Part shown: positions 1 to 64,000 of the stretch, piece after piece
Position numbering within the stretch: position 1 is the stretch's first letter
Layout: every line of letters starts with the position of its first letter
Source of the DNA: Dehalococcoidia bacterium
GTDB lineage: Bacteria > Chloroflexota > Dehalococcoidia > UBA2979
Direction of reading: 5' to 3'
NCBI GenBank assembly: GCA_965262725.1
Contig: OZ253555.1
Span: 2,112,001-2,176,000 of the forward strand
Length of the DNA: 64,000 nucleotides
The notes under the pieces: generated by a model
What the model saw: only the letters and a program-made list of their open reading frames with translations
What the model was told of the DNA's origin: nothing
Databases searched by the model: none
Translations under genes and position numbers: made by a program

Positions 1-554
1 ACGGTGGTGCCCCGCGGACCACGGATGGTCAGGACTGCCCGGTCGACCGACCAGCCGATCGCCGATTCGCCGTTGACCTCGAGAATGACGTCGCCCGCCC
101 GCACGCCGGCCAGCTCGGCCGGGCTCCCGTCGAAGGGACGGACGATCACGATCTCGTCCTCCTGGCGGGAGACCGTGGCGCCGATCCCCTGGAAGGTCCC
201 GGAGAGATCGGTGCGCGAGATCGAGTAGGTCGTGGGGTCTATGTAGGTCGAATGGGGGTCGTTCAGCGAACTGAAGAGGCCGTCGATGGCGCCCTCGTAG
301 AGCTGTACGTCGTTGATGCGATCGGGCTCGACGAAATCGTCCTCGAGGATGCCGTAGATCTCCGCGAGAACGCCGAAGTCGACTTCCGTCGATCGCACTC
401 CGGGCGTGACCGGGGCCTCTGGGGTGGCCGTCGCAGCGGGAGTCGCGACGGTCTCGTCGCCGGCGGGGTCGAGCACGAGCGCCACGAGGAAGCCCGCCGC
501 GACGAGCAGGCCCCCGATCAGGGCGACGATCGCGCCGGCGAGGATGTTGCGCAC
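1..554 (-). CDS. S41 family C-terminal processing peptidase (CtpA-like), N-terminal part; runs off window edge
   Basis: Manual minus-strand translation: MRNILAGAIVALIGG (TM) ... LYEGAIDGLFSSLNDPHSTYIDP ... FQGIGATV ... PFDGSPAELAGVRAGDVILEVNG (PDZ), typical of CtpA/Prc. Confidence 0.85.
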   Translation of the reverse strand, partial: MRNILAGAIVALIGGLLVAAGFLVALVLDPAGDETVATPAATATPEAPVTPGVRSTEVDFGVLAEIYGILEDDFVEPDRINDVQLYEGAIDGLFSSLNDPHSTYIDPTTYSISRTDLSGTFQGIGATVSRQEDEIVIVRPFDGSPAELAGVRAGDVILEVNGESAIGWSVDRAVLTIRGPRGTT

Positions 555-1390
555 TAGGTTGGAAGAGCCGCTCGTGGCGGCTGGAGGACCATCCGGGAGG
601 GACGCGATGACTTGCCTCCCTCCGCGGCCGGGATGAGCCTCGCATACCAGTCTTCTGACCGGCCAAGGAGTGGCGTGCGCCCAGTTTATCACCCGCTATG
701 TGTTGCGCGGGTCGCCAGAACCGTCCGAGAGGACATAACCCGAGGCCGTTGGTGATGCGGAGCGGCCGGGCCGTCTCGGCTCCCTGGGCAAAGCGGGGTC
801 CCGGCGCCGACTCGGACCGCGACAGGTGCCGCCTCGGCCCCGCTGGCACGCGTCCTGGCGGCTGGGGCCGATGTCGTGGCCGGTCGTCGGCTGCCTCGCC
901 CGGTGCCGTGATCATCGGTGGCCCGAGGTCGAGGCTCAGTGATACGGCATCGCTGCTATCGTGCCCCGGCCCTCCCCCAATTCCCGGAGAGTCAGGTTCC
1001 TCGTGCTTTCACATCACATAAGAAGAATAGTGCGACACGCCGGCGCGATGCGGCCGGGATCGCGGTATGGAGGGAAGAGCCCGCTGCCCGCCTCGCCGAA
1101 CCCGACCCACACGAGGCGAGCCGGCGGCGACGACCGAGCGCGCGGGCTTCGGGCGCGGGCGTCTCGAGAGCCCGCGTGCACACGCTGACCGGCCGGCCTC
1201 ACGGGCCGGGTCGCTAATCGGCCGTCGTCGGCGTGTCGTTGACCTGCTGGCCGGTGCGCCCGGCCGCGACCGCGAGGACCACCCTGCTCTGACTCGGGCC
1301 CGCTGGCGTGCGTGAGCCAGGCGTGGTGCTCGGCCTGCGTCGCTCGTGGAGGCAACCAACCTGGAAGTCAGCGCAGACCCTACCCCCCTG

Positions 1391-1417
1391 TGGTATATTG
1401 GCTGGGTAATGAGAGGA
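1391..1417 (+). promoter_or_regulatory. Putative extended -10 promoter (TGgTATATT) and RBS (GAGAGGA) for the 1428 ORF
   Basis: AT-rich motif in GC-rich background just upstream of the ATG. Confidence 0.4.
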
Positions 1418-1427
1418 AGTATCGGAA

Positions 1428-1703
1428 ATGACGACGCTACGTGGTGAGCTCCGCTGCTTCGCCTGCTCCCGCTACCTCGGCGACTTCGAGTCGCACACCG
1501 GGAGCGGCCCCCGCGACCTCCGCCTGTGCCACTCCGACGCAGGGCCGTTGCCGCAATCCGCGGTCATGACCGAGCGCGGACTGCGCTGCTCGCACTGCGG
1601 CGGGCGTGCCGTCGCCGAGAACGTCGATCGGAGCGAGAGCAACGTCACGCAAGGCGAAGCGTATAGCTGTCCCAGCTATGTGAAGCCGGCCATAGCGGCG
1701 TAG
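1428..1703 (+). CDS. Small zinc-ribbon hypothetical protein
   Basis: CFAC ... CSHC pairs, RBS present. Confidence 0.7.
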   Translation: MTTLRGELRCFACSRYLGDFESHTGSGPRDLRLCHSDAGPLPQSAVMTERGLRCSHCGGRAVAENVDRSESNVTQGEAYSCPSYVKPAIAA

Positions 1704-1769
1704 TCGGGAGTCTGCCCCCCGCGACTCGGTGTTATGTCTTGTTGCAGCGGGCGACGGTGCCCTCTCTGA

Positions 1770-2243
1770 TCACCCGGAGGTACGTAGGGTGTTGAGCACG
1801 GCCTCACCGTGCCCCGCCGCCCGTGCGCGCTTCCACACCTTGGTGAGGCAGCCGTCCGGACCGATCACGAACGTCGAGCGCGTCATCCCCACGAAGCGGC
1901 GCCCGTAGAGCACCTTCTCGCCCCAGGCGCCGTAGCTCGTCGCCACCTTCGCCGCGTCGTCGACGAGCAGCGGAAACGGCAGTTCGTGCCGCTCCCGGAA
2001 GCTCCGGTGCGACTCGGCGTCGTCGGTGGAGACGCCGAGGACGACCGCGCCCTCGGCGGCGATCTCATCGTGCGCGTCGCGGAAAGAGCAGGCCTCGATC
2101 GTGCAGCCGGGGGTCTCGTCGCGCGGATAGAAGTAGAGGACGACCGTCTGGCCCCGGTAGTCGCCGAGCCGGTGCAGAGTCCCGTCCTGGTCGGCGAGCT
2201 CGAAGTCCGGCGCGGAGTCCCCCGCCCCGAGTGTGATCGCCAC
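1770..2243 (-). CDS. bcp: Peroxiredoxin, BCP/PrxQ type
   Basis: VVLYFYPRDETPGCTIEACSFRD motif; start moved to GTG 2243. Confidence 0.92.
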   Translation of the reverse strand: MAITLGAGDSAPDFELADQDGTLHRLGDYRGQTVVLYFYPRDETPGCTIEACSFRDAHDEIAAEGAVVLGVSTDDAESHRSFRERHELPFPLLVDDAAKVATSYGAWGEKVLYGRRFVGMTRSTFVIGPDGCLTKVWKRARAAGHGEAVLNTLRTSG

Positions 2244-2483
2244 CGCGCCACCCCTCCCCTGCTGCCGCCGCCGGCGCCCAACTCGCCGAGAACGATACAA
2301 CCGGCGCGAGTGGGGGGAGGACCGTGAGGCGCGCCGCGTGAGCCGTGGGTCCCGAGGCCGCCGCCGCTTGCTGACAAGGGCCGCTCACTCGTACGGTCAG
2401 GCGCGCGCGGTGTCCCCGCTGCGGCCGCCCGGCCTTCACGATGATGTCGCGCGGAAGAAGTCGACCCGTCGAGGAGGTGCCCG

Positions 2484-3593
2484 GTGCGCTTCAGCTACTA
2501 CCTGAACCCGCAGACCCCCGGTCCCGATGACGACGAACGCGTCCTCGACGAGGTCTTCGGGCAGCTGGAGCTCGCCCAGTCGATGGGCTTCACCGACGCC
2601 TGGATCACCGAGCACCATTTCACTGGCTACAACGTCTACTCCGACCCGACCACGATGGCCGCCGCGGTCAGCCAGCGCGTCCCCGGGATGCGGATCGGCT
2701 TCGCCGTGGCGGTCGTGGCGCTCACGCACCCGATCCGCTTCGTGACCCAGTGCAACCTCCTCGACCAGCTCACGAAGGGGAAGCTGATCGTCGGGATCGG
2801 CTCCGGAAACGCTCCGGATGAGTACGACGGCTACGGGCTGGACCGTGAAGAGCGGTACGAGATCATGCGCGAGTTCCTCGAGGTGTGCGACCTCGCGTGG
2901 GAGCCGCCCAGCCCGGAGGGCTTCGAGCATCACGGCAAGTACTTCGACGTGGAGGTGCGCGGGCGGATCATCCCCGCCCCCATCCAGAGGCCGCGCCCGC
3001 ACATGGCGGTCGCGACGGGGACTCCCGAGCGGCTGGAGATGGCGGGCCGGCGGGGATGGTCTCTGCTCCTGGGGCCGCAGGACGTCGAGTTCATCGCGGC
3101 GCGCCTGCAGTACTACTTCAAGGGAATGGACGACGTCGGGCTCGATCAGGAGGCGCGGGCACGAGCCTGGCAGCACACGAGCCTCGTCCGTCAGCTTTAT
3201 GTCGCCGAGGATGGCGAGAACTGGCTGGAGGAACTGGACGACGTGCTCGACACGTACACGCGCAAGAGCCTGCGGGCGAACACGGGCATCGACGACCTCC
3301 CGAAGGCCGACATGGCGAAGCGCCGCTCGGAGTATCTGAAGCACGGGTGGCTGCACGCCGGCACCGCCGACGAGGTCTTCGAGCGGCTGCGGCCGTTCGC
3401 GGAGCTCGGCGTCAACAACCTGATGTGCTGGTTCAACTTCGGGCACATGGAGGACGAGCGCATCCGCGCCTCGATGACGCGCTTCCGCGAGCGAGTCATC
3501 CCGCGGCTCCAGGAGATCACGCCCAGGGAGGATCTGCTGCCGGCGCTGATCGAGGTGAACAGGGGGCTGGCGACCGTCGCCTCGATTCCCTGA
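2484..3593 (+). CDS. LLM-class flavin-dependent oxidoreductase (luciferase-like)
   Basis: GFTDAWITEHHF, HPIRFVTQCNLLDQLTKGKLIVGIGSG, PIQRPRP motifs. Confidence 0.9.
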   Translation: MRFSYYLNPQTPGPDDDERVLDEVFGQLELAQSMGFTDAWITEHHFTGYNVYSDPTTMAAAVSQRVPGMRIGFAVAVVALTHPIRFVTQCNLLDQLTKGKLIVGIGSGNAPDEYDGYGLDREERYEIMREFLEVCDLAWEPPSPEGFEHHGKYFDVEVRGRIIPAPIQRPRPHMAVATGTPERLEMAGRRGWSLLLGPQDVEFIAARLQYYFKGMDDVGLDQEARARAWQHTSLVRQLYVAEDGENWLEELDDVLDTYTRKSLRANTGIDDLPKADMAKRRSEYLKHGWLHAGTADEVFERLRPFAELGVNNLMCWFNFGHMEDERIRASMTRFRERVIPRLQEITPREDLLPALIEVNRGLATVASIP

Positions 3594-3660
3594 TGGGGCG
3601 GCACGTCGGTAGCGGACGGGGCTGGCATCGACGGGCGATGGATTCGCGGCAGGTGGGGGA

Positions 3661-4071
3661 ATGATGGCTGGTGACATGGGGTCGAGGCGTGTCGCGACCG
3701 CTCTGGCGGAGGGCCGGGACGTCGGCGAACTCGATTCGATGGACGCCGAGGCAATCGTCGAGCACGTCCGCCGTGAGCTCGACTCGGGTGACTCGACGCT
3801 ATCCCGGCGCGATCTCGCTGCTGCGCTCGTCGAGCTCGGCAACCAGAGAGCCGGGAGCGAGCGGCCGAACGAAGCCGCTACCGCTGCCAGGATGGCGGTC
3901 GACCTCTACCGCGCCCTCGCGGTGGAAGAGCCTGACGTCTACCGCGAGGAGTTTGCAGTCGCTCTCGATAGCCTCGCCATGCGAATGGCAGCGGTGTGGC
4001 TACATGAACCTGCTCTCCAGGCCAACCGCGAGGCGCGCCGCGTGCGTCGTGGCGCCCCGATTCAGAGCTAG
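3661..4071 (+). CDS. TPR-like helical hypothetical protein
   Basis: EAATAARMAVDLYRALAVEEPDVYREEFAVALDSLA resembles TPR_10/12 repeats. Confidence 0.6.
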   Translation: MMAGDMGSRRVATALAEGRDVGELDSMDAEAIVEHVRRELDSGDSTLSRRDLAAALVELGNQRAGSERPNEAATAARMAVDLYRALAVEEPDVYREEFAVALDSLAMRMAAVWLHEPALQANREARRVRRGAPIQS

Positions 4072-4108
4072 ACGCCCTGCCCCAGGCGGCAGAGCGTCAC
4101 ATCGCCAC

Positions 4109-4591
4109 GTGCGAGCGATCCCGGCAGCCCCGCATCGCTTCACGGCCACGCTCCGCAGGCTCGCAATGAACTACTGCGTCGACGTGCCCATCGATGCCAG
4201 CCGGACGCTTGCGGGCGCCCCGCCCGAGCGTTACGTGCGCGTCGAGGGCCTCGCTAACGGCCGTCCCTTCCCTACGCGGCTCACACCGGGCGGCGGCGGC
4301 GCCTTCCGACTCTTCCTGGACGGCGCGGTCCGCGCCGCCGCAGGCGTGGGCGTCGGCGATGTCGTCGACATCATGGTCTGGCGGCACGAGGCACGGCGCG
4401 AGCCCGAGATGCCCGCCGATCTCGCTAGCGCTCTGGCGGCCATCCCCGGCGCGAGCGAGGCTTTCGTGGCGCTGACCCGGGCGCAGCGCGAGGGGATGAC
4501 CGCCTTCATCGAGCGCGCCCGGACAGCGGAGACGCGTGCACGGTATGTGCAGCGCGTGCTGAGGGAGGTCCGCCTGCGGCTGGGACGTTGA
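4109..4591 (+). CDS. DUF1905 + YdeI/OmpD-associated family protein
   Basis: VRVEGLANGRPF...AAGVGVGDVVDI and MPADLASAL...FVALTRAQRE...ARTAETRARYV. Confidence 0.8.
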   Translation: MRAIPAAPHRFTATLRRLAMNYCVDVPIDASRTLAGAPPERYVRVEGLANGRPFPTRLTPGGGGAFRLFLDGAVRAAAGVGVGDVVDIMVWRHEARREPEMPADLASALAAIPGASEAFVALTRAQREGMTAFIERARTAETRARYVQRVLREVRLRLGR

Positions 4592-4719
4592 TCGCTGCGG
4601 CCCCGAGCACACAGCTCGGTGTCCCTCCTGCGTCCTGCCCGTCGTGGGCATTTCCGGGCCCAACGGGGGGCCGTACGCAGAGCGACGCCACGCAGATGCG
4701 ATCCCCTCGCCGCCACCGG

Positions 4720-4870
4720 ATAGCATGGAGCTGTGCAGCGAGTCGGCGGGCGTCTTGTGTACGTGGTCGCGAGCCCCGCACTGGTTCGCGTCCGCTGCCG
4801 CACCCCCCGGCAGATGCGCCTGGCGAACGCGCTCGCGCGCTTGGTCGAGGTGGCCGACGAGCAGGTCTAG
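4720..4870 (+). pseudogene. 3' remnant of a TM0106-family RecB-like nuclease/SF1 helicase
   Basis: Translates as ...LVYVVASPALVRVRCRTPRQMRLANALARLVEVADEQV*, resembling the family C-terminus; no upstream gene body. Confidence 0.55.
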
Positions 4871-4919
4871 AGGACAGAGTTTGGTGCGCCGCTCACGTTC
4901 GTTTACATGGGCGGCTCTG

Positions 4920-4981
4920 CTAGTGGAAGACGTTGTCAGCGTGCCACTCAAGCGCCTGCGAACTCGGAACGAGCCGACGGT
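4920..4981 (-). pseudogene. Detached 3' end of the HNH endonuclease gene
   Basis: After removing IS21 the frame continues ...DRRLVPSSQALEWHADNVFH*. Confidence 0.85.
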
Positions 4982-5077
4982 TGTCGATCGCCAGGGTCAT
5001 TGATCCACGCGTCGCCACGGTCATTAGACCACCCGGGACGCCGGTAGGCGGCTTGATATCAGTGAGCGTCTAGCGCG

Positions 5078-5851
5078 TCAATCACCTCCCGTCTGCGCCT
5101 CGAGCAGGGCGCGGTGCGGCGAGAGCCGCTGGCGGTAGCTATCGCCCTCGATCACGATCTGGTAGCTGGCGTTGGCGAGGCGGTCGAGGGCGCTGTTGCC
5201 GAGGATCGGGTCGTCGAAGAGACCCAGCCATTCCTCCACGGCGCGGTTCGAGGTGATGACGAAGCTGGAGCTGCGGTGGCGCCCGATGACCAGCTCGTAG
5301 AGGTCGATGGACTGCTGCGCGCTGAGGCGATGGAGCCCGAGGTCGTCGAGGATGAGCAGGTCGGGCGCGAGGAAGCTTCGAAAGACCTTCTCGGCCGAGT
5401 GGTCGACGCGGGCCTGCGCCATCTCGCGGAAGTAGTGGTCGGCCGGGGCGAAGCGCACGCTGCGTCCGGAGCGGACGGCTGAGTAGCCGAGCGCCTGGGC
5501 TAAGAAGCTCTTGCCGACGCCGACGGGGCCGACGAGCAGGACGTGCTCGCGGCGGTCGAGGAAGTGCAGCGAGAAGGCGGCGTCGAGCAGGCGGCGGTCG
5601 AGCCGGATGGCGGCCGCCCAGTCGAAGTCCTCGAGGCGGCAGAGCTGCTCGAAGCCGGCCTGGCGCAGGCGCAGCTCCAACCGCCCGTGGTCGCGGCGGC
5701 TCACCTCGTCGACGAGGAGGATCTGCAGGAAGTCCGCGTAGTCGAGGTGGTCGCGCCGCGCGAGGGCGATGCGCTCGGGCAGGGTGTCGAGCATACGGCC
5801 GAGCTTGAGGCGCTTGAGCAGCGGGCGGAGGTCTGAGGTGGTGGCGGTCAT
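5078..5851 (-). CDS. istB: IS21 helper ATPase IstB
   Basis: Walker A GPVGVGKS, LLILDDLG, ITSNR, ALDRL; ATGA overlap with istA stop. Confidence 0.95.
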   Translation of the reverse strand: MTATTSDLRPLLKRLKLGRMLDTLPERIALARRDHLDYADFLQILLVDEVSRRDHGRLELRLRQAGFEQLCRLEDFDWAAAIRLDRRLLDAAFSLHFLDRREHVLLVGPVGVGKSFLAQALGYSAVRSGRSVRFAPADHYFREMAQARVDHSAEKVFRSFLAPDLLILDDLGLHRLSAQQSIDLYELVIGRHRSSSFVITSNRAVEEWLGLFDDPILGNSALDRLANASYQIVIEGDSYRQRLSPHRALLEAQTGGD

Positions 5852-7428
5852 CGTGGTGCTCCTGTCGGGGTCTGCGTGCGGGACTGGGCGAAGACGGAGC
5901 CCGAGCGGGCGAAGCGCCCCGGAGGCGGCGGCAGCTCGGGCGGGTCTGGGGTGCTCTCCTGGTCGAGGGCGCGGACGAGGATGCGCTCGAGGCGGCGCAC
6001 GTCGATGAGGTCGACCTCGAGCGCGCGGCGGCAGGCGGCGTCGAGGCGGTCCGGGGAGTAGCGCTCGGCGAGGCGCAGCAGCTTGTGGCCCTGCCGCAGC
6101 TTCGCCCAGGGCAGGGAGCCCTCGAAGAGACGCTCGGCGTAGGCGCCCACGGCCTCCCCCAGCTCGGCGGCGCGGCGCTGTATCCAGTCGGGCGCCCGCC
6201 TGGTGTAGGGGGTGAGCTCGGCCGGGTAGTCGTTCGGGTCGGTGGCGCGGCCGCCCCGGCGCTGGCGCGGGTGGACCTTGATGAGCTGACCGCGGTGGTA
6301 GATGCGCACCAGCTTCGAGCCGAGCTGCACCTCGACCTTCTGGCGGGGCGGGCAGGCCGTGGACGGCACCGAGTACAGGGCGTACTGGCAGGCGATGTGG
6401 TGGTCGGGATGGACCGTGGCGGTCCGCCAGTCGGGGACCTCGTAGGGCTCGCCGTCCCAGGGAGCGAGGAGAGGGAGCTCCTCCTCCCGGAAGACCTCGA
6501 GCGGCCGGCGGCGTGTCGTGCCGTGGATGCGCTGCCCCGCCACCTCGAGGCACCAGCTGCGGGCGGCGGAGCGCAGGTCGACGACGTCCCGGAAGTCGCC
6601 GCCCTTGAAGAGGCGCTCGCGCACGTAGGGGATGCTGCGCTCGACGCGCGGCTTGTCGCGGGGATGACGCACGCGCGCGGGGTCGGTGATGAAGCCGCGG
6701 TGGCGGGCGTACTCGAGGAAGCCCCGCGTGAAGCGCGGGTGCAGCGCGTCGGCCCCGGCGACGGCGGCCGGGAAGTTATCGATGACGAGGTAGCGCGGCA
6801 CGCCCCCGAAGAAGGCCCAGGCCTCCTCCAGGCCCTCGATCACAGCGTCCAGCTTCTGGCTGGTGGTGGGCCACACAAAGCAGTGGCGTGAGTAGCGCCA
6901 GACGACGACCAGCGCCCACACCGCGCGCCGGCGGCCGCTCTCGGGGTCCCGGATGAAGCCGAGGCGGCCGAAGTCCATCTCCGCCACCTCGCCCGGCGGC
7001 CCGTCGTCCATGCGCACCGTCGACGGCAGCCGGTGGCGCCAGCCGCGGCGCCGGATGAAACGCCGCAGCGTGGTGTAGGAGACCTCGCAGCCTCGTCCGG
7101 CGAGGAGCTCCTGGATGCGCGTCAGTTGCAGGCGGTCGGTCTCAAGCCAGCGCTCGATCTGCTCCGCCCAGGGCGAGAGCAGCTCCTCGCTCGGCGCCTC
7201 GACCTGCCGCGGGCCGGAGAGGCTCAGCGTCGCCAGCGCGGCGAGCTGCTCCTCACTCGGCTCGGGACCGCCCGGCGTGAGGCCGGCCGCCTCGGCCGCC
7301 TCGACGTAGCGGCGCACCGTCACGCGCGATAGCCCCGTGCCGCTGGCGATGCGGCGCTGGCTGAGCCCCGCCTGCCAGCGTCGAATGATCTCCTGGATCT
7401 CCACCCCGTGTACCTCCCGGTAGGCCAT
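5848..7428 (-). CDS. istA: IS21 transposase IstA
   Basis: N-terminal HTH, PPGEVAEMDFG, LVIDN, PRDKPRVERS (DDE). Confidence 0.95.
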   Translation of the reverse strand: MAYREVHGVEIQEIIRRWQAGLSQRRIASGTGLSRVTVRRYVEAAEAAGLTPGGPEPSEEQLAALATLSLSGPRQVEAPSEELLSPWAEQIERWLETDRLQLTRIQELLAGRGCEVSYTTLRRFIRRRGWRHRLPSTVRMDDGPPGEVAEMDFGRLGFIRDPESGRRRAVWALVVVWRYSRHCFVWPTTSQKLDAVIEGLEEAWAFFGGVPRYLVIDNFPAAVAGADALHPRFTRGFLEYARHRGFITDPARVRHPRDKPRVERSIPYVRERLFKGGDFRDVVDLRSAARSWCLEVAGQRIHGTTRRRPLEVFREEELPLLAPWDGEPYEVPDWRTATVHPDHHIACQYALYSVPSTACPPRQKVEVQLGSKLVRIYHRGQLIKVHPRQRRGGRATDPNDYPAELTPYTRRAPDWIQRRAAELGEAVGAYAERLFEGSLPWAKLRQGHKLLRLAERYSPDRLDAACRRALEVDLIDVRRLERILVRALDQESTPDPPELPPPPGRFARSGSVFAQSRTQTPTGAPR

Positions 7429-7585
7429 CGCTGCTCCCTCCGCTGGGGATGCAGGCGATGGTGGCCGTACCGGCGACCCGGGCGGGCAGGAGTCCCTGAC
7501 GGGGTGGATCAATGACCCTGGCGAAGTGGATCAATGACCCTGGCGATCTGGCGATTTCGTGGTCTATAGACCTTGGCGATTCACA

Positions 7586-8485
7586 CCGACGGTCGCGTGG
7601 AACGTGTATCCGACGACCAGCCATTTCGTAGTAGTGCTTACCGTTCTCGAACTCGTCACGCAGGCGGGAACTCACGTCTAGGCGCAGATCGGGCGTCACA
7701 GTTACATACCCCGTGTCGTAGAGCCGATGGAGGTCGGACCGAAGCACGATCCCGTTCTGTGGGTGGTTTGATGCCGGACCCAGATACGGCTGAATGTGGG
7801 CAGCCTCGAGAACCGGGATCGCGTGCTCTCCCGTCACCGCGCACTGCTGGTCATACGCGCTCAGCAGCCGCAGGCGGAATGTGCCCTGCCCGCGCCTGTC
7901 TACGCGGACGGCGTCAACGTGATGGCGAGCATCCTGCTCGAGCAACTCGAAGGACGGCTGGAGATCGAGCACAGGCTCCGGATGGGTGCTGCGCAGGAGC
8001 GCTTCGAGGCTTCGACCGTCGGTGGCGAGGTCATAGCCCTTGTAGCTCACGAGATTGGGATGCCACCCCTGGTCCCGTCCCCAGGGGAGCCATCGGTTTC
8101 GTGGCAGGAACACTGCTTCGCGGAGCACAATGCAGGCGAGCTGCGCACCTGCCGCGCGACCGGATCGCAGTCGGTACTCACGGATTCTCCTCTCGAAGTC
8201 CGCTCGCATGGCGTCGCCGTTGCGGTCGCCGAATATCTCCCAGGCGAGCTGGACCGGCATCCGAGACGAGAGGGCAAAGAACCCGAACCCGGCGATGGCG
8301 TTATGTGGCGCCTTCAGGCGGAAGAAGAAGGGCTCACCAGATCTGAGAGCGCGGAATTCGTCCTGAGCCGACGGGCGCCAGAAGTTGACCTCGTCAACCT
8401 CGGTCAACTCATCGGATGGCCGGAAGTAGGAGAACCAGCGTTCATCGGTGGGCGCGACGACGGCCGGCAGGGACGGGGTGGCCAT
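7586..8485 (-). pseudogene. HNH endonuclease (COG3440-like putative restriction endonuclease), interrupted near the C-terminus by IS21
   Basis: EVNFWRPS...GEPFFFRLKAP N-terminal domain; CAVTG...LEAAHIQPY...NGIVLRSDLHRLYD HNH_2 motif. Confidence 0.85.
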
Positions 8486-8830
8486 GGCAGGTGGAGTCTA
8501 GCGCGCCGCGACCTGGAGCGGTCCTGCTGGCTCCGGGGCCGTCTGTTCGGAGCCAGGACCGACATCCCGGTCGTCTCTGTGTGTGACCTCGGTCTTGGCC
8601 AGTTGCGCGGCGCTGCCATCATGGTGCCGAATGGGCTCTCGGCTATGGCTGCCGATGTTCCGCACGGCGCGCGTCGCGCATAGAGGTAGGCGTAAGTCGC
8701 ATCCTTTGCCGCCCGCACGTACTACTGGGGACCGTGCTGATTGTGTTTGGTGAGCGGCACTGCCGGAGACGGACGGACTACACTGGGCATCGCGCGCTCA
8801 AGGAGTGCAGCGGCCAATGCAAGGGCCCGC

Positions 8831-10267
8831 ATGGACTTTGAGAAATACGACCTAGATCCGTCGATCTACGACGAGATGCTGCTCCCGGACGGCACGCACC
8901 GCGATCATTGCCGGGAGGTCGGTGCGGCTCTGCGCGATCTCTCGGTCGCGGAACTCGGCGTCATCCAGGAGCGGGTCACGCGGACGTTCTCCACCGAGGG
9001 CATCACCTTCACCGTGTACGGTGACGACGAGGCCGACGAGCGGATCATTCCCGTTGACTGCGTGCCGCGCGTCATCTCGGGCTCCGACTGGCAGCACGTC
9101 GAGACGGGCCTGACGCAGCGCCTGAAGGCGATCAACCTCTTCCTGGCGGACGTCTACGGCGAGGGCCGGATCGTCGAGGACGGTGTCATTCCCGTGGACG
9201 TGGTGCGCGGGTGCCCGCAGTACAGGCTGCAGATGCGCGGTGTCTCCCCGCCGCACGGCACGTGGGTCGCCATCTGTGGCACCGACATCGTCCGCACCAA
9301 CGAGGGCTTCCACGTTCTTGAGGACAATTTGCGCGTTCCCTCGGGCGTCTCGTACATGATCGCGAACCGGAAGGCGGTCAAGGCGAGCCTGCGCCGCCTC
9401 TTCCGCAGGTCCCGCGTGCGGGGGGTCGAGCACTACGGAAGCATGTTGCGGGAGACACTCCGGGAGATCGCGCCGGAGGGCCGCTCCGACCCGGCGATCG
9501 CCCTCCTGACTCCCGGCGTGTACAACTCCGCCTTCTACGAGCACATGTTTCTCGCGCGCGAGCTCGGTGCCGACCTGGTCGAGGGACGTGACCTGCTCGT
9601 CCACAACGGTTTCGTGTATGCACGTACCACCAAGGGTCTGCATCGCATCGACGTGATCTACCGGCGCGTGGAGGATGACTTCCTCGACCCGCTCGCCTTC
9701 CGCCCCGACTCCTTGCTCGGCGTGCCCGGCCTGATGCACGCGTACCGGCTTGGCAACGTGACCCTGGCGAACGCACCCGGGACGGGTGTCGCCGACGACA
9801 AGAGCGTGTACGCCTACGTGCCCGACATGATCCGGTACTACCTGGCCGAGGAGCCGCTGCTGCAGAACGTCGAGACCTACCTCTGTCGTCGCCCGGAGGA
9901 TCTCGAGTACACGCTCGACAATCTCGACAAGCTCGTCGTGAAGCGCGTCGGGGGCTCGGGCGGATACGGCATGCTGGTGGGGCCCCACGCCACCCCCGAG
10001 GAACGCGACCGGTACGCTGCAGAGGTGCGTGAGCACCCGGCCGACTTCGTATCGCAGCCGACGCTCGCGCTCTCGCGCTCTCCCTGCTTCGTGGATGGCC
10101 GCCTCGAGCCGCGCCACGTCGACCTTCGCCCGTTTGTCCTCCACGGCCGCACGACCAGGCTCGTGCCGGGCGCCTTCTGTCGCGTGGCGCTCAGGCGAGG
10201 CAGCCTCGTCGTCAACTCGAGCCAGGGTGGCGGCTGCAAGGACCTCTGGGTGCTGGACAATTGCTAG
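8831..10267 (+). CDS. Circularly permuted type 2 ATP-grasp protein
   Basis: EGITFTVY, VLEDNLRVPSGVSYM, DVIYRRVEDDFLDPL, GSGGYGML, RHVDLRPF, VVNSSQGGGCKD. Confidence 0.95.
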   Translation: MDFEKYDLDPSIYDEMLLPDGTHRDHCREVGAALRDLSVAELGVIQERVTRTFSTEGITFTVYGDDEADERIIPVDCVPRVISGSDWQHVETGLTQRLKAINLFLADVYGEGRIVEDGVIPVDVVRGCPQYRLQMRGVSPPHGTWVAICGTDIVRTNEGFHVLEDNLRVPSGVSYMIANRKAVKASLRRLFRRSRVRGVEHYGSMLRETLREIAPEGRSDPAIALLTPGVYNSAFYEHMFLARELGADLVEGRDLLVHNGFVYARTTKGLHRIDVIYRRVEDDFLDPLAFRPDSLLGVPGLMHAYRLGNVTLANAPGTGVADDKSVYAYVPDMIRYYLAEEPLLQNVETYLCRRPEDLEYTLDNLDKLVVKRVGGSGGYGMLVGPHATPEERDRYAAEVREHPADFVSQPTLALSRSPCFVDGRLEPRHVDLRPFVLHGRTTRLVPGAFCRVALRRGSLVVNSSQGGGCKDLWVLDNC

Positions 10268-11235
10268 CGCGCAGCGCCCAGGGACTCTACTGGATGAGCC
10301 GCTATCTCCAGCGGGCGGAGCGTCTCGCCCGCCTGCTACGGCTCCAGACGGAGAGTCTGGTCGACCGGCCGCTCCCGGAGATCCACATCGGATGGGCTCG
10401 CATCTACGCGGCGATCGGACGCCACCCGCCGTCGGGCGATCTCGTCGTACTCGAGAGCGACGACTATGCCCTCGCCGACTCCTACACTCTCGCCGAAGAC
10501 CTCACGTTCGAGCCCTCGAATCCGAATTCGTTGCGCAGCTGCTTCGCGCTCGGCCGCGAGAACGCCCGCCAGATGCGTCAGCTGATCAGCGCCGAGATGT
10601 GGACGTCGCTGAACACGAGCTACCTCCGCATCCAGCATCGGGAGCTGCGCGACATCTGGGGGGGATCGCCCGAGAGCTTCTACGCGGAGACGGCCACCGC
10701 GATCAACACGTTCCGGGGCGTGGCCGCCGCGACGATGTACCGGGACGAGGGGTGGAGGTTCATGCAGCTCGGGCATCTGTCCGAGCGGGCCCAGATGCTG
10801 ACGGGGATTCTGCTGGCACAGTTCGCCACGGACAAGATGCTCGGGGAGACCTCCGAGGCCGGCTGGACCAGTCTTCTGCGCCTGTACCACGCCTTCGAGG
10901 CCTACGACGATCTGTACAGCGTCGAGATCGAGCCCGAGCAGGTCGTGGATCTCCTGGTCACGAACCCGCTGCTGCCCGGATCACTCCTGCGGACGGTCGA
11001 TGCGACCGCTGCCGAGATCGCCAAGATCGGTCGCGGCCCCAACACTCGATCCAGCGATGAGACTGAGAGGGCGGCCGGAGATCTCGCCTCGTTGGTCCAC
11101 GACGCGTGGCAGGTTCGTGACGATGCGGAGAGCGTCCTGCGCCAGGTCCACGAGGGCTCTCGGCTGGTCCACGACCTGGTGACAGCGAGCTACTTCGACT
11201 ACCCGATCGAGATTTCTCCGACGGTGACGCCGTGA
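10261..11235 (+). CDS. Alpha-E domain-containing protein (DUF403)
   Basis: LARSAQGLYWMSRYLQRAE, GRENARQMRQLISAEMW, MYRDEGWRFMQLG. Confidence 0.92.
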   Translation: MLARSAQGLYWMSRYLQRAERLARLLRLQTESLVDRPLPEIHIGWARIYAAIGRHPPSGDLVVLESDDYALADSYTLAEDLTFEPSNPNSLRSCFALGRENARQMRQLISAEMWTSLNTSYLRIQHRELRDIWGGSPESFYAETATAINTFRGVAAATMYRDEGWRFMQLGHLSERAQMLTGILLAQFATDKMLGETSEAGWTSLLRLYHAFEAYDDLYSVEIEPEQVVDLLVTNPLLPGSLLRTVDATAAEIAKIGRGPNTRSSDETERAAGDLASLVHDAWQVRDDAESVLRQVHEGSRLVHDLVTASYFDYPIEISPTVTP

Positions 11236-12107
11236 GCCAGTCAGCCCGCTACGAGATCGAGCACGTCACCCGCTACTCCTACACGTCGCCGGTGACCGAC
11301 TCCGTGCTGTCGCTCTGCTTGAAGCCTCGGGACGACGGCGGTCAACGCCTGCTGCGCTTCGAGATGGCTGCCGATCCCCATGGAACGTTCCCCGAGGCTC
11401 TGGACTTCTTCGGGAATGCGACGCACCTCCTCACCGTCCACCAGCAACACGAGGCGCTGGAGATCGCCGCCCGCTCGGCGGTGGAGCGGTTGACGCCGCG
11501 GGCGCTCCCGGAGTCGCTGGCGATGGACACCTGGACGGAGATGCGGCCCTGGGCGGAGTCGTCCGCTGACTGGGAATTCACGCATGCCAGCGCGTTCGCG
11601 CGCCCCTCCCCCGAACTCGAGGCATTCTCCCGACGCGAGGACCTCTTAGCCCCAACCGGGGACCCGCTGAGCGCCGTATCGGGGCTCACTGGTGCGCTCC
11701 ACCGGATCTTCGAGTACATGCCGGGGAGCACGTCGGCGGTCTCCCCCATCGAGCAGATCCTGGAGTCCGGCGTCGGTGTCTGCCAGGACTACGCTCACGT
11801 GATGATCGCCATCGCTCGCTCGTGGGGCGTGCCGTCACGTTATGTTTCGGGCTACCTTCATGTCGCCGACCCTGCTGACCAGCCGACGCGGGGGGAGGCG
11901 AGCCACGCGTGGGTGGAATGCCGGCTCCCCGACCTCGGATGGGTCGGATTCGACCCCACGAATCCGGGACTTGCGCGCGAGCGCTATGTCCGGCTTGCGG
12001 TCGGACGAGACTACCGTGACGTCTCGCCCGTCCGGGGCATCTTTCGGGGCGGGGCCACCGCTGAGCTCACGGTCGGCGTCGTCATGACGCCTCAGGCGAC
12101 AGGCTAG
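11232..12107 (+). CDS. Transglutaminase family protein
   Basis: YEIEHVTRYSY, GVCQDYAH, SHAWVE, GFDPTN, GRDYRDVSP. Confidence 0.95.
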   Translation: MSQSARYEIEHVTRYSYTSPVTDSVLSLCLKPRDDGGQRLLRFEMAADPHGTFPEALDFFGNATHLLTVHQQHEALEIAARSAVERLTPRALPESLAMDTWTEMRPWAESSADWEFTHASAFARPSPELEAFSRREDLLAPTGDPLSAVSGLTGALHRIFEYMPGSTSAVSPIEQILESGVGVCQDYAHVMIAIARSWGVPSRYVSGYLHVADPADQPTRGEASHAWVECRLPDLGWVGFDPTNPGLARERYVRLAVGRDYRDVSPVRGIFRGGATAELTVGVVMTPQATG

Positions 12108-12342
12108 GTCGCGCCGGCCGCGTGCCCAGCCTGAGGGCGGCAGCGTGGCCCCCGGCATCTTCCGGGTGCTTCGCCGATCGTGTGCTCGCGGTCGCTGCGA
12201 TGATCACGCATCACGACCCGGAGACTCGGATCGAGCCCGCTCTCGTCGGCGAGGCTCGCCTGGCGCGCGGCCGCGGTGACGACGCGCAGGCGCGTCTAGG
12301 TTTCGGCCTCCTACGGCTCGGGCTGGGACATGCCCGGTGTTG

Positions 12343-13422
12343 TCAGCGCGAGGGCAACAGCGACCGGAGCGACCACCGGCGGCCGTGCGAGCGCGCCTGT
12401 TGCAGGAGATGGCCAACGTGGTGGTCCTCGAGACAGCCCTCCAGCGAGTTCTCCAGCTGGAACGTGGCGTGCGAAATGCCGTGCACGTTGTGGGCAATCT
12501 CCTGAAGGCGGATGGTCAACTGGTTCGTGTCTCCCCGGTAGTCAGGGTCGAGGAGCACGTGGGCCGTGCATGCTTCGCTGTTCGACGTGATGGTCCAGAC
12601 GTGAACGTCGTGGACGAGGGTGACCCCCTCCAGTTCCTCTATGTCGTGGCAGAGCTTGTACACGTCGATGTGTTTGGGAACCCCTTCCACCAGCACGTGA
12701 AACGCTCGCTGCACCAGAGTCCAGGCGGAGAACAGGATCAACACGCCGATGACGACGCTCAGCAACGGGTCGATGAACTCCCATCCGAAGGCAATGATTA
12801 GCAGGGCCGAAATGATCATGCCGGCAGCTATCAACACGTGGGACATGAGGTGCAAGAAGGCCCCTTCGACGTTGATGCTATGCCGCACTGAACCGTGCAA
12901 CACCCAAGCGCCTGCCGCGTTCACGATCAGCCCGACCGCGGCGACCACGAGGATCGGCAGCCCTTCGGGATGGGCATGAGCATCGCCGCCATGAGCGTGG
13001 GGATCTCCCCCACTGATGCGGTTGTAGGCCTCGAACAGAATGAGTGCCCCAACGACCACGAGGATGCCGACGTTCACCAGTACCGCAAGGACCTCGACGC
13101 GGTAGTAGCCCCAGGTCCGCTCGGCGGAGGCTTCCCGCTGGGCGATCAGCGTGGCGAGGAGTGCCAACGCAAGCCCGCCGCTGTCGGCAAGCATGTGGCC
13201 AGCGTGGGCCAGCAGGGCGAGGCTGCCCGCAAGCCAACCGCTGACCACTTCGAACACCATGAACCCGAAGATGAGGGCCAGCGCGACCGCGAGCCGGCGA
13301 CGACTAAGCCTCCGTAGCTGGTCAGCGTGCTCGTGGTGGGCGCGTCGTACGGCCGCGTGGCCCTGGCCAGCCTGCGCGTCTGGTCGGACTGTCCCGGAAA
13401 CTGAGTCCATCGTCGAAGACAT
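12343..13422 (-). CDS. Cation diffusion facilitator (CzcD/ZitB-like) transporter
   Basis: SLALLAHAGHMLAD, TWGYYRVEVLA, INVEGAFLHL, VHDVHVWTI; His-rich loop. Confidence 0.92.
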   Translation of the reverse strand: MSSTMDSVSGTVRPDAQAGQGHAAVRRAHHEHADQLRRLSRRRLAVALALIFGFMVFEVVSGWLAGSLALLAHAGHMLADSGGLALALLATLIAQREASAERTWGYYRVEVLAVLVNVGILVVVGALILFEAYNRISGGDPHAHGGDAHAHPEGLPILVVAAVGLIVNAAGAWVLHGSVRHSINVEGAFLHLMSHVLIAAGMIISALLIIAFGWEFIDPLLSVVIGVLILFSAWTLVQRAFHVLVEGVPKHIDVYKLCHDIEELEGVTLVHDVHVWTITSNSEACTAHVLLDPDYRGDTNQLTIRLQEIAHNVHGISHATFQLENSLEGCLEDHHVGHLLQQARSHGRRWSLRSLLPSR

Positions 13423-13720
13423 GCTCGGCAGGGTCCTTCGCTAGTGTCCGCTGTGGAGCAAGTTGAGGATGGCCGTCCCGACATCCTACGGGCGCGACTC
13501 CTATAGCTTGCCTCCGACTCGCGCTCCCCGGCACGTCGCCACAATTGCGATAAAGGCAACACCTGGCGCGAGGCCACGTGCAGGCCGCATCACGCCACGT
13601 TCGAACTCCACGCCAGGCCGCATGCGCGGGGCGCACAGCAGCCTGGACTGGCTCGCCCCGGCTGCCCAAGCCGGGGGCTGTGCGCCATCCTGAGCACCTA
13701 GCTCAGGATGGCAAAGCCCG

Positions 13721-16008
13721 CTACTCGGAAGGCGGCGGCGCGGGCGGGACCTCGATCTCGCCGCTGCGGAACCAGACGCCTTGCGGTAGTTCGGCCGGCA
13801 GCAACACGTGCGTCGGCGTGACGGCGTTGCCGTTGGCGTCGCGGAAGCCGAGCTCGATGCGCCCATCGGACAGGCGCCGTGCGCGAATCGTCCCGATCGC
13901 GCTCTCGTTCACCTCGACATCGCTGCTGACGTACCACTGGTCAACGGCGGTATCCACCGGCAGGAAGCGGACAGACGGCAAGACTTGCTGGCCGCTGGCG
14001 AGTTCCACGGCGTGCTCGACGCGGCCGTCCTCGCCCAGCCGGGCGAGGATGCGCAGCGCGTATGGCGATGGCGGTGGCGGTTCCGTCGCCGCGGGCAGTT
14101 CGGGCGCGATGAGCTGGTTGAGCTCTTGGCTACCGCCGAGCCCCAGGCGTCTGAGGAACCGGGAGTTCACCGCATCGACGCCCGCCGCCGTGCAGAGCGT
14201 CGCGTCGGTCGCCAGGCCGTGGGTCGGCAGCGCCGCGCGGAGCTCCGCGTCGAGCTCGAGCAGCCCGTCGCCGTTCTCCACACCAGCCGCTATGAGGGCA
14301 TCGCCGAGCGACGCGTCGCGGCAGGAGGCCATCCGCGCGAGGTCGGCGACCATCGCGCTGACCACGGGATCCTGCCATCCCATCTCGGCGTCGCGGGCGG
14401 CCCGCACGATCTCTCCGGCCGTGATTGCCGGCGCGAGGACGCGCTCGGCGTAGGCGAGCTCGGACTGGAGCGCGAACGCCTCCGCGAAGGAGAGCGCCTC
14501 GCCGTCCGCGACCCGCTCCTGGAGCGCCCTCCAGGAGGCGGCCAACGACCCGTACCGCGCTGCCGCCGTCTCGGCCGTCCCGAGGGTCAGATCCTCGACG
14601 GCGACAGGGCTGATTGCCTCGCCCGAGGCCAGCGCTTCGACCAGCCCGGATCCTGCGATCGCGCTCGCGTACTGCTCCGCGATCGCCCTGGTCAGGGTGG
14701 TCGACGAAGCGTTCTCGAGGCCAGCGGACATCGGCTCGGCCGCGATCGGCAGCGCACCGAGGACCGACTGCTCGAAGATGCCGTCGAGCACCAGGGAGCG
14801 CACGCCTGCCGCGTAGATGGCTCTGGCCCGCAGTGCCTCGTCGATGTCCGCCCCGGGATCGGCGAGCGATGTCACGGAGGTCGTGACGAGCCCCTCTTCG
14901 TCGGCTGAGGCCGTGACCTCGTAGGCCGCACCGTCAACGGTGGCGGCGACCGGGCCGAAGGTCGGGCCGCCCAGCACCATCAGGTTCCGCCAGATGCCGT
15001 GGAACGCGATCTCCTCGCCGGCTTCGTCGAAAGCGATGACCGCGACGAACACCCACGAAGGGCCGGGTTCGCTGAGTGTGACCGCAAACGGCGCCACCCT
15101 GGCGGTCGCGATACTCGTCGCGCTCGCTGTCTGAGCGCCGGAATGATAGGAGACGCCTGCCCGCCACAGCTCCGGCGTCGCGATGATCCGCTCGAACACA
15201 CGAGGCGCCACCACGTACAACACGACGTTGCCGGCGGCGTCAGACAGGTCGCCGCCGCCCGGATTGCCGGTGCGGTAGTGAACGGCGAAGGGCTCGCCCG
15301 CGACCACCTCGTCGGGGGCGTGGGTCGCCTCGATCTTGAGCTGGAAGCGGCCCTGCCGCGCCTCCTCATCCACCAGGTGGACCACGAGGTCGAAGTCAGC
15401 CGTCAGAGGCTGGAGGTCGCGCTGCAGATACGTCGTCGCCTCGATCAGGTAGATACCCGCCGCCAGGTATTGTTCGATGCGTGAGTTGCGGCGGCCGCCA
15501 CCGTCGTCGTTGGCGCCGATGAAGTTCCCATCGGACGAGGCCAGAGAGAGGACCGGGTCGCCGTCGACCGACGTCAGGTCGATGAGCACGCGACCCTCGT
15601 GCGGCAGGTTGAAGGAGTAGGCATAGGCGGGGTGTTCCGCGACCACGCGTGAGCCGCACGTGTCGATCGTCCAGGTGCCGGATGCAGTGAGGTCGATACC
15701 CGGCTCGAGTGTGCCCAGATGTGCCGGCTCGCAACCGGTGACGTGCTCAACGGAAAGCCTGAAGTCCGCCGCGCCGCGTCCGCGTCCGCCGACCGTCGTG
15801 GCCTCGACGAGGTAGATGCCCGCCGCCAGCTCGCGCTCGATGCGCGCGTTGAGGTTGGCGCCGCCGTCGTCGTTGTCCGTGATGCGGGTCCCGTCCTCAT
15901 TCAGGAGGTAGAGGTAGGAATCACCGTCGGTCGACCTCAGGTCGATTCTGATCCGGTCACCCTCGGCGAGTTGGAATCGGTACGTGTGCGCATCGCTGTC
16001 AATGCGAA
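13721..16008 (-). pseudogene. Large secreted protein with two PPC (pre-peptidase C-terminal) domains; 3' part, disrupted by IS1595 element
   Basis: DSYLYLL...DNDDGG..LNARIERELAAGIYLVEATT repeated twice; joins in frame to 19140-19373 (…DCDSRFRI|DSDAHTYRF…). Confidence 0.85.
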
Positions 16009-16069
16009 GGGGACTATATACAATGATGCCCCGGAGTGATAGAATAGGAGTGAAGCGAGGGGAGGGGCA

Positions 16070-17017
16070 ATGGCACGGAAGGCACCGGGACAGCACCGGC
16101 GCGCGGGGATCACCTACGTCTCCCTGGCCAAGATGTTCCCCGACGATGCCGCCGCGGAGAGCTGGTTCGTCGAGGAGCGCTGGCCGAACGGCGTTGCCTG
16201 CCCCAACGACGGCTCACTCAACGTGTTTGCCGGCTCCAAGCACAAGACCATGCCCATGCGCTGCCGCGACTGCCGGAAGCGCTTCAGCGTCCGCACCGGC
16301 ACCGTCATGGAGTCCTCCAACCTCGGCTACCAGACCTGGGCGATCGCCATCTACCTGCTCACCACGTCGCTCAAGGGCGTCTCTTCGATGAAGTTGCACC
16401 GGGATCTCGGCATCACGCAGAAGAGCGCGTGGCACCTGGCCCACCGCATCCGCGAGTCCTTCGATTCGTACGGCGCCGGCTCACCGCTCGACGGCCCGGT
16501 CGAGGTCGACGAGACGTTCGTGGGCGGCCTCGAGAAGAACAAGCACGAGCACAAGCGCCAGCACCAGCGTGGTGGCCCTGCGGGCAAGGCCCCTGTCCTC
16601 GGGATCAGGGACCGCACGAGCGGCGAGGTTCGCGCCCGCGCCGTCTCGCAGACGGACGGCGACACACTGCGCGGATTCGTCCGTGAGAACACCCGTCCGG
16701 GGTCGCAGGTCTACTCGGACGGCCACAGCGCCTACGTCCCGCTTGAGGGCGAGTACAAGCACGACGCCGTCCAGCACTCGGTTGGGACGTACGTGATCGG
16801 GGATGCCCACACCAACGGTATCGAGAGCTTCTGGTCGATGCTGAAGCGCGGCTACGTCGGGACGTATCACTTCATGAGTCCGAAGCACCTCGACCGTTAC
16901 GTGCGGGAGTTCTCAGGCCGTCACAACCAGCGCCCGCTCGACACGATCGACCAGATGCGGGCGGTCTGGCGCGGCATGGTGGGGCGAAGGTTGCGCTACG
17001 ACGAACTCACGGGGTAG
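16070..17017 (+). CDS. IS1595 family transposase
   Basis: Zn ribbon (CPND...CRDC), HTH (SSMKLHRDLGITQKSAW), GPVEVDETFVGG, VYSDG, HTNGIESFWSMLKR. Confidence 0.95.
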   Translation: MARKAPGQHRRAGITYVSLAKMFPDDAAAESWFVEERWPNGVACPNDGSLNVFAGSKHKTMPMRCRDCRKRFSVRTGTVMESSNLGYQTWAIAIYLLTTSLKGVSSMKLHRDLGITQKSAWHLAHRIRESFDSYGAGSPLDGPVEVDETFVGGLEKNKHEHKRQHQRGGPAGKAPVLGIRDRTSGEVRARAVSQTDGDTLRGFVRENTRPGSQVYSDGHSAYVPLEGEYKHDAVQHSVGTYVIGDAHTNGIESFWSMLKRGYVGTYHFMSPKHLDRYVREFSGRHNQRPLDTIDQMRAVWRGMVGRRLRYDELTG

Positions 17018-17033
17018 GAGTTACACAAAATAG

Positions 17034-17276
17034 CTAGGGGGCGGTCCATATCCGTAACAGCATCATCGTTGCCATCACGATGGTCGTGATCGAAGGGACC
17101 GCGACGGCGACCACCAGCCAGCGCGCCATGCTGAACTGACCCTCGATGTTTGCGATTTTGGTCGTTAGTGCTCCCTCGGTTTTGGCAAGGGCAGTTTGCG
17201 TCGCGAAGTAACGGCGGACCTCATCGGCGGCGATATAGCCCATGGCTTTGCCGTTGCCGTCCGGCGCGTCTGTCAT
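17034..17276 (-). CDS. Small coiled-coil protein with C-terminal TM helix (cargo)
   Basis: FATQTALAKTEGALTTKIANIEG then ARWLVVAVAVPSITTIVMATMMLL; ATGA overlap with upstream ORF. Confidence 0.65.
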   Translation of the reverse strand: MTDAPDGNGKAMGYIAADEVRRYFATQTALAKTEGALTTKIANIEGQFSMARWLVVAVAVPSITTIVMATMMLLRIWTAP

Positions 17277-17551
17277 ACCCGGACTCCTTCGATCGCGCGC
17301 AGCCACGCCCATATGCGTGTCCAAGTAGAGCCAGCGATCGGAGCCCTTACGTTTAGGACAAGCACAGGCGATCCGTTGCCTAGACGTGCAACTACATCAG
17401 CGACTTCTAGGTCGTCACCGTGGACGAAGAACACATCATCCGTGAACCGGATGTGGTCATCACCGGGGAATGCCTGAGCGATCTGCTCCCGGATCTGCTG
17501 GTTTGCGTCGGACTCATCATCGTGTAGAAGCACCACATAGGAGTTGATCAT
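17273..17551 (-). CDS. Small hypothetical protein, possible Cas2/VapD-like ferredoxin fold (cargo)
   Basis: 92 aa, MINSYVVLLHDD...IREQI...DVFFV...VLVLNV...WAWL; RBS GAGAG and TGCTACAAT promoter upstream; fold assignment is inference. Confidence 0.6.
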   Translation of the reverse strand: MINSYVVLLHDDESDANQQIREQIAQAFPGDDHIRFTDDVFFVHGDDLEVADVVARLGNGSPVLVLNVRAPIAGSTWTRIWAWLRAIEGVRV

Positions 17552-17705
17552 GGTCGCTCTCTCTTGGTTAGGCACGAGCATTCTCCCTGTGCCGCGGTGC
17601 GGGCGGGATTGTAGCAGGCGCCGTACCCCGCGACGACACCGATCACGCGCCTCAATCGATCCGAAGCGCTGCGCGAGTGTGCGGATGCGCATTCTGCACC
17701 ACGAT

Positions 17706-18161
17706 CTACCGCCAGCCGAGGAGGTCAGAGCATTCCGCCGACTGAGTACCGAAATCCAACTCCCCGCCGCCGTTGTAGTAAGAGGCAGCGTACAGACCGA
17801 CCTGCTCCGCTGCCCCTCTCGTGTAGGTGCCTTCCGACACTACCTGGGCGATCCCGCCGCTGACAGCGGTGATCGACAGTCGATAGCCGGTCCCCTGCTC
17901 GAAGCACGAGCCGTACAGCTCGGCACCCTCGGATGGCACGGCGACCTGCACGACGGTGTCGATGCCGGTGACGGTGACGGACTCGACGGGATTGGCGACG
18001 GTCACGGTCTCGACCGGGTTCGCGATGGTCACCGTGTCGACCGGGTTTGCCACCGTGACCGTCTTGTCCATGACAGACACAAGGATCATCCCCGTCAGGG
18101 CCAACTGGACCGCAACTGCCAGAGCAGCGAGCCCGAACAATATGCTTCTGGCTGTCGGCAT
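17706..18161 (-). CDS. Secreted/membrane-anchored protein with 9-aa tandem repeats (cargo)
   Basis: N-terminal hydrophobic helix; (TVTVANPVD)(TVTIANPVE)(TVTVANPVE)(SVTVTGID); RBS GAGGAGG. Confidence 0.75.
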   Translation of the reverse strand: MPTARSILFGLAALAVAVQLALTGMILVSVMDKTVTVANPVDTVTIANPVETVTVANPVESVTVTGIDTVVQVAVPSEGAELYGSCFEQGTGYRLSITAVSGGIAQVVSEGTYTRGAAEQVGLYAASYYNGGGELDFGTQSAECSDLLGWR

Positions 18162-18195
18162 GGGAGCCTCCTCGCGGAGCAGTCGGGAGTTGACC

Positions 18196-18293
18196 GCTCT
18201 GGGCAGAAGGGCCACACCAGCACCATCCCGCGAGAAGGCACGAGGTCCTCCCGGGCTGCTGAACGGCACGGGTGTTGCGGCTCTGCCCAGAGC
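18196..18293 (-). ncRNA. Putative structured RNA leader, copy A
   Basis: 13-bp closing stem GCTCTGGGCAGAG/TTCTGCCCAGAGC, two nested stems with G-U pairs, apical TCGTGCC; homologous to copy B. Confidence 0.65.
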
Positions 18294-18321
18294 TCGCCGG
18301 TAGCCTTGGCGGTGTGCCCGC

Positions 18322-18378
18322 CGTTTGTCAAGGCGGCGACGCCGCCATTGGACAAACGCCCTAGACGACCGCTAATCT
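18322..18378. promoter_or_regulatory. Divergent promoter region with palindrome GTTTGTC-AA-GGCGGCG-A-CGCCGCC-ATT-GGACAAAC
   Basis: TTGACA on minus strand; TGGACA...TAATCT on plus strand; lies between the two RNA leaders. Confidence 0.55.
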
Positions 18379-18389
18379 GCCCTCCGTAA

Positions 18390-18488
18390 GCTCTCCGCAA
18401 AGAGCTCGGACACCGGCGCGAACGAAAGCGAGCAGGGGCCTTCGTGCCTCCTTGCGGCTCGTGTCGGTGCGGCCCCTTTGCGGAGAGC
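18390..18488 (+). ncRNA. Putative structured RNA leader, copy B
   Basis: Perfect 13-bp stem GCTCTCCGCAAAG/CTTTGCGGAGAGC, nested CACCGGCGCGA/TCGTGTCGGTG, apical TCGTGCC. Confidence 0.65.
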
Positions 18489-18565
18489 GGTCTACCCCGC
18501 TTGCGCCGCAAGGGGGCTCCACGTGACCCCTCCCGGCTGCGCGCTGCCGACGCCCGCGAAGGAAG

Positions 18566-18748
18566 GTGATTCAAATGGAAGTGCTCCTGATTCTCGCGGT
18601 CTTGTGGGGGCTGCCCGTGGTGATCATCGGACTGATGGCCGACAGCCGCGGCCGCTCGCTGGCGTGGGTGATCTGGCCGCTTATGCTCGGCTGGATCGGC
18701 TGGGTTGTCGCCTTCCTGGCGCTGGTGAACCAGCCGAAGACGAAGTAG
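18566..18748 (+). CDS. Small two-TM membrane protein (cargo)
   Basis: MEVLLILAVLWGLPVVIIGLMADSRGRSLAWVIWPLMLGWIGWVVAFLAL; RBS AAGGAAGGTGA. Confidence 0.75.
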   Translation: MIQMEVLLILAVLWGLPVVIIGLMADSRGRSLAWVIWPLMLGWIGWVVAFLALVNQPKTK

Positions 18749-18839
18749 GTCGCGCCCCCACAGGTTTACGCTGACGCTCACTGGACAACCGCCATGGGGG
18801 ACGCCACACTTTCTGAGTGAAGGGCGGGAGGAGCACCCC

Positions 18840-18965
18840 ATGGGTAACGAGAAGGATCTGCGGATTCCGACGACGCCGAAGGAGCTGGCGAAGGCGATTC
18901 TGAGCACGCCTCCGAAGCGCCGCTATCCACGGGGAGCACCACCACCCGCTTCCGTCACCAGGTAG
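18840..18965 (+). CDS. 41-aa small protein (cargo)
   Basis: MGNEKDLRIPTTPKELAKAILSTPPKRRYPRGAPPPASVTR with GGAGGAG RBS; below ORF-track cutoff. Confidence 0.5.
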   Translation: MGNEKDLRIPTTPKELAKAILSTPPKRRYPRGAPPPASVTR

Positions 18966-18969
18966 GAGG

Positions 18970-19046
18970 TGGCGCCGGGGAAGGGTCTCGAACCCTCGTC
19001 TTCCCGATTAACAATCGGGCGCTCTCACCTACTGAGCTACCCCGGC
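18970..19046 (-). tRNA. tRNA-Asn (GTT), CCA encoded, inside the transposon
   Basis: GCCGGGG TA GCTC AGTAGGTGA GAGC G CCCGA TTGTTAA TCGGG AAGAC GAGGG TTCGAGA CCCTT CCCCGGC G CCA; full cloverleaf, 77 nt. Confidence 0.9.
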
Positions 19047-28521: not shown

Positions 28522-30090
28522 ATGAGCGGGAGACGAGGGGCCGTGGCCGGGAGCGACGACGAGCCGGACGCCGGGACGGCCCGGAGCGCCGCTGCGGGCG
28601 CCCGGGATGAGGCCGCCCAACCGCACCCTCTCGATCCGATCTTCCACCCGCGCTCGATCGCGGTCGTGGGGACACCCTCCGGCGATCCCCACGGCGGCAA
28701 TTTCCTGCGCTCGCTCCGGGCGACGGGCTACGACTCGGGGCACGCCCTCTATCCCGTCAATCCGCGAGGCGGCGTGATCGGCGGGCTCCCCGCCTATCCC
28801 TCGCTGCTCGACTGCCCCGGACCCGTCGACCACGTCATCTCCCAGGTCCCGGCCTCAGCCGTCCCCGCTCTCGTCGAGCAGTGCGTCGAGAAGGGCGTGC
28901 GCACGCTCCATCTCTTCACCGCTGGCTTCTCCGAGACGGGCGATCCGGAGCGGGCCGAGGCCGAGCGATCCGCGGTGAGCCGCGCCGTCGGCGCTGGCAT
29001 CCGCGTCATTGGCCCCAACTGCATGGGGATCTACGTCCCGGAGGAGCGGATCTCTTTCACAGGGGAGCCGCCGACTGAACCCGGCAGCGTCTTCCTGCTC
29101 TCCCAGTCCGGTGTGAACGCCGCCGACACGATCTTCCGGCTCGGCGCCGTGGGGCTCCGCTTCTCCAAGGTCGTCTCCTACGGGAACGGCGCCGATCTCA
29201 CGGCGCATGACTTCCTCGACTACGCCGCGGCCGACCCCCAGACCGAGGTCGTCGCCGCCTACATCGAGGGCGTTTCCGACGGGCCCGCCTTCGCCCGGGC
29301 GCTCAGGCGCTGCGCGCGCCTCAAGCCGACGGTGATCCTGAAGGGCGGCCTGACGGAGGCCGGCGCGCGCGCCGCGAACTCGCACACGGGATCGCTCGCG
29401 GGCTCCCTCCAGGTCTTCGAGGCGCTCTGCCGCCAGGCCGGCGCGCTCCGCGTCGAGAGCATGGTGGAGCTCCGGGACGTGCTGCTTGCGCTCACCACCT
29501 CGGCGCGTCGCGTGCGGGGCCCGGGGGTCGGCGTGCTCAGCTCGGGCGGGGGCTTCGCCGTGCTCTCCTCCGATGCGATCGCGCAGGCGGGGCTCGAGGT
29601 GCCCGAGCTCCCCGAGGAGACCCGGAGCGCGCTCTCCCGGCTCGTCCCCATCGCCGGCACCTCGGTGCGCAACCCGGTGGACGCAAACTTCGATGGCGCC
29701 CAGGGGCGCTCGGAGGGCGATCCCGACCGCCTGAGGCTCGCCGTCTCGGAGGTCGCGCGCTCCCCCGTCACCGACGTCGTCTTCCTCTCCACGAGCCGCG
29801 TCCCCTGGCTCACCGACTCGGCGTCCGGCGCCGAGGACGAGCGCGACCCCTACGAGGCGGCGCGCTCTTTCGGCGAGCAGGTGGCGGCGCTCCAGCGTGA
29901 CCTCGAGGTGCCTCTCCTCTACATCCAGCGAGAGCGGATCTGGGGCGACATCGGGCCGGACCTGGAGCTCGCGCGCACTGCCTATGCGGGCGGCGTCGCC
30001 GTCTACGAGAGCATCGAGCGTGCCGCGCGCTCGGTGGCGCAGCTGCTCGTTTGGCGCGAGCGCCGCGATGGCCTCCCCGCAATCCTCTAG
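28522..30090 (+). CDS. CoA-binding protein / NDP-forming acyl-CoA synthetase alpha subunit
   Basis: PRSIAVVG, YPVNP, IRVIGPNCMG, SQSG, AANSHTGSLAG, NPVD. Confidence 0.9.
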   Translation: MSGRRGAVAGSDDEPDAGTARSAAAGARDEAAQPHPLDPIFHPRSIAVVGTPSGDPHGGNFLRSLRATGYDSGHALYPVNPRGGVIGGLPAYPSLLDCPGPVDHVISQVPASAVPALVEQCVEKGVRTLHLFTAGFSETGDPERAEAERSAVSRAVGAGIRVIGPNCMGIYVPEERISFTGEPPTEPGSVFLLSQSGVNAADTIFRLGAVGLRFSKVVSYGNGADLTAHDFLDYAAADPQTEVVAAYIEGVSDGPAFARALRRCARLKPTVILKGGLTEAGARAANSHTGSLAGSLQVFEALCRQAGALRVESMVELRDVLLALTTSARRVRGPGVGVLSSGGGFAVLSSDAIAQAGLEVPELPEETRSALSRLVPIAGTSVRNPVDANFDGAQGRSEGDPDRLRLAVSEVARSPVTDVVFLSTSRVPWLTDSASGAEDERDPYEAARSFGEQVAALQRDLEVPLLYIQRERIWGDIGPDLELARTAYAGGVAVYESIERAARSVAQLLVWRERRDGLPAIL

Positions 30091-31270
30091 CCCGCCCGGG
30101 CCGGGTCCGCTCCTCCTCATCGGCCAGTCGCTCGAGATCTGGCGCGTCCCCATCCGGCCGGCCGCGCTCGGGAGGCCCCCGGCGACCTGGACGGGCCGGG
30201 ACCGCCGGGAGGTCCGGTTGTTCGAGCGGGCCCGGCGGGCCCGGCTGTTGCGTGAGGACCGGGAGGCCCTGGACTACAGGGAGTTCCTGCGGGCCGAGCG
30301 GGGCCGGGAGACGCCCGAGGCCCGGGCGGCGCATGAGGCCTGGGTGGCCAGGGAGACCCGCGCGGCAGAGATGGCCGAGGAGGCCCGCGACGTCGAGGTC
30401 CGGAAGGCGCGGAAGGCGCTGGAGGACGGGGCTCTCGCGCAGCTGGCGCACGGTGCGGCGGCGCTCGACCTCAACGCCGGTGCCGGGGGAGAGTTCTGGC
30501 GCGAGCTCTCCCGGCTCGCCGGCCACCTCGCCGCGGCGCTTCCGGACGTGCCGCTTCTCCTCGACTGCGGCGATGCGCGGGCGATCGGGGGAGCGCTTCG
30601 GGCGGCCGTCCAGGCCGCGCCGGACCGCCCCGCCCCCCTCGTCGCGAACTCCCTGCGCACGGGCGATCGCCACTCGGCGGCACTGCTCCGGGACGTGGCG
30701 TGGGCCGGAGCCGGGCTCGTGATCTCGTCTGCTGCCCCGGACCGGGACGACTCCCCGCTCTCGATCAGGCAACTGCTCGCGCTGAACGAGGTGGCCGCGA
30801 GGCGCGCGCGCGAGGCCGGTGTGCGGGGCCCGATCTTCGCCGATGCGCTCGCCCATCCGGCGTTCCTGGACGCCGCGCGCTGCCGCCGCTCGCTCGCGCT
30901 GCTGCGGGCCCTCCGGGACTCGCCCGACGGGCTCATCCCGCTCGTCGCGGTGGGGAACGTCGGGCACCGCGCGCATGGGGCGCTGCGCCCTGTGCTCCGG
31001 CGCCTCTACGCCGCGGCGGCGCTCGGCGCCGGGGCTGAGGCGCTCATCCTTCCGGTCGAGGACCGACCGCTCGTCGGCACCGTCGCAGCGCTCACCGGCA
31101 TCACGCTCTCCCGCACGCGCGCCGTCACCGCGCAGCCCACCGCCTCCCCCCACGAGCTCCCCTGGCTCCGCCGCGTCTCGCGCGCGGCCGCGGCCGGGGA
31201 GCCGCTCCCCGCCCCTCCCGTGCGCGCCGGGGACCGGGCGATGTGGGCGTGGGAGGCTCTCAGCGCCTGA
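30068..31270 (+). CDS. Divergent pterin-binding (AcsE/MetH/DHPS-like) TIM-barrel protein
   Basis: LLLIGQSL, QLAHGAAALDLNAG, VPLLLD, IFADALAHP, VAVGNV. Confidence 0.55.
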   Translation: MASPQSSSPPGPGPLLLIGQSLEIWRVPIRPAALGRPPATWTGRDRREVRLFERARRARLLREDREALDYREFLRAERGRETPEARAAHEAWVARETRAAEMAEEARDVEVRKARKALEDGALAQLAHGAAALDLNAGAGGEFWRELSRLAGHLAAALPDVPLLLDCGDARAIGGALRAAVQAAPDRPAPLVANSLRTGDRHSAALLRDVAWAGAGLVISSAAPDRDDSPLSIRQLLALNEVAARRAREAGVRGPIFADALAHPAFLDAARCRRSLALLRALRDSPDGLIPLVAVGNVGHRAHGALRPVLRRLYAAAALGAGAEALILPVEDRPLVGTVAALTGITLSRTRAVTAQPTASPHELPWLRRVSRAAAAGEPLPAPPVRAGDRAMWAWEALSA

Positions 31271-31277
31271 GGCGGGA

Positions 31278-31403
31278 GGGCCCGGGCCGGCCGAGCCGGA
31301 GGGAGCGGCCGAGGGAGTCGAGGGCGAGGTGGAAGAAGGTGGGGCGGCCGCGCGGGCAGCTCTCCGCCGCCTCCAGGTCGTGGAGAAGAGCGCGCTGCTC
31401 CTC
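31278..31403 (-). repeat. Degenerate copy of the mutL 3' end
   Basis: EEQRALLHDLEAAE---SCPRGRPTFFHLALDSLGRSLR vs mutL EEQRALLHDLEAAESPQSCPHGRPTVVHLTRDALDRSFR. Confidence 0.85.
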
Positions 31404-31493
31404 GGACGCGGACCCGTCGGACGCCTCGCCCGGAGGTTCGCCCTGCACGCGCAGGGCGTGCGGTCGACTTCGATCCGTGCCCGGCTTCTCCGG

Positions 31494-31805
31494 CTAGGTG
31501 ATCTCGCTCAGCACGCCGGCCAGCTTGTCGAAGGCCTGAACCCATCCCCCGCCGGCGCCGGTGGCCATGGCGTCGTCGCCCCAGCCCTCCTGCCGAACGG
31601 TGAGGCGCGTCGTGCCGTCGCCGAGGTCGGCGAAGGAGACCGAGAGCACGGTCTCGCTGGGAGCACCCTCGGGCATGCCGTAGTGGCTCGCCGGCACCGT
31701 GTTGCCGGCTGCGTCCGCCATGCACATCGTGGCGACGAGGCGCTCGTGCGGGACGATCTCGCGGAAGACGCCGGCGTTGTAGAACTCGAACCCATCGGGC
31801 GAGCG
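31494..31805 (-). pseudogene. SRPBCC/AHSA1 domain protein, 5'-truncated
   Basis: RSPDGFEFYNAGVFREIVPHERLVAT...FADLGDGTTRLTVRQ...GGWVQAFDKLA; no N-terminus. Confidence 0.75.
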
Positions 31806-31842
31806 AAGTTGTTGCGATCGCTCTAGATCTAGACCAAGTGAA

Positions 31843-32140
31843 TGTCGACGGTCAGCGATTCTGTCCTCGTAACGCGTCAGCGACTCTGTCAGTGTCGCCC
31901 TGGTCGTCGGAGGATGCCGCGGCGCCGTTGCGGCGTCCAGGCACGCCGTTAGCCAGGACGTAGTTGTGGACGGTGTCGCGGGCGATCCCGAGCAGCCTGG
32001 CGGTCGCCCGCATCGAGAGCCCTTGCAGCTGCGCCTGCTGAATCGCCTTCCAGCGGGCGAGCTGCCGGGGCGTCGGAGCAGGGAGTTGCTTGCCGTTGGT
32101 CTCCGGCCTGACCGCAGCGCCGTTGCCGGCCGCAACCGAG
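31843..32140 (-). mobile_element. IS remnant (ISNCY/IS481-like): C-terminal HTH fragment plus terminal repeats
   Basis: PTPRQLARWKAIQQAQLQGLSMRATARLLGIARDTVHNY; TGT end at 31843; repeats GTCAGCGA(T/C)TCTGTC at 31851 and 31876. Confidence 0.6.
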
Positions 32141-32219
32141 GCTACCGCGGAGGTCACGTCCTCGCCCGAGATTGTGGCGGAACTCCGGCGTCGCAAGAAC
32201 TACCAGCCACTCGCCAGCT

Positions 32220-32525
32220 TTAGCGGGTGAAGCGTCCGCCCCGGCTCTTGCGCCAGTCGGGATGCAGGCCGACGTATTCGATGAAGAACATCTTTTCCTG
32301 CTCGTCGACCCGGTAGATCACCCGGCGCTCTCGGTCGACGGAGAACTGATAGTAGCCGCGGTACTCGCCCCGTAGCTGCTTGAGCTTCCCTGGAACGTGA
32401 GTCGAGGGGGTGCGGCTCACGTGGTCGCGCAGAAACGCCAGCACCTCATCAAGGCGGCGTTCTCCCCAGGACTCGAACTCCCTCCAGTGAGCGTCCTCGA
32501 TCTCAATCGACGGTGGGACGGCCAT
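32220..32525 (-). CDS. RelE/YoeB-superfamily toxin-like protein (no adjacent antitoxin)
   Basis: KLKQLRGEYRGYYQFSVDRERRVIYRVDE...IEYVGLH. Confidence 0.75.
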   Translation of the reverse strand: MAVPPSIEIEDAHWREFESWGERRLDEVLAFLRDHVSRTPSTHVPGKLKQLRGEYRGYYQFSVDRERRVIYRVDEQEKMFFIEYVGLHPDWRKSRGGRFTR

Positions 32526-32589
32526 GCGGGCAGCTCTGCAGCGGTGCCGCCGCCTCCAGATCCTCGAGCAGCGCGCTGCTCCTCCGGCG
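32509..32589 (-). repeat. Second degenerate copy of the mutL 3' end
   Basis: CGCCGGAGGAGCAGCGCG-CTGCTCGAGGATCTGGAGGCG...CAGAGCTGCCCGCATGGCCGTCCCACCGTCG aligns to mutL ~33887-33969. Confidence 0.85.
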
Positions 32590-33603
32590 CTACTCCGGGA
32601 AACCGTCCCGGATCTCCTCTCGCGCTTCGGCCAGCGCGGGGGTGTCTCCCAGGGAGAGCCCGATACCGAGCCCCTCCGCGATCGGCTCGACCAGCTGCGC
32701 CGATCTCATCGAGTCGACGACGATCTCTCGAGGAAGCGCGTCGACACGCTCCAGCAGGGCCAGAAGCGTGTCCCGCTTCTCGGTTGCCGACGGGCGTGCG
32801 CCCAGGATCTCGCCGCTCAGCACGAGCCCCGAGCGCCCGTCCACGACCAGAATCATGGTCGGGTAGTAGGGTCGTTCGCCCTTCCGTTCCTGAATCGGTG
32901 TGCGCATATTGAAGCTGTCCCATTCCCAGACGGCCGCGCCCCGTGTGTCCGACCGCGCCACCTGCCGAAGCCGCTCCTGGCGCGGGTAGTCCGGGACGGG
33001 CGCCGTCGGCGGGAACGGCTCCCCCGCTCCCCACTCGCTCTGCTCCGGGCCGTCCCCGAGAGGCGGGAACGAGATGAGAGCGGGCCCGGGTTCCGGCGCA
33101 GCCGCCTCGTCCCGGCTCGCACGGTGCGATGCGACCTCGATGACGGCTCTCAGTGCCAGCGTCAGGAACGCGGCCTCGTCGGCGTCCAGGTACCAGGGCA
33201 CGTAGCCCGGCATGAGCCGCCGGAACAGCGGCCAGCGGCCCCGTCCCCTGTACCGCAGTCCCAGCGTGCGAATGACGGCGAGATCCGCGGCCGCGAGGTC
33301 CTCTCGGTCGGTGAGCAGCGCCGAGGCGGCATTCAGCATGTCGAACGCCTCCTCCGGATCCGGCTCCACCGCGTCCGCCATCGTCGCCAGGTAGGTCGCG
33401 AGCCCCTCGTCGCCGAGATAGAGGGCCAGGCCGTACTCGAGCCCGGCCGCCCCCATGACGACGCCGTGGCCCGTCTGGCCTCGAGAGGGATCCTCCACCG
33501 TCACCACGTCCTCATCGTCCATGACGTGCCACGGCTCCGCGCGGCAGAAGTCCGCGAACGCCGCGTGCAGATCGCGCCACTGCCCGGTTGTGGGGTCCGT
33601 CAC
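32590..33603 (-). CDS. Hypothetical protein (DUF7309/DUF6930-like)
   Basis: WRDLHAAFADFCRAEPW, VMGAAGLEYGLALY, LGLRYRGRGRWPLFRRLMPGYVPW, RPYYP. Confidence 0.7.
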   Translation of the reverse strand: MTDPTTGQWRDLHAAFADFCRAEPWHVMDDEDVVTVEDPSRGQTGHGVVMGAAGLEYGLALYLGDEGLATYLATMADAVEPDPEEAFDMLNAASALLTDREDLAAADLAVIRTLGLRYRGRGRWPLFRRLMPGYVPWYLDADEAAFLTLALRAVIEVASHRASRDEAAAPEPGPALISFPPLGDGPEQSEWGAGEPFPPTAPVPDYPRQERLRQVARSDTRGAAVWEWDSFNMRTPIQERKGERPYYPTMILVVDGRSGLVLSGEILGARPSATEKRDTLLALLERVDALPREIVVDSMRSAQLVEPIAEGLGIGLSLGDTPALAEAREEIRDGFPE

Positions 33604-33825
33604 CTCGCAACGCCCCTCTCCCCTGCCGGTCTTGGAGGCCTCGCGGGCGCTCGCCGGGAGCTGCGCGCCGTCCCTCGCCACGCCCGTGTGCGGCGCGCCG
33701 TCGCCCCAGCGTAGACGGCCCGGGCCGGTACCAGCATCACCCCGCCGCACGGGAGGGAGCGCGGGGGCGACGGCGCCCCCGGCTGCGGCCGCGAGCGGGT
33801 GGAGGAGCCCGCAGCCGTGCGCGGC

Positions 33826-35688
33826 CTACCGGCGCTGCCCGGGCCTGCGGAAGGAGCGGTCGAGGGCGTCGCGGGTGAGGTGCACGACGGTGGGGCGGCC
33901 GTGCGGGCAGCTCTGCGGCGACTCCGCGGCCTCCAGGTCGTGGAGCAGCGCCCGCTGCTCCTCCGGCGCGAGCCGGTCGCCGGCCATCACGGAGGCGCGG
34001 CAGGCGAGGGTCGCCAGGGCGCGGTCGGGGCCGGTGAGGCGCTCCTCGGCGTCGAGGGCGTCGAGGTAGTCGACGAGCGCCCGCGCCGGATCGCGGCTCC
34101 CGAGCGCCGCCGGCACGGCGCGGAGCAGCACGGCGCTCCCGTCCATCTCCGTGAGCTCGAAGCCGAGCGCCTCGAGATCGGTGGAGACCCCGGCCGCGAG
34201 CGCCGCCTGGGCCGGCGCGAGCGCGACCATGACCGGATCGAGCAGCGGCTGCCGCTCGGGCCGCCCGCGCCCCTGCGCCGCCAGCACGCGCTCGTAGAGC
34301 ACGCGCTCGTGCGCGGCATGCTGGTCGACCAGGTAGAGGCCGTCCGGTCCCTCCGCGACCAGGTAGAGCCGGTCGAACTGCCCGAGCGGCCTGAGCGCCG
34401 GGAGCCGCTCCCCGAGCGGGAGCGTCACCCGACCCGCGTAGGGCTCGCCGGAGGGGAGCGCGGTCCGGGCGGAGGCGCCCGAGGGGTCCGACCCGTGGCC
34501 GGGGAGCGGGGGCGGGAGGTGGAACGAGCGCGACGGCTGCGCGGAGGCGAGCGCCTCGCGACCGCGGCGCGCGGCGGGGGCGCGGTCCTCCTCGCTGCCG
34601 GCGGGAGGCCCCTCGAGCCAGGGGGCCTCGGGGGCGGGAGCCCCGGCGAGCGCCTCGCGCACAGCCTCGGAGACGGTGGCGTAGACGAGCTGTTCGTGGC
34701 GGAAGCGCACCTCGGCCTTGCGCGGGTGGACGTTCACGTCGACCTGCTCGGGCGGGACCTCGACGCGCACGAGCGCGACCGGGTGGCGGCCGGCGGGCAT
34801 CAGCGAGCGGTAGGATTCCTCGATGGCGTGGACGAGCGCCCGCGAGGAGATGGTGCGGCCGTTCGCGACGAGGTGCAGGTAGCGCCGGCTCCCGCGGTGA
34901 AGCGTCGGGGGGCCGACCAGGCCGCCGACCACGCAGCGCGGCTCCTCGCCGCCGGGGTCCGTCGCCGGCAGGCCGCGGTCGGCTGAGGCGGGGAGCAGCA
35001 GCTCCGCGACGGCCGCGCCGTAGACGGCCGCGACCGCGTCCAGGGGCGCGCCCGTCCCCGGCGTGTTAAGCGACTGCCGCCCGTCGACGCGGAGGCGGAA
35101 GGAGACCCCGGGCCGGGCGAGCGCGTAGTCGGTCACGACCTCGCTCACCGCGCGCGCCTCCGCACGCGGTGAGCGCAGGAAGCGCCGGCGCGCCGGGAGG
35201 CGGGCGAAGAGATCCCGCACGTCGACGGTGGTGCCGGGGGCGGAGGCGGCGCTCCCGGGAGCCTCCGCGCTCCCCGAGCGGTAGCGGGCGATGACGGCGC
35301 CCTGCTCGCCCGCGGGACGCGTCGTGAGATCGACGTCGGCGGCGGCCGCGACGGCCGCGAGCGCCTCCCCCCGGAAGCCGAGCGTCCGGACGCGGAAGAG
35401 ATCGGAGTCGGTGGCGAGCTTCGAGGTCGCGTGGCGGAGGAAGGCGCGTGCGACCTCGCCCGGCGGGATCCCGCGCCCGTCGTCGCGCACCCGCATGCGC
35501 GAGGCTCCCCCCTCCTCGATCTCGACCTCGATGACCGCGGCGCCCGCGTCGAGCGCGTTCTCTAAGAGCTCCTTCACCACCGACGCGGGGCGCTCGATGA
35601 CCTCGCCCGCGGCGATGCGCGCCGCCACCTCGGGCGGGAGCACGCGGATGGGCGGGGGCCGGTCGGGCCCGGTCGCGTCAGTGCTCAT
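33826..35688 (-). CDS. mutL: DNA mismatch repair endonuclease MutL
   Basis: IAAGEVIERPASVVKELLENALDAGA, TLGFRGEAL, VDVNVHP, DQHAAHERVLYE, SCPHGRP. Confidence 0.97.
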   Translation of the reverse strand: MSTDATGPDRPPPIRVLPPEVAARIAAGEVIERPASVVKELLENALDAGAAVIEVEIEEGGASRMRVRDDGRGIPPGEVARAFLRHATSKLATDSDLFRVRTLGFRGEALAAVAAAADVDLTTRPAGEQGAVIARYRSGSAEAPGSAASAPGTTVDVRDLFARLPARRRFLRSPRAEARAVSEVVTDYALARPGVSFRLRVDGRQSLNTPGTGAPLDAVAAVYGAAVAELLLPASADRGLPATDPGGEEPRCVVGGLVGPPTLHRGSRRYLHLVANGRTISSRALVHAIEESYRSLMPAGRHPVALVRVEVPPEQVDVNVHPRKAEVRFRHEQLVYATVSEAVREALAGAPAPEAPWLEGPPAGSEEDRAPAARRGREALASAQPSRSFHLPPPLPGHGSDPSGASARTALPSGEPYAGRVTLPLGERLPALRPLGQFDRLYLVAEGPDGLYLVDQHAAHERVLYERVLAAQGRGRPERQPLLDPVMVALAPAQAALAAGVSTDLEALGFELTEMDGSAVLLRAVPAALGSRDPARALVDYLDALDAEERLTGPDRALATLACRASVMAGDRLAPEEQRALLHDLEAAESPQSCPHGRPTVVHLTRDALDRSFRRPGQRR

Positions 35689-35716
35689 CTTGTCCGCCCC
35701 CCCTGGTGTACCTACG

Positions 35717-37201
35717 ATGACGGCGAGCCGAGCTCCCGACCGGCGCCTGGCCTGCGGCGCATGCGGGCGGGAGCGCACGGGGGAAGGGACGGCCCGCCTG
35801 CTCACACGGATCGCGGCGGCGACGCTCAGTGTGCTGCTGGTGGCGCTGGCCGCGAGCGACGTCCCGCGTCCCCCGGACGCGGAGGTCCTCCCCCCGCTGC
35901 CAGGCGCTGACGTCCTGCTGGCGCTGCCGCGAGCCGGCATCGAGCCCCACGAGCTCGCGCGGGCGCTTGCGCGACTCGGCCACGAGACGCTCCCCGTCCC
36001 CGGGCTCGCCGGCGCCGCGCGCGTGCGCGTCCCCGCCGGCACGGACCCCGGTGAGCTCGCCCGCGAGCTGGCCGCGAGTGGCCTGGCGCGCGCGGTCGAG
36101 GAGGACGGCATCGTCCGCGTGAGCCGCACCCCCGGCGACCCGCTCTACCCGGAGCTCCAGTCCTCCTATATGGAGGTCGTGAGGGCGCCCGAGGCGTGGG
36201 AGCGGACCGGCGGCTCGCGCGAGGTCGTCATCGCCGTCATCGACACCGGCATCGACTTCGGCCACCCCGACATGGCGCAGACGCTCTGGGTGAACGAGGA
36301 GGATGACTTCGGGAACCGGCGCGACGACGACACAAACGGCTGCGTCGACGACACCTACGGCTGCTCCTTCGTCTCGCTCGCGACGGCCGACCCCTCCTGC
36401 GGGTACCAGGTCGCCTCCCCGAACTGGCTCATCGACGACGACGAGGGGCACGGGACCTTCGTCGCCTCCATCGCCGCCGCCTCGGGCGACGACGACCGGG
36501 GCATCACCGGGGTCGCCTGGGAGACGCGGCTGCTCGCGGTGAAGGTGCTCGACTGCACGGGCACCGGGCGCATCTCGGACGCGGCGGCGGGGATCCGCTA
36601 CGCGGCCCGCGCGGGCGCCGACATCATCAACGTCTCCTTCGGATCGCCGCGGGACTCGCGCCTCTTGCGCGAGGCCATAGCGGCGGCGACTCAGGCCGGG
36701 GCGCTCGTCGTCGCCTCCGCCGGGAACGAGGGGCCGGGCGACGCGACCTTCCCGGCGCGCTACGAGTCGGTGCTCTCGGTCTCGGCGAGTGGGGCGCGCG
36801 GCGAGGACGGCGCCATCGACTACCGGCTCGCGGCCTCCTTCGCCTCGACGGGTGCCGGCGTCGACCTCTTCGCGCCGGGGCTCGATGTGGCGGGCGCGGT
36901 CCCGGAGCCCCTCTGCGGCCAGGGGACCTGGCGCTGCCACGGCGCCGAGCCCTACTCCGTCGCCTCGGGCTCCTCCTACGCGGCGCCGGTCGCGGCGGGG
37001 GCCGCGGCGCTGCTGCTCGCCGAGCGGCCCTGGCTCACGCCGGCGCTCGCGCGCGGCCTCATCGTGACGAGCGCCCACCGCCGGCCCCGCCGTCCGCCGA
37101 TCCTCGACATCGCGGCGATGCTCGACGCCGAGCTCTACGGCGCCGGGGTCGCCAGCACCTCCCGCCCCGGCGGGCCCGCGGCGCGCCCGCCCGAGCCCTA
37201 G
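35717..37201 (+). CDS. S8 family (subtilisin-like) serine peptidase
   Basis: VIAVIDTGID, HGTFVASI, VASAGN, SGSSYAAP. Confidence 0.92.
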   Translation: MTASRAPDRRLACGACGRERTGEGTARLLTRIAAATLSVLLVALAASDVPRPPDAEVLPPLPGADVLLALPRAGIEPHELARALARLGHETLPVPGLAGAARVRVPAGTDPGELARELAASGLARAVEEDGIVRVSRTPGDPLYPELQSSYMEVVRAPEAWERTGGSREVVIAVIDTGIDFGHPDMAQTLWVNEEDDFGNRRDDDTNGCVDDTYGCSFVSLATADPSCGYQVASPNWLIDDDEGHGTFVASIAAASGDDDRGITGVAWETRLLAVKVLDCTGTGRISDAAAGIRYAARAGADIINVSFGSPRDSRLLREAIAAATQAGALVVASAGNEGPGDATFPARYESVLSVSASGARGEDGAIDYRLAASFASTGAGVDLFAPGLDVAGAVPEPLCGQGTWRCHGAEPYSVASGSSYAAPVAAGAAALLLAERPWLTPALARGLIVTSAHRRPRRPPILDIAAMLDAELYGAGVASTSRPGGPAARPPEP

Positions 37202-37245
37202 CGCCGCTCCGTGGCCGGCGTTGGCCTGGCCCCTCGTTGCCCCGC

Positions 37246-39954
37246 TCATCCCTCGCCGCCCTCGAGCCGCCGCGCGCGGGCGCGGAGCTCGTAGAGCCGC
37301 TGGAGCGCCTGAAGCGGCGAGAGGCCGTCCGGGTCGAGGGCGGCGAGCTCTTCTGCGAGCGACTGCGCGCCGGCCGCGGCGAGCGGGAGCTGGGCGGGGG
37401 CGGCGCCGTCCGCGGGCTCGGCCAACGCCCGGCGCCTCGCCTCCGCGTCGAGCTCGGCGAGGAGCTCCCTCGCGCGCGCGACGACCGGCCCGGGGAGCCC
37501 CGCGAGCTCGGCGACGTGCACGCCGTAGGCGCGGTCCGCCCCGCCGGGGACGATGCGGTGGAGGAGCACCACCTCACCGCCCTCGTCGCTGACCGCCACC
37601 GAGCGGTTCTCGACGCGGGGCAGCAGGCCCTCGAGCTCGGTCAGCTCCTGGTAGTGCGTGGCGAAGAGCGTGCGGGGCGTGCCTGAGGGCAGGTTGTGGA
37701 GGTGCTCGACGACTGAGCGCGCGATGGCGAGGCCGTCGTTGGTGGAGGTGCCCCGCCCGACCTCGTCCAGGATTACGAGCGAGCGCGCCGTAGCGTTATG
37801 TAATATGGATGCCGTCTCCAGCATCTCCACCATGAAGGTCGATCGCCCCGCTGCGAGGTCGTCCTGGGCCCCCACCCGCGAGAAGATGCGGTCCACCATC
37901 GCGATCCGCGCCCTCTTGGCCGGCACGTAGCAGCCGCACTGCGCGAGCAGCACGATCAGCGCCGTCTGCCGCAGGTAGGTCGACTTCCCGCCCATGTTGG
38001 GGCCGGTGAGGACCACGATGTCGGAGTCCTCGCCTAGGACACAGTCATTGGGGACGAAGGCGCCTGACGGGAGCTCGGCTTCGACGACCGGGTGCCTGCC
38101 GCCCTCGATCTCGATGGGGCCGGACTCGGCCAGCTCCGGCCGGACGTGGCCGAGCTCGACGGCGGCCTCGGCGAGGGTGGAGGCGACGTCGAGCCGCGCC
38201 ACCGCCTTACTCGCCCGAGCGATGCGCTCCCCCGACTCCGCGACCTGCGCGACGATCCGGGCGAGCGCCGCTCGCTCGGCGGCGAGCAGCCGCTCCCTCG
38301 CCGAGAGGATCTCGCTCTCAAGCGACGCGAGTGCCGGCGTGCGGAAGCGCTGCGAGCCGCTGAGCGCCTGCCTGCGCTCGAAGTCGTCGGGGACGCGCTC
38401 CGCCTGCGAGCGGGGGACCTCCAGGTAGTAGCCGAGCACGCGGTGGTAGCCGACGCGGAGCGAGGAGATCCCGGAGCGCTCGCGCTCCGCCTGCTCGAGC
38501 GCGGCGAGCGCCGAGCGGGCGCCCGTGGCAAGCGCGCGCAGCCGGTCCACCTCGGCGTCGACGCCGCTCCGTATCGTGGGCTGGTCGCCCGGCTCGGCCG
38601 GCGCGTCCTCCGCGATCACCGAGGTGATCGCCTCTGCGATCTCCTCACAGCCGCCGAGCGCCGCGGCGATGGCTCGGGGCGGGTCGCCGGCTTCCCCGGC
38701 CCGCTCCCGGAGGGCTGTGAGGCGCGCGAGGCCATGGGCGAGCTGGAGCAGGTGCCGCGCGCCGGCGCTGCCGGAGCGAACGCGGCCGAGCAGCCGCTCC
38801 AGGTCGGGGACGCCCCTGAGCCCCTCCCGCGCGCCGGAGCGGGCGAGCGTCGCGTTGACGAAGGCTTCCACCTCGTCGAGACGCGCCCCGGCCTCCGCGG
38901 CGCTCCGGAGCGGTCGGCCGAGGCGCTCGCGCAGGAGCCGCCCGCCCATCGCGGTGCGCGTGCGGTCGAGCGTCGCCACGAGCGAGACGTCGCGCTGTCG
39001 TCCGTCCGCGAAGAGGTCGAGGTTGTGGCGGGTCTGACGGTCGAGGTAGACGTGACCGGCACCGCGGACCGCGCGTGGAGGCCTGAGCGTGGCGAGTGCC
39101 TGGGGCCATCCCTCCTCCAGGTAGGCGAGGAGTGCGCCGGCGGCGCCCACTGACGCTTCCATGCCCTCCAGCCCGAATCCGTCGAGCTCGGAGACGCGGA
39201 AGCGCTCGGCAAGACGCTCGGCCGCCCGGCGGGGAGCGAAGTCGCGGGGCGGCCGCGGGGTGCGCGCGCAACCGGCTGGCGGGGTCGCGGCCGCAAGCGT
39301 GGCGCCACTTGCCTCCGGCTGGTCGGGGAGGAGCAGTTCGGCGGGGCGCAACCGCGCCCATTCACCGGCGAGCTCGCTGGCGGGCAGCAGCTCGAGCTCG
39401 AGCTCGCCCGTGGTCACGTCGCAGCGCGCAACGCCCCACGGCGCGCCCTCGCGTGCTGGGGACCTAGCCAGAGATGCGGGTGCCGCAGCGACGAGCCAGT
39501 TGTGGGCGATCCCCTCGACGGCCGCCCCTGTGTCGACGGTGCCTGGCGAGACGACCCGCACGACGCGGCGCTCCATGAGCCCCCGGCCGGGGGGCGAGAC
39601 TTGCTCCGCAATCGCCACTCGGTGACCGGTCGCCACGAGTTGCTCGACGTAGCGGTCGAGCTGGTGGTGCGGCACACCTGCCAGCGGAAGGCGCCCCTCC
39701 TCTCGTCCCATCGGGCGGGAAGTGAGCGCGATGCCCAGCACATCCGAGAGAACCTTCGCGTCGTCGTCGAAGCTCTCGTAGAAGTCGCCCATGCGGAACA
39801 GGAGCAGCGCTCCCGGGTGTTGAGCGCGTAAGCGTAGGTATTGCTCACGGGCCGGAGTGGACAGGATCGCGCGCCGATCACGGGGAGGACGTGCTGATGG
39901 TACGGTCGCTGACGGCTCATCGGCCAGCTTCACGGGTACCACGGCTAGAATCAC
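37246..39954 (-). CDS. mutS: DNA mismatch repair protein MutS (start codon uncertain)
   Basis: LLFRMGDFYESF, LTGPNMGGKSTYLRQ, STFMVEM, DEVGRGTST, FATHYQEL. Confidence 0.97.
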   Translation of the reverse strand: MILAVVPVKLADEPSATVPSARPPRDRRAILSTPAREQYLRLRAQHPGALLLFRMGDFYESFDDDAKVLSDVLGIALTSRPMGREEGRLPLAGVPHHQLDRYVEQLVATGHRVAIAEQVSPPGRGLMERRVVRVVSPGTVDTGAAVEGIAHNWLVAAAPASLARSPAREGAPWGVARCDVTTGELELELLPASELAGEWARLRPAELLLPDQPEASGATLAAATPPAGCARTPRPPRDFAPRRAAERLAERFRVSELDGFGLEGMEASVGAAGALLAYLEEGWPQALATLRPPRAVRGAGHVYLDRQTRHNLDLFADGRQRDVSLVATLDRTRTAMGGRLLRERLGRPLRSAAEAGARLDEVEAFVNATLARSGAREGLRGVPDLERLLGRVRSGSAGARHLLQLAHGLARLTALRERAGEAGDPPRAIAAALGGCEEIAEAITSVIAEDAPAEPGDQPTIRSGVDAEVDRLRALATGARSALAALEQAERERSGISSLRVGYHRVLGYYLEVPRSQAERVPDDFERRQALSGSQRFRTPALASLESEILSARERLLAAERAALARIVAQVAESGERIARASKAVARLDVASTLAEAAVELGHVRPELAESGPIEIEGGRHPVVEAELPSGAFVPNDCVLGEDSDIVVLTGPNMGGKSTYLRQTALIVLLAQCGCYVPAKRARIAMVDRIFSRVGAQDDLAAGRSTFMVEMLETASILHNATARSLVILDEVGRGTSTNDGLAIARSVVEHLHNLPSGTPRTLFATHYQELTELEGLLPRVENRSVAVSDEGGEVVLLHRIVPGGADRAYGVHVAELAGLPGPVVARARELLAELDAEARRRALAEPADGAAPAQLPLAAAGAQSLAEELAALDPDGLSPLQALQRLYELRARARRLEGGEG

Positions 39955-40056
39955 CGTCGTCGTCGGCTGCTCCAGCCAGCAGTCGGCACCGCGGTCTCAG
40001 ACCGCACTCCAGGGGAAGCAGGGGCAGGGCTACCCGTTGACCGTGGAGATCGTCTC

Positions 40057-40257
40057 TTGGACCTTGCCTATCGGCCGGAGCCGTGGCGGATCCTCGGTGA
40101 GATCGAGGCTGACGTCGCGCTGCTGCGGGAGGCAACTGAACCGCCCCCCGACGTACCCGAGAGAATCGATGTCGACTCCGCCCCGTGGTCTACCGCTGGC
40201 GCGGATGCGACGCGCCTGAGCGCCACGCAAGAGCATCACGGGGTCACTATTGAGTAG
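40057..40257 (+). CDS. Small hypothetical protein or remnant
   Basis: Only ORF-like codon pattern; no motif recognised. Confidence 0.25.
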   Translation: MDLAYRPEPWRILGEIEADVALLREATEPPPDVPERIDVDSAPWSTAGADATRLSATQEHHGVTIE

Positions 40258-40284
40258 TTTTACTCAGTATCGTATCTTGGCTCC

Positions 40285-41220
40285 ATGGATCGATTCCAGC
40301 GCGAGAGTGTGGCAACCCTCGTCTCGCGGCTCGAGGAGCCGCCGAACCGGCTGATCGCGGTCTTCGGGCCTCGACAGACCGGCAAGACCACGATGGTGCA
40401 CCAGGCACTTGCCCAAACCGATCGGCCGAACCAGTACCTCGCGGTCGATGAGCCGGCGCCGTCGGCTCCCGGCATCTCTGTCGTTGCGCCCATCGAAGAC
40501 ACTGCCCCACTTGCCGAGGAGCGCGACAGCGCCTGGCTCGTTCGCACCTGGGAGCACGCCCGGCAACGGGCGCAGGAATCGCCACAGGGCTTCGTGCTCG
40601 TCTTCGATGAGATCCAGAAGATCCCGGACTGGTCCGCCACCATCAAGGGACTCTGGGATGCCGACCGCGCCCGGAGCGTGCCCCTGCACGTCGTGGTTCT
40701 CGGCTCGGCCCCGCTGCCGATGCAGTCAGGGCTGAGCGAGAGTCTGGCCGGCCGGTTCGAACCGATCCGCATCACGCACTGGGCGTTCCCCGAGATGTCC
40801 GCAGCGTTCGACGTGACCCTCGACGAGTACCTCTACTTCGGCGGCTACCCGGGCGCCGCCACCCTCATCAGGGATGAGGAGCGGTGGCGGGACTACATCC
40901 TGCACGCGCTTGTCGAGCCCCATCTCGAGCGCGACCTCCTCGCGATGACCCGAGTGGACAAGCCGGCGTTGCTCAAGAACCTGTTCGAGCTGGGGGCGGC
41001 CTATTCCGGGCAGGTTCTCTCGTACAACAAGATGCTCGGGCAGCTGCTGGACGCCGGCAACACGACGACGCTGGCCCGCTATCTCCAGCTGCTGTCGACG
41101 GCTGGTTTGCTCACGGGACTGCCGAAGCACTCAGAGAGCTCGCAGCGCCGCAGGGCGTCGAGCCCCAAGCTCAACGTCCTCAACACGGCTCTCATGACGG
41201 CCGCGTCCGGCTACTCCGTC
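40285..41220 (+). pseudogene. AAA+ ATPase (COG1373/DUF4143 family), 3'-truncated
   Basis: GPRQTGKTT, VFDEIQKI, GLSESLAGRF, YFGGYPG, SSPKLNVLNTAL; similarity ends at TAASGYS and the ORF continues into unrelated sequence. Confidence 0.8.
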
Positions 41221-41565
41221 GGTGCCCGCGGATCCACTCGGAATCGCCCCCGGGAAACTCGCCGATGGGCCACGCTCTGCGGCGTGCCAACCGGTGGCCC
41301 ATCGGCGGAGGCGCCGGCATCCAACTGGCCGGACCTAGACGAGGGCATCAGTGTCGATGGCTTGCTCGCGGGCCGTCCGTCGGCCGAGAGCCAAGAGTCC
41401 TTCCAGCGCTGGCTCGAGGCCAAGCGGGCCCGGCTGCCCCGTGGGGTGCGACCTCCCGCTTCAGCCAGTCGTCAGTCCCCGAGATTAGGATCAGGCTGGG
41501 CGAGGGTCAGCCCTAGCAGAGGTTGATTAGCCTCTACTGCCTAGCAAGGAGCTGTTGACTCGACG

Positions 41566-42335
41566 GAGATATCGTCAAGAGTTGTGGATCGCTGGCCAGG
41601 GCAAGTCAGGCGGCGTACCTCCCGTGGCGTGCGTCGTCGCTCGCATCCGGGCTGACGGCTCGCTCCTGTAGGACGCCATCGACGAAGACTCCGCCCGCCC
41701 GGACGACGGCGACGAGATGCGGGGCATTCACCCGCCGCCAGCGCTGCTGCGCCGCGTCGAGCAGCTTGTAGGCCATCGCCAGTCCCGCCGACCGCGAGCC
41801 GGCGCCCTTCGTGACGCGCTGGCGCAGCCGCACCGTCGCGAAGGTGGACTCGATCGGGTTCGTTGTGCGCAGGTGCACGTGGTGCTCGGACGGGAAGTCG
41901 TGGAACGCGAGCAGCCGTTCGAGGTCGTCGGCGACCTTCGCTGTCGCCTTCGGCCACTGCGCGAACTGCCCGGCGAAGGTGCGCGCCGCATCCAGCGCCC
42001 CGGCGCGTCGCGGCTCCGGAGACGGCGTGGAGCGCCCGCGTCGCTTCCCCCTGGACGCGCTCGGGCAGCGACGCCAGGACGTTCGCGGTCTTGTGCACCC
42101 AGCAGCGCTGCTCACGGGTCCGGGGGAAGACCTCCCGCAGCGCCGCCCAGAACCCGAGCGCCCCGTCGCCGACCGCCAGCTCGGGGTCGCGCATGCCCCG
42201 CTCGCGCAGGTCCCGCAGCAGGTCGAGCCAGAACTGGGTGTCCTCACGGTAGCCGTCCTGCACGGCCACCAGCTCCTTGCGGCCGTCCGGGCGCACCCCG
42301 ACCAGCACCAGGCAGCAGAGCCGGTCCTCCTCGCA
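41566..42335 (-). mobile_element. IS256-family element remnant (5'-truncated, frameshifted transposase)
   Basis: GVRPDGRKELVA, LAVGDGALGFW, EQRCWVHK, then shifted frame LRTTNPIESTFATVR; end-like GAGATATCGTCAAGAGTTGTGGA at 41566. Confidence 0.88.
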
Positions 42336-42378
42336 CCTCCGAACCCGACCGTGACCCTCAGCAACGTCGTGTGCGGCG

Positions 42379-43050
42379 CTAGGTTGCCGCGGCCACTTCG
42401 AAGCGTCGCCGCATCGCGACACTGTACGCATCACTACCGTCGGGCATTCGAAACAGATGGTTGTCGGCGAGGTCCGATGCCGCTTCAGGAGACACGAGAA
42501 AATGCACGCCGCGGTTCAAGAGCCCTTCGACTAGGTAGAGGTAGGGCTCGTCGTCCTCGTTGAAGTCGACAGCAAACAAGCCCCAACACTCGTGGATGAA
42601 CGGGTCAAGTACGGAGTAAATATAGTGGATCGCCTCTATGCCGAAGTCCATGCCTGTCGGGGGCAAGAAATGCTGGATGGAGTTGCGAAGCCGACCAAAC
42701 TCCCCATATCTGGCCAGCGCTGGAACAGACACGCCTGCAGCGGCGAGCAGTCGGCTGGGCAGGTCACCGTAGCTCACGGTCCGGCCCTCATGGGCGAGTA
42801 GCGACGAGTCGAGGATTGTGTCCTCGGAGACTTCTGGGAATCTCTCGAAAATGAGGAGAGGATGCTCCTCGGCGATGCGGGCCTTAATGAGAAGCTCCCC
42901 GGCGTGCGCTGCCTGCAGCACTGACAGTTCCGGCCAGTAATCATTGGTATAGGACCAGTAGTTCGCGTGCCAGTTCGCGTGGGCGAGTGCGCCAAGCCCG
43001 AGCGCCCTCATGTGCGCAGCGATGCTGCCGATGCCGTCCCCATTCGACAC
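42379..43050 (-). CDS. HEPN-like hypothetical protein
   Basis: AAHAGELLIKARIAEEHPLLIF and LRNSIQHF (Rx4H). Confidence 0.65.
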   Translation of the reverse strand: MSNGDGIGSIAAHMRALGLGALAHANWHANYWSYTNDYWPELSVLQAAHAGELLIKARIAEEHPLLIFERFPEVSEDTILDSSLLAHEGRTVSYGDLPSRLLAAAGVSVPALARYGEFGRLRNSIQHFLPPTGMDFGIEAIHYIYSVLDPFIHECWGLFAVDFNEDDEPYLYLVEGLLNRGVHFLVSPEAASDLADNHLFRMPDGSDAYSVAMRRRFEVAAAT

Positions 43051-43116
43051 TCTGTCACCTCCCGACTCGCCAGCGAGCGATGCGACCCGGTGCCGTCTCG
43101 CTCAACGGGGAGTGAG

Positions 43117-43162
43117 CCTGTCACAGTGTAGAGTTCGGGGGTTCGAGTCCCTCCGGGTCCAC
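43117..43162 (+). other. tRNA 3'-half remnant (att-like)
   Basis: T-arm GGGGG TTCGAGT CCCTC followed by CGGGTCCAC; no valid D or anticodon arm. Confidence 0.6.
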
Positions 43163-43176
43163 GATTCTGGCCATCG

Positions 43177-44996
43177 CGTACTGTACTGCGAACTGGTGTG
43201 GAGCCACCCTGTGATGTGGTCACGCCAGTCCATGGCCGGCCCCGTTCCCGAGCGCCGGGCGTGTTCCTCTTGAGCCACTTCGGCTGCCAAAGACCGTGGC
43301 CCCGCCGCCCAGCGTCGGGGCCGTGCGCGGCCTGCCATTGGGGGGGCGCCCTGTCGCCGACCAGCCCGCGGGCGACGTGCCATTCTTGGATGTTCGGAGC
43401 CTTCTCTACTCTCAACACTGGCAGTGACGCCGCCAATGAACCCCCGCCGGGCACGACCTCCGCCCCTGCGAAACGCGTCAGCGCGTTGTCGGTTCTGGGC
43501 GCAGGCCTCGCTGCCCGCGGGTGCACCCATCACTGCAGATCACGTGAAGCCCCGCGGTCTTGATCGCAAAGGAGGGTCAATCGCCCGCCCTCGTGCGATG
43601 CAGTAATGCCTCCCGGCTTGCGATGGCAAGCACGGTGCTGGGGTTCTTGACAAGTACTTCCCCCGGTATGCCCAACGCCTGCATGATCGCGACCCAAACG
43701 GTGAACGCAGTGTCGTTAAGTGAGCTCTCGTCCTCCTTGGGTACGTGGTCTAGCTCCGGGGCAGAAATAAAGCCTTCTGGCCAACGGCCCGGGGGAGCTG
43801 TCAGGTCTGAGTCTTGAACTACGGGTACGTCGAACGTTTCCAAGTGGTCCATATACTCGGCAGTATCGATAAACGGTACGGCCCGCCAGACATTGTCGAT
43901 CGTGGCCTTGATGAAGAACGGTCCTTTCACCCCTGCGCGGCCAGCCAGCGTTCGGTGTCGGGCGATTACTCCCGCGAGAATGGAAATCAGGAGATTGAGA
44001 TTCAGTACGCGCGTAGAGCTCAGGTTCCGCTCGGCAAGGAACACCGCAAAGGACTTACCGTACTCGTAGTCAGTCCATGGTCCGAAGTCCGTCGACGCTT
44101 CATCGGAGTTAACGGAGGGGACGACTAGGTTGGGGATTGGCACAGTCACGAAAGAGTTGACCCTTCTGGAGAACTCCCAGGTGAACAGTCTGTGCTGGCG
44201 CCGATTGCTGCGTGCCTGCCTTGCCACCATTCCGTCTTGCGAGGTGTAGAAGTTGTCAAAGGGCAGAGGTTCTGAGGCCATGACAGAAACAAATTCTGAG
44301 AACGGTTCGGCGAAATAGTGGTCTAGGATCTGAAAGGGGTCGGAGGAAATGACCAAGTGTAGGTAGCTATTGTCCCTTTCGGCTTCGGACACCGCTGGTC
44401 TCCGGCCGATAAGGCTTTCCAGCAGGGAAGTTTTTTGTTCAGCTTTGCGAAGCAGCAGGTCGAAAGTGGCCCTGTCCTTTGCAGGAACCGGCGACGCGGA
44501 ATCCCCTGTTCGAACGTAGACTCGACCATCGTTGTGCACGTAGGGGGTGCTGGCGCCTTCGGGAATGCGGATCAGGACTACTGATCGTCCTTGCTCGAGA
44601 GATATGCCGTGCAGCGGCCCCTGCAGGACATGGTGGACGAAGGGCACGCTGGGCTGGAGAAGATCCTTCGCGGCGTTCCTCAGCTGCACTATGGCATCTG
44701 GGACGTCCAAGTCCGATATGCCGGGGAAGCTCTGGGCGGTGTTGTTGACGGAGTCTTCCTGCACACCAAGAAAGAGCCAGCCTCCATATCGGTTGGCGAA
44801 CGATGAGAGGCTCTTGGCCAGGTCGCGCGTCTTGGGGACTTCGGACTTGTACTCGACATACCACCCTTCGGCGACTTCTCGTAGGCTGGCCAGATGGGCT
44901 TCGGTGACTTTATGCAAGTCGGTGTCGAAGGGCGTGTAGCGCAAGGGCACCCTCGCAAACTTCAGTGGTCGGCCTACACGTACTGTACTGCGAACT
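43177..44996. repeat. 18-bp direct repeat CGTACTGTACTGCGAACT (43177-43194 and 44979-44996) flanking the AlbA gene
   Basis: Exact match seen in sequence. Confidence 0.85.
43577..44950 (-). CDS. Schlafen/AlbA_2 domain protein
   Basis: EGWYVEYKS...LAKSLSSFANRYGGWLFLGVQE...PYVHNDGRVYVRTGDS. Confidence 0.85.
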   Translation of the reverse strand: MPLRYTPFDTDLHKVTEAHLASLREVAEGWYVEYKSEVPKTRDLAKSLSSFANRYGGWLFLGVQEDSVNNTAQSFPGISDLDVPDAIVQLRNAAKDLLQPSVPFVHHVLQGPLHGISLEQGRSVVLIRIPEGASTPYVHNDGRVYVRTGDSASPVPAKDRATFDLLLRKAEQKTSLLESLIGRRPAVSEAERDNSYLHLVISSDPFQILDHYFAEPFSEFVSVMASEPLPFDNFYTSQDGMVARQARSNRRQHRLFTWEFSRRVNSFVTVPIPNLVVPSVNSDEASTDFGPWTDYEYGKSFAVFLAERNLSSTRVLNLNLLISILAGVIARHRTLAGRAGVKGPFFIKATIDNVWRAVPFIDTAEYMDHLETFDVPVVQDSDLTAPPGRWPEGFISAPELDHVPKEDESSLNDTAFTVWVAIMQALGIPGEVLVKNPSTVLAIASREALLHRTRAGD

Positions 44997-44999
44997 CTC

Positions 45000-45195
45000 G
45001 CCAGAGGACGTGCCGCTGTCGACGGCGAACGCCGACGCCTCGGCGAGAGCCAGCGCGCGCTCATCTGGTCGATCTTCGTACGCGTCCGCTCCGAGCTCGC
45101 CGCGCGTGACCTCCTCAACCTGGCCGTGGTCTTCACGGCGGCTGCCAAGTACGTGGCGACGAGCGCCGAGAGCCTGCACGACTTCGGCGGTTGAG
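45000..45195 (+). pseudogene. Fragment of a UvrD-like helicase
   Basis: RRRLGESQRALIWSIFVRVRSELAARDLLNLAVVF...HDF resembles the segment before Walker B in a UvrD-like family; recalled similarity only. Confidence 0.4.
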
Positions 45196-45290
45196 ATCCG
45201 CTACCCTGCACTGCGGTCTTCGCCGCCGCCGCGGCCGGCGACGCCCGCGCTCGTCCTATCCTCGGCTGTCGTTTCTTCAGCCGACGGTGC

Positions 45291-46409
45291 TCACCACTCG
45301 TCAGAGGGATCGCCGAGTTCGCTTGCTACGCTCTTGGCCGCGGCCTGAGCTGGTTCGATCTCGGGTAGCCGGCATTGTGCCCAGGGTCGCCCAAGGTATT
45401 CGCAGTGCAGCGGCGCCCTCGAAGAAACGCAGTCAGGCCATGCGCACTTGGTCTTCCCCTCGGGAGCCATCTTGAACGGAATGCACAGAAGTTCGCGGTC
45501 CGAGTCCCCGAACATCTTGATTAGGTAGAACTCGTCCGGGCGGTGGTAGAGGAACACCTTGTGGCACTGTAGAAGGCTCACAACCTCGGAAATCCAACCA
45601 GGGACCGCATCTATGAGTGACGGGTAGTCGGTTTCCTTTCCCATGGGATTCTCGGCATGAAGGATGTTGCCGAGCCGCCCGTAGACCGCTATCAACTTGT
45701 CTTCGCTCAGGAACCCATCTGCCCGATCTACCGGTTCGCCTCCTGCGGAACGCTTCTCCGGGTCTAAGGGCCGTGGGTAGAAGTTGGAGTGGAGGCGCTT
45801 GAGCTCCCGCAGCTTCTTGCTTATGTCCTGAGAGCTCTGAAGCTCCTTCTTCGATTTCTGCCATACGTCCTTGTTGGACACGAGGGAGCTAAACACAACG
45901 AGTTCGAGCAGCATTCGGAGTTGAAGGCAGATCGACTCAACCTGGGTTCGACTACTGATTCCTGGGATGGCCAATAGATGATCGATCGATTCGAGCCTCG
46001 ACTTGACCTCTTGCATGAGTTCGCAGTATTGGCCGATGTCGAGGCTCTCTGCCTGCTTTTTCTCCCAGTCGCAGTCTGGGCAGACTATCTTCCATCCCCA
46101 CTCGGAAAGACCCCTACCCTGGAGTTCCAGACCGTCCTCCCCACACGCAGGGCAGGTCGTGTATTCTTGTCCGTCGACCCCTTTGATCGGTTTGTCCGGG
46201 CTGAAATCGAGGCTCATCGCGGCATTGCTGAACTCGGGTATCTCCCCACACTTGGGGCATGGCTCGGTGGGCTGGATGCCGCGCATCATGAAGGCCAGCG
46301 CCGCTTCCTGATGCCCATTCGGGCATGCTCCCAAGGGAACATCCCGAGGTTCTGCCTCGCCCGCCTCAGCAAACAACGCCTCGGCCCTCCCCGCGGGTCT
46401 TCGATCCAC
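45291..46409 (-). CDS. Hypothetical protein with multiple Zn ribbons and HEPN-like helical domain
   Basis: CPNGH, CPKC, CPAC, CPDC; ESICLQLRMLLELV...YGRLGNILHAENP; Cys-rich C-terminus. Confidence 0.6.
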   Translation of the reverse strand: MDRRPAGRAEALFAEAGEAEPRDVPLGACPNGHQEAALAFMMRGIQPTEPCPKCGEIPEFSNAAMSLDFSPDKPIKGVDGQEYTTCPACGEDGLELQGRGLSEWGWKIVCPDCDWEKKQAESLDIGQYCELMQEVKSRLESIDHLLAIPGISSRTQVESICLQLRMLLELVVFSSLVSNKDVWQKSKKELQSSQDISKKLRELKRLHSNFYPRPLDPEKRSAGGEPVDRADGFLSEDKLIAVYGRLGNILHAENPMGKETDYPSLIDAVPGWISEVVSLLQCHKVFLYHRPDEFYLIKMFGDSDRELLCIPFKMAPEGKTKCAWPDCVSSRAPLHCEYLGRPWAQCRLPEIEPAQAAAKSVASELGDPSDEW

Positions 46410-46679
46410 GTGTGTCGCGACTCCTGTGCCAACGCCTGCGACTTGTAGCTGGCTATCGCGATACTAGCGCGCCGTATCGGCTACATCTCCAGGGCAAGGT
46501 AGTGCGCCCCAGCTTGGTCGCTGTGTCCACGGTTGAAGGCCGAGGCGACGGCTAACCTTGTGGCGGACTACCGATCGTCCATGGGTCACGGACGAGGAAC
46601 TCCAGCATTCGACGGCCGGCGGTACTGACCGCATGCTCACATCGCGACTGGCTAGCGGAGAGCTCGCAGTCTAGTACCT

Positions 46680-46751
46680 CCATATGCTCGGCAGTGTCGA
46701 TAGACGGTACTGCTCGCCAGACATTGTCGATCGTGGCCTCGATGAAGAACG
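46680..46751 (-). repeat. 72-bp diverged copy of an internal AlbA gene segment (43849-43920)
   Basis: About 6 mismatches counted by eye; FFIEATIDNVWRAVPSIDTAEHM vs FFIKATIDNVWRAVPFIDTAEYM. Confidence 0.85.
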
Positions 46752-46789
46752 CCGGTCCGGATGTGAGAATCGGGGTGGATTGACGCGGC

Positions 46790-47316
46790 GTGCAGACATC
46801 GCGAGTGGCTACAACCCCGCGAACCTCACCGCCCGCCGTTTCATCCCGGGCGCAGGGAGCGCGTCAGAGAGGCCGAGGCGATCTGGCATGATGAGCCTCC
46901 CGCTTTTCTGTGCCGGTGACCTGGATGCGGTGCAGAGCATCGCTGCCCTGAATCTCGACAAGACCTGGACCGCTTACGTGAACGGTGCGCCGGAGTTCGT
47001 GAACCGTGGCTTCACGCCCCTCTACATCACGCAGGAGCCGCAGGCGCCTCTGGAGCCTGAAGAGGCTGGCTATTGGCTCCTCGAGGACGGCGTGGCCACG
47101 CTTCAATCCGATCGCACGATGCCTAGCGGTCGCCGTGATGCCGTCACTCTCCGGCTCACCTGCGAGGGTGAGCGCCCGTCAGTGGCCGTGGGATCAAGTC
47201 ATGTTTCTTCGACCGACCATGGAGGCGAGCTGTACCGAAAGCGCAATGGGCCAGGAGGTTCGTCACTACGCACAGCGGAACAGTCATGCCGATGTTCGTG
47301 CACCGGTAGAGGGTGA
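46790..47316 (+). pseudogene. Decayed fragment of a secreted/surface protein
   Basis: WTAYVNGAPEFVNRGF motif, then LRLTCEG; no clean start or signal peptide. Confidence 0.35.
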
Positions 47317-47338
47317 CCCACGAAGATGGGAGACGGTC

Positions 47339-49375
47339 TTACGCCAATCGCCGCGACAAGCTCCGCAACCCCGCAAGCCCCCCCTCCCCGCGCACGATAG
47401 TCGTCACGCGGGGAGCAACGTCGGCCGACCCGAGGCGGTAAGCAGCGCGGAGCCGCAGCCGCGCCGCGTTCGAACGCGGAACCGCGGGGTGGAATTCGGT
47501 GCCGGCCGGCGCCGGCTCGCGGCGCATCCCGCGCGGCGCCACGTCGGTGCAGGCGCCGCAGCGGATGCAGAGCGAGTCGTCCACCGAGCGCTCGCCCGCC
47601 TCGCCCGCAATCGCCCCCGTCGGACATATCGAGGCCGCCTCCGCGAGCAGCGGATCCTCCTGGTCGACGACGGCGAAACGCGAGAGGCCGGGGCAGCCGA
47701 GCGACTCGCACCGGCCCTCCGCCACGTGCGCCTCGTACTCCTCCTCGAAGAGAGTGATCGTGTTGCGCATGATGGTCGGGCTCGCCTGCCCGTGGACGCA
47801 GTTCGAGTAGAGCAGCGCGTCGCCGACCAGCTCGAGGTTATGTCTATCCTCGCGCCGGCCGCCCCCCTGCCCGATGCGCCGGAAGACCTCGGCCATCCGC
47901 TGGTTGCCGCCGTGGCAGGTCGTGCAGCGCCCGCACGACTCGTCCTCGAGGAACTCCGCGAACATCGCGTTCAGGTCGATGGAGCAGGCCCGCTCCGAGA
48001 CGAAGACGATCCCGCCCGCCCCCACAAGCGCCCCGTGCGGCCGGAATGAGTCGGGCTCGAGCGTCAGCGTCTCCGCGACGTCGGCGGAGAGGTAGCCGGC
48101 GAGCGGCCCCCCGGCCTGGAGCGCCTTCAGCCGCCCGCCTTCCGAGATCCCGCCGCAGGCCGCAAGCACACCCGGGAGCGGCACGCCCCAGGGAAGCTCC
48201 GAGAAGCCGGTGAAGCGGACGTCGCCCGAGAAGGAGAAGATCTTGGTGCCGGAGGCCTTCTCCGTGCCCAGCTCGCGGAACCACTCCCCGCCGTTCCGCA
48301 GGATCAGCGGCACGTTCGCGTAGCTCTCGACGTTGTTGACGTTGGTCGGCTCGTAGTAGATGCCGGAGGCGGCCGGGAACGGCGGCTTGGTGCGCGGCAT
48401 CCCGCGCGCGTCCTGAACCGAGGCGATGAGCCCCGTCTCCTCGCCGCAGACGTAGGAGCCGGCGCCGCGAACGACCTCGAGCGTGAACGAGAACCCCGAG
48501 CCGAGCACGCTCGCACCGAGCAGGCCCACCTCCTCCGCCTGCGCGATCGCGAGCCTCATCCGCTCCACGGCGAGCGGGTACTCGTTTCGGATGTAGATGA
48601 AGCCGTGCTGCGCGCCCGAGGCGTAACCCCCGATCAGCATCCCCTCGATCACGAGGTGGGGGTCGCCCTCCAGCAGGATGCGATTGACCCACGCGCCGGG
48701 GTCGCCCTCGTCGGCGTTGCAGACCAGGAAGCGCCGTGGCTGCTGCGCGCCGGCGAGGAATCCCCACTTCACGCCCGTCGGGAAGAAGGCGCCGCCTCTG
48801 CCGGTGAGCCCCGCGTCCATGACGAGCTGGCGCACCGCCTGCGGCTCCAGGTGGCGCTCGATCATCCGGTTCGCGGCGAAGTAGCCGTCTCGCGCGATGT
48901 AGTGGGAGATCTGCTCCGGGTCGATGCGCCCGATGTTCGCGAGCAGGCGTCTGCCCTGCTCGTTCTGAAGGAACGGGTGCCGCTCTATGGCAGGGATCCC
49001 CGGCCGCTCGCCGGAGAGCACGCCGATCGCGAGCTCCGCGGCGGCGCCGACCCGCCCCGTCGCCTCGTCGATGAGAACCCCGACCGAATCAGGCGTGACC
49101 GGCCCGAAGAGCACGGTCGTCCCGTCCGTCCAGGTGATCTGAGCGAGGGGCTGGAGCCACTGCAGCCCGTAGCCGGCCGTCCGACCGACCTCGACCGCGG
49201 CGCCCCGCTCCTCGATCGCGGCGAGCAGCGCCTCGCGCGTGGACTCGCAGCCGGCGGCGAGCGCGGAGGTGTCCCACGCGAGGTCGATGCGCGGGATCTC
49301 GGGGTGCGTCCACGCCTCGTACTCGGCGCGGGAGCGCTCCAGCATCTCCTCGAAGTAGGCCTGGGGCTCAGCCAC
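47339..49375 (-). CDS. NuoF/HydB/FdsB-like NADH-binding flavo-iron-sulfur subunit
   Basis: GLTGRGGAFFPTG, CNADEGDPG, GAGSYVCGEETGL, NNVES, ESCGRCTTC, C-terminal CIRCGAC. Confidence 0.92.
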   Translation of the reverse strand: MAEPQAYFEEMLERSRAEYEAWTHPEIPRIDLAWDTSALAAGCESTREALLAAIEERGAAVEVGRTAGYGLQWLQPLAQITWTDGTTVLFGPVTPDSVGVLIDEATGRVGAAAELAIGVLSGERPGIPAIERHPFLQNEQGRRLLANIGRIDPEQISHYIARDGYFAANRMIERHLEPQAVRQLVMDAGLTGRGGAFFPTGVKWGFLAGAQQPRRFLVCNADEGDPGAWVNRILLEGDPHLVIEGMLIGGYASGAQHGFIYIRNEYPLAVERMRLAIAQAEEVGLLGASVLGSGFSFTLEVVRGAGSYVCGEETGLIASVQDARGMPRTKPPFPAASGIYYEPTNVNNVESYANVPLILRNGGEWFRELGTEKASGTKIFSFSGDVRFTGFSELPWGVPLPGVLAACGGISEGGRLKALQAGGPLAGYLSADVAETLTLEPDSFRPHGALVGAGGIVFVSERACSIDLNAMFAEFLEDESCGRCTTCHGGNQRMAEVFRRIGQGGGRREDRHNLELVGDALLYSNCVHGQASPTIMRNTITLFEEEYEAHVAEGRCESLGCPGLSRFAVVDQEDPLLAEAASICPTGAIAGEAGERSVDDSLCIRCGACTDVAPRGMRREPAPAGTEFHPAVPRSNAARLRLRAAYRLGSADVAPRVTTIVRGEGGLAGLRSLSRRLA

Positions 49376-49913
49376 GGAGAGAGCCCTCCCCTGAAGCGCC
49401 CGGCGACACGACGCCGGGCCCACCGATCCGGGCCGGATCCTCGCTCGCCGTGAGGCGCCTCGCGATGCGCACGCCCTCGGCGGCGGTGAGGTTCCCGACC
49501 ACGCGCCCGTCGATCCAGATCTGGGGGGCGCGCTCGCAGCTCCCGTTGCACTGCTGGAGCTCGATCTGGAGGCGGCCGTCCGCCGTCTTCTCGCCGAGCT
49601 CCGTCCCGAGCACCGCGAGCATCGCGTCGCGGATGCCGGCGCCGTTTCGGAGCCGGCACGCCGGGCCGCTGCACCAGCCGACCACGACCTGCGCGGGCGG
49701 CTCGACGCGGAAGTCGGCGTAGTAGGTGACGGTCCCGTAGACGTGCGCCGGCGGGAGCTTCAGCTGCTCCCCGACGACCTCCATCGCCTCGGCGGGGATG
49801 TAGCCGTAGCGGTGCTGCACGCGGTGCAGCGCCTCGAGCAGGTCGGCGTCGTCGGGGCGGAGGTCTGAGACCAGTGCCCGGATCTCGGCGGTCGCCTCGG
49901 TCTCGAGCGGCAT
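49368..49913 (-). CDS. NuoE/HydC/FdsG-like [2Fe-2S] subunit
   Basis: LLEALHRVQHRYGYIP, VYGTVTYY, CSGPAC ... CNGSC. Confidence 0.92.
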   Translation of the reverse strand: MPLETEATAEIRALVSDLRPDDADLLEALHRVQHRYGYIPAEAMEVVGEQLKLPPAHVYGTVTYYADFRVEPPAQVVVGWCSGPACRLRNGAGIRDAMLAVLGTELGEKTADGRLQIELQQCNGSCERAPQIWIDGRVVGNLTAAEGVRIARRLTASEDPARIGGPGVVSPGASGEGSLRG

Positions 49914-50318
49914 CGGCTCTCCCGACCCGGCGCGCGCTCGCGCGCCGCCTCGTTTCAGGCGCAACTATCGCGCGCCGTTCGTGCGCGTTCAAGGAGCAGC
50001 GACGCGCGCGAGGGGAACTGGCCGCCCGGGGGCCGGGGCTCCGTCCCGGGTCCCGCCCGCCGCTGCGCCCTGCTCGAGCGCGGCCGAGGGCGGCGACGGT
50101 GTCGACGCCGAGGGCCGGCGAGCCGCCGGTGGCCCCGGGCTCGCGCAGGGATGTGACGGCGGGGGTCCCGGCAGCGGAACGACCGCGCCGGAGATCGCAT
50201 ATGTGTCGGTGATAGGCTGCGCCCCGCCTCTCGGAGTGCCGGTGGAGTCCGCAGCGGCGGGCGCGGCGCGGCGCCACGGGCGATCCGAGCGTGCCGGCAC
50301 GTCCGGGAAGGACCCCCT

Positions 50319-53300
50319 GTGAGACCGGGAGCGGCACCGCGGTACGGAACCCTGGGCGCCCTCCTGCTGGCGCTTGTGCTCATCGCCGGCCCCGCTCCAG
50401 CCTCCGCCAATGCCGGCGCCGCTACCGGCACCGTCGACGTGCACGTGCGCGTCTGGCAGGACGTGAGCGACCCCCTGCGCCTCTTCATCAGCGCTCGCCC
50501 CGCGGGTGGCCGCTGGGACACGCTGGGGACCATTCGCCTCCTCCTCGACGACGGGCTCAGCAGCAGCCGCGACGACCGCTTCGGCGACGTCACGGTCGAC
50601 GGCGTGGAGGTTCGCGTCTCGCAGCACGTGCACGAGCCGTTTCGGATCCACGTCGGCGCGCGCGTCACGGGCGGCGACCGGGACGCGCTGGGAGAGATCC
50701 GCCTCCTCCTCGACGACGGGCACAGCCCCGGCGGGCACTACCGCTACGGCGACATCACGCTCCGCGTGCCCGTCCCCGACCCCGGTCCCCCCGTGACCGT
50801 CTCGCCCGGCGGCGAGGACGTGCCGCGCCTCGCAGCCCTGACGATCGCCTTCCGCGATCCTCCGCCCCGGGCAGACGGCGGCTCGCTCGTCTCCATCGAT
50901 CCGCCCATCGAGGGCTCGTTCGCCTGGCTCGACGACCGCACGCTGCTCTTCCAGCCGGACTTCCCCGGGTGGCAGCGCGGCCAGGCGTACCGGGTCGTCG
51001 TGGACGCCGGCGCGGCGGGCCTTGCGGCCGACCACGTGCACGCGTTCACCGCCGAGGGCCGGCTCGAGGTCTCCTACGTCATACCGGGGGACGGGGACGA
51101 AGAGGTCCCCGCGAGCGCCCGGATCCTCGTCCAGTTCAGCCGCTCGGTGGCGCCCCTGACGGTGTTGCAGGAGGGCCCCGCGCCTGCGGTGCTCGAGTTC
51201 GACCCGCCGCTTGCGGGTCGGGGCGAGTGGCTCAACACCTCGCTCTACCGCTTCATCCCGACCGATCTCCGGCCGCACACGGAGTACACCGTGCGCGTCC
51301 GCTCAGGCCTGACCTCCGCCTCGGACGGAGTGCTCGGCTCCGACTACAGCTGGAGCTTCACGACGATCCAGCCTGCCGTCGCGGGCTTCGAGCCCCAGGA
51401 CGGCGCCATCCACGTGGAGCCGGATGCCCACGTCGTCGTGACCTTCAACCAGCCGATGGACCACTCCTCCGTGGAGGCGGGACTCTCGCTCAGCGAGGCG
51501 TCCGGGGAGGCGCCGAAGGAACCGATCGCGAGCTCGTTCGCGTGGAGTGAGGACTCCACCGTGGTCACGCTCATCCCCGACGAGCCGCTCGCGCTCGGCA
51601 CCGACTACGAGGTGGTCGCCCGGGGCGGCCTCAGCGGCGCCGACGGCGGTGCGACGCTGGCCGAGCGCTCGTCCGGCTTCAGGACCGTCCATCCGCCGCG
51701 GATCACCGGCACCTCTCCTCAGGACGGCGAGGAGAACGCGTACTGCTGCACCATCCGCATCTCCTACAACAACCCGATGGACCGCGAGTCCTTCCCCGGG
51801 CGCATCCTGGTCAACGGCTCCCCCGTCGAGGAACGCTCCTTGGGGAGGAGCGACAGCGCGGTCCGGATCTACGGCGCAGTCCAGCCCGGGGGCCACTACA
51901 CGGTGCGACTCGAGGAGGGGGTTCGCGACCGTGGCGGGCGGGTCCTCCCGGCCTACGAGTTCTCCTTCACCACGCGTCCCCCGCGCGTCGCTCTCCGCCT
52001 CCAGGCCGGGGACGCCGTCGCGATCTTCCCGTCGGGCGACGAGCAGATCCTGGAGTACCTCGCGACGAGCGCAGAGGAGGTCCAATTCCTGCTGCACCGG
52101 CTCTCAGGCGAGGAGGCCGACGCCCTCCTGCGCCGGGGCTTCATCGACGACGACTTCGCGCCCGGCAGCGTTCCGATCCGGGAGTGGACGGAGGCGATCG
52201 ACGACGACGACGAAGACGGCGGCACGCCGAGGGTCCGCGCCACCTCCCTCGGGGGCGGCGAGCCGCTGGCGGAGGACCACTACCTCCTGAGCGCGACGGC
52301 GCTGGGACCGATCAGGGATGACCGGGATCCGGAGAATCTTCCGCCGTCCCTGCGTGGCGCGCTCCCGGATCCGACGTGGGGGCGGGACTCCTCCCGGCGT
52401 GAGCTCGTGCTCAGCGTCGTGGACACGACGATCGTGACCAAGCTCGCCCACGACGAGCTGCTCGTGTGGGCGCTCGACTACGAGAGCGGGGAGCCGCTCG
52501 CCCACGTGGAGGTGCGCGCCGTTTCCGCCGGGGATCCCCCCTACAGCACCGCCGGGAGCGAGGTCACGGACGAAGACGGGCTCGCGCGGTTCGCCATTCC
52601 CCCCGAACGCGGCCACTACTGGAGTCCCTACGGCGACTACCTGGTCCGCATCGACGGTGGCGGTCGCACCGGCGTGGCGCTCACCTGGTGGGAGAGCGGA
52701 AGCCGTCCGTATCGCCTGGGGGTGCCCGTCTCCGGGTACTTCGCCGGGCCGCTGGGCCATCTCTACACCGAGCGGCCCATCTACCGGCCGGGCGAGACCG
52801 TCTTCTACAAGGGCGTCGTGCGCGAGGACGACGACGCCTCCTACTCCGTGCCCGATCCCGGCTCGGAGTTCACCGTCCGGATCCGCGACCCGCGCTACCG
52901 CTGGCTGACGGAGACGAGCGCTCCCGTCAACGCGCTCGGCGCCTTCGTCGGGGAACTCCCGCTTCCGGCCAACGCCCCCACCGGCAGGTACTCGATCTGG
53001 TTGCGTGACGGCGGGGGACGCCACGTCACGTCGACGTCCTTCACCGTGGCCGAGTTCCGCGCCCCCGAGTTCGAGGTCGACGTGGAGGCGGCCTCCGCGA
53101 GCTACATCGCCGGCGAGCAGATCGCGATCGAGGCGGAGGCACGCTTCTTCTTCGGGGGTCCCGTCGTGGATGCGGACGTCACCTGGGCGGCGCACTCCTC
53201 GCCGACGTTCTTCCGGGCCGAGGGCTACGAGGGCTACTCCTTCTCCGAGTACCGCCGGAGCGACGTGGATCCCCGGCGCGCGCGTGGCAGCGCTAAGACG

Positions 53301-56300
53301 GACGAGGCGGGTTCTGCCGAGATCGACGTCCCCTCGGTCCTCGAGACCGGCGAGGGGACGCAGCTCTTCACGATCAGCACGACCGTGACCGATCAGAGCG
53401 CGCAGGCCGTGGCGGGGAGCACGACGGTCACGGTCCACCCCGCCGCCTGGTACGCGGGTATCCGGACCGACTCCTACGTCGCCACGGCCGGCGAGCCGGT
53501 GACGGTCCGCCTCGTCACCGTCGACACCGCCGGACGGGCGGCGCCGGACCGGCCGGTCACGGTGCGCACCGTCGAGCGCGAGTGGATCACGACGCTCGAG
53601 AAGACGGAGGGCGGCGACTACCGCTACCGGAGCGAGCTGCGCGAGACCGAGGTCGAGGTGCGCTCCGTCACGACCGGCGAGGACGGCGAGACGTCGACGG
53701 CGTTCACGCCGCCGTCGGCGGGGAGCTACCTGCTCGTCGCCGAGTCGACCGACGAGCAGGGGCGCGTGGCGCGCTCGGCCCGCTCGCTGTGGGTGAGCGG
53801 CTCGGGGCACGCGCGGTGGTTCGTGCGCGACGACAACCGTATCGAGCTCGTCGCCGACCGTGAGAGCTACGAGGTCGGTGACGTCGCCCGGGTGCTCGTC
53901 CCCGCCCCCTTCGCGGGTGCGACGGGCCTCGTCACCGTCGAGCGCGGGCGTGTGCTGAGCGCCGAGGTCCGCACCTTCGACACCAACAGCGAGGTGCTGC
54001 TCATCCCCATCGAGCAGGGCCACCTGCCCAACGTCTACGTCGGCGTCGTCCTCTACCGGCCCCCCACCGAGGAGGATCCGCTGCCGCGCTACCGCATCGG
54101 TTACGTCAACCTCCCGGTCGCGACGGATCCGGTCGCGCTCGACGTGCGCGTCGAGCCGGATCGGGAGCAGGCGATCCCGGGAGAGACGGTGCGCTACGAC
54201 GTCCACGTCACCGACTCCGAGGGACGCGGCGTCGCGGCCGAGGTCTCGGTCGCGATCGTCGACGAGGCGGTCCTCTCGCTGGCGGCTGAGGTGGGCCCGG
54301 ACGGCCTGGGTGCGTTCTGGAGCGAGCGCCCGCTCGGTGTCAGGACGGCATGGTCGCGCGCGCCGGCGGAGCGCCAGGGCGGGGGCGACTCCGACATGGC
54401 GGTCGCCGAACCGGCCGCCGCCCCGGCCGCCGCCCGGGCCGAGTCGGCCGCGCCCGGGGATGACGCCGCGCGCATCCGCTCCGACTTCCGGTACACGGCA
54501 CTGTGGCTGGGGCAGCTCACGACCGATGCGGATGGCCGGGCCAGCTTCGAGCTGGAACTCCCCGACAACGCGACGACGTGGCGGGCCACGGCGCGGGCCG
54601 TCACCACCGAGACGCAGGTCGGCCGGGGTGAGAGCGAGCTCCTGGTCACGCAGCCGCTGCTGGTGCGACCGGCCCTTCCCCGTTTCCTGCGCGTCGGCGA
54701 TCAGGTCTCGCTGCGCACGCTCGTCCGGAACGGCACGCAGGAGGCACGGGACCTGGTGGTCACGATCGAGGCGGAGGGCGTGGTCCTCGACGCGGACGCC
54801 ACGCAGTCGGCGACGGTCGAGTCAGGCGACTCCGTCCTCTTCTCCTGGCCCGCCCGCGCCGTCTCCGAGGGCACGGCCACGGTGCGCTTCCGCGCGACCG
54901 CCACCGGCGGCTACGGCGACGCGGTCGAGCTGAGCCTTCCCGTCTACCTCGACGTGACGCCTGAGACGACGGCGACCGGGGGCGTCGTCGACGATTCCCC
55001 CGTCATCGAGGCGCTCTACCTGCCGGACTACGTCATCACCGGGCAGGGCTCGCTCGAGATCTCGCTCCAGGGGTCGCTGGTGGGCGCGCTCGATGAGGAG
55101 CTGCGTGCCTTCAGGCCCTACACGTGGGAGTCGAACGAGAGGATCGCGAGCCGCGTCGTCGCCACCGTCGCCGTCTCGCGCGCGAGCCCGAATGGCCTGA
55201 CGGAGGCGCAGGAGAGCCAGCTTCGGGCCGACATCGAGAGCCTCGCCGGGGCGCAGAACTACGACGGCGGCTGGGCCTGGTGCCGCGAGTGCTCGGGGAC
55301 GAACATCTGGGTCACCGGCTGGGTGCTGCTCGCCTTCGGGGAGGCGCGGGACGCCGGGTACGCCGTCCCGGGGCACGAGTACTCGCGCACCGTGGACCTC
55401 ATCACGGAGCACGTGAGCCGCGAGACGGACGTCGAGCGCCCCGCAGACCCCAACCAGCACGCCTTCCTGCTCTACGCGCTCGCGAGCGCCGCGAACGAGG
55501 GCGGAACGGTGAGCGACCTCGCCAGGGAGCAGGCCGCCATCGGGCGAGAGCTCGTGAACGAGCAGAGGGCGCAGCTTGCGAATTGGGGCCGGGCCTACGC
55601 GCTGCTCGCTCTCCTCGCGAGCGGCCACGACCCGGGCGACGGGGCGGTGCGAGCTCTCCTGAACGACCTGGCCGCGAGCACCGTCGCGAGCGCGAACGGC
55701 AACCACTGGGAGGATCCGCACGTGCCCGGGTCGATGCACAACACGAGCGTCCGCGCGACCGCGCTCGTGCTGCGCGCCCTGACCGAGGCCGCCCCGCGGC
55801 ATCCCCTCATCGAGGAGACCGTCCGCTGGCTCGTGCTGGCGCGCTCCGAGAGGCGCTGGAAGACGTCGGTGGAGCGGGCGCAGGGCATGGCCTCCCTCGG
55901 GGCGTTCGCGGAGCTCACCGGCGAGACCCGCGGCGCCTACGACTACCAGGTGCTGCTCAACACCCGGCGCGTCCTCGACGGCGACTTCGACGTGCCGGCG
56001 GGCGACCGCTCAGACGGTGTCGCGCTGCCCCTCGGGCAGCTGCCGGTAGGCGAGGTGAGCCTGGTGCAGATCGGGCGGGGCACCGGCCAGGAGGGTCGCC
56101 TCTACTACGCCCTCAACCTGCGCTACGTCACGCCCGCGAAGGAGATCGGGGCGCTCAACCGCGGCTTCGCCGTCTCGCGGCGCTACTCGCTGCTGGGCGA
56201 CCCGGAGACGCCCGTCACCGGCGCCTCGCCGGGAGACATCGTGCGCGTGACGGTGACCGTGGTCGCCCCCGCCGATCGCCTCTTCGCCCGCGTCGAGGAC

Positions 56301-56669
56301 TTCCTGCCCGCCGGCCTCGAGCCCGTCGACCCGCGGCTCGACATCGTGCCGGAGTGGCTCAGGGATCAGCTGCGGCGCGAGCAGGCGGAGGCGCGCCAGA
56401 GGAATGCCCCCTCCTACGTCGCGCCGTGGTACGGCTGGTACTACAACCCCTGGGACCAGGTGGATCTCCGCGACGACCGGCTCGTCCTGCTCGCGTCCCG
56501 GCTGCCCGAGGGCGTCCACGAGTACGTCTACTACGCCCGGGCGACCACGCCCGGCGACTTCTTCGTGGCCCCCGCGCGCGGCGAGGAGACCTACCTCCCC
56601 GAGGTCTTCGGCCGCAGCGACAGCGGCCGCTTCGCGGTCGCGGAGACCGGGCAGGGATCCGCGCCGTGA
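50319..56669 (+). CDS. Bacterial alpha-2-macroglobulin family protein with Ig-like (Big_5/SbsA) domains
   Basis: VTFNQPMD Ig repeats, YTERPIYRPGETV, AIVDEAVLSL, IRSDF, LPDNATTWR, RPALPRFLRVGD, EETYLPEVFGRS. Confidence 0.93.
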   Translation: MRPGAAPRYGTLGALLLALVLIAGPAPASANAGAATGTVDVHVRVWQDVSDPLRLFISARPAGGRWDTLGTIRLLLDDGLSSSRDDRFGDVTVDGVEVRVSQHVHEPFRIHVGARVTGGDRDALGEIRLLLDDGHSPGGHYRYGDITLRVPVPDPGPPVTVSPGGEDVPRLAALTIAFRDPPPRADGGSLVSIDPPIEGSFAWLDDRTLLFQPDFPGWQRGQAYRVVVDAGAAGLAADHVHAFTAEGRLEVSYVIPGDGDEEVPASARILVQFSRSVAPLTVLQEGPAPAVLEFDPPLAGRGEWLNTSLYRFIPTDLRPHTEYTVRVRSGLTSASDGVLGSDYSWSFTTIQPAVAGFEPQDGAIHVEPDAHVVVTFNQPMDHSSVEAGLSLSEASGEAPKEPIASSFAWSEDSTVVTLIPDEPLALGTDYEVVARGGLSGADGGATLAERSSGFRTVHPPRITGTSPQDGEENAYCCTIRISYNNPMDRESFPGRILVNGSPVEERSLGRSDSAVRIYGAVQPGGHYTVRLEEGVRDRGGRVLPAYEFSFTTRPPRVALRLQAGDAVAIFPSGDEQILEYLATSAEEVQFLLHRLSGEEADALLRRGFIDDDFAPGSVPIREWTEAIDDDDEDGGTPRVRATSLGGGEPLAEDHYLLSATALGPIRDDRDPENLPPSLRGALPDPTWGRDSSRRELVLSVVDTTIVTKLAHDELLVWALDYESGEPLAHVEVRAVSAGDPPYSTAGSEVTDEDGLARFAIPPERGHYWSPYGDYLVRIDGGGRTGVALTWWESGSRPYRLGVPVSGYFAGPLGHLYTERPIYRPGETVFYKGVVREDDDASYSVPDPGSEFTVRIRDPRYRWLTETSAPVNALGAFVGELPLPANAPTGRYSIWLRDGGGRHVTSTSFTVAEFRAPEFEVDVEAASASYIAGEQIAIEAEARFFFGGPVVDADVTWAAHSSPTFFRAEGYEGYSFSEYRRSDVDPRRARGSAKTDEAGSAEIDVPSVLETGEGTQLFTISTTVTDQSAQAVAGSTTVTVHPAAWYAGIRTDSYVATAGEPVTVRLVTVDTAGRAAPDRPVTVRTVEREWITTLEKTEGGDYRYRSELRETEVEVRSVTTGEDGETSTAFTPPSAGSYLLVAESTDEQGRVARSARSLWVSGSGHARWFVRDDNRIELVADRESYEVGDVARVLVPAPFAGATGLVTVERGRVLSAEVRTFDTNSEVLLIPIEQGHLPNVYVGVVLYRPPTEEDPLPRYRIGYVNLPVATDPVALDVRVEPDREQAIPGETVRYDVHVTDSEGRGVAAEVSVAIVDEAVLSLAAEVGPDGLGAFWSERPLGVRTAWSRAPAERQGGGDSDMAVAEPAAAPAAARAESAAPGDDAARIRSDFRYTALWLGQLTTDADGRASFELELPDNATTWRATARAVTTETQVGRGESELLVTQPLLVRPALPRFLRVGDQVSLRTLVRNGTQEARDLVVTIEAEGVVLDADATQSATVESGDSVLFSWPARAVSEGTATVRFRATATGGYGDAVELSLPVYLDVTPETTATGGVVDDSPVIEALYLPDYVITGQGSLEISLQGSLVGALDEELRAFRPYTWESNERIASRVVATVAVSRASPNGLTEAQESQLRADIESLAGAQNYDGGWAWCRECSGTNIWVTGWVLLAFGEARDAGYAVPGHEYSRTVDLITEHVSRETDVERPADPNQHAFLLYALASAANEGGTVSDLAREQAAIGRELVNEQRAQLANWGRAYALLALLASGHDPGDGAVRALLNDLAASTVASANGNHWEDPHVPGSMHNTSVRATALVLRALTEAAPRHPLIEETVRWLVLARSERRWKTSVERAQGMASLGAFAELTGETRGAYDYQVLLNTRRVLDGDFDVPAGDRSDGVALPLGQLPVGEVSLVQIGRGTGQEGRLYYALNLRYVTPAKEIGALNRGFAVSRRYSLLGDPETPVTGASPGDIVRVTVTVVAPADRLFARVEDFLPAGLEPVDPRLDIVPEWLRDQLRREQAEARQRNAPSYVAPWYGWYYNPWDQVDLRDDRLVLLASRLPEGVHEYVYYARATTPGDFFVAPARGEETYLPEVFGRSDSGRFAVAETGQGSAP

Positions 56670-56819
56670 CGGCCTTCCCCGCCGCGCGGGGAGGCGGCGC
56701 AGGAGGGTCGGTTCCTCAGGGCCCGTTCCCAGTCGCCGTGGCCGGGGCCCGCGCCGCCGGCGTGCTCACTCGCCGCTCGGCCCCGCCTCGAGCGCGCCGG
56801 CGGGCTCCTCCGCCGAAGG

Positions 56820-56918
56820 ACGCGCGATGGCGCTGATCCCGAGTCCCAGGCGCGCACGCCAGCGCGGCGCCGGCGAGCACCACGCTGATGAGGATCGGGG
56901 CGTGCAGGCCCAGGCGTA
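56820..56918 (-). repeat. Degenerate duplicate of the 3' end of the LPG-synthase-like gene (57890-57988)
   Basis: cgcgcgatggcg(c/g)tgatcccgag(t/g)cccaggcgc..cacgccagcgcggcgccggcgagcaccacgctga(t/c)gaggatc near-identical. Confidence 0.88.
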
Positions 56919-56986
56919 CCCCACAGCGCGTCGCAGGTAGCACTTGCAGATTGTGCAATCCCAGGGCGCCAGCCGATAATCGAACC

Positions 56987-57046
56987 TGTGAATCACCACT
57001 TTCCATGCACCACCATGGGGCGGGATCGCCACGGTCATTGAGCTAC
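56987..57046 (+). mobile_element. Solitary IS21-type terminal end
   Basis: TGTGAATCaCCActtTCcATgcACCAC-10 nt-GATCGCCAcGGTCATTGAgctAC aligns without gaps to the IS21 end at 7585->7526. Confidence 0.65.
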
Positions 57047-57099
57047 GCTGGGCGGGCCGGGGGGATCTCAGGCGTCGAGAGACATGAGGAGGCCGGGGC

Positions 57100-57729
57100 G
57101 TGATGTGCAACCAGGATGTTCCGTCGGCGGGCGCGCCTCGCCTCTACGAGATGACGATCTCGCTCATGGACGCCGGCGTGGATATCGAGCGGCGCGTGTT
57201 GGTGCCGGAGCACTATACGCTGACCGATTTGCACCTCATTATCCAGGCCGCCATGGGCTGGACTGATGCGCACCTGCATGAGTTCACCTCGCGCGACGGG
57301 ACCATGTACGGCGAACCCCGGCTCGACGAGGCCAACTTTGTCGATGAGGTGCGTGTGCTGCTCGGAGAGGTGCTTCGCGAGCCCGGGGACGCGCTGCGCT
57401 ATGTGTACGACTTCGGTGACTACTGGGTGCACCGCGTCGAACTCGCTGCGATCCGGGCCTCCGACGGGCCGGCTTGGCCTTCCTTGATCGGCGGTCGCGG
57501 CGCATGTCCCCCCGAGGACTGCGGCGGCGGCTCCGCGTACCGGGAATTGTGTGAAGAGCTGGCCAACCCGGACTCACCCGAATACGAGGAGTTCGCGGAG
57601 TGGGCCGCCGAGATGATGATCGACCTCCCGCTCGACGTGCACGCCTTCGACCTCGACGCGGCGATCGAGGCCGTGCGCCGCCTCACGGGAGCCGCTGGTC
57701 GCAGCGGGCCGACCGGGTCCCGCAGCTAG
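57100..57729 (+). CDS. Plasmid pRiA4b ORF-3 family protein
   Basis: TLTDLHLIIQAAMGWTDAHLHEF, YVYDFGDYWVH, GRGACPPEDCGG. Confidence 0.92.
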   Translation: MMCNQDVPSAGAPRLYEMTISLMDAGVDIERRVLVPEHYTLTDLHLIIQAAMGWTDAHLHEFTSRDGTMYGEPRLDEANFVDEVRVLLGEVLREPGDALRYVYDFGDYWVHRVELAAIRASDGPAWPSLIGGRGACPPEDCGGGSAYRELCEELANPDSPEYEEFAEWAAEMMIDLPLDVHAFDLDAAIEAVRRLTGAAGRSGPTGSRS

Positions 57730-57803
57730 CTACCCGAGCGAGCGCTGCTGGCGTGGCCGGGGCGGCGGCATCCCGCCGGGCGCTCGCCGGCACCCCCGAT
57801 GAA

Positions 57804-58874
57804 TCACGTAACGTGATGACCGTTGTCGGGACGGCCAGCGGTGGGTCTTCCCGTTCCGTTCCCGGGGCGAGTGTCCTCCCTCGGGGCACGCGCGATGGCG
57901 GTGATCCCGAGGCCCAGGCGCCACGCCAGCGCGGCGCCGGCGAGCACCACGCTGACGAGGATCAGGGCGTGGAGTCCCAGGGCGTAGGCGGTGGCGTCGG
58001 CCGTGGACACCCCGAAGGCGACTGCGACCTCGCGAGCGAAGAACTCGAAGGGGCCGATCCCCCCGGCGGTGGAGGGAGCGGCGATGGCGAGGTTCGCGGC
58101 GCCGGCGATCGCGAGGTAGATGGGCGCCGGGAGACCGAGCCCGAAGGCGAGCCCTATCAGCCAGTACGAGGCCGCCTCCAGGCCCCAGGACGCAGCCGTC
58201 AGCCAGACGGCCGCCCACCAGTCGCGCGGGCCGCGGAGCGTGGTGAGCCCCGCGAGCAGCCCCGTTGCGATCGCCCGGGCCGCCGGTTGCAGCCTCGGGG
58301 ACAGCAGCCCCGCCAGCCGCTCGAGCATCGCACCGAGCCTCCCGGCCCAGCCCGGCCGCTGCGAGAGCATCACGAGGAGCGCCGTGACGAGCACGAACGC
58401 CCCGAGCCCCGCCGCCGCGAGTAGCCGCAGGGCATCGCTCCCGCCGGCGAGGGCGATCGTGGCGGCGAGGAAGACGGCCAGCACCAGCCCGTCGAGCGCC
58501 CGCTCCACCACGATCGTCCCTATGGCGGCGCTCCGGCTCGTTCCGTGGCTGCGCTTGATGAGGAGCGCGCGCAGCACCTCGCCGGCGCGGGCCGGGAGCA
58601 CGTTGTTGGCGGCGTAGCCGATCACCATCGGTGCGAGGGTCCCCCTGGCCCCGAGGGGGAGCTCCGGCCAGAGGATCCGCCGCCAGCGCGCGGCGCGGAG
58701 CCAGAGCGCCGCGGCGTAGACGGGGAGCGATGCCAGCAGCCAGCGCCCGTCCACGTTCCGGAGTGACTCCCAGAGCTCGTCCCGGTCGACGCCGGCGAAG
58801 AGCAGCCCGAGGAAGAGCGCGCTGACGCCGAGCCCGAGCCAGACCCGCACGCCGCGGCTCCCGGGCACGCTCAC
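57804..58874 (-). CDS. Lysylphosphatidylglycerol synthase TM domain (flippase-like, UPF0104) protein
   Basis: LRAARW, IGYAANNVLPARAGEVLRA, TIVVERALDG, APSTAGGIGPFE. Confidence 0.9.
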   Translation of the reverse strand: MSVPGSRGVRVWLGLGVSALFLGLLFAGVDRDELWESLRNVDGRWLLASLPVYAAALWLRAARWRRILWPELPLGARGTLAPMVIGYAANNVLPARAGEVLRALLIKRSHGTSRSAAIGTIVVERALDGLVLAVFLAATIALAGGSDALRLLAAAGLGAFVLVTALLVMLSQRPGWAGRLGAMLERLAGLLSPRLQPAARAIATGLLAGLTTLRGPRDWWAAVWLTAASWGLEAASYWLIGLAFGLGLPAPIYLAIAGAANLAIAAPSTAGGIGPFEFFAREVAVAFGVSTADATAYALGLHALILVSVVLAGAALAWRLGLGITAIARAPREDTRPGNGTGRPTAGRPDNGHHVT

Positions 58875-60955
58875 CGCGCCCCTTCGGCGGCGCGGCGGGC
58901 GGTGGACTCGGGGAAGAGCACCTCGCCGTGAAGCGATCCGATCGCCGACTCGTCGATGCGGCCGGAGAGGAACTGCCACCAGTCCTGAAGCAGCGAGCCG
59001 TCGGCGATCCCCGAGAGCACGCTCCCGACGCTCGCCGACTTGTAGCGCCTCTCGGGGAACCACGAGCGGTGGCGGTAGGGAACGACGCGCCCGTAGGCCT
59101 CCCGCAGGTCGGGCCCCTCGTCCAGCGTCCACGAGGTCGCGATCAGGACCCTCCCCGGCTCCGGCTCCTCCGCGCGCAGCATCTCGCGGGTCGCGTAGAG
59201 GACCTGCGAGTAGTCCCTGAGGTACCACGCCCACGGCCAGGAGAGCGAGGCCGTCGTTTCCACCATGATCGGGAGCCCGAGCCCCGTCCCGGTCGCCTCG
59301 CCGTAGGCCGCGAGCTCGCGCGCGATCTCGGCCACGTCGGGGCTCGTCTGCGTGTAGATGAGGGGCTCGACCGGCGTGGCGGGGTGGACGTAGGAGACCT
59401 CCGTCCCGGTGCGGAGGGTCAGCAGCCCGAGCGCGAGGACGAGGACCGCGGCGGCTCCGGCGACGCCGAGCCGGCGGGGCCCTGCCGGGGCGGCTCTCGC
59501 TCCCGCGGCCCGAAGCCGCGAGACCGCCTCCCCGGCGACGAGGCCCGAGAGGAGGATGAGCGGGAGCGCCAGGTGGACCGTGAGCCACGGCATCTTCTCG
59601 CCGGCGAGCGAGAGGGAGACGAACATCCAGACGAACCACCAGGCGAGGAGCCGCGCGAGGCGGTGGCCGCGCGCCAGCAGCCAGGCGCCGCCCACAACGC
59701 CGGCTGCGAGCGCCAGGGGCTCGTAGAGCGGGAGCATGAAGGCGTAGTAGAAGCCGGGCTGCTGCCCGCGCTGCACGTCCTGCTGCGCCAGCCAGTAGTC
59801 GAGCGAACCCCACAGCCCCGAGTGGAGGCCGCCCGGGTTCGTGCCGAGCGTCGTGTAGAGCGGGACGTAGATCGCGGCGAAGACGGCCGCAGCGGCGAGC
59901 CACCACCGCCGGTTCCAGAGCAACCCGACCGCCGCCGCGCCGCCGACGAGCACGGTGATCGCGACCACCGAGACCGCGCGCTCGCGGCCCTCGGTCAGCT
60001 CACCCACGGCCGCCTCGACCGGGAGCTGGGCGAACGCGGCGATCTGGGTCGCGGTCAAAGTCCCCACCACGACGAGCAGGTCGCAGTCTGAGCTCCACGA
60101 GCCGAGCCCCCACCTCCGGCGCAGCGCCCCGGCGAGCGGCCAGAGCGCGACCAGCGCCCACGCCGCCGGCAGGAGCGCGGCCCAGCAGAGCAGGCGCCTC
60201 CTTCCCGAGAGCCGCTCGGGGACGAGCCTCCACGCGACGGCGGCGTCGAGGTAGAGGAGCAGCATCGCGGCGGTGAGGTAGGCCGTCTCCTTCGTCGTGA
60301 AGGAGAGCGCGAGCGCCGCCGCGGCGAGCAGCAGCCAGCCGCCCCCGCGGATGCGCCTCTCCCCATCCGCGGGCGTCTCTCCGTCACCGTGCCCGCGCTG
60401 CTCGCGGTAGCGCCAGACGGCGGCCGCGAACAGCGTCGTGAAGAGGGCGAAGGGGAGGTCGTTGCGGGCGAAGCGCGAGTAGTAGAGGAGGACCGGCGAG
60501 AGCGCGAGCAGCGCCGCCGCGACCACGACCCCCGTCGTGCCGAGCCGGCGGCGGAGCAGCAGGGGCGCGGCGACGAGCGCGGCGCCGGCCAGGGCGGACG
60601 GGAATCGCGAGATCACTTCGCTCTCGCCGAAGAGGCGGAAGGCGCCGGCCAGCACGTGGAACTGGAGGGGCCCGTGCATGAGGGGGTCGTGGAGGTAGCC
60701 TCGCCCCTCGGCGAAGTACCAGGCGAAGGTCGCGTGCAGCGACTCGTCATGATGCATCGGGCGCGCATCGAGATCGACGAGGCGCATCGCCAGCGCCGCG
60801 GCGGCGAGCGCGAGCACCGACCACGTCACGGCATCCGGCCGGAAGCCCTGGATCGCCCTCACGGCTTCGCTCTCATTCCGGCCGGCGCACGCCCGCGGGT
60901 CCTCCCGCGAGCCACGACGCCCGCCGCGGCGCGGGGCGGACCCCGGTAGATCCAC
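58871..60955 (-). CDS. TIGR03663/Agl23-like membrane glycosyltransferase (GT-C); start uncertain
   Basis: RPMHHDESLHA, DPLMHGPLQF, YYSRFARND, TTKE, AGEKMPWL, LIYTQTS, WPWAWYLRD. Confidence 0.9.
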   Translation of the reverse strand: MDLPGSAPRRGGRRGSREDPRACAGRNESEAVRAIQGFRPDAVTWSVLALAAAALAMRLVDLDARPMHHDESLHATFAWYFAEGRGYLHDPLMHGPLQFHVLAGAFRLFGESEVISRFPSALAGAALVAAPLLLRRRLGTTGVVVAAALLALSPVLLYYSRFARNDLPFALFTTLFAAAVWRYREQRGHGDGETPADGERRIRGGGWLLLAAAALALSFTTKETAYLTAAMLLLYLDAAVAWRLVPERLSGRRRLLCWAALLPAAWALVALWPLAGALRRRWGLGSWSSDCDLLVVVGTLTATQIAAFAQLPVEAAVGELTEGRERAVSVVAITVLVGGAAAVGLLWNRRWWLAAAAVFAAIYVPLYTTLGTNPGGLHSGLWGSLDYWLAQQDVQRGQQPGFYYAFMLPLYEPLALAAGVVGGAWLLARGHRLARLLAWWFVWMFVSLSLAGEKMPWLTVHLALPLILLSGLVAGEAVSRLRAAGARAAPAGPRRLGVAGAAAVLVLALGLLTLRTGTEVSYVHPATPVEPLIYTQTSPDVAEIARELAAYGEATGTGLGLPIMVETTASLSWPWAWYLRDYSQVLYATREMLRAEEPEPGRVLIATSWTLDEGPDLREAYGRVVPYRHRSWFPERRYKSASVGSVLSGIADGSLLQDWWQFLSGRIDESAIGSLHGEVLFPESTARRAAEGAR

Positions 60956-61129
60956 GCCGGTGGGACCCGGCCGCGCGGGAGGCTCCGTGGATCCGCGATG
61001 TCATGCTCACGTCCCCGGCACCGTGCCGCAAGCTCGCCCCGCCTACCCCGCCCACCCCGCCGCGCCACGCGCGATCGCGTGATGAAGCAACGTCGCGCCG
61101 GGCCGCTCGGCGGGAACCCGGCGGATCCG

Positions 61130-61780
61130 TCAGGGCGCCGGCTCGCGCAGCCAGGCGAGGTCGAACTGCGCCAGGTCGTCGATCAGCCAGTCGGGGGTCG
61201 CGAGCGCGTCTCCGCCAGGCTCGCCGCGCAGGAGTACAACGCGCATCCCTGCGGCCCTGGCCGACTGCCCGCCGGCCGGCGCGTCCTCTATGGCGATACA
61301 TGCCGCGGGATCGACGCCGAGCCCGCGGGCGGCCTCGAGGTAGATCTCGGGGTCGGGCTTCCCCGCCGCCACCTCGTCGCCGGCGACGAGGTGCCCGAAG
61401 CACTCCCGGAGGCCGGCGCCTTCGAGTCCCGCCTCGACCCAGCTCCGGGGCGAGGAGCTGGCGACGGCGATCGGGACGCCGGCATCGGCGAGACGCCCCA
61501 CCAGTTCGCGCGCGCCTGGGATCGGCGCGATGCCGGCCCGGTAGCGGGCGGCGATCTGGCCTCCGTAGCGCGCCTCGAAGTCCCCGCGCGGCGCCGTCAG
61601 CGCGTGGCGCGAGCAGAGGGCGTCCCAGGTGTCCACAAGCGTCATCCCGAGCGTGCGGGCGTGGTCTTCCGCCGACCACGGGAGACCCCACGCGGCGAGG
61701 ACCCCGCGCAGCACCACGTAGTGGACCGGCTCGGAGTCGAGCAGCACGCCGTCCATGTCGAAGATGACCGCCGCCGGCAT
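61130..61780 (-). CDS. HAD-family phosphatase
   Basis: FDMDGVLLDSE, VASSS, GKPDPEIY, IEDAPAG. Confidence 0.93.
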   Translation of the reverse strand: MPAAVIFDMDGVLLDSEPVHYVVLRGVLAAWGLPWSAEDHARTLGMTLVDTWDALCSRHALTAPRGDFEARYGGQIAARYRAGIAPIPGARELVGRLADAGVPIAVASSSPRSWVEAGLEGAGLRECFGHLVAGDEVAAGKPDPEIYLEAARGLGVDPAACIAIEDAPAGGQSARAAGMRVVLLRGEPGGDALATPDWLIDDLAQFDLAWLREPAP

Positions 61781-61859
61781 GGCCCGCTCCGTGGAACTCC
61801 GTGGCTCGTGCTACGGGGGATAGGGGCTCAGGCTTGGTTCCCCGTCGGTCGCGGACGCG

Positions 61860-61890
61860 CCGGGGGGCGGCGCATCGCGCCGCCCCCCGG
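61860..61890 (-). terminator. GC-rich hairpin downstream of the SBP gene
   Basis: CCGGGGGGCGGCGC-ATC-GCGCCGCCCCCCGG perfect 14-bp stem; no U-tract. Confidence 0.5.
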
Positions 61891-61918
61891 CTTACCGTCC
61901 GCTCGCGGTGTGCGCCCG

Positions 61919-63553
61919 CTAGGCAGGCTCAACCGTGTCGTACTCGATGAACGGGTAGACCCGAGGCGACCAGTCGAGGATGCTCGGGCGCCAGCCCGTG
62001 AGACCTATCGACTCGAGCGTCCACATCGCCGGCGGATCGCTGAAGGCGACCACCGAGGCGTCGCCGTACAGCTGGCGCCTCTTCTCGTCGTCGATCTCCG
62101 AGACGGCGGCGTCGTGCGCGGCCTCCCACTGCGGGTTGTCGTAGAACTTCCCGGGGTTGCTCTTGCGGTACCACGTCATCGCGAAGGAGACCTCCGCGGC
62201 GAAGCACGACCACGGGCTGTAGTGGATCGGAGCCCGCTTCTTGTTGCCGTAGAGGCCGTCCCGCCAGACGTTGAGCTCGACCGGGATCACGCTCGTGCCG
62301 ATGCCGACCTCGTTGAGGAAGCCGGCCGAGGCCTCGGCGAACGGCCTCGTCTCCGGCTGGTACGGCGAGACGAACTCGAAGTCGATGTCGAAGCCGTTCG
62401 GGAAGCCGGCGTCGGCCAACAGCCGCCGCGACTCGTCCGGGTCGTAGCCGTACGCGTCGAGCCGGTCGGTGAACCCGAAGATCCCCTCGGGCGCGATCTG
62501 GCCTCGCATCGGCTTTGTCCGGCCGGACCAGATCGTGTCGACGATCGTCGGGACGTCCAGCGAGTGGCAGATGGCCAGGCGCACGCGCACGTCGGAGGTC
62601 GGACCCTCGAAGTACTCGATGTCCCATCCAAGCTGGCTCGTCGACGATCCTCCCGAGACCGTCACGTCCGGGAAGCCGGAGACGCGGTCGGCCTCGATCG
62701 TCGGGATCGCCGCCACCAGGTCGATCTCGTTGGTCTCGAATGCGGCGATGCGCGTCGTCTGCTCCGGGATCTGGAAGGCGGTGATCTGGGTCACCCCCGC
62801 GTTCCCGTGCCAGGAGCTGCCGCTCGCGGAGAGGTCCGTCCGTGCGTCCAGGAAGTCGTCGACGATGTACGACCCGGTGCCGACGCCGTTCTGTGCCTGG
62901 TGGGCGGGGCCCCTGGCCGGATCCTCGAAGATGTGCTTCGGGATGGTCAGCACGAACATCGCGCGGCGCGGCATGATCGGGTCGAGCGCCTTGGTCTTGA
63001 TGGCGAGCGTCTGGTCGTCGATCACGCGCGTCGACTCGACCGTCCCCACCCGCGAGATCAGCCGCGAGCCGTTGTCCGGGTTGCCGTAGTAGTCGTGGCT
63101 GAACTTCACATCCGCGGCCGTCATCTTCGTGCCGTCGGACCACTCCGCCTCGGTGAGGTTGAAGATCCACTCGAGGTTGGGCTGATCCAGTTCCCACGAC
63201 TCAGCGAGGTGGGGTTCCACATTGCGGTCACGGCCGAGCCGGGTCGGCGCGTCGTAGATGCCCCAGAAGATGTCGTCGGAGGCCGCCGTCGAACTCGGGT
63301 CGAGCGAGGGCGGCTGCCCCGAGGCGCCGTTCTTCAGGTAGAGCGTCTTCGGCGCCTCGGTCGGCGCCGCCGTGGGGGCGGGTGTTGCTGCCGCCGCCGT
63401 GGCCGTTGCCACCGGCGCGGGTGCCGCGTCGTCGTCATCGTCGCCGCAGCCGATCACGGCCGCGGTGGCGAGCCCGACTCCGCCGATGGTCGCTCCGCGC
63501 AGGAACCCGCGCCGCGAGACGCTGCCTGCCAGCAGCGCATGCCGTCGCTCCAT
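61919..63553 (-). CDS. ABC transporter substrate-binding protein, family 5, Tat lipoprotein
   Basis: SRRGFL Tat motif, VIGC lipobox, LAESWE, WSDG..MTAADVKFS, GTGSY, DVRVRLAI. Confidence 0.92.
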   Translation of the reverse strand: MERRHALLAGSVSRRGFLRGATIGGVGLATAAVIGCGDDDDDAAPAPVATATAAAATPAPTAAPTEAPKTLYLKNGASGQPPSLDPSSTAASDDIFWGIYDAPTRLGRDRNVEPHLAESWELDQPNLEWIFNLTEAEWSDGTKMTAADVKFSHDYYGNPDNGSRLISRVGTVESTRVIDDQTLAIKTKALDPIMPRRAMFVLTIPKHIFEDPARGPAHQAQNGVGTGSYIVDDFLDARTDLSASGSSWHGNAGVTQITAFQIPEQTTRIAAFETNEIDLVAAIPTIEADRVSGFPDVTVSGGSSTSQLGWDIEYFEGPTSDVRVRLAICHSLDVPTIVDTIWSGRTKPMRGQIAPEGIFGFTDRLDAYGYDPDESRRLLADAGFPNGFDIDFEFVSPYQPETRPFAEASAGFLNEVGIGTSVIPVELNVWRDGLYGNKKRAPIHYSPWSCFAAEVSFAMTWYRKSNPGKFYDNPQWEAAHDAAVSEIDDEKRRQLYGDASVVAFSDPPAMWTLESIGLTGWRPSILDWSPRVYPFIEYDTVEPA

Positions 63554-63818
63554 GAATCCGTCCCTCCCGGGCACTGGAGCCCGTACCGCGGTGGTGCAGG
63601 GGGCCCGGACGCGCCCCCTGCTGTCACACGCGGATCAGGCACTAGTCGGCCCGACTTGTCAATCGCGCGCCGGCGCCTGAGCACGAGGGGGCACACGGCG
63701 TGGTGGCGTGCGCGCGCCCGCACGCGCATCCCTCCCCCGTGGGTCCCCCGCAGCGCGCCCTCCGGCGCGCTAGACTGACCCCGCCGCGCGGCGGGCGGTA
63801 GGGGGGGTTGATGAGCGG

Positions 63819-64000
63819 ATGACACGGACGATCTCCGACCTCGAGCTCGGGGAGGCCTTCCCGCCGATCCGCAGGGAGGTCACGGCCGAGTGGGTGGAGC
63901 GCGATGCCGCCTTCAAGCAGGACGAGAACCCGTGGTACACGGGACCCTCGCCGTGGGGCGGACCCGTGGCTCCGGTCACCCTGACCAACGCCGACTTCAA
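63819..64000 (+). CDS. MaoC-like (hotdog-fold) dehydratase, partial
   Basis: MTRTISDLELGEAFPP...DENPWYTGPSPWGGPVAP. Confidence 0.6.
   Translation, partial: MTRTISDLELGEAFPPIRREVTAEWVERDAAFKQDENPWYTGPSPWGGPVAPVTLTNADF

Follow-up and report, generated by a model that had tools for sequence, protein, structure and literature searches.

What are the two structured stretches that point away from each other inside a 64,000-nt window of a Dehalococcoidia genome (the window being the whole stretch of DNA analysed here), and what might they do for the genes behind them? The first-pass annotation described twin divergent RNA structures and proposed a new cis-regulatory RNA family. The sequence words that it quoted are present, and the two stretches are diverged copies, A and B, of one 5′ leader (Table 1), with a mean column identity of 79% in their alignment. 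On the sense strand both copies fold into long hairpins, copy A at -60.7 kcal/mol (z -3.07; 1 of 200 shuffles as good) and copy B at -60.1 kcal/mol (z -3.08; 2 of 200), while the antisense strands of A and B fold less well (z -0.61 and -2.47). The strands of the basal helix P1 differ between the copies (GGGCAGAG/CTTCTGCCC in A and CCGCAAAG/CTTTGCGG in B), and the compensatory changes seen in this pair hold across 55 homologues.

Table 1. Coordinates of the transposon, its leaders and its cargo in the window
Feature	Position	Strand	Basis or remark
Target-site duplication, 8 bp, AATGCGAA	left 16001-16008, right 19140-19147	.	direct reading
IS1595-family transposon, 3,131 bp	16009-19139	.	holds both leaders, cargo genes and tRNA-Asn
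Left terminal inverted repeat (GGGGACTATATAC...)	16009-16034	+	77% complementary to 19114-19139
IS1595-family DDE transposase, 315 aa	16070-17017	+	Pfam, NCBIfam
Two more ORFs after the 151-aa gene	17273-17692, 17034-17324	-	
151-aa protein behind leader A	17706-18161	-	N-terminal hydrophobic anchor or signal, VTVANPVxT repeats
Leader copy A, whole model match	18158-18293	-	R1 144.1 bits, R2 121.5 bits; fold
Copy A parts	hairpin 18196-18293, linker 18178-18195, SD region 18166-18177, ATG 18159-18161	-	
Copy A SD region CCGCGAGGAGGC	18166-18177	-	4 nt upstream of ATG of 151-aa protein
Copy A anti-SD segment GUGCCUUCUCGCGG	18228-18241	-	alignment columns, helix counts, duplex -26.5 kcal/mol
Divergent region between leaders	18294-18389	.	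mirrored -35-like boxes read from sequence
Leader copy B, whole model match	18390-18526	+	R1 137.5 bits, R2 122.2 bits; fold
Copy B helices	P1 18390-18402 with 18476-18488; P2 18410-18421 with 18459-18470	+	
Copy B anti-SD segment GUGCCUCCUUGCGG	18444-18457	+	helix counts; duplex -28.3 kcal/mol
Copy B 3′ parts	linker 18489-18505, SD region 18506-18517, GTG 18523-18525	+	
57-aa membrane protein downstream of leader B	18575-18748	+	own SD 18558-18566
tRNA-Asn(GTT), cargo just inside right inverted repeat	18970-19046	-	
Right terminal inverted repeat	19114-19139	-	repeat search

A leader family in Chloroflexota

To find relatives of the two copies, we used a covariance model seeded with three leader copies, which recovered a fourth copy outside the seed (E 3.2e-6). 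The Chloroflexota genomes searched contain 55 leader copies, of about 115-147 nt each, and six of these lie in the genome of the window. The leader is present in 11 of 151 genomes of relatives, in 17 of 99 genomes of the family, in 12 of 151 of a class sample and in 6 of 151 of a phylum sample, each count including the window's genome; the order-level search covers the same 99 genomes as the family-level one and adds nothing. A pattern scan of metagenomes yielded one stretch that is a true family member at 91.5 bits, and the plasmid and phage collections gave zero leader matches. The pattern scan of named genomes returned at least 80 loci, mostly unrelated SD hairpins. Among the matches listed from that scan, the leader model matched three loci at E ≤2e-4, all in Dehalococcoidia (L097, L102 and L086), and weakly (E 0.04-0.43) two further Dehalococcoidia loci (L138 and L116) and four in Aminicenantes, Actinomycetota and Archangium records (L065, L125, L137 and L105).

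Every leader is on the sense strand of an ORF that follows it closely. In 45 of the 55 copies the start codon belonging to the leader opens a frame of 35 aa or more, and in the other 10 it does not. Rfam 15 (4,227 models, including T-box, c4 antisense RNA, Chloroflexi-1 and the known riboswitches) matched tRNA alone when the whole window was scanned at the gathering score, and gave 0 matches for positions 17900-18800 at E up to 10. At 20 other leader loci, searched at E up to 1, it returned only tRNAs and, outside the leaders, four matches of low score. The parts of the literature covered by our search yielded no description of the motif. On sequence evidence, the twin structures are a previously undescribed family of cis-acting structured mRNA leaders, as the first-pass annotation had suspected.

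The hairpin and its long-range partner

The leader starts with an irregular hairpin of 75-106 nt, with a stability of -44 to -67 kcal/mol, in which P1 has 13 bp and P2 about 12 bp. Over the 55 copies, 91.1% of the 1,494 cells of P1, P2 and the local helix P3 are paired, in an alignment that was fitted to the model structure for P1 and P2, and double changes occur at 25 of the 29 pairs. The covariation score of these helices is 0.727 compared with 0.202 in shuffles, a value that 0 of 500 shuffles reached, and slid controls pair at 38-48%. The annotation's claim that G-U pairs favour the strand reading toward the gene also holds in the family: of 848 P1/P2 cells in 36 copies, 87 are G-U and 16 are A-C. 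This excess, together with the fixed sense-strand position upstream of ORFs, suggests that it is the sense-strand RNA that acts.

The strongly conserved nucleotides are limited to the four terminal P1 pairs (GCUC/GAGC), an apical anti-SD segment, the SD region downstream of the hairpin, and an SD-like decoy upstream of the anti-SD. The sequence of loops and junctions, GGCCC among them, is free to vary across the family, so there is no conserved ligand-binding core, and the words once listed as conserved and unpaired fare unequally. GGTCwAC is partly conserved and GGCCC is not, while TCGTGCC lies in or adjoins the long-range SD helix described below. The small 5′ hairpin GCTCT-loop-AGAGC, earlier put forward as a competitor of P1, does form in A and B (-5.5 and -6.0 kcal/mol) and reaches -4 kcal/mol or lower in 16 of 36 members. 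As a switch it would belong to a subfamily only; the switch-like feature that is conserved is the anti-SD with its SD or decoy partner, which the first-pass annotation had not noticed.

The apical anti-SD segment holds CCUCC and is complementary to the SD region, which lies beyond a linker of 13-21 nt. Although the alignment had no constraint for this long-range helix of 11 bp, 97.5% of its 599 cells are paired over the 55 copies, and slid controls pair at 46-66%. Double changes are found at 5 of the 11 pairs (43 cells), and since many of them are shared by descent, the cell counts overstate the covariation. The paired percentage, the cell count and the score were each reached by 0 of 500 shuffles, and the number of pairs with a change on both sides by 79 of 500. 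In addition, the mean duplex energy is -25.6 kcal/mol, compared with -12.0 kcal/mol for shuffled anti-SD segments, and the complement is lost in one copy (L197). The 16S rRNA of the host ends in ...CACCUCCUUUCU. At the level of sequence, this covarying complementarity is that expected of a translational leader that sequesters its SD, and we would class the family as such.

The anti-SD has a second potential partner within the hairpin. When the hairpin is folded by itself to minimum energy, 53 of 55 copies have half or more of the anti-SD paired with a partner upstream of it, and this partner contains an SD-like word in 39 of 55. In the window, the decoy is located at 18246-18255 inside the hairpin of copy A and at about 18428-18440 in copy B, each being the alternative to the SD region of that copy. 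P3, the helix of anti-SD and decoy, is 81% paired, with a register that varies between copies and with a double-sided change in 0 of its 4 modelled pairs. Freeing the anti-SD from the hairpin costs a mean of +11.9 kcal/mol, and the energy comparison includes an assumed pseudoknot penalty of +5.5 kcal/mol. In the pseudoknot state, the 13-21-nt linker would need to run back along a stacked helix of about 25 bp.

Two other features of the leader were considered, the first being rejected and the second weakened. The apical loop triplet is AUG or GUG in 25, GCG in 10 and GGG in 1 of 36 copies (GUG 20, AUG 18, GCG 13 and other 4 in the 55 copies), and the frames that open there in the 36 copies run for 6-200 codons with no conserved stop, which speaks against a conserved uORF. 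Pairing of the P1 3′ strand with the SD, the first suggestion of RNAalifold, is weak in the family as a whole, with a mean of -12.3 kcal/mol compared with -9.9 kcal/mol for shuffled sequences; non-cognate pairs do equally well (-11.8 kcal/mol), and copy B alone pairs strongly (-19.9 kcal/mol).

Decoy, anti-SD and SD are laid out as in a translational expression platform, and the internal loops between P1 and P2 keep their position, so the P1-P2 hairpin could be regarded as the aptamer of a metabolite- or ion-sensing riboswitch whose ligand decides between decoy and SD pairing. We regard this as improbable: apart from the four terminal P1 pairs, conservation is confined to the three pairing segments; the genes downstream, among them lipoproteins, LRR proteins, a protease and methylase-HNH fusions, share no metabolic theme; and Rfam has zero matches to the leader.

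Upstream of the leaders, a TANNNT hexamer ends 4-10 nt before the first leader base in 31 of 55 copies, compared with 32 of 1,100 control positions, and the leader seems to begin at, or a few bases from, the transcription start. This hexamer is absent at that distance from copies A and B of the window. There, -35-like boxes (TTGACA toward A and TGGACA toward B) form a palindrome at about 18322-18360, and the consensus promoter scan called no promoter in the divergent region. The sole sigma-70-like promoter from the scan, TATACA-17-TAGAAT at 16017-16045, faces the transposase gene.

With a helix beginning at the putative +1 in most copies and with hairpins this stable, the leader could be only a 5′-terminal stabiliser against 5′-end-dependent decay, the SD complementarity having little regulatory effect; SD-like words within 5′ leaders are known stabilisers in Bacillus. 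A stabiliser needs neither a covarying 11-bp complement to its own SD region nor a decoy partner, and we judge this restricted role unlikely. A base-paired 5′ end makes it probable that the leader, in addition, stabilises the mRNA.

A transposon with varied cargo

Both window leaders lie within an element that is an IS1595-family transposon by its transposase, its terminal inverted repeats and its 8-bp target-site duplication. The transposase carries the DDE_Tnp_IS1595 domain (PF12762, 1.6e-39) and the Zn_ribbon_IS1595 domain (PF12760, 1.3e-5) and matches NF033547 (5.6e-55), and in-silico deletion of 16009-19147 rebuilds one 837-aa ORF with a signal peptide. The first-pass annotation had missed this transposon, and with it the place of the leaders in its cargo cassettes. 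The genome holds two further transposon copies, with duplications AAAACAAT and AAAGCGAA. The copy C duplication is a 2,387-bp match (BLAST), and the inverted-repeat pattern of copy C, searched with up to 3 mismatches, does not occur in the window.

An IS1595 transposase adjoins 24 of the 55 leader copies within the fetched flanks (22 of 50, then 2 of 5 more). In 10 insertions the leader sits between both inverted repeats; automatic inverted-repeat calls for L214, L221 and L191 were chance matches and were replaced by a motif scan. The place and orientation of the leader inside the transposon vary. The leader is an imperfect inverted repeat of conserved structure and variable sequence inside a transposon, beside varied cargo, and the ORFs behind the almost identical leaders L053 and L180 are unrelated, features that would also suit a DNA-level element, an attC-like (integron) recombination or transposition site for cassette exchange. 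Such a site would not require the constant sense-strand position, the fixed spacing to an SD and a start codon or the excess of G-U over A-C cells, nor would the covarying partner of its apical segment be a ribosome-binding site. The fetched flanks of at least 28 of 50 copies lack a transposase, and no attC-like core sites were seen by eye, all of which makes a DNA-level element very improbable.

The cargo of the window element includes a tRNA-Asn gene, and a second, different tRNA-Asn is encoded elsewhere in the genome. Other leader-bearing elements have tRNA genes in or beside them, for Phe (copy E), for Trp (L218 and L221) and for others (L202 and L205). This company would be natural for a T-box-like tRNA sensor, an explanation to which we give hardly any credence: searches with the T-box model were negative in the window (E up to 10) and at the 20 other loci (E up to 1), the UGGC-like word of A and B is not kept in the family, and most leader copies are without a nearby tRNA.

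The genes downstream of the leaders encode mostly exported proteins and a few methylase-HNH fusions. They include lipoproteins, a trypsin-like protease and LRR proteins of 376 to >500 aa; most cargo proteins have 100 to >500 aa and few are as small as under about 60 aa. The cargo ORFs of the window have no Pfam, NCBIfam or PADLOC family. The first-pass annotation placed a small membrane or secreted protein behind each copy, which holds for the 151-aa protein of copy A. The 57-aa protein near copy B starts 50 nt past the GTG controlled by the leader, and the start codon masked by this leader opens a distinct 83-codon frame without recognisable features.

Type I toxin mRNAs are known to hide their SD behind upstream complements, a 57-aa membrane protein follows copy B, and one relative (L086) has a 41-aa hydrophobic ORF. 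These features would suit a type I toxin-antitoxin system or phage c4-like antisense control of a small toxic membrane peptide, the analogy that the annotation had drawn. The analogy does not survive the cargo as a whole, since the same leader precedes the protease, the methylase-HNH fusions and the large LRR proteins. Moreover, no antisense partner is evident, A and B being divergent and non-overlapping, and the c4 family (RF01695), like every other Rfam family, is unmatched at E up to 10. We consider control of this type scarcely credible.

A putative two-state gate and its relation to known systems

We think it probable that each leader is a two-state translational gate, forming the 5′ UTR of a passenger-gene cassette in the 3.1-kb IS1595-family transposon. 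In the ON state, the anti-SD would pair with the upstream SD-like decoy in P3 and leave the real SD free. In the OFF state, it would pair over 11-14 bp with the real SD region 13-21 nt past the hairpin, and this helix would form a pseudoknot with P2 and bury the ribosome-binding site. Since the anti-SD would thus have two mutually exclusive partners, decoy and SD, the leader would act as a translational gate in cis, and we infer that it toggles between the two states and affects translation. The state might be set, in order of preference, by delayed or kinetic refolding after transcription, by RNase III processing of the long stem, or by a trans-acting RNA or protein. RNase III is present in the window's genome; no CsrA gene was found there (91.55% complete), and CsrA-type control was rejected on this ground.

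Promoter and leader together could constitute a portable expression module, and the leader module recurs before unrelated transposon cargo genes as well as before chromosomal genes in Chloroflexota. A bolder proposal, which we advance only tentatively and hold to be rather doubtful, is that a lineage of IS1595 transposons in Chloroflexota possesses, in promoter plus leader, a portable and bistable "cargo gate". It would let the transposon take on nearly any gene and still hold such cargo, be it secreted proteins, lipoproteins or methylase-HNH nucleases, under translational check. Such a gate could be a folding timer that runs after transcription or after arrival in a new host, or it could respond to a factor, from the host or from the transposon, by which the SD-like decoy is displaced. 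If true, it would be without precedent as a cis-regulatory RNA dedicated to the passenger genes of an insertion sequence. The conserved leader might also offer the stretch of homology by which cargo is exchanged.

The link of the leader to IS1595 transposons with variable cargo, often including tRNA, suggests that a standard module for controlling the expression of passenger genes is part of some insertion sequences. This bears on how mobile elements can introduce genes for secreted proteins and nuclease-methylases into a new host and do it no harm. Chloroflexota, and Dehalococcoidia in particular, are environmentally abundant and genetically hard to work with, and to our knowledge very few regulatory RNAs are known from them. 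The decoy/anti-SD/SD mechanism is open to in vitro testing without growing the organism, and a leader working as proposed would supply a small natural part with which to gate translation in GC-rich hosts.

Among known systems, the c4 antisense RNA of P1/P7-type phages, Rfam RF01695 and listed in PMC2864571, resembles the leader just in being a structured RNA of a mobile element, the analogy drawn at first. Unlike c4, the leader would act in cis, on the sense strand and upstream of each gene, and the c4 model finds nothing here at E up to 10.

Parallels exist in the SD-sequestering expression platforms of translational riboswitches, some of which, such as preQ1-II and SAM-II, are of pseudoknot type. 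As in such platforms, an upstream anti-SD could pair with either an alternative partner or the SD, and as in preQ1-II and SAM-II the SD helix would form a pseudoknot with an upstream stem. In contrast to them, the leader has no conserved aptamer core, metabolic theme or Rfam match, and its structure is a long rod that covaries and has an SD-like decoy built into it.

The maturation gene of phage MS2 is under translational control by delayed RNA folding, and hok mRNA contains fold-back structures. The leader shares with both the pairing of a long-distance upstream complement with the SD, and by analogy its local hairpin could be a kinetic trap, with only nascent RNA being translated. It differs from them in having no sequence or structural homology, in not being viral and in preceding mostly non-toxin genes.

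The host element itself resembles IS1595-family insertion sequences with passenger genes in its transposase with DDE_Tnp_IS1595 and zinc-ribbon domains, its inverted repeats, its 8-bp duplications and its extra genes. In the literature covered by our search, neither a structured leader RNA nor a conserved promoter-leader module nor tRNA cargo is described for the family.

In IS10 and IS50, fold-back inhibition of transposase translation affects read-through transcripts only and protects the transposase gene. The leader is similar to these in being an RNA structure of a transposable element that would hide a ribosome-binding site. It differs in its place, which is the native transcript of the passenger gene, the transposase having a separate promoter in the left repeat.

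Structure and distribution of the leader

The first-pass annotation had placed two divergent RNA structures here, and both are present, copy A starting at 18293 (minus strand) and copy B at 18390 (plus strand), with a mean column identity of 79% between them. The sense strand of each folds into one long hairpin (copy A, −60.7 kcal/mol, z −3.07; copy B, −60.1 kcal/mol, z −3.08), while the antisense folds are less convincing (z −0.61 and −2.47).

BLAST revealed additional partial copies in the same genome. A covariance model seeded on copies A, B and C (R1) recovered copy D, which lies outside the seed, with an E-value of 3.2e-6; of the 150 relatives searched, 10 also carry a match. A second model built from 15 copies (R2) found six copies in the window's genome and, with that genome included in each count, matched 17 of 99 genomes within the taxonomic family (mainly in two genera), 12 of 151 sampled across the class and 6 of 151 sampled across the phylum. 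The strong matches among the named records listed all bear Dehalococcoidia titles, one metagenome contig contains a clear member, and the plasmid and phage collections searched returned no match.

The leader belongs to no Rfam family. Specifically, Rfam 15 at gathering score finds only the tRNA-Asn in the whole window, positions 17900–18800 give no match at E-values up to 10, and twenty further leader loci give no match to the leader. The proposal of a new RNA family is borne out by these results, the R1 and R2 matches across genomes and covariation in 55 copies. In the 55-copy alignment, which was fitted to the covariance model and is thereby biased in favor of the modelled structure, pairing holds in 91.1% of the 1,494 cells of the modelled helices, and double-sided changes occur at 25 of 29 helix pairs (421 cells). 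Shuffles score 0.202 for covariation against an observed 0.727, a value that none of 500 reached, and sliding the helix partner by 1–3 columns lowers pairing to 38–48%. Compensatory pairs are already present in a structure-blind MAFFT alignment of four copies, which, together with the recovery of copy D, supports the structure independently of the model-fitted alignment.

The hairpin spans 75–106 nt across copies. As the annotation had noted, G-U pairs favor the gene's strand (87 G-U versus 16 A-C cells in the two main helices, P1 and P2, of a 36-copy alignment), an excess that fits an RNA read on that strand. The competing 5′ mini-hairpin, suggested earlier as the switch, is not a family trait, reaching −4 kcal/mol or lower in only 16 of 36 copies. 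No conserved unpaired core like those of metabolite riboswitches is visible in the aligned copies.

Complementarity between the apical loop region and the Shine-Dalgarno sequence

The key feature of the leader, overlooked in the annotation, is anti-Shine-Dalgarno (anti-SD):Shine-Dalgarno (SD) complementarity. The apical region has GUGCCUCCUUGCGG or a variant on its 3′ side (the anti-SD segment), and the SD-holding region directly before the start codon carries the complementary CCGCAAGGAGGC or a variant. The resulting 11-pair helix, for which the covariance model held no constraint, is 97.5% paired over 599 cells in 55 copies, with double-sided changes at 5 pairs (43 cells), e.g., U-A to C-G at three positions. 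None of 500 shuffles reached its paired percentage, cell count or score, and slid controls pair at 46–66%. The duplex averages −25.6 kcal/mol, compared with −12.0 kcal/mol for shuffled anti-SD segments. The host 16S rRNA ends in CACCUCCUUUCU, which makes the segment a mimic of the ribosomal anti-SD.

In the hairpin alone, the anti-SD segment pairs with an upstream partner, the decoy, in 53 of 55 copies; in 39 of the 55, an SD-like word lies within this partner. Freeing the segment costs +11.9 kcal/mol on average, and the SD-bound state is favored in 35 of 36 copies, given an assumed pseudoknot penalty of +5.5 kcal/mol; with that penalty, the two states are comparable in stability. On these modelled energies, the RNA resembles a switch in design, in which the anti-SD segment would be either decoy-bound, leaving the SD free, or SD-bound, masking the site.

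Two other candidates were rejected. The 3′ strand of P1 pairs strongly with the SD in copy B alone, and family-wide this pairing does not exceed controls; a start-codon-like triplet in the apical loop opens no conserved frame as an upstream ORF.

Transposons, promoters and downstream genes

Copies A and B reside in a 3,131-bp element. Besides a transposase and tRNA-Asn, it contains a 41-codon ORF, three minus-strand ORFs behind leader A and a 57-aa membrane protein behind leader B. Both ends are flanked by AATGCGAA. Removing 16009–19147 in silico joins the flanks into a single 837-aa ORF with a signal peptide; a pre-peptidase C-terminal domain lies on the downstream (C-terminal) fragment. Without the element and one copy of the duplication, the reading frame joins exactly, so the insertion looks recent.

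Features of the window around leader copies A and B
Feature	Position	Strand	Remark
Split gene, secreted 837-aa protein	13721-16008 and 19148-19373	-	signal peptide in 19148-19373 piece
Terminal inverted repeats	16009-16034 paired with 19114-19139		repeat search
IS1595-family transposase gene	16070-17017
Leader copy A	18158-18293	-
Leader copy B	18390-18526	+
83-codon frame	18523-18774	+	Pro/Arg/Gly-rich
57-aa membrane-protein ORF	18575-18748	+
tRNA-Asn(GTT)	18970-19046	-	inner side of right inverted repeat

The tRNA-Asn(GTT) is cargo, given its location inside the transposon. A second tRNA-Asn(GTT) of clearly different sequence lies at G000:C1:3463787-3463862 (contig coordinates of the window's genome). 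Other leader-bearing IS1595 elements have tRNA genes inside or beside them: Phe (copy E), Trp (loci L218 and L221), an odd one (L227) and others (L202 and L205).

Copy C is located in a 2.4-kb IS1595-family relative of the window element, in which a 164-aa exported protein follows leader C, alongside a transposase and a 114-aa ORF. Its two genome copies (G000:C1:1979194-1981580 and 58966-61351) are 99.7% identical and lie 1.9 Mb from each other in opposite orientations, with the same kind of inverted repeats and their own 8-bp duplications, AAAACAAT and AAAGCGAA. Where both ends of an insertion can be recognised (10 cases), the leader sits between the inverted repeats, facing either way, and five of six IS1595 DDE domain matches in the genome are within 5 kb of a leader. 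Fetched flanks contain a transposase or fragment for 22 of 50 copies and for 2 of 5 further, phylum-level copies; A and B enter this count with a single shared transposase, and C1 and C2 represent the same element at two sites. For at least 28 of the 50 copies no transposase lies nearby, so the leader also occurs outside recognisable transposons.

A TANNNT hexamer ends 4–10 nt upstream of the leader's first base in 31 of 55 copies, versus 32 of 1,100 control positions, so transcription probably starts at the leader's first base. Neither A nor B passes this hexamer test or a consensus promoter scan; their upstream sequences read TTGACA-18-AAGGCT and TGGACA-18-TAATCT, respectively, with the −10 box 11 nt upstream.

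In 45 of 55 copies, the start codon belonging to the leader opens an ORF of at least 35 aa; 29 of these 45 ORFs have an N-terminal hydrophobic stretch and 14 a lipobox-like cysteine. Most cargo proteins matched no family; the domains found are leucine-rich repeats (two proteins), a trypsin-like peptidase and a DNA methylase fused to an HNH endonuclease. Such N6/N4 methylase-HNH fusions, whose unchecked translation could harm the host, lie behind one leader subgroup (L207:169-1497 (-) and L206:119-1504 (-); also L102, L200 and L208). A repeat, EVRIxARRLDDGRxEFAL, covered by no Pfam family, starts several leader-controlled exported proteins (L051, L053, L184 and L185), and a similar motif ends the transposon-disrupted protein (13721-14000 (-)). 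At loci L053 and L180, near-identical P1/P2 sequences precede ORFs of 230 aa and 68 aa that are unrelated; the resemblance stops at the start codon, as though cargo had been swapped at the leader. The masked GTG of copy B starts the 83-codon frame, which overlaps the 57-aa ORF in a different frame; either may be the translated one, and the cassette may have been rearranged.

Proposed mechanism and known parallels

From the sequence comparisons, we read the leader as a putative cis-acting translational gate within a portable promoter-leader module. The gate could act as a folding timer if the decoy helix formed during transcription and gave way later to the stronger SD helix. It could also be triggered by RNase III, which the genome encodes, through cleavage of the ~25-bp stem, or by a trans-acting RNA or protein; no CsrA gene was found in the genome, which is 91.55% complete.

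The literature searched holds no description of this motif and, as far as could be checked, novelty lies in the leader family, in its three-part arrangement of decoy, anti-SD and SD, and in its association with transposon cargo. The mechanism class itself is already familiar: the proposed gate would operate in the manner of SD-sequestering platforms in translational riboswitches, and it resembles the delayed-folding control used by phage MS2 and the fold-back inhibition used by IS10 and IS50.

Follow-up and report, generated by a model that had tools for sequence, protein, structure and literature searches.

A tRNA-Asn(GUU) gene with tRNA-Asp-like fidelity positions carried by an IS1595-family transposon in a Chloroflexota bacterium

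Introduction

The only tRNA gene in the window analysed here, a 64-kb stretch of DNA (64,000 nucleotides), raises the question of whether a tRNA with an asparagine anticodon could deliver aspartate to asparagine codons. A preliminary description of the gene had noted elements typical of tRNA-Asp and had offered two readings, an Asn-to-Asp mistranslator or a foreign tRNA. The foreign origin is borne out directly, since the gene sits inside a transposon, and we regard it as almost certain that this is an intact, foreign tRNA-Asn(GUU) carried as transposon cargo. The genome that contains it is complete in a single contig, and the host probably belongs to the class Dehalococcoidia.

A transposon with a tRNA gene at its right end

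The tRNA gene is cargo of a 3,131-bp IS1595-family transposon (positions 16009-19139) and adjoins its right end (Table 1). The transposase contains a DDE_Tnp_IS1595 domain (PF12762, 1.6e-39) and an N-terminal Zn_ribbon_IS1595 domain (PF12760, 1.3e-5), and the element is flanked by an 8-bp target duplication, which is typical of the IS1595 family. The GGGGATTATATA-type end of the left inverted repeat recurs in related elements. The G+C content of the element is 64.2%, compared with 69.9% for the window. An integrase-type island that uses the tRNA as its attachment site was considered and rejected, as there is no integrase and the neighbouring gene is a DDE transposase.

Two of the three candidate cargo ORFs on the minus strand have membrane segments predicted by eye, and GC3 in these ORFs is 0.63-0.79. 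Pfam searches of the cargo ORFs, the 60-aa ORF, and the 41-aa ORF gave no family at gathering score, and a Pfam search for a synthetase domain in the ORFs of the element gave none. The 41-aa ORF is convergent with the tRNA, and only 4 nt separate its stop codon from the 3' end of the tRNA. Nine nucleotides of the leader strand (19087-19095) pair with the 3' trailer (18960-18968) around the hairpin and the tRNA, and the RNA fold has an energy of -85.2 kcal/mol (z -4.18). A sigma-70 consensus scan of positions 18700-19250 returned 0 promoters.

Table 1 Features of the transposon and of the gene that it interrupts
Feature	Position in window	Strand	Evidence
3' part of interrupted gene, PPC-domain protein	13721-16008	-	Pfam PPC 2.5e-10
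Target-site duplication, left copy, AATGCGAA, 8 bp	16001-16008		Sequence; identical to 19140-19147
Left terminal inverted repeat (IRL), GGGGACTATATACAATGATGCCCCGG	16009-16034	+	26 nt, 77% complementary to 19114-19139
IS1595-family DDE transposase, 315 aa	16070-17017	+	Pfam
Three possible cargo ORFs: 17706-18269, 17273-17692, 17034-17324	within 17034-18269	-	ORF list
Possible hydrophobic ORF, 60 aa	18566-18748	+	ORF list
Small conserved ORF, 41 aa (MGNEKDLRIPTTPKELAKAIL...)	18840-18965	+	ORF list; homologues in related elements
tRNA-Asn(GUU), G1-C72, G73, 9-nt D-loop, G49-U65, G51-C63, encoded CCA	18970-19046	-	ARAGORN, Rfam, sequence
tRNA leader with hairpin at about 19056-19086	19047-19113	-	RNA fold, inverted repeat
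Right terminal inverted repeat (IRR)	19114-19139	-	Repeat search and sequence
Target-site duplication, right copy, AATGCGAA	19140-19147		Sequence
5' part of interrupted gene, about 75 codons	19148-19373	-	Reconstructed ORF and empty-site contigs

The transposon is a recent insertion into a protein-coding gene of this Chloroflexota bacterium. In silico excision of the element together with one copy of the duplication restores a single 837-codon ORF, and relatives hold uninterrupted paralogues of the disrupted PPC-domain gene. The exact empty site is present in contigs of near-identical strains from two other studies (X6, n = 1; X10, n = 2), which join position 15999 to 19139 and thereby skip 3,139 bases, equal to the element plus one duplication copy. 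X1 and X5, two independent studies, contain the filled site, and contigs of a second study span both junctions. The X6 and X10 contigs give almost no cover over 17029-19113, and the cargo could still be present elsewhere in those samples.

Structure and fidelity positions of the tRNA

ARAGORN calls the gene as tRNA-Asn(gtt) on the minus strand; the strand was not given in the preliminary description. Rfam model RF00005 matches it with 71.4 bits (gathering score 29, E 1.3e-13, model positions 1-71), and both ARAGORN and reading of the sequence give a full, well-formed cloverleaf in which every cloverleaf and tertiary-pair position is retained. The features first reported for it, namely anticodon GTT, discriminator G73, G1-C72, a 9-nt D-loop with an extra base, and a purine at position 60, are all present. 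The acceptor stem, GCCGGGG/CCCCGGC, gives the G1-C72 pair, and CCA is encoded in the gene. The D-loop, AGUAGGUGA, places G20a after G18 G19 U20, and position 35 is the first of the anticodon, in a 7-nt loop (UUGUUAA) that has U33 and A37. The T-loop, UUCGAGA, has A at position 60, and the T-stem contains two pairs absent from the earlier account, G49-U65 (G49·U65) and G51-C63. Other marks of tRNA-Asp are missing: the anticodon is GUU, not GUC with C36, and position 38 is A rather than C38, a base important for tRNA-Asp.

Both T-stem pairs, the first base pair, and the extra D-loop base have been studied biochemically. In the available part of Bailly 2006, amidation is promoted by U1-A72 and abolished by G1-C72 plus a base at 20A; tRNAAsn(G1-C72,+U20A) showed complete loss of amidation by the N. 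meningitidis AdT, i.e. the GatCAB amidotransferase, and the T. thermophilus AdT relies on the same elements. This agrees with the initial statement that bacterial GatCAB needs U1-A72 and that G1-C72 with an extra D-loop base prevents amidation. The archaeal AdT determinants on tRNA-Asn are G46 and U47 (Bailly 2006); the window tRNA has G46 in addition to G1-C72, but A at position 47. EF-Tu rejects Asp-charged tRNA-Asn when pair 49-65 lacks U and pair 51-63 contains one, and when G49-U65 and G51-C63 are put into tRNAAsn, Asp-tRNAAsn binds EF-Tu just 4-fold below Asp-tRNAAsp (Roy 2007, excerpted text).

U1-A72 is the first pair in 30/30 tRNA-Asn genes that were parsed, from the host and from 29 relatives. 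All 30 have a shorter D-loop, with the anticodon starting at 33 or 34, lack U at 65, and have A-U or U-A at 51-63, the EF-Tu-rejecting pattern. The window tRNA departs from all of them at each of the four fidelity positions. Since G49·U65 and G51-C63 are present as well, its sequence matches tRNA-Asp at each of the four fidelity positions described in the literature. Scans of metagenomes and viruses yielded 72 unique tRNA-Asn sequences with a 9-nt D-loop, 27 of which were left out because their stems were off the register of the window tRNA. G1-C72 is present in 25 of the 45 parsable genes that were kept, and none of these 25 has G49-U65 together with G51-C63.

Origin of the tRNA

In a search that did not include archaeal chromosomes, the best matches to the window tRNA were tRNA-Asn genes of Halorubrum viruses (79.7-82.7% identity over 75-79 nt). 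The haloarchaeal virus tRNA-Asn (HF2-like; Halorubrum phage HF2, HRTV-22) shares G1-C72, G73, and a mobile carrier with the window tRNA. The acceptor and anticodon stems also follow the same pattern, and where stem pairs 5-68 and 29-41 differ, both partners of the pair have changed. However, the HF2-like tRNAs have an 8-nt D-loop, G49-C65, A51-U63, and U47, and do not encode CCA, whereas the window tRNA has G20a, G49-U65, G51-C63, A47, and an encoded CCA, and lies on a bacterial DDE transposon. The occurrence of G1-C72 tRNA-Asn in phages and viruses, mentioned at the outset, was seen here in viral contigs and in haloarchaeal viruses.

The window tRNA is single-copy, and no counterpart was found among 40 relatives or 400 genomes from the phylum. 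It is 70% identical to the host tRNA-Asn and 60% to the host tRNA-Asp, and because its overall body is closer to the former, the simple form of an origin as a tRNA-Asp with mutated anticodon was rejected. Homology to other IS-borne tRNAs was rejected as well, as identities of 57-69% are not above those to host tRNAs (73%).

Asn-tRNA formation in the host and predicted miscoding

The preliminary description had placed a mistranslating tRNA in a host with a non-discriminating AspRS and GatCAB, and the complete, one-contig genome fits this picture. No AsnRS was found in it (the best TIGR00457 score for asnS is 109 bits against a cut-off of 342.6), a search for GlnRS found none, and its class IIb synthetases are limited to a bacterial AspRS and LysRS. 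The single AspRS is of bacterial type (774 bits to NF001750), and since AsnRS is absent, it is probably non-discriminating. The genes gatA, gatB, and gatC are all present and encode a GatCAB of bacterial type. In S. aureus GatB, the 3_10 turn K183-M184-E185 tells U1-A72 from G1-C72 (Nakamura 2010, in the part available); the host GatB aligns with the S. aureus protein without gaps over this turn and has the bacterial turn residues. Asn-tRNA in the host would thus arise solely through aspartylation by a non-discriminating AspRS and subsequent amidation by bacterial GatCAB.

The tRNAs of the host have the matching first pairs, with U1-A72 in tRNA-Asn and both tRNA-Gln and G1-C72 in tRNA-Asp and tRNA-Glu. 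Comparison with the host tRNA-Asn, which is 99-100% identical across four same-genus genomes, sets the window tRNA apart: the host gene has U1-A72 and an 8-nt D-loop, and because of this U1-A72 pair, the G1-C72 of the window tRNA is not a state that it shares with the tRNA-Asn of its host. The host tRNA-Asp, on the other hand, has both amidation-related features of the window tRNA, G1-C72 and the longer D-loop.

These observations suggest the following route to miscoding. The tRNA would be transcribed inward from the transposon end, behind the leader hairpin, and processed to a mature tRNA. The non-discriminating AspRS of the host would be expected to aspartylate it, because G73, G34, U35, U36, and G10 are common to the window and host tRNA-Asn. 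GatCAB would refuse the Asp-charged tRNA because of G1-C72 and the extra D-loop base, EF-Tu would accept it in this form because of G49-U65 and G51-C63, and part of the AAC and AAU codons would be read as Asp. We propose the full chain to measurable Asn-to-Asp miscoding tentatively, as a possibility that falls short of an even chance. Several observations count against it: the extra D-loop base is G20a while the tested anti-determinant is U20A, 18700-19250 has no sigma-70 consensus promoter, the corresponding slot of related transposons contains tRNA-like RNAs unable to decode, and the tRNA body is closer overall to the host tRNA-Asn than to the host tRNA-Asp. As host and window tRNA-Asn are each encoded by one gene, marked miscoding would be expected to harm the cell; the persistence of the insertion in both X1 and X5 therefore suggests that expression or charging is weak, or that the error is tolerated.

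Related elements and their right ends

Genome contigs contain 383 relatives of the transposase. The best 80 of the 383 loci, 57-71% identical, were taken, and 32 with a GGGGATTATATA-type end in the best inverted match were kept for the analysis of right ends, leaving out the other 48. Most of these 32 elements with clear inverted repeats have an 8-bp repeat at their ends, judged by eye from the flanks. In some related transposons, from Chloroflexota or Dehalococcoidia-class records, other tRNAs or alanine-type tRNA-like minihelices are present in the same slot. The right ends of L030, L038, L039, L040, and L056 have a hairpin and a tRNA or tRNA-like gene that are placed and oriented as in the window, and L030 is present twice in the host genome. 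The hairpin precedes the tRNA or tRNA-like gene in 5/5 related elements that were folded and, by eye, also in L028. Four of the five right ends are minihelices with G1-C72, G2-C71, G3-U70, A73, and CCA, without a D-arm and without a 7-nt anticodon loop; neither ARAGORN nor Rfam calls them.

Homologues of the small ORF adjoin tRNA or tRNA-like genes in L028, L030, L036, L038, and L039, and the convergent arrangement with a tRNA recurs in L028 and L036, also in inverted orientation. Many related elements are without any tRNA, and the small ORF there lies directly against the inverted repeat (e.g. L045). Body and anticodon are at odds in other copies, among them Cys-like bodies that have either a GAA anticodon or an anticodon loop of 8 nt. 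A further example is a class-II body, Ser-like by its G73 discriminator, with a CCA anticodon. It is quite unlikely, in our estimation, that an IS1595-type lineage in Chloroflexota spreads tRNAs with discordant body and anticodon, the window tRNA with its Asn anticodon and Asp-type fidelity positions included, and thus acts as a mobile source of regulated or selfish miscoding that varies in copy number; if it did, transposition itself would alter the reading of particular codons by the cell.

Several candidates in this set were not upheld. The hexamer GTTC[GA]A is present in L060, L083, L090, and L097, but inspection by eye found no acceptor/T-arm pairing, and a T-loop-like match beside the small ORF of L037 was spurious. 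BLAST of the minihelix against 300 genomes of the class gave one partial match outside the host, and plasmid records gave short transposase matches only. An origin of the minihelix as a copy of the host tmRNA end received no support (local alignment score just 13), and a covariance model was dropped, as it comprised four sequences, two of them nearly identical, with poor alignment at one 5' end. In L028, GGGGCCATTATAGGGG lies between the tRNA and a truncated transposase and is possibly the end of a second element; a left end for that element was sought and not found. In six elements, the window element and the five that were folded, a TAnnnT hexamer (TAGGCT, TAGGAT, TAGTCT, or TAAGGT) was seen by eye some 30-45 nt inward of the right end.

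Alternative explanations

Because the same slot in related transposons holds tRNA-like RNAs unable to decode, the transposon's own need at this position may be structural rather than decoding. Taken further, the tRNA would be a structural RNA part of the transposon and not a decoder, filling a slot that needs a hairpin and an acceptor/T-arm minihelix ending in CCA, with RNase P and RNase Z processing, 3'-end stability, or antisense action on the small ORF and transposase message as possible uses. Any tRNA would fit such a slot, and the anticodon and fidelity positions would therefore be incidental. The five further right ends with the same layout, four of them minihelices lacking a D-arm or 7-nt anticodon loop, are consistent with this, as are the convergent small ORF/tRNA module of L028 and L036, the pairing of leader and trailer around the window tRNA, and the discordant bodies and anticodons of other copies. 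However, the intact cloverleaf, tertiary pairs, U33/A37 loop, and 71-bit score exceed the needs of a processing signal, and many related elements have the small ORF against the inverted repeat and no tRNA. We consider this reading somewhat unlikely, and it would be compatible with charging and decoding as a side effect.

The tRNA might also have been captured from an archaeal-type source and have no effect, being unexpressed, unprocessed, or uncharged in the host. This is unlikely, although the lack of a consensus promoter, the foreign body, and the single copy found in none of the other genomes searched all point toward it, and the insertion, being recent and polymorphic, has been exposed to selection only briefly. 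The cloverleaf is nevertheless flawless, CCA is encoded as in host tRNAs, unlike in the haloviral relatives, and the gene follows a conserved leader hairpin, an arrangement also seen in related elements that hints at a transcription unit. Very unlikely, in turn, is an ordinary extra tRNA-Asn that ends up with Asn because neither G1-C72 nor the longer D-loop hinders host GatCAB enough. G1-C72 alone cuts amidation about 100-fold, not to zero (Bailly 2006), S. aureus GatCAB acts on archaeal G1-C72 Asp-tRNAAsn at 0.05 vs 0.24 per second (Nakamura 2010), and G46, one of two archaeal AdT determinants, is present. The double change of G1-C72 and a base at 20A, however, abolished amidation in the sole test in the available part of Bailly 2006, host GatB has the bacterial 3_10-turn residues, and Asp-tRNAAsp of the host itself, which has both features of the window tRNA, has to be rejected.

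Comparison with known systems and significance

The cargo tRNA unites four nucleotide states published for blocking amidation and admitting Asp-tRNA to EF-Tu, in a host that appears to be wholly dependent on the tRNA-dependent amidation pathway. If the predicted miscoding is true, one transposition event would alter the fidelity of Asn decoding, and strains with and without the insertion that coexist in nature would form a natural experiment. Even without decoding, the recurrence of a hairpin and a tRNA or alanine-type minihelix at the transposon end suggests that these elements have an RNA component that has not been described. Insertion sequences with passenger genes and natural miscoding tRNAs are already known; our literature search found no report of an IS-borne tRNA, nor of any DDE insertion sequence carrying a tRNA. 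Asn-to-Asp miscoding from GatCAB mutations in mycobacteria was reportedly described by Li in 2021.

IS1595-family insertion sequences with passenger genes have been termed "transporter IS" (Siguier, Gagnevin and Chandler 2009, as relayed in part by PMC4611040). The window element resembles them in its DDE_Tnp_IS1595 domain and zinc ribbon, inverted repeats, 8-bp duplication, and extra genes between transposase and right end, but differs in that a tRNA gene, preceded by a leader hairpin of its own, is among its passengers. With respect to the tRNA, it naturally unites the two sets of changes made in the laboratory in tRNAAsn(G1-C72,+U20A) (Bailly 2006) and in the G49-U65/G51-C63 tRNAAsn (Roy 2007). 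Those variants were made in vitro as two distinct constructs, with Neisseria and Thermus as backgrounds, whereas the window tRNA has G, not U, as the extra base.

Among natural systems, the excerpted text of Schuntermann 2023 describes tRNAProX of Streptomyces and Kitasatospora, dedicated miscoding tRNAs that place Pro at Asn or Thr codons. Like the window tRNA, they are natural bacterial tRNAs with discordant body and anticodon and predicted codon-specific miscoding. However, tRNAProX genes adjoin a special ProRS (Schuntermann 2023), while the window element is without a synthetase, its gene is on a transposon, and its predicted effect would arise through escape from the amidation step. In the mycobacterial case, GatCAB mutations lead to Asn-to-Asp miscoding, with unamidated Asp-tRNAAsn reaching the ribosome in a GatCAB-dependent organism (PMC11415595, in the part available). 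There, a weakened enzyme affects all tRNA-Asn, whereas in the window, one extra tRNA is predicted to evade a normal enzyme.

A tRNA-Asn gene on a recently moved transposon

The tRNA-Asn(GUU) gene, the sole tRNA gene of the window (ARAGORN; 71.4 bits and E 1.3e-13 with the Rfam tRNA model), is a foreign tRNA carried by a recently moved DDE transposon of 3,131 bp, consistent with the foreign origin that the preliminary description had offered as an alternative. A repeat search delimits the element by 26-nt inverted repeats, and a perfect 8-bp direct repeat, AATGCGAA, borders it on both sides. Paralogues of the interrupted gene in two relatives (G003, of the same genus, and G001) continue uninterrupted over the insertion point, and removal in silico of the element and one repeat copy yields one 837-codon ORF. 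The decisive evidence for transposition comes from contigs of public sequencing runs. The filled site is present in run X1, probably the source sample, and in run X5 from another study, whose contigs cross both element junctions. The empty site is present in two further studies (one contig of X6 and two of X10), where position 15999 is joined to 19139, 3,139 bases are omitted, and the flanks differ by 0 to 2 letters. The insertion is therefore recent, and near-identical strains are polymorphic for it. In the host genome the element is single-copy, and its G+C content is 64.2%, versus 69.9% for the window.

The putative ORFs in the middle of the element have no match to Pfam families. A 9-bp pairing of leader and trailer encloses the hairpin and the tRNA (RNA fold, z -4.18). 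The transposon lies within 7.7 kb of extra DNA relative to G003, together with a cation-efflux gene, a PPC-domain gene, and the 5' end of the interrupted gene; genes of this stretch have 70%-identical paralogues on a second contig of G003. A tmRNA gene (tag GERQLALAA) is located 1.5 kb ahead of the window start and ~18 kb from the transposon, and we saw no link between the two.

Coordinates of the transposon, its tRNA, and other features (C1, host contig; L, loci with related transposases or elements)
Feature	Location	Strand	Remark
Extra DNA relative to G003	window 12076-19818
Transposon	window 16009-19139		left inverted repeat first
IS1595-family transposase	start of element	+
Middle part			~1.8 kb, putative ORFs
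41-aa ORF		+	stop 4 nt from tRNA 3' end
tRNA-Asn(GTT)	window 18970-19046	-	followed by leader with hairpin, then right inverted repeat
Another cation-efflux gene	window 20392-21327
tmRNA gene	C1 2110198-2110550
Second host tRNA-Asn (ARAGORN)	C1 3463787-3463862
82-nt 'tRNA-Ser(tga)' calls	C1 342535-342616, 405878-405959, 736840-736921		identical
'tRNA-Arg(tct)' call	C1 2606667-2606743
True tRNA-Arg(tct)	C1 3245860-3245935
Second transposon-linked odd tRNA	C1 about 702346-704300 (L028 2346-4300)
Structured leader	L028 2360-2530
Class-II tRNA	L039 6158-6242	-	within element 4937-8280
Minihelix	L030 4418-4488	-
Minihelix	L038 8748-8816	-
Minihelix	L039 8125-8194	-
Minihelix	L040 7316-7386	-

Identity elements of the window tRNA

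The acceptor stem reads GCCGGGG/CCCCGGC (G1-C72) and is followed by G73 and an encoded CCA. The 9-nt D-loop, AGUAGGUGA, has G20a following G18 G19 U20; the anticodon loop is UUGUUAA, the variable loop AAGAC, and the T-arm GAGGG-UUCGAGA-CCCUU (A60, G49-U65, G51-C63). All features listed in the preliminary description (GTT, G73, G1-C72, the 9-nt D-loop, and a purine at position 60) are found in the sequence, and the T-stem pairs G49-U65 and G51-C63 are new relative to that list.

The host's own tRNA-Asn has U1-A72, so it does not share G1-C72 with the window tRNA, along with an 8-nt D-loop, C49-G65, and A51-U63. U1-A72 is also the first pair of both host tRNA-Gln, and G1-C72 that of tRNA-Asp and tRNA-Glu; in host tRNA-Asp the D-loop is 9 nt long and pair 49-65 is G-U. 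A search at E <= 1e-8 recovered the canonical tRNA-Asn from 36 of 41 genomes (host included); of the four same-genus genomes, three have a copy of 100% identity and the fourth one of 99%. All 30 tRNA-Asn parsed from the 30 loci listed (host and relatives) have U1-A72 and G73; their anticodons begin at position 33 or 34, pair 51-63 is A-U or U-A, and position 65 is never U. An additional ARAGORN call in L270, a locus from this comparison, was set aside as spurious. All four fidelity positions of the window tRNA depart from the lineage tRNA-Asn, each in the direction of tRNA-Asp. A counterpart of this tRNA is missing from 40 relatives, where 11 of the best matches prove with ARAGORN to be tRNA-Gly, Phe, Thr, Met, and Lys (73% to 78% identity), and from a sample of 400 genomes from the phylum, where the three matches are tRNA-Met, Thr, and Gly.

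Other odd calls are present in the host genome. The 'tRNA-Ser(tga)' calls lack CCA, have a poor cloverleaf, and are probably a repeated element containing a T-arm-like motif. The 'tRNA-Arg(tct)' call is identical to the true gene over its 3' 47 nt and unrelated to it in the 5' portion, and resembles an attachment-site copy left behind by an integrated element.

Host translation apparatus

The host genome is a single contig of 3,674,403 bp (70.6% G+C) and has two genes matching Pfam tRNA-synt_2, identified by NCBIfam as bacterial aspartate-tRNA ligase (774 bits) and lysine-tRNA ligase. Genes for AsnRS and GlnRS are absent (best model scores 109 bits versus a cut-off of 342.6 for asnS and 27.8 versus 425.8 for glnS), and gatA, gatB, and gatC each exceed their model cut-offs; therefore, Asn-tRNA and Gln-tRNA must come from on-tRNA amidation. 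Of the two host types previously considered, with AsnRS or with GatCAB, the searches identify the latter, of bacterial type. From the missing synthetases and the need for amidation, we infer that the host AspRS is non-discriminating. Deletion or insertion in the GatB 3_10 turn is reported to toggle GatCAB between U1-A72 preference and indifference (Nakamura 2010). This preference-setting turn is K183-M184-E185 in S. aureus GatB, across which the host alignment is gapless (D-M-E in the host).

Published determinants and their combination

According to Bailly et al. 2006, G1-C72 lowers amidation of tRNAAsn ~100-fold and an extra U20A ~10-fold, both changes combined abolish amidation by the N. 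meningitidis amidotransferase (AdT), and the T. thermophilus AdT relies on the same tRNA elements, in agreement with the earlier statement that G1-C72 and an extra D-loop base prevent amidation. Roy et al. 2007 attribute the failure of Asp-tRNAAsn to bind EF-Tu to G49-C65 and A51-U63, and report that G49-U65 and G51-C63, introduced jointly, bring binding back to a level at most 4-fold below that of Asp-tRNAAsp. The window tRNA naturally unites these amidation anti-determinants with the EF-Tu determinants for Asp-charged tRNA, although its extra base is G20a, in contrast to the tested U20A. A pattern search for 9-nt-D-loop tRNA-Asn in metagenome (104 stretches) and viral contigs (18 stretches) gave 72 unique genes, 45 parsable in the same register. 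G1-C72 occurs in 25 of the 45, and 11 of these are from viral contigs, in line with the G1-C72 stated earlier for some phage tRNA-Asn; none of the 25 combines it with G49-U65 and G51-C63.

Related elements with a tRNA slot

Among 383 transposase relatives in genome contigs, the best 80 (57% to 71% identity) are mostly from MAGs labelled Chloroflexota, Dehalococcoidia, or Tepidiformaceae, with other phyla represented. An inverted repeat of the same type is visible in 32 of these 80 loci, with 8-bp duplications at the ends of most (by eye, untallied) and lengths of 1.5 to 4.7 kb, all except one at least 2.0 kb. Right ends were inspected for these 32 loci, for the window, and for another host element with two copies (34 in all). 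In six, a hairpin is followed by an inward-pointing tRNA or tRNA-like gene: the window, L056 (tRNA-Leu(CAA) by ARAGORN, below the Rfam gathering score), and four minihelices. The slot is sporadic. The ~70-nt minihelices have G1-C72, G2-C71, G3-U70, A73, and CCA, an alanine-type acceptor resembling those of host tRNA-Ala and tmRNA, with a T-arm, a single long hairpin capped by a 9-nt loop, and no D-arm. All four follow a strong hairpin at the right end of their transposon. They received no call by ARAGORN or Rfam, with one partial match in 300 genomes of the class. The window, L028, L030, L036, L038, and L039 share a short ORF (consensus ...DLRIPxTPxxLAxAxL...) that runs convergently to the tRNA or minihelix. 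The window tRNA has 57% to 69% identity and no special likeness to other element-borne tRNAs; therefore, we claim positional equivalence, not common descent.

Three loci, L028 (near 703 kb in the host genome), L036, and L042, have a tRNA downstream of the transposase and in its orientation. The L028 'tRNA-Phe(GAA)' (69 bits in Rfam, 10-nt D-loop, 77% identity to host tRNA-Cys(GCA)) adjoins a truncated IS1595 transposase and one GGGGATTATATA-type end; its homologue in L106 is 77% identical, and both have U73. The L036 tRNA resembles tRNA-Cys and has an anticodon loop of 8 nt. The L039 class-II tRNA (54.8 bits in Rfam) has a long variable arm, G73, anticodon CCA (Trp), two non-standard D-stem pairs, and a body that we take to be Ser-like. 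A structured leader shared by L028 and the right ends of L036 and L088 precedes cargo ORFs reading inward from the transposon end, with conserved blocks ...GCTCACCAC...CCTGCGG...GTGGTGAGCGG...CCGCAGGGAGGCACCC and then a start codon. The L028 leader has no Rfam match at E <= 1, and this leader may be an unknown cis-regulatory RNA.

Possible miscoding or RNA-structural role

The proposed chain would begin with transcription from the transposon end and processing of the tRNA, which is likely; host AspRS would then aspartylate it, somewhat more likely still, and the Asp would escape amidation, the most probable step. Delivery by EF-Tu, placing Asp at AAC and AAU codons, is rated like the first. 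These rough estimates multiply to a tentative, rather doubtful whole. Retention of the filled allele in two independent studies counts against strong miscoding. In the chief rival reading, the slot provides an RNA structure serving the transposon, and the anticodon is incidental. This structure would still imply transcription, so miscoding could occur as a side effect.

Comparison with known systems

Among phage records, the cargo region is most similar to Halorubrum virus genes (HF2, HF1, HRTV group) labelled tRNA-Asn or tRNA-Asx (79.7% to 82.7% identity over 75 to 79 nt). They share the acceptor and anticodon-stem pattern with the window tRNA, and at pairs 5-68 and 29-41 both partners are changed. 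Further differences fall exactly at G20a, 49-65, 51-63, position 47, and the encoded CCA. A full-text literature search, limited in coverage and no proof of absence, returned no IS-borne or transposon-encoded tRNA. The separate components have reported precedents in passenger-carrying relatives of IS families (PMC4611040), natural miscoding tRNAs (Schuntermann 2023), and Asn-to-Asp miscoding via GatCAB mutations (review PMC11415595).
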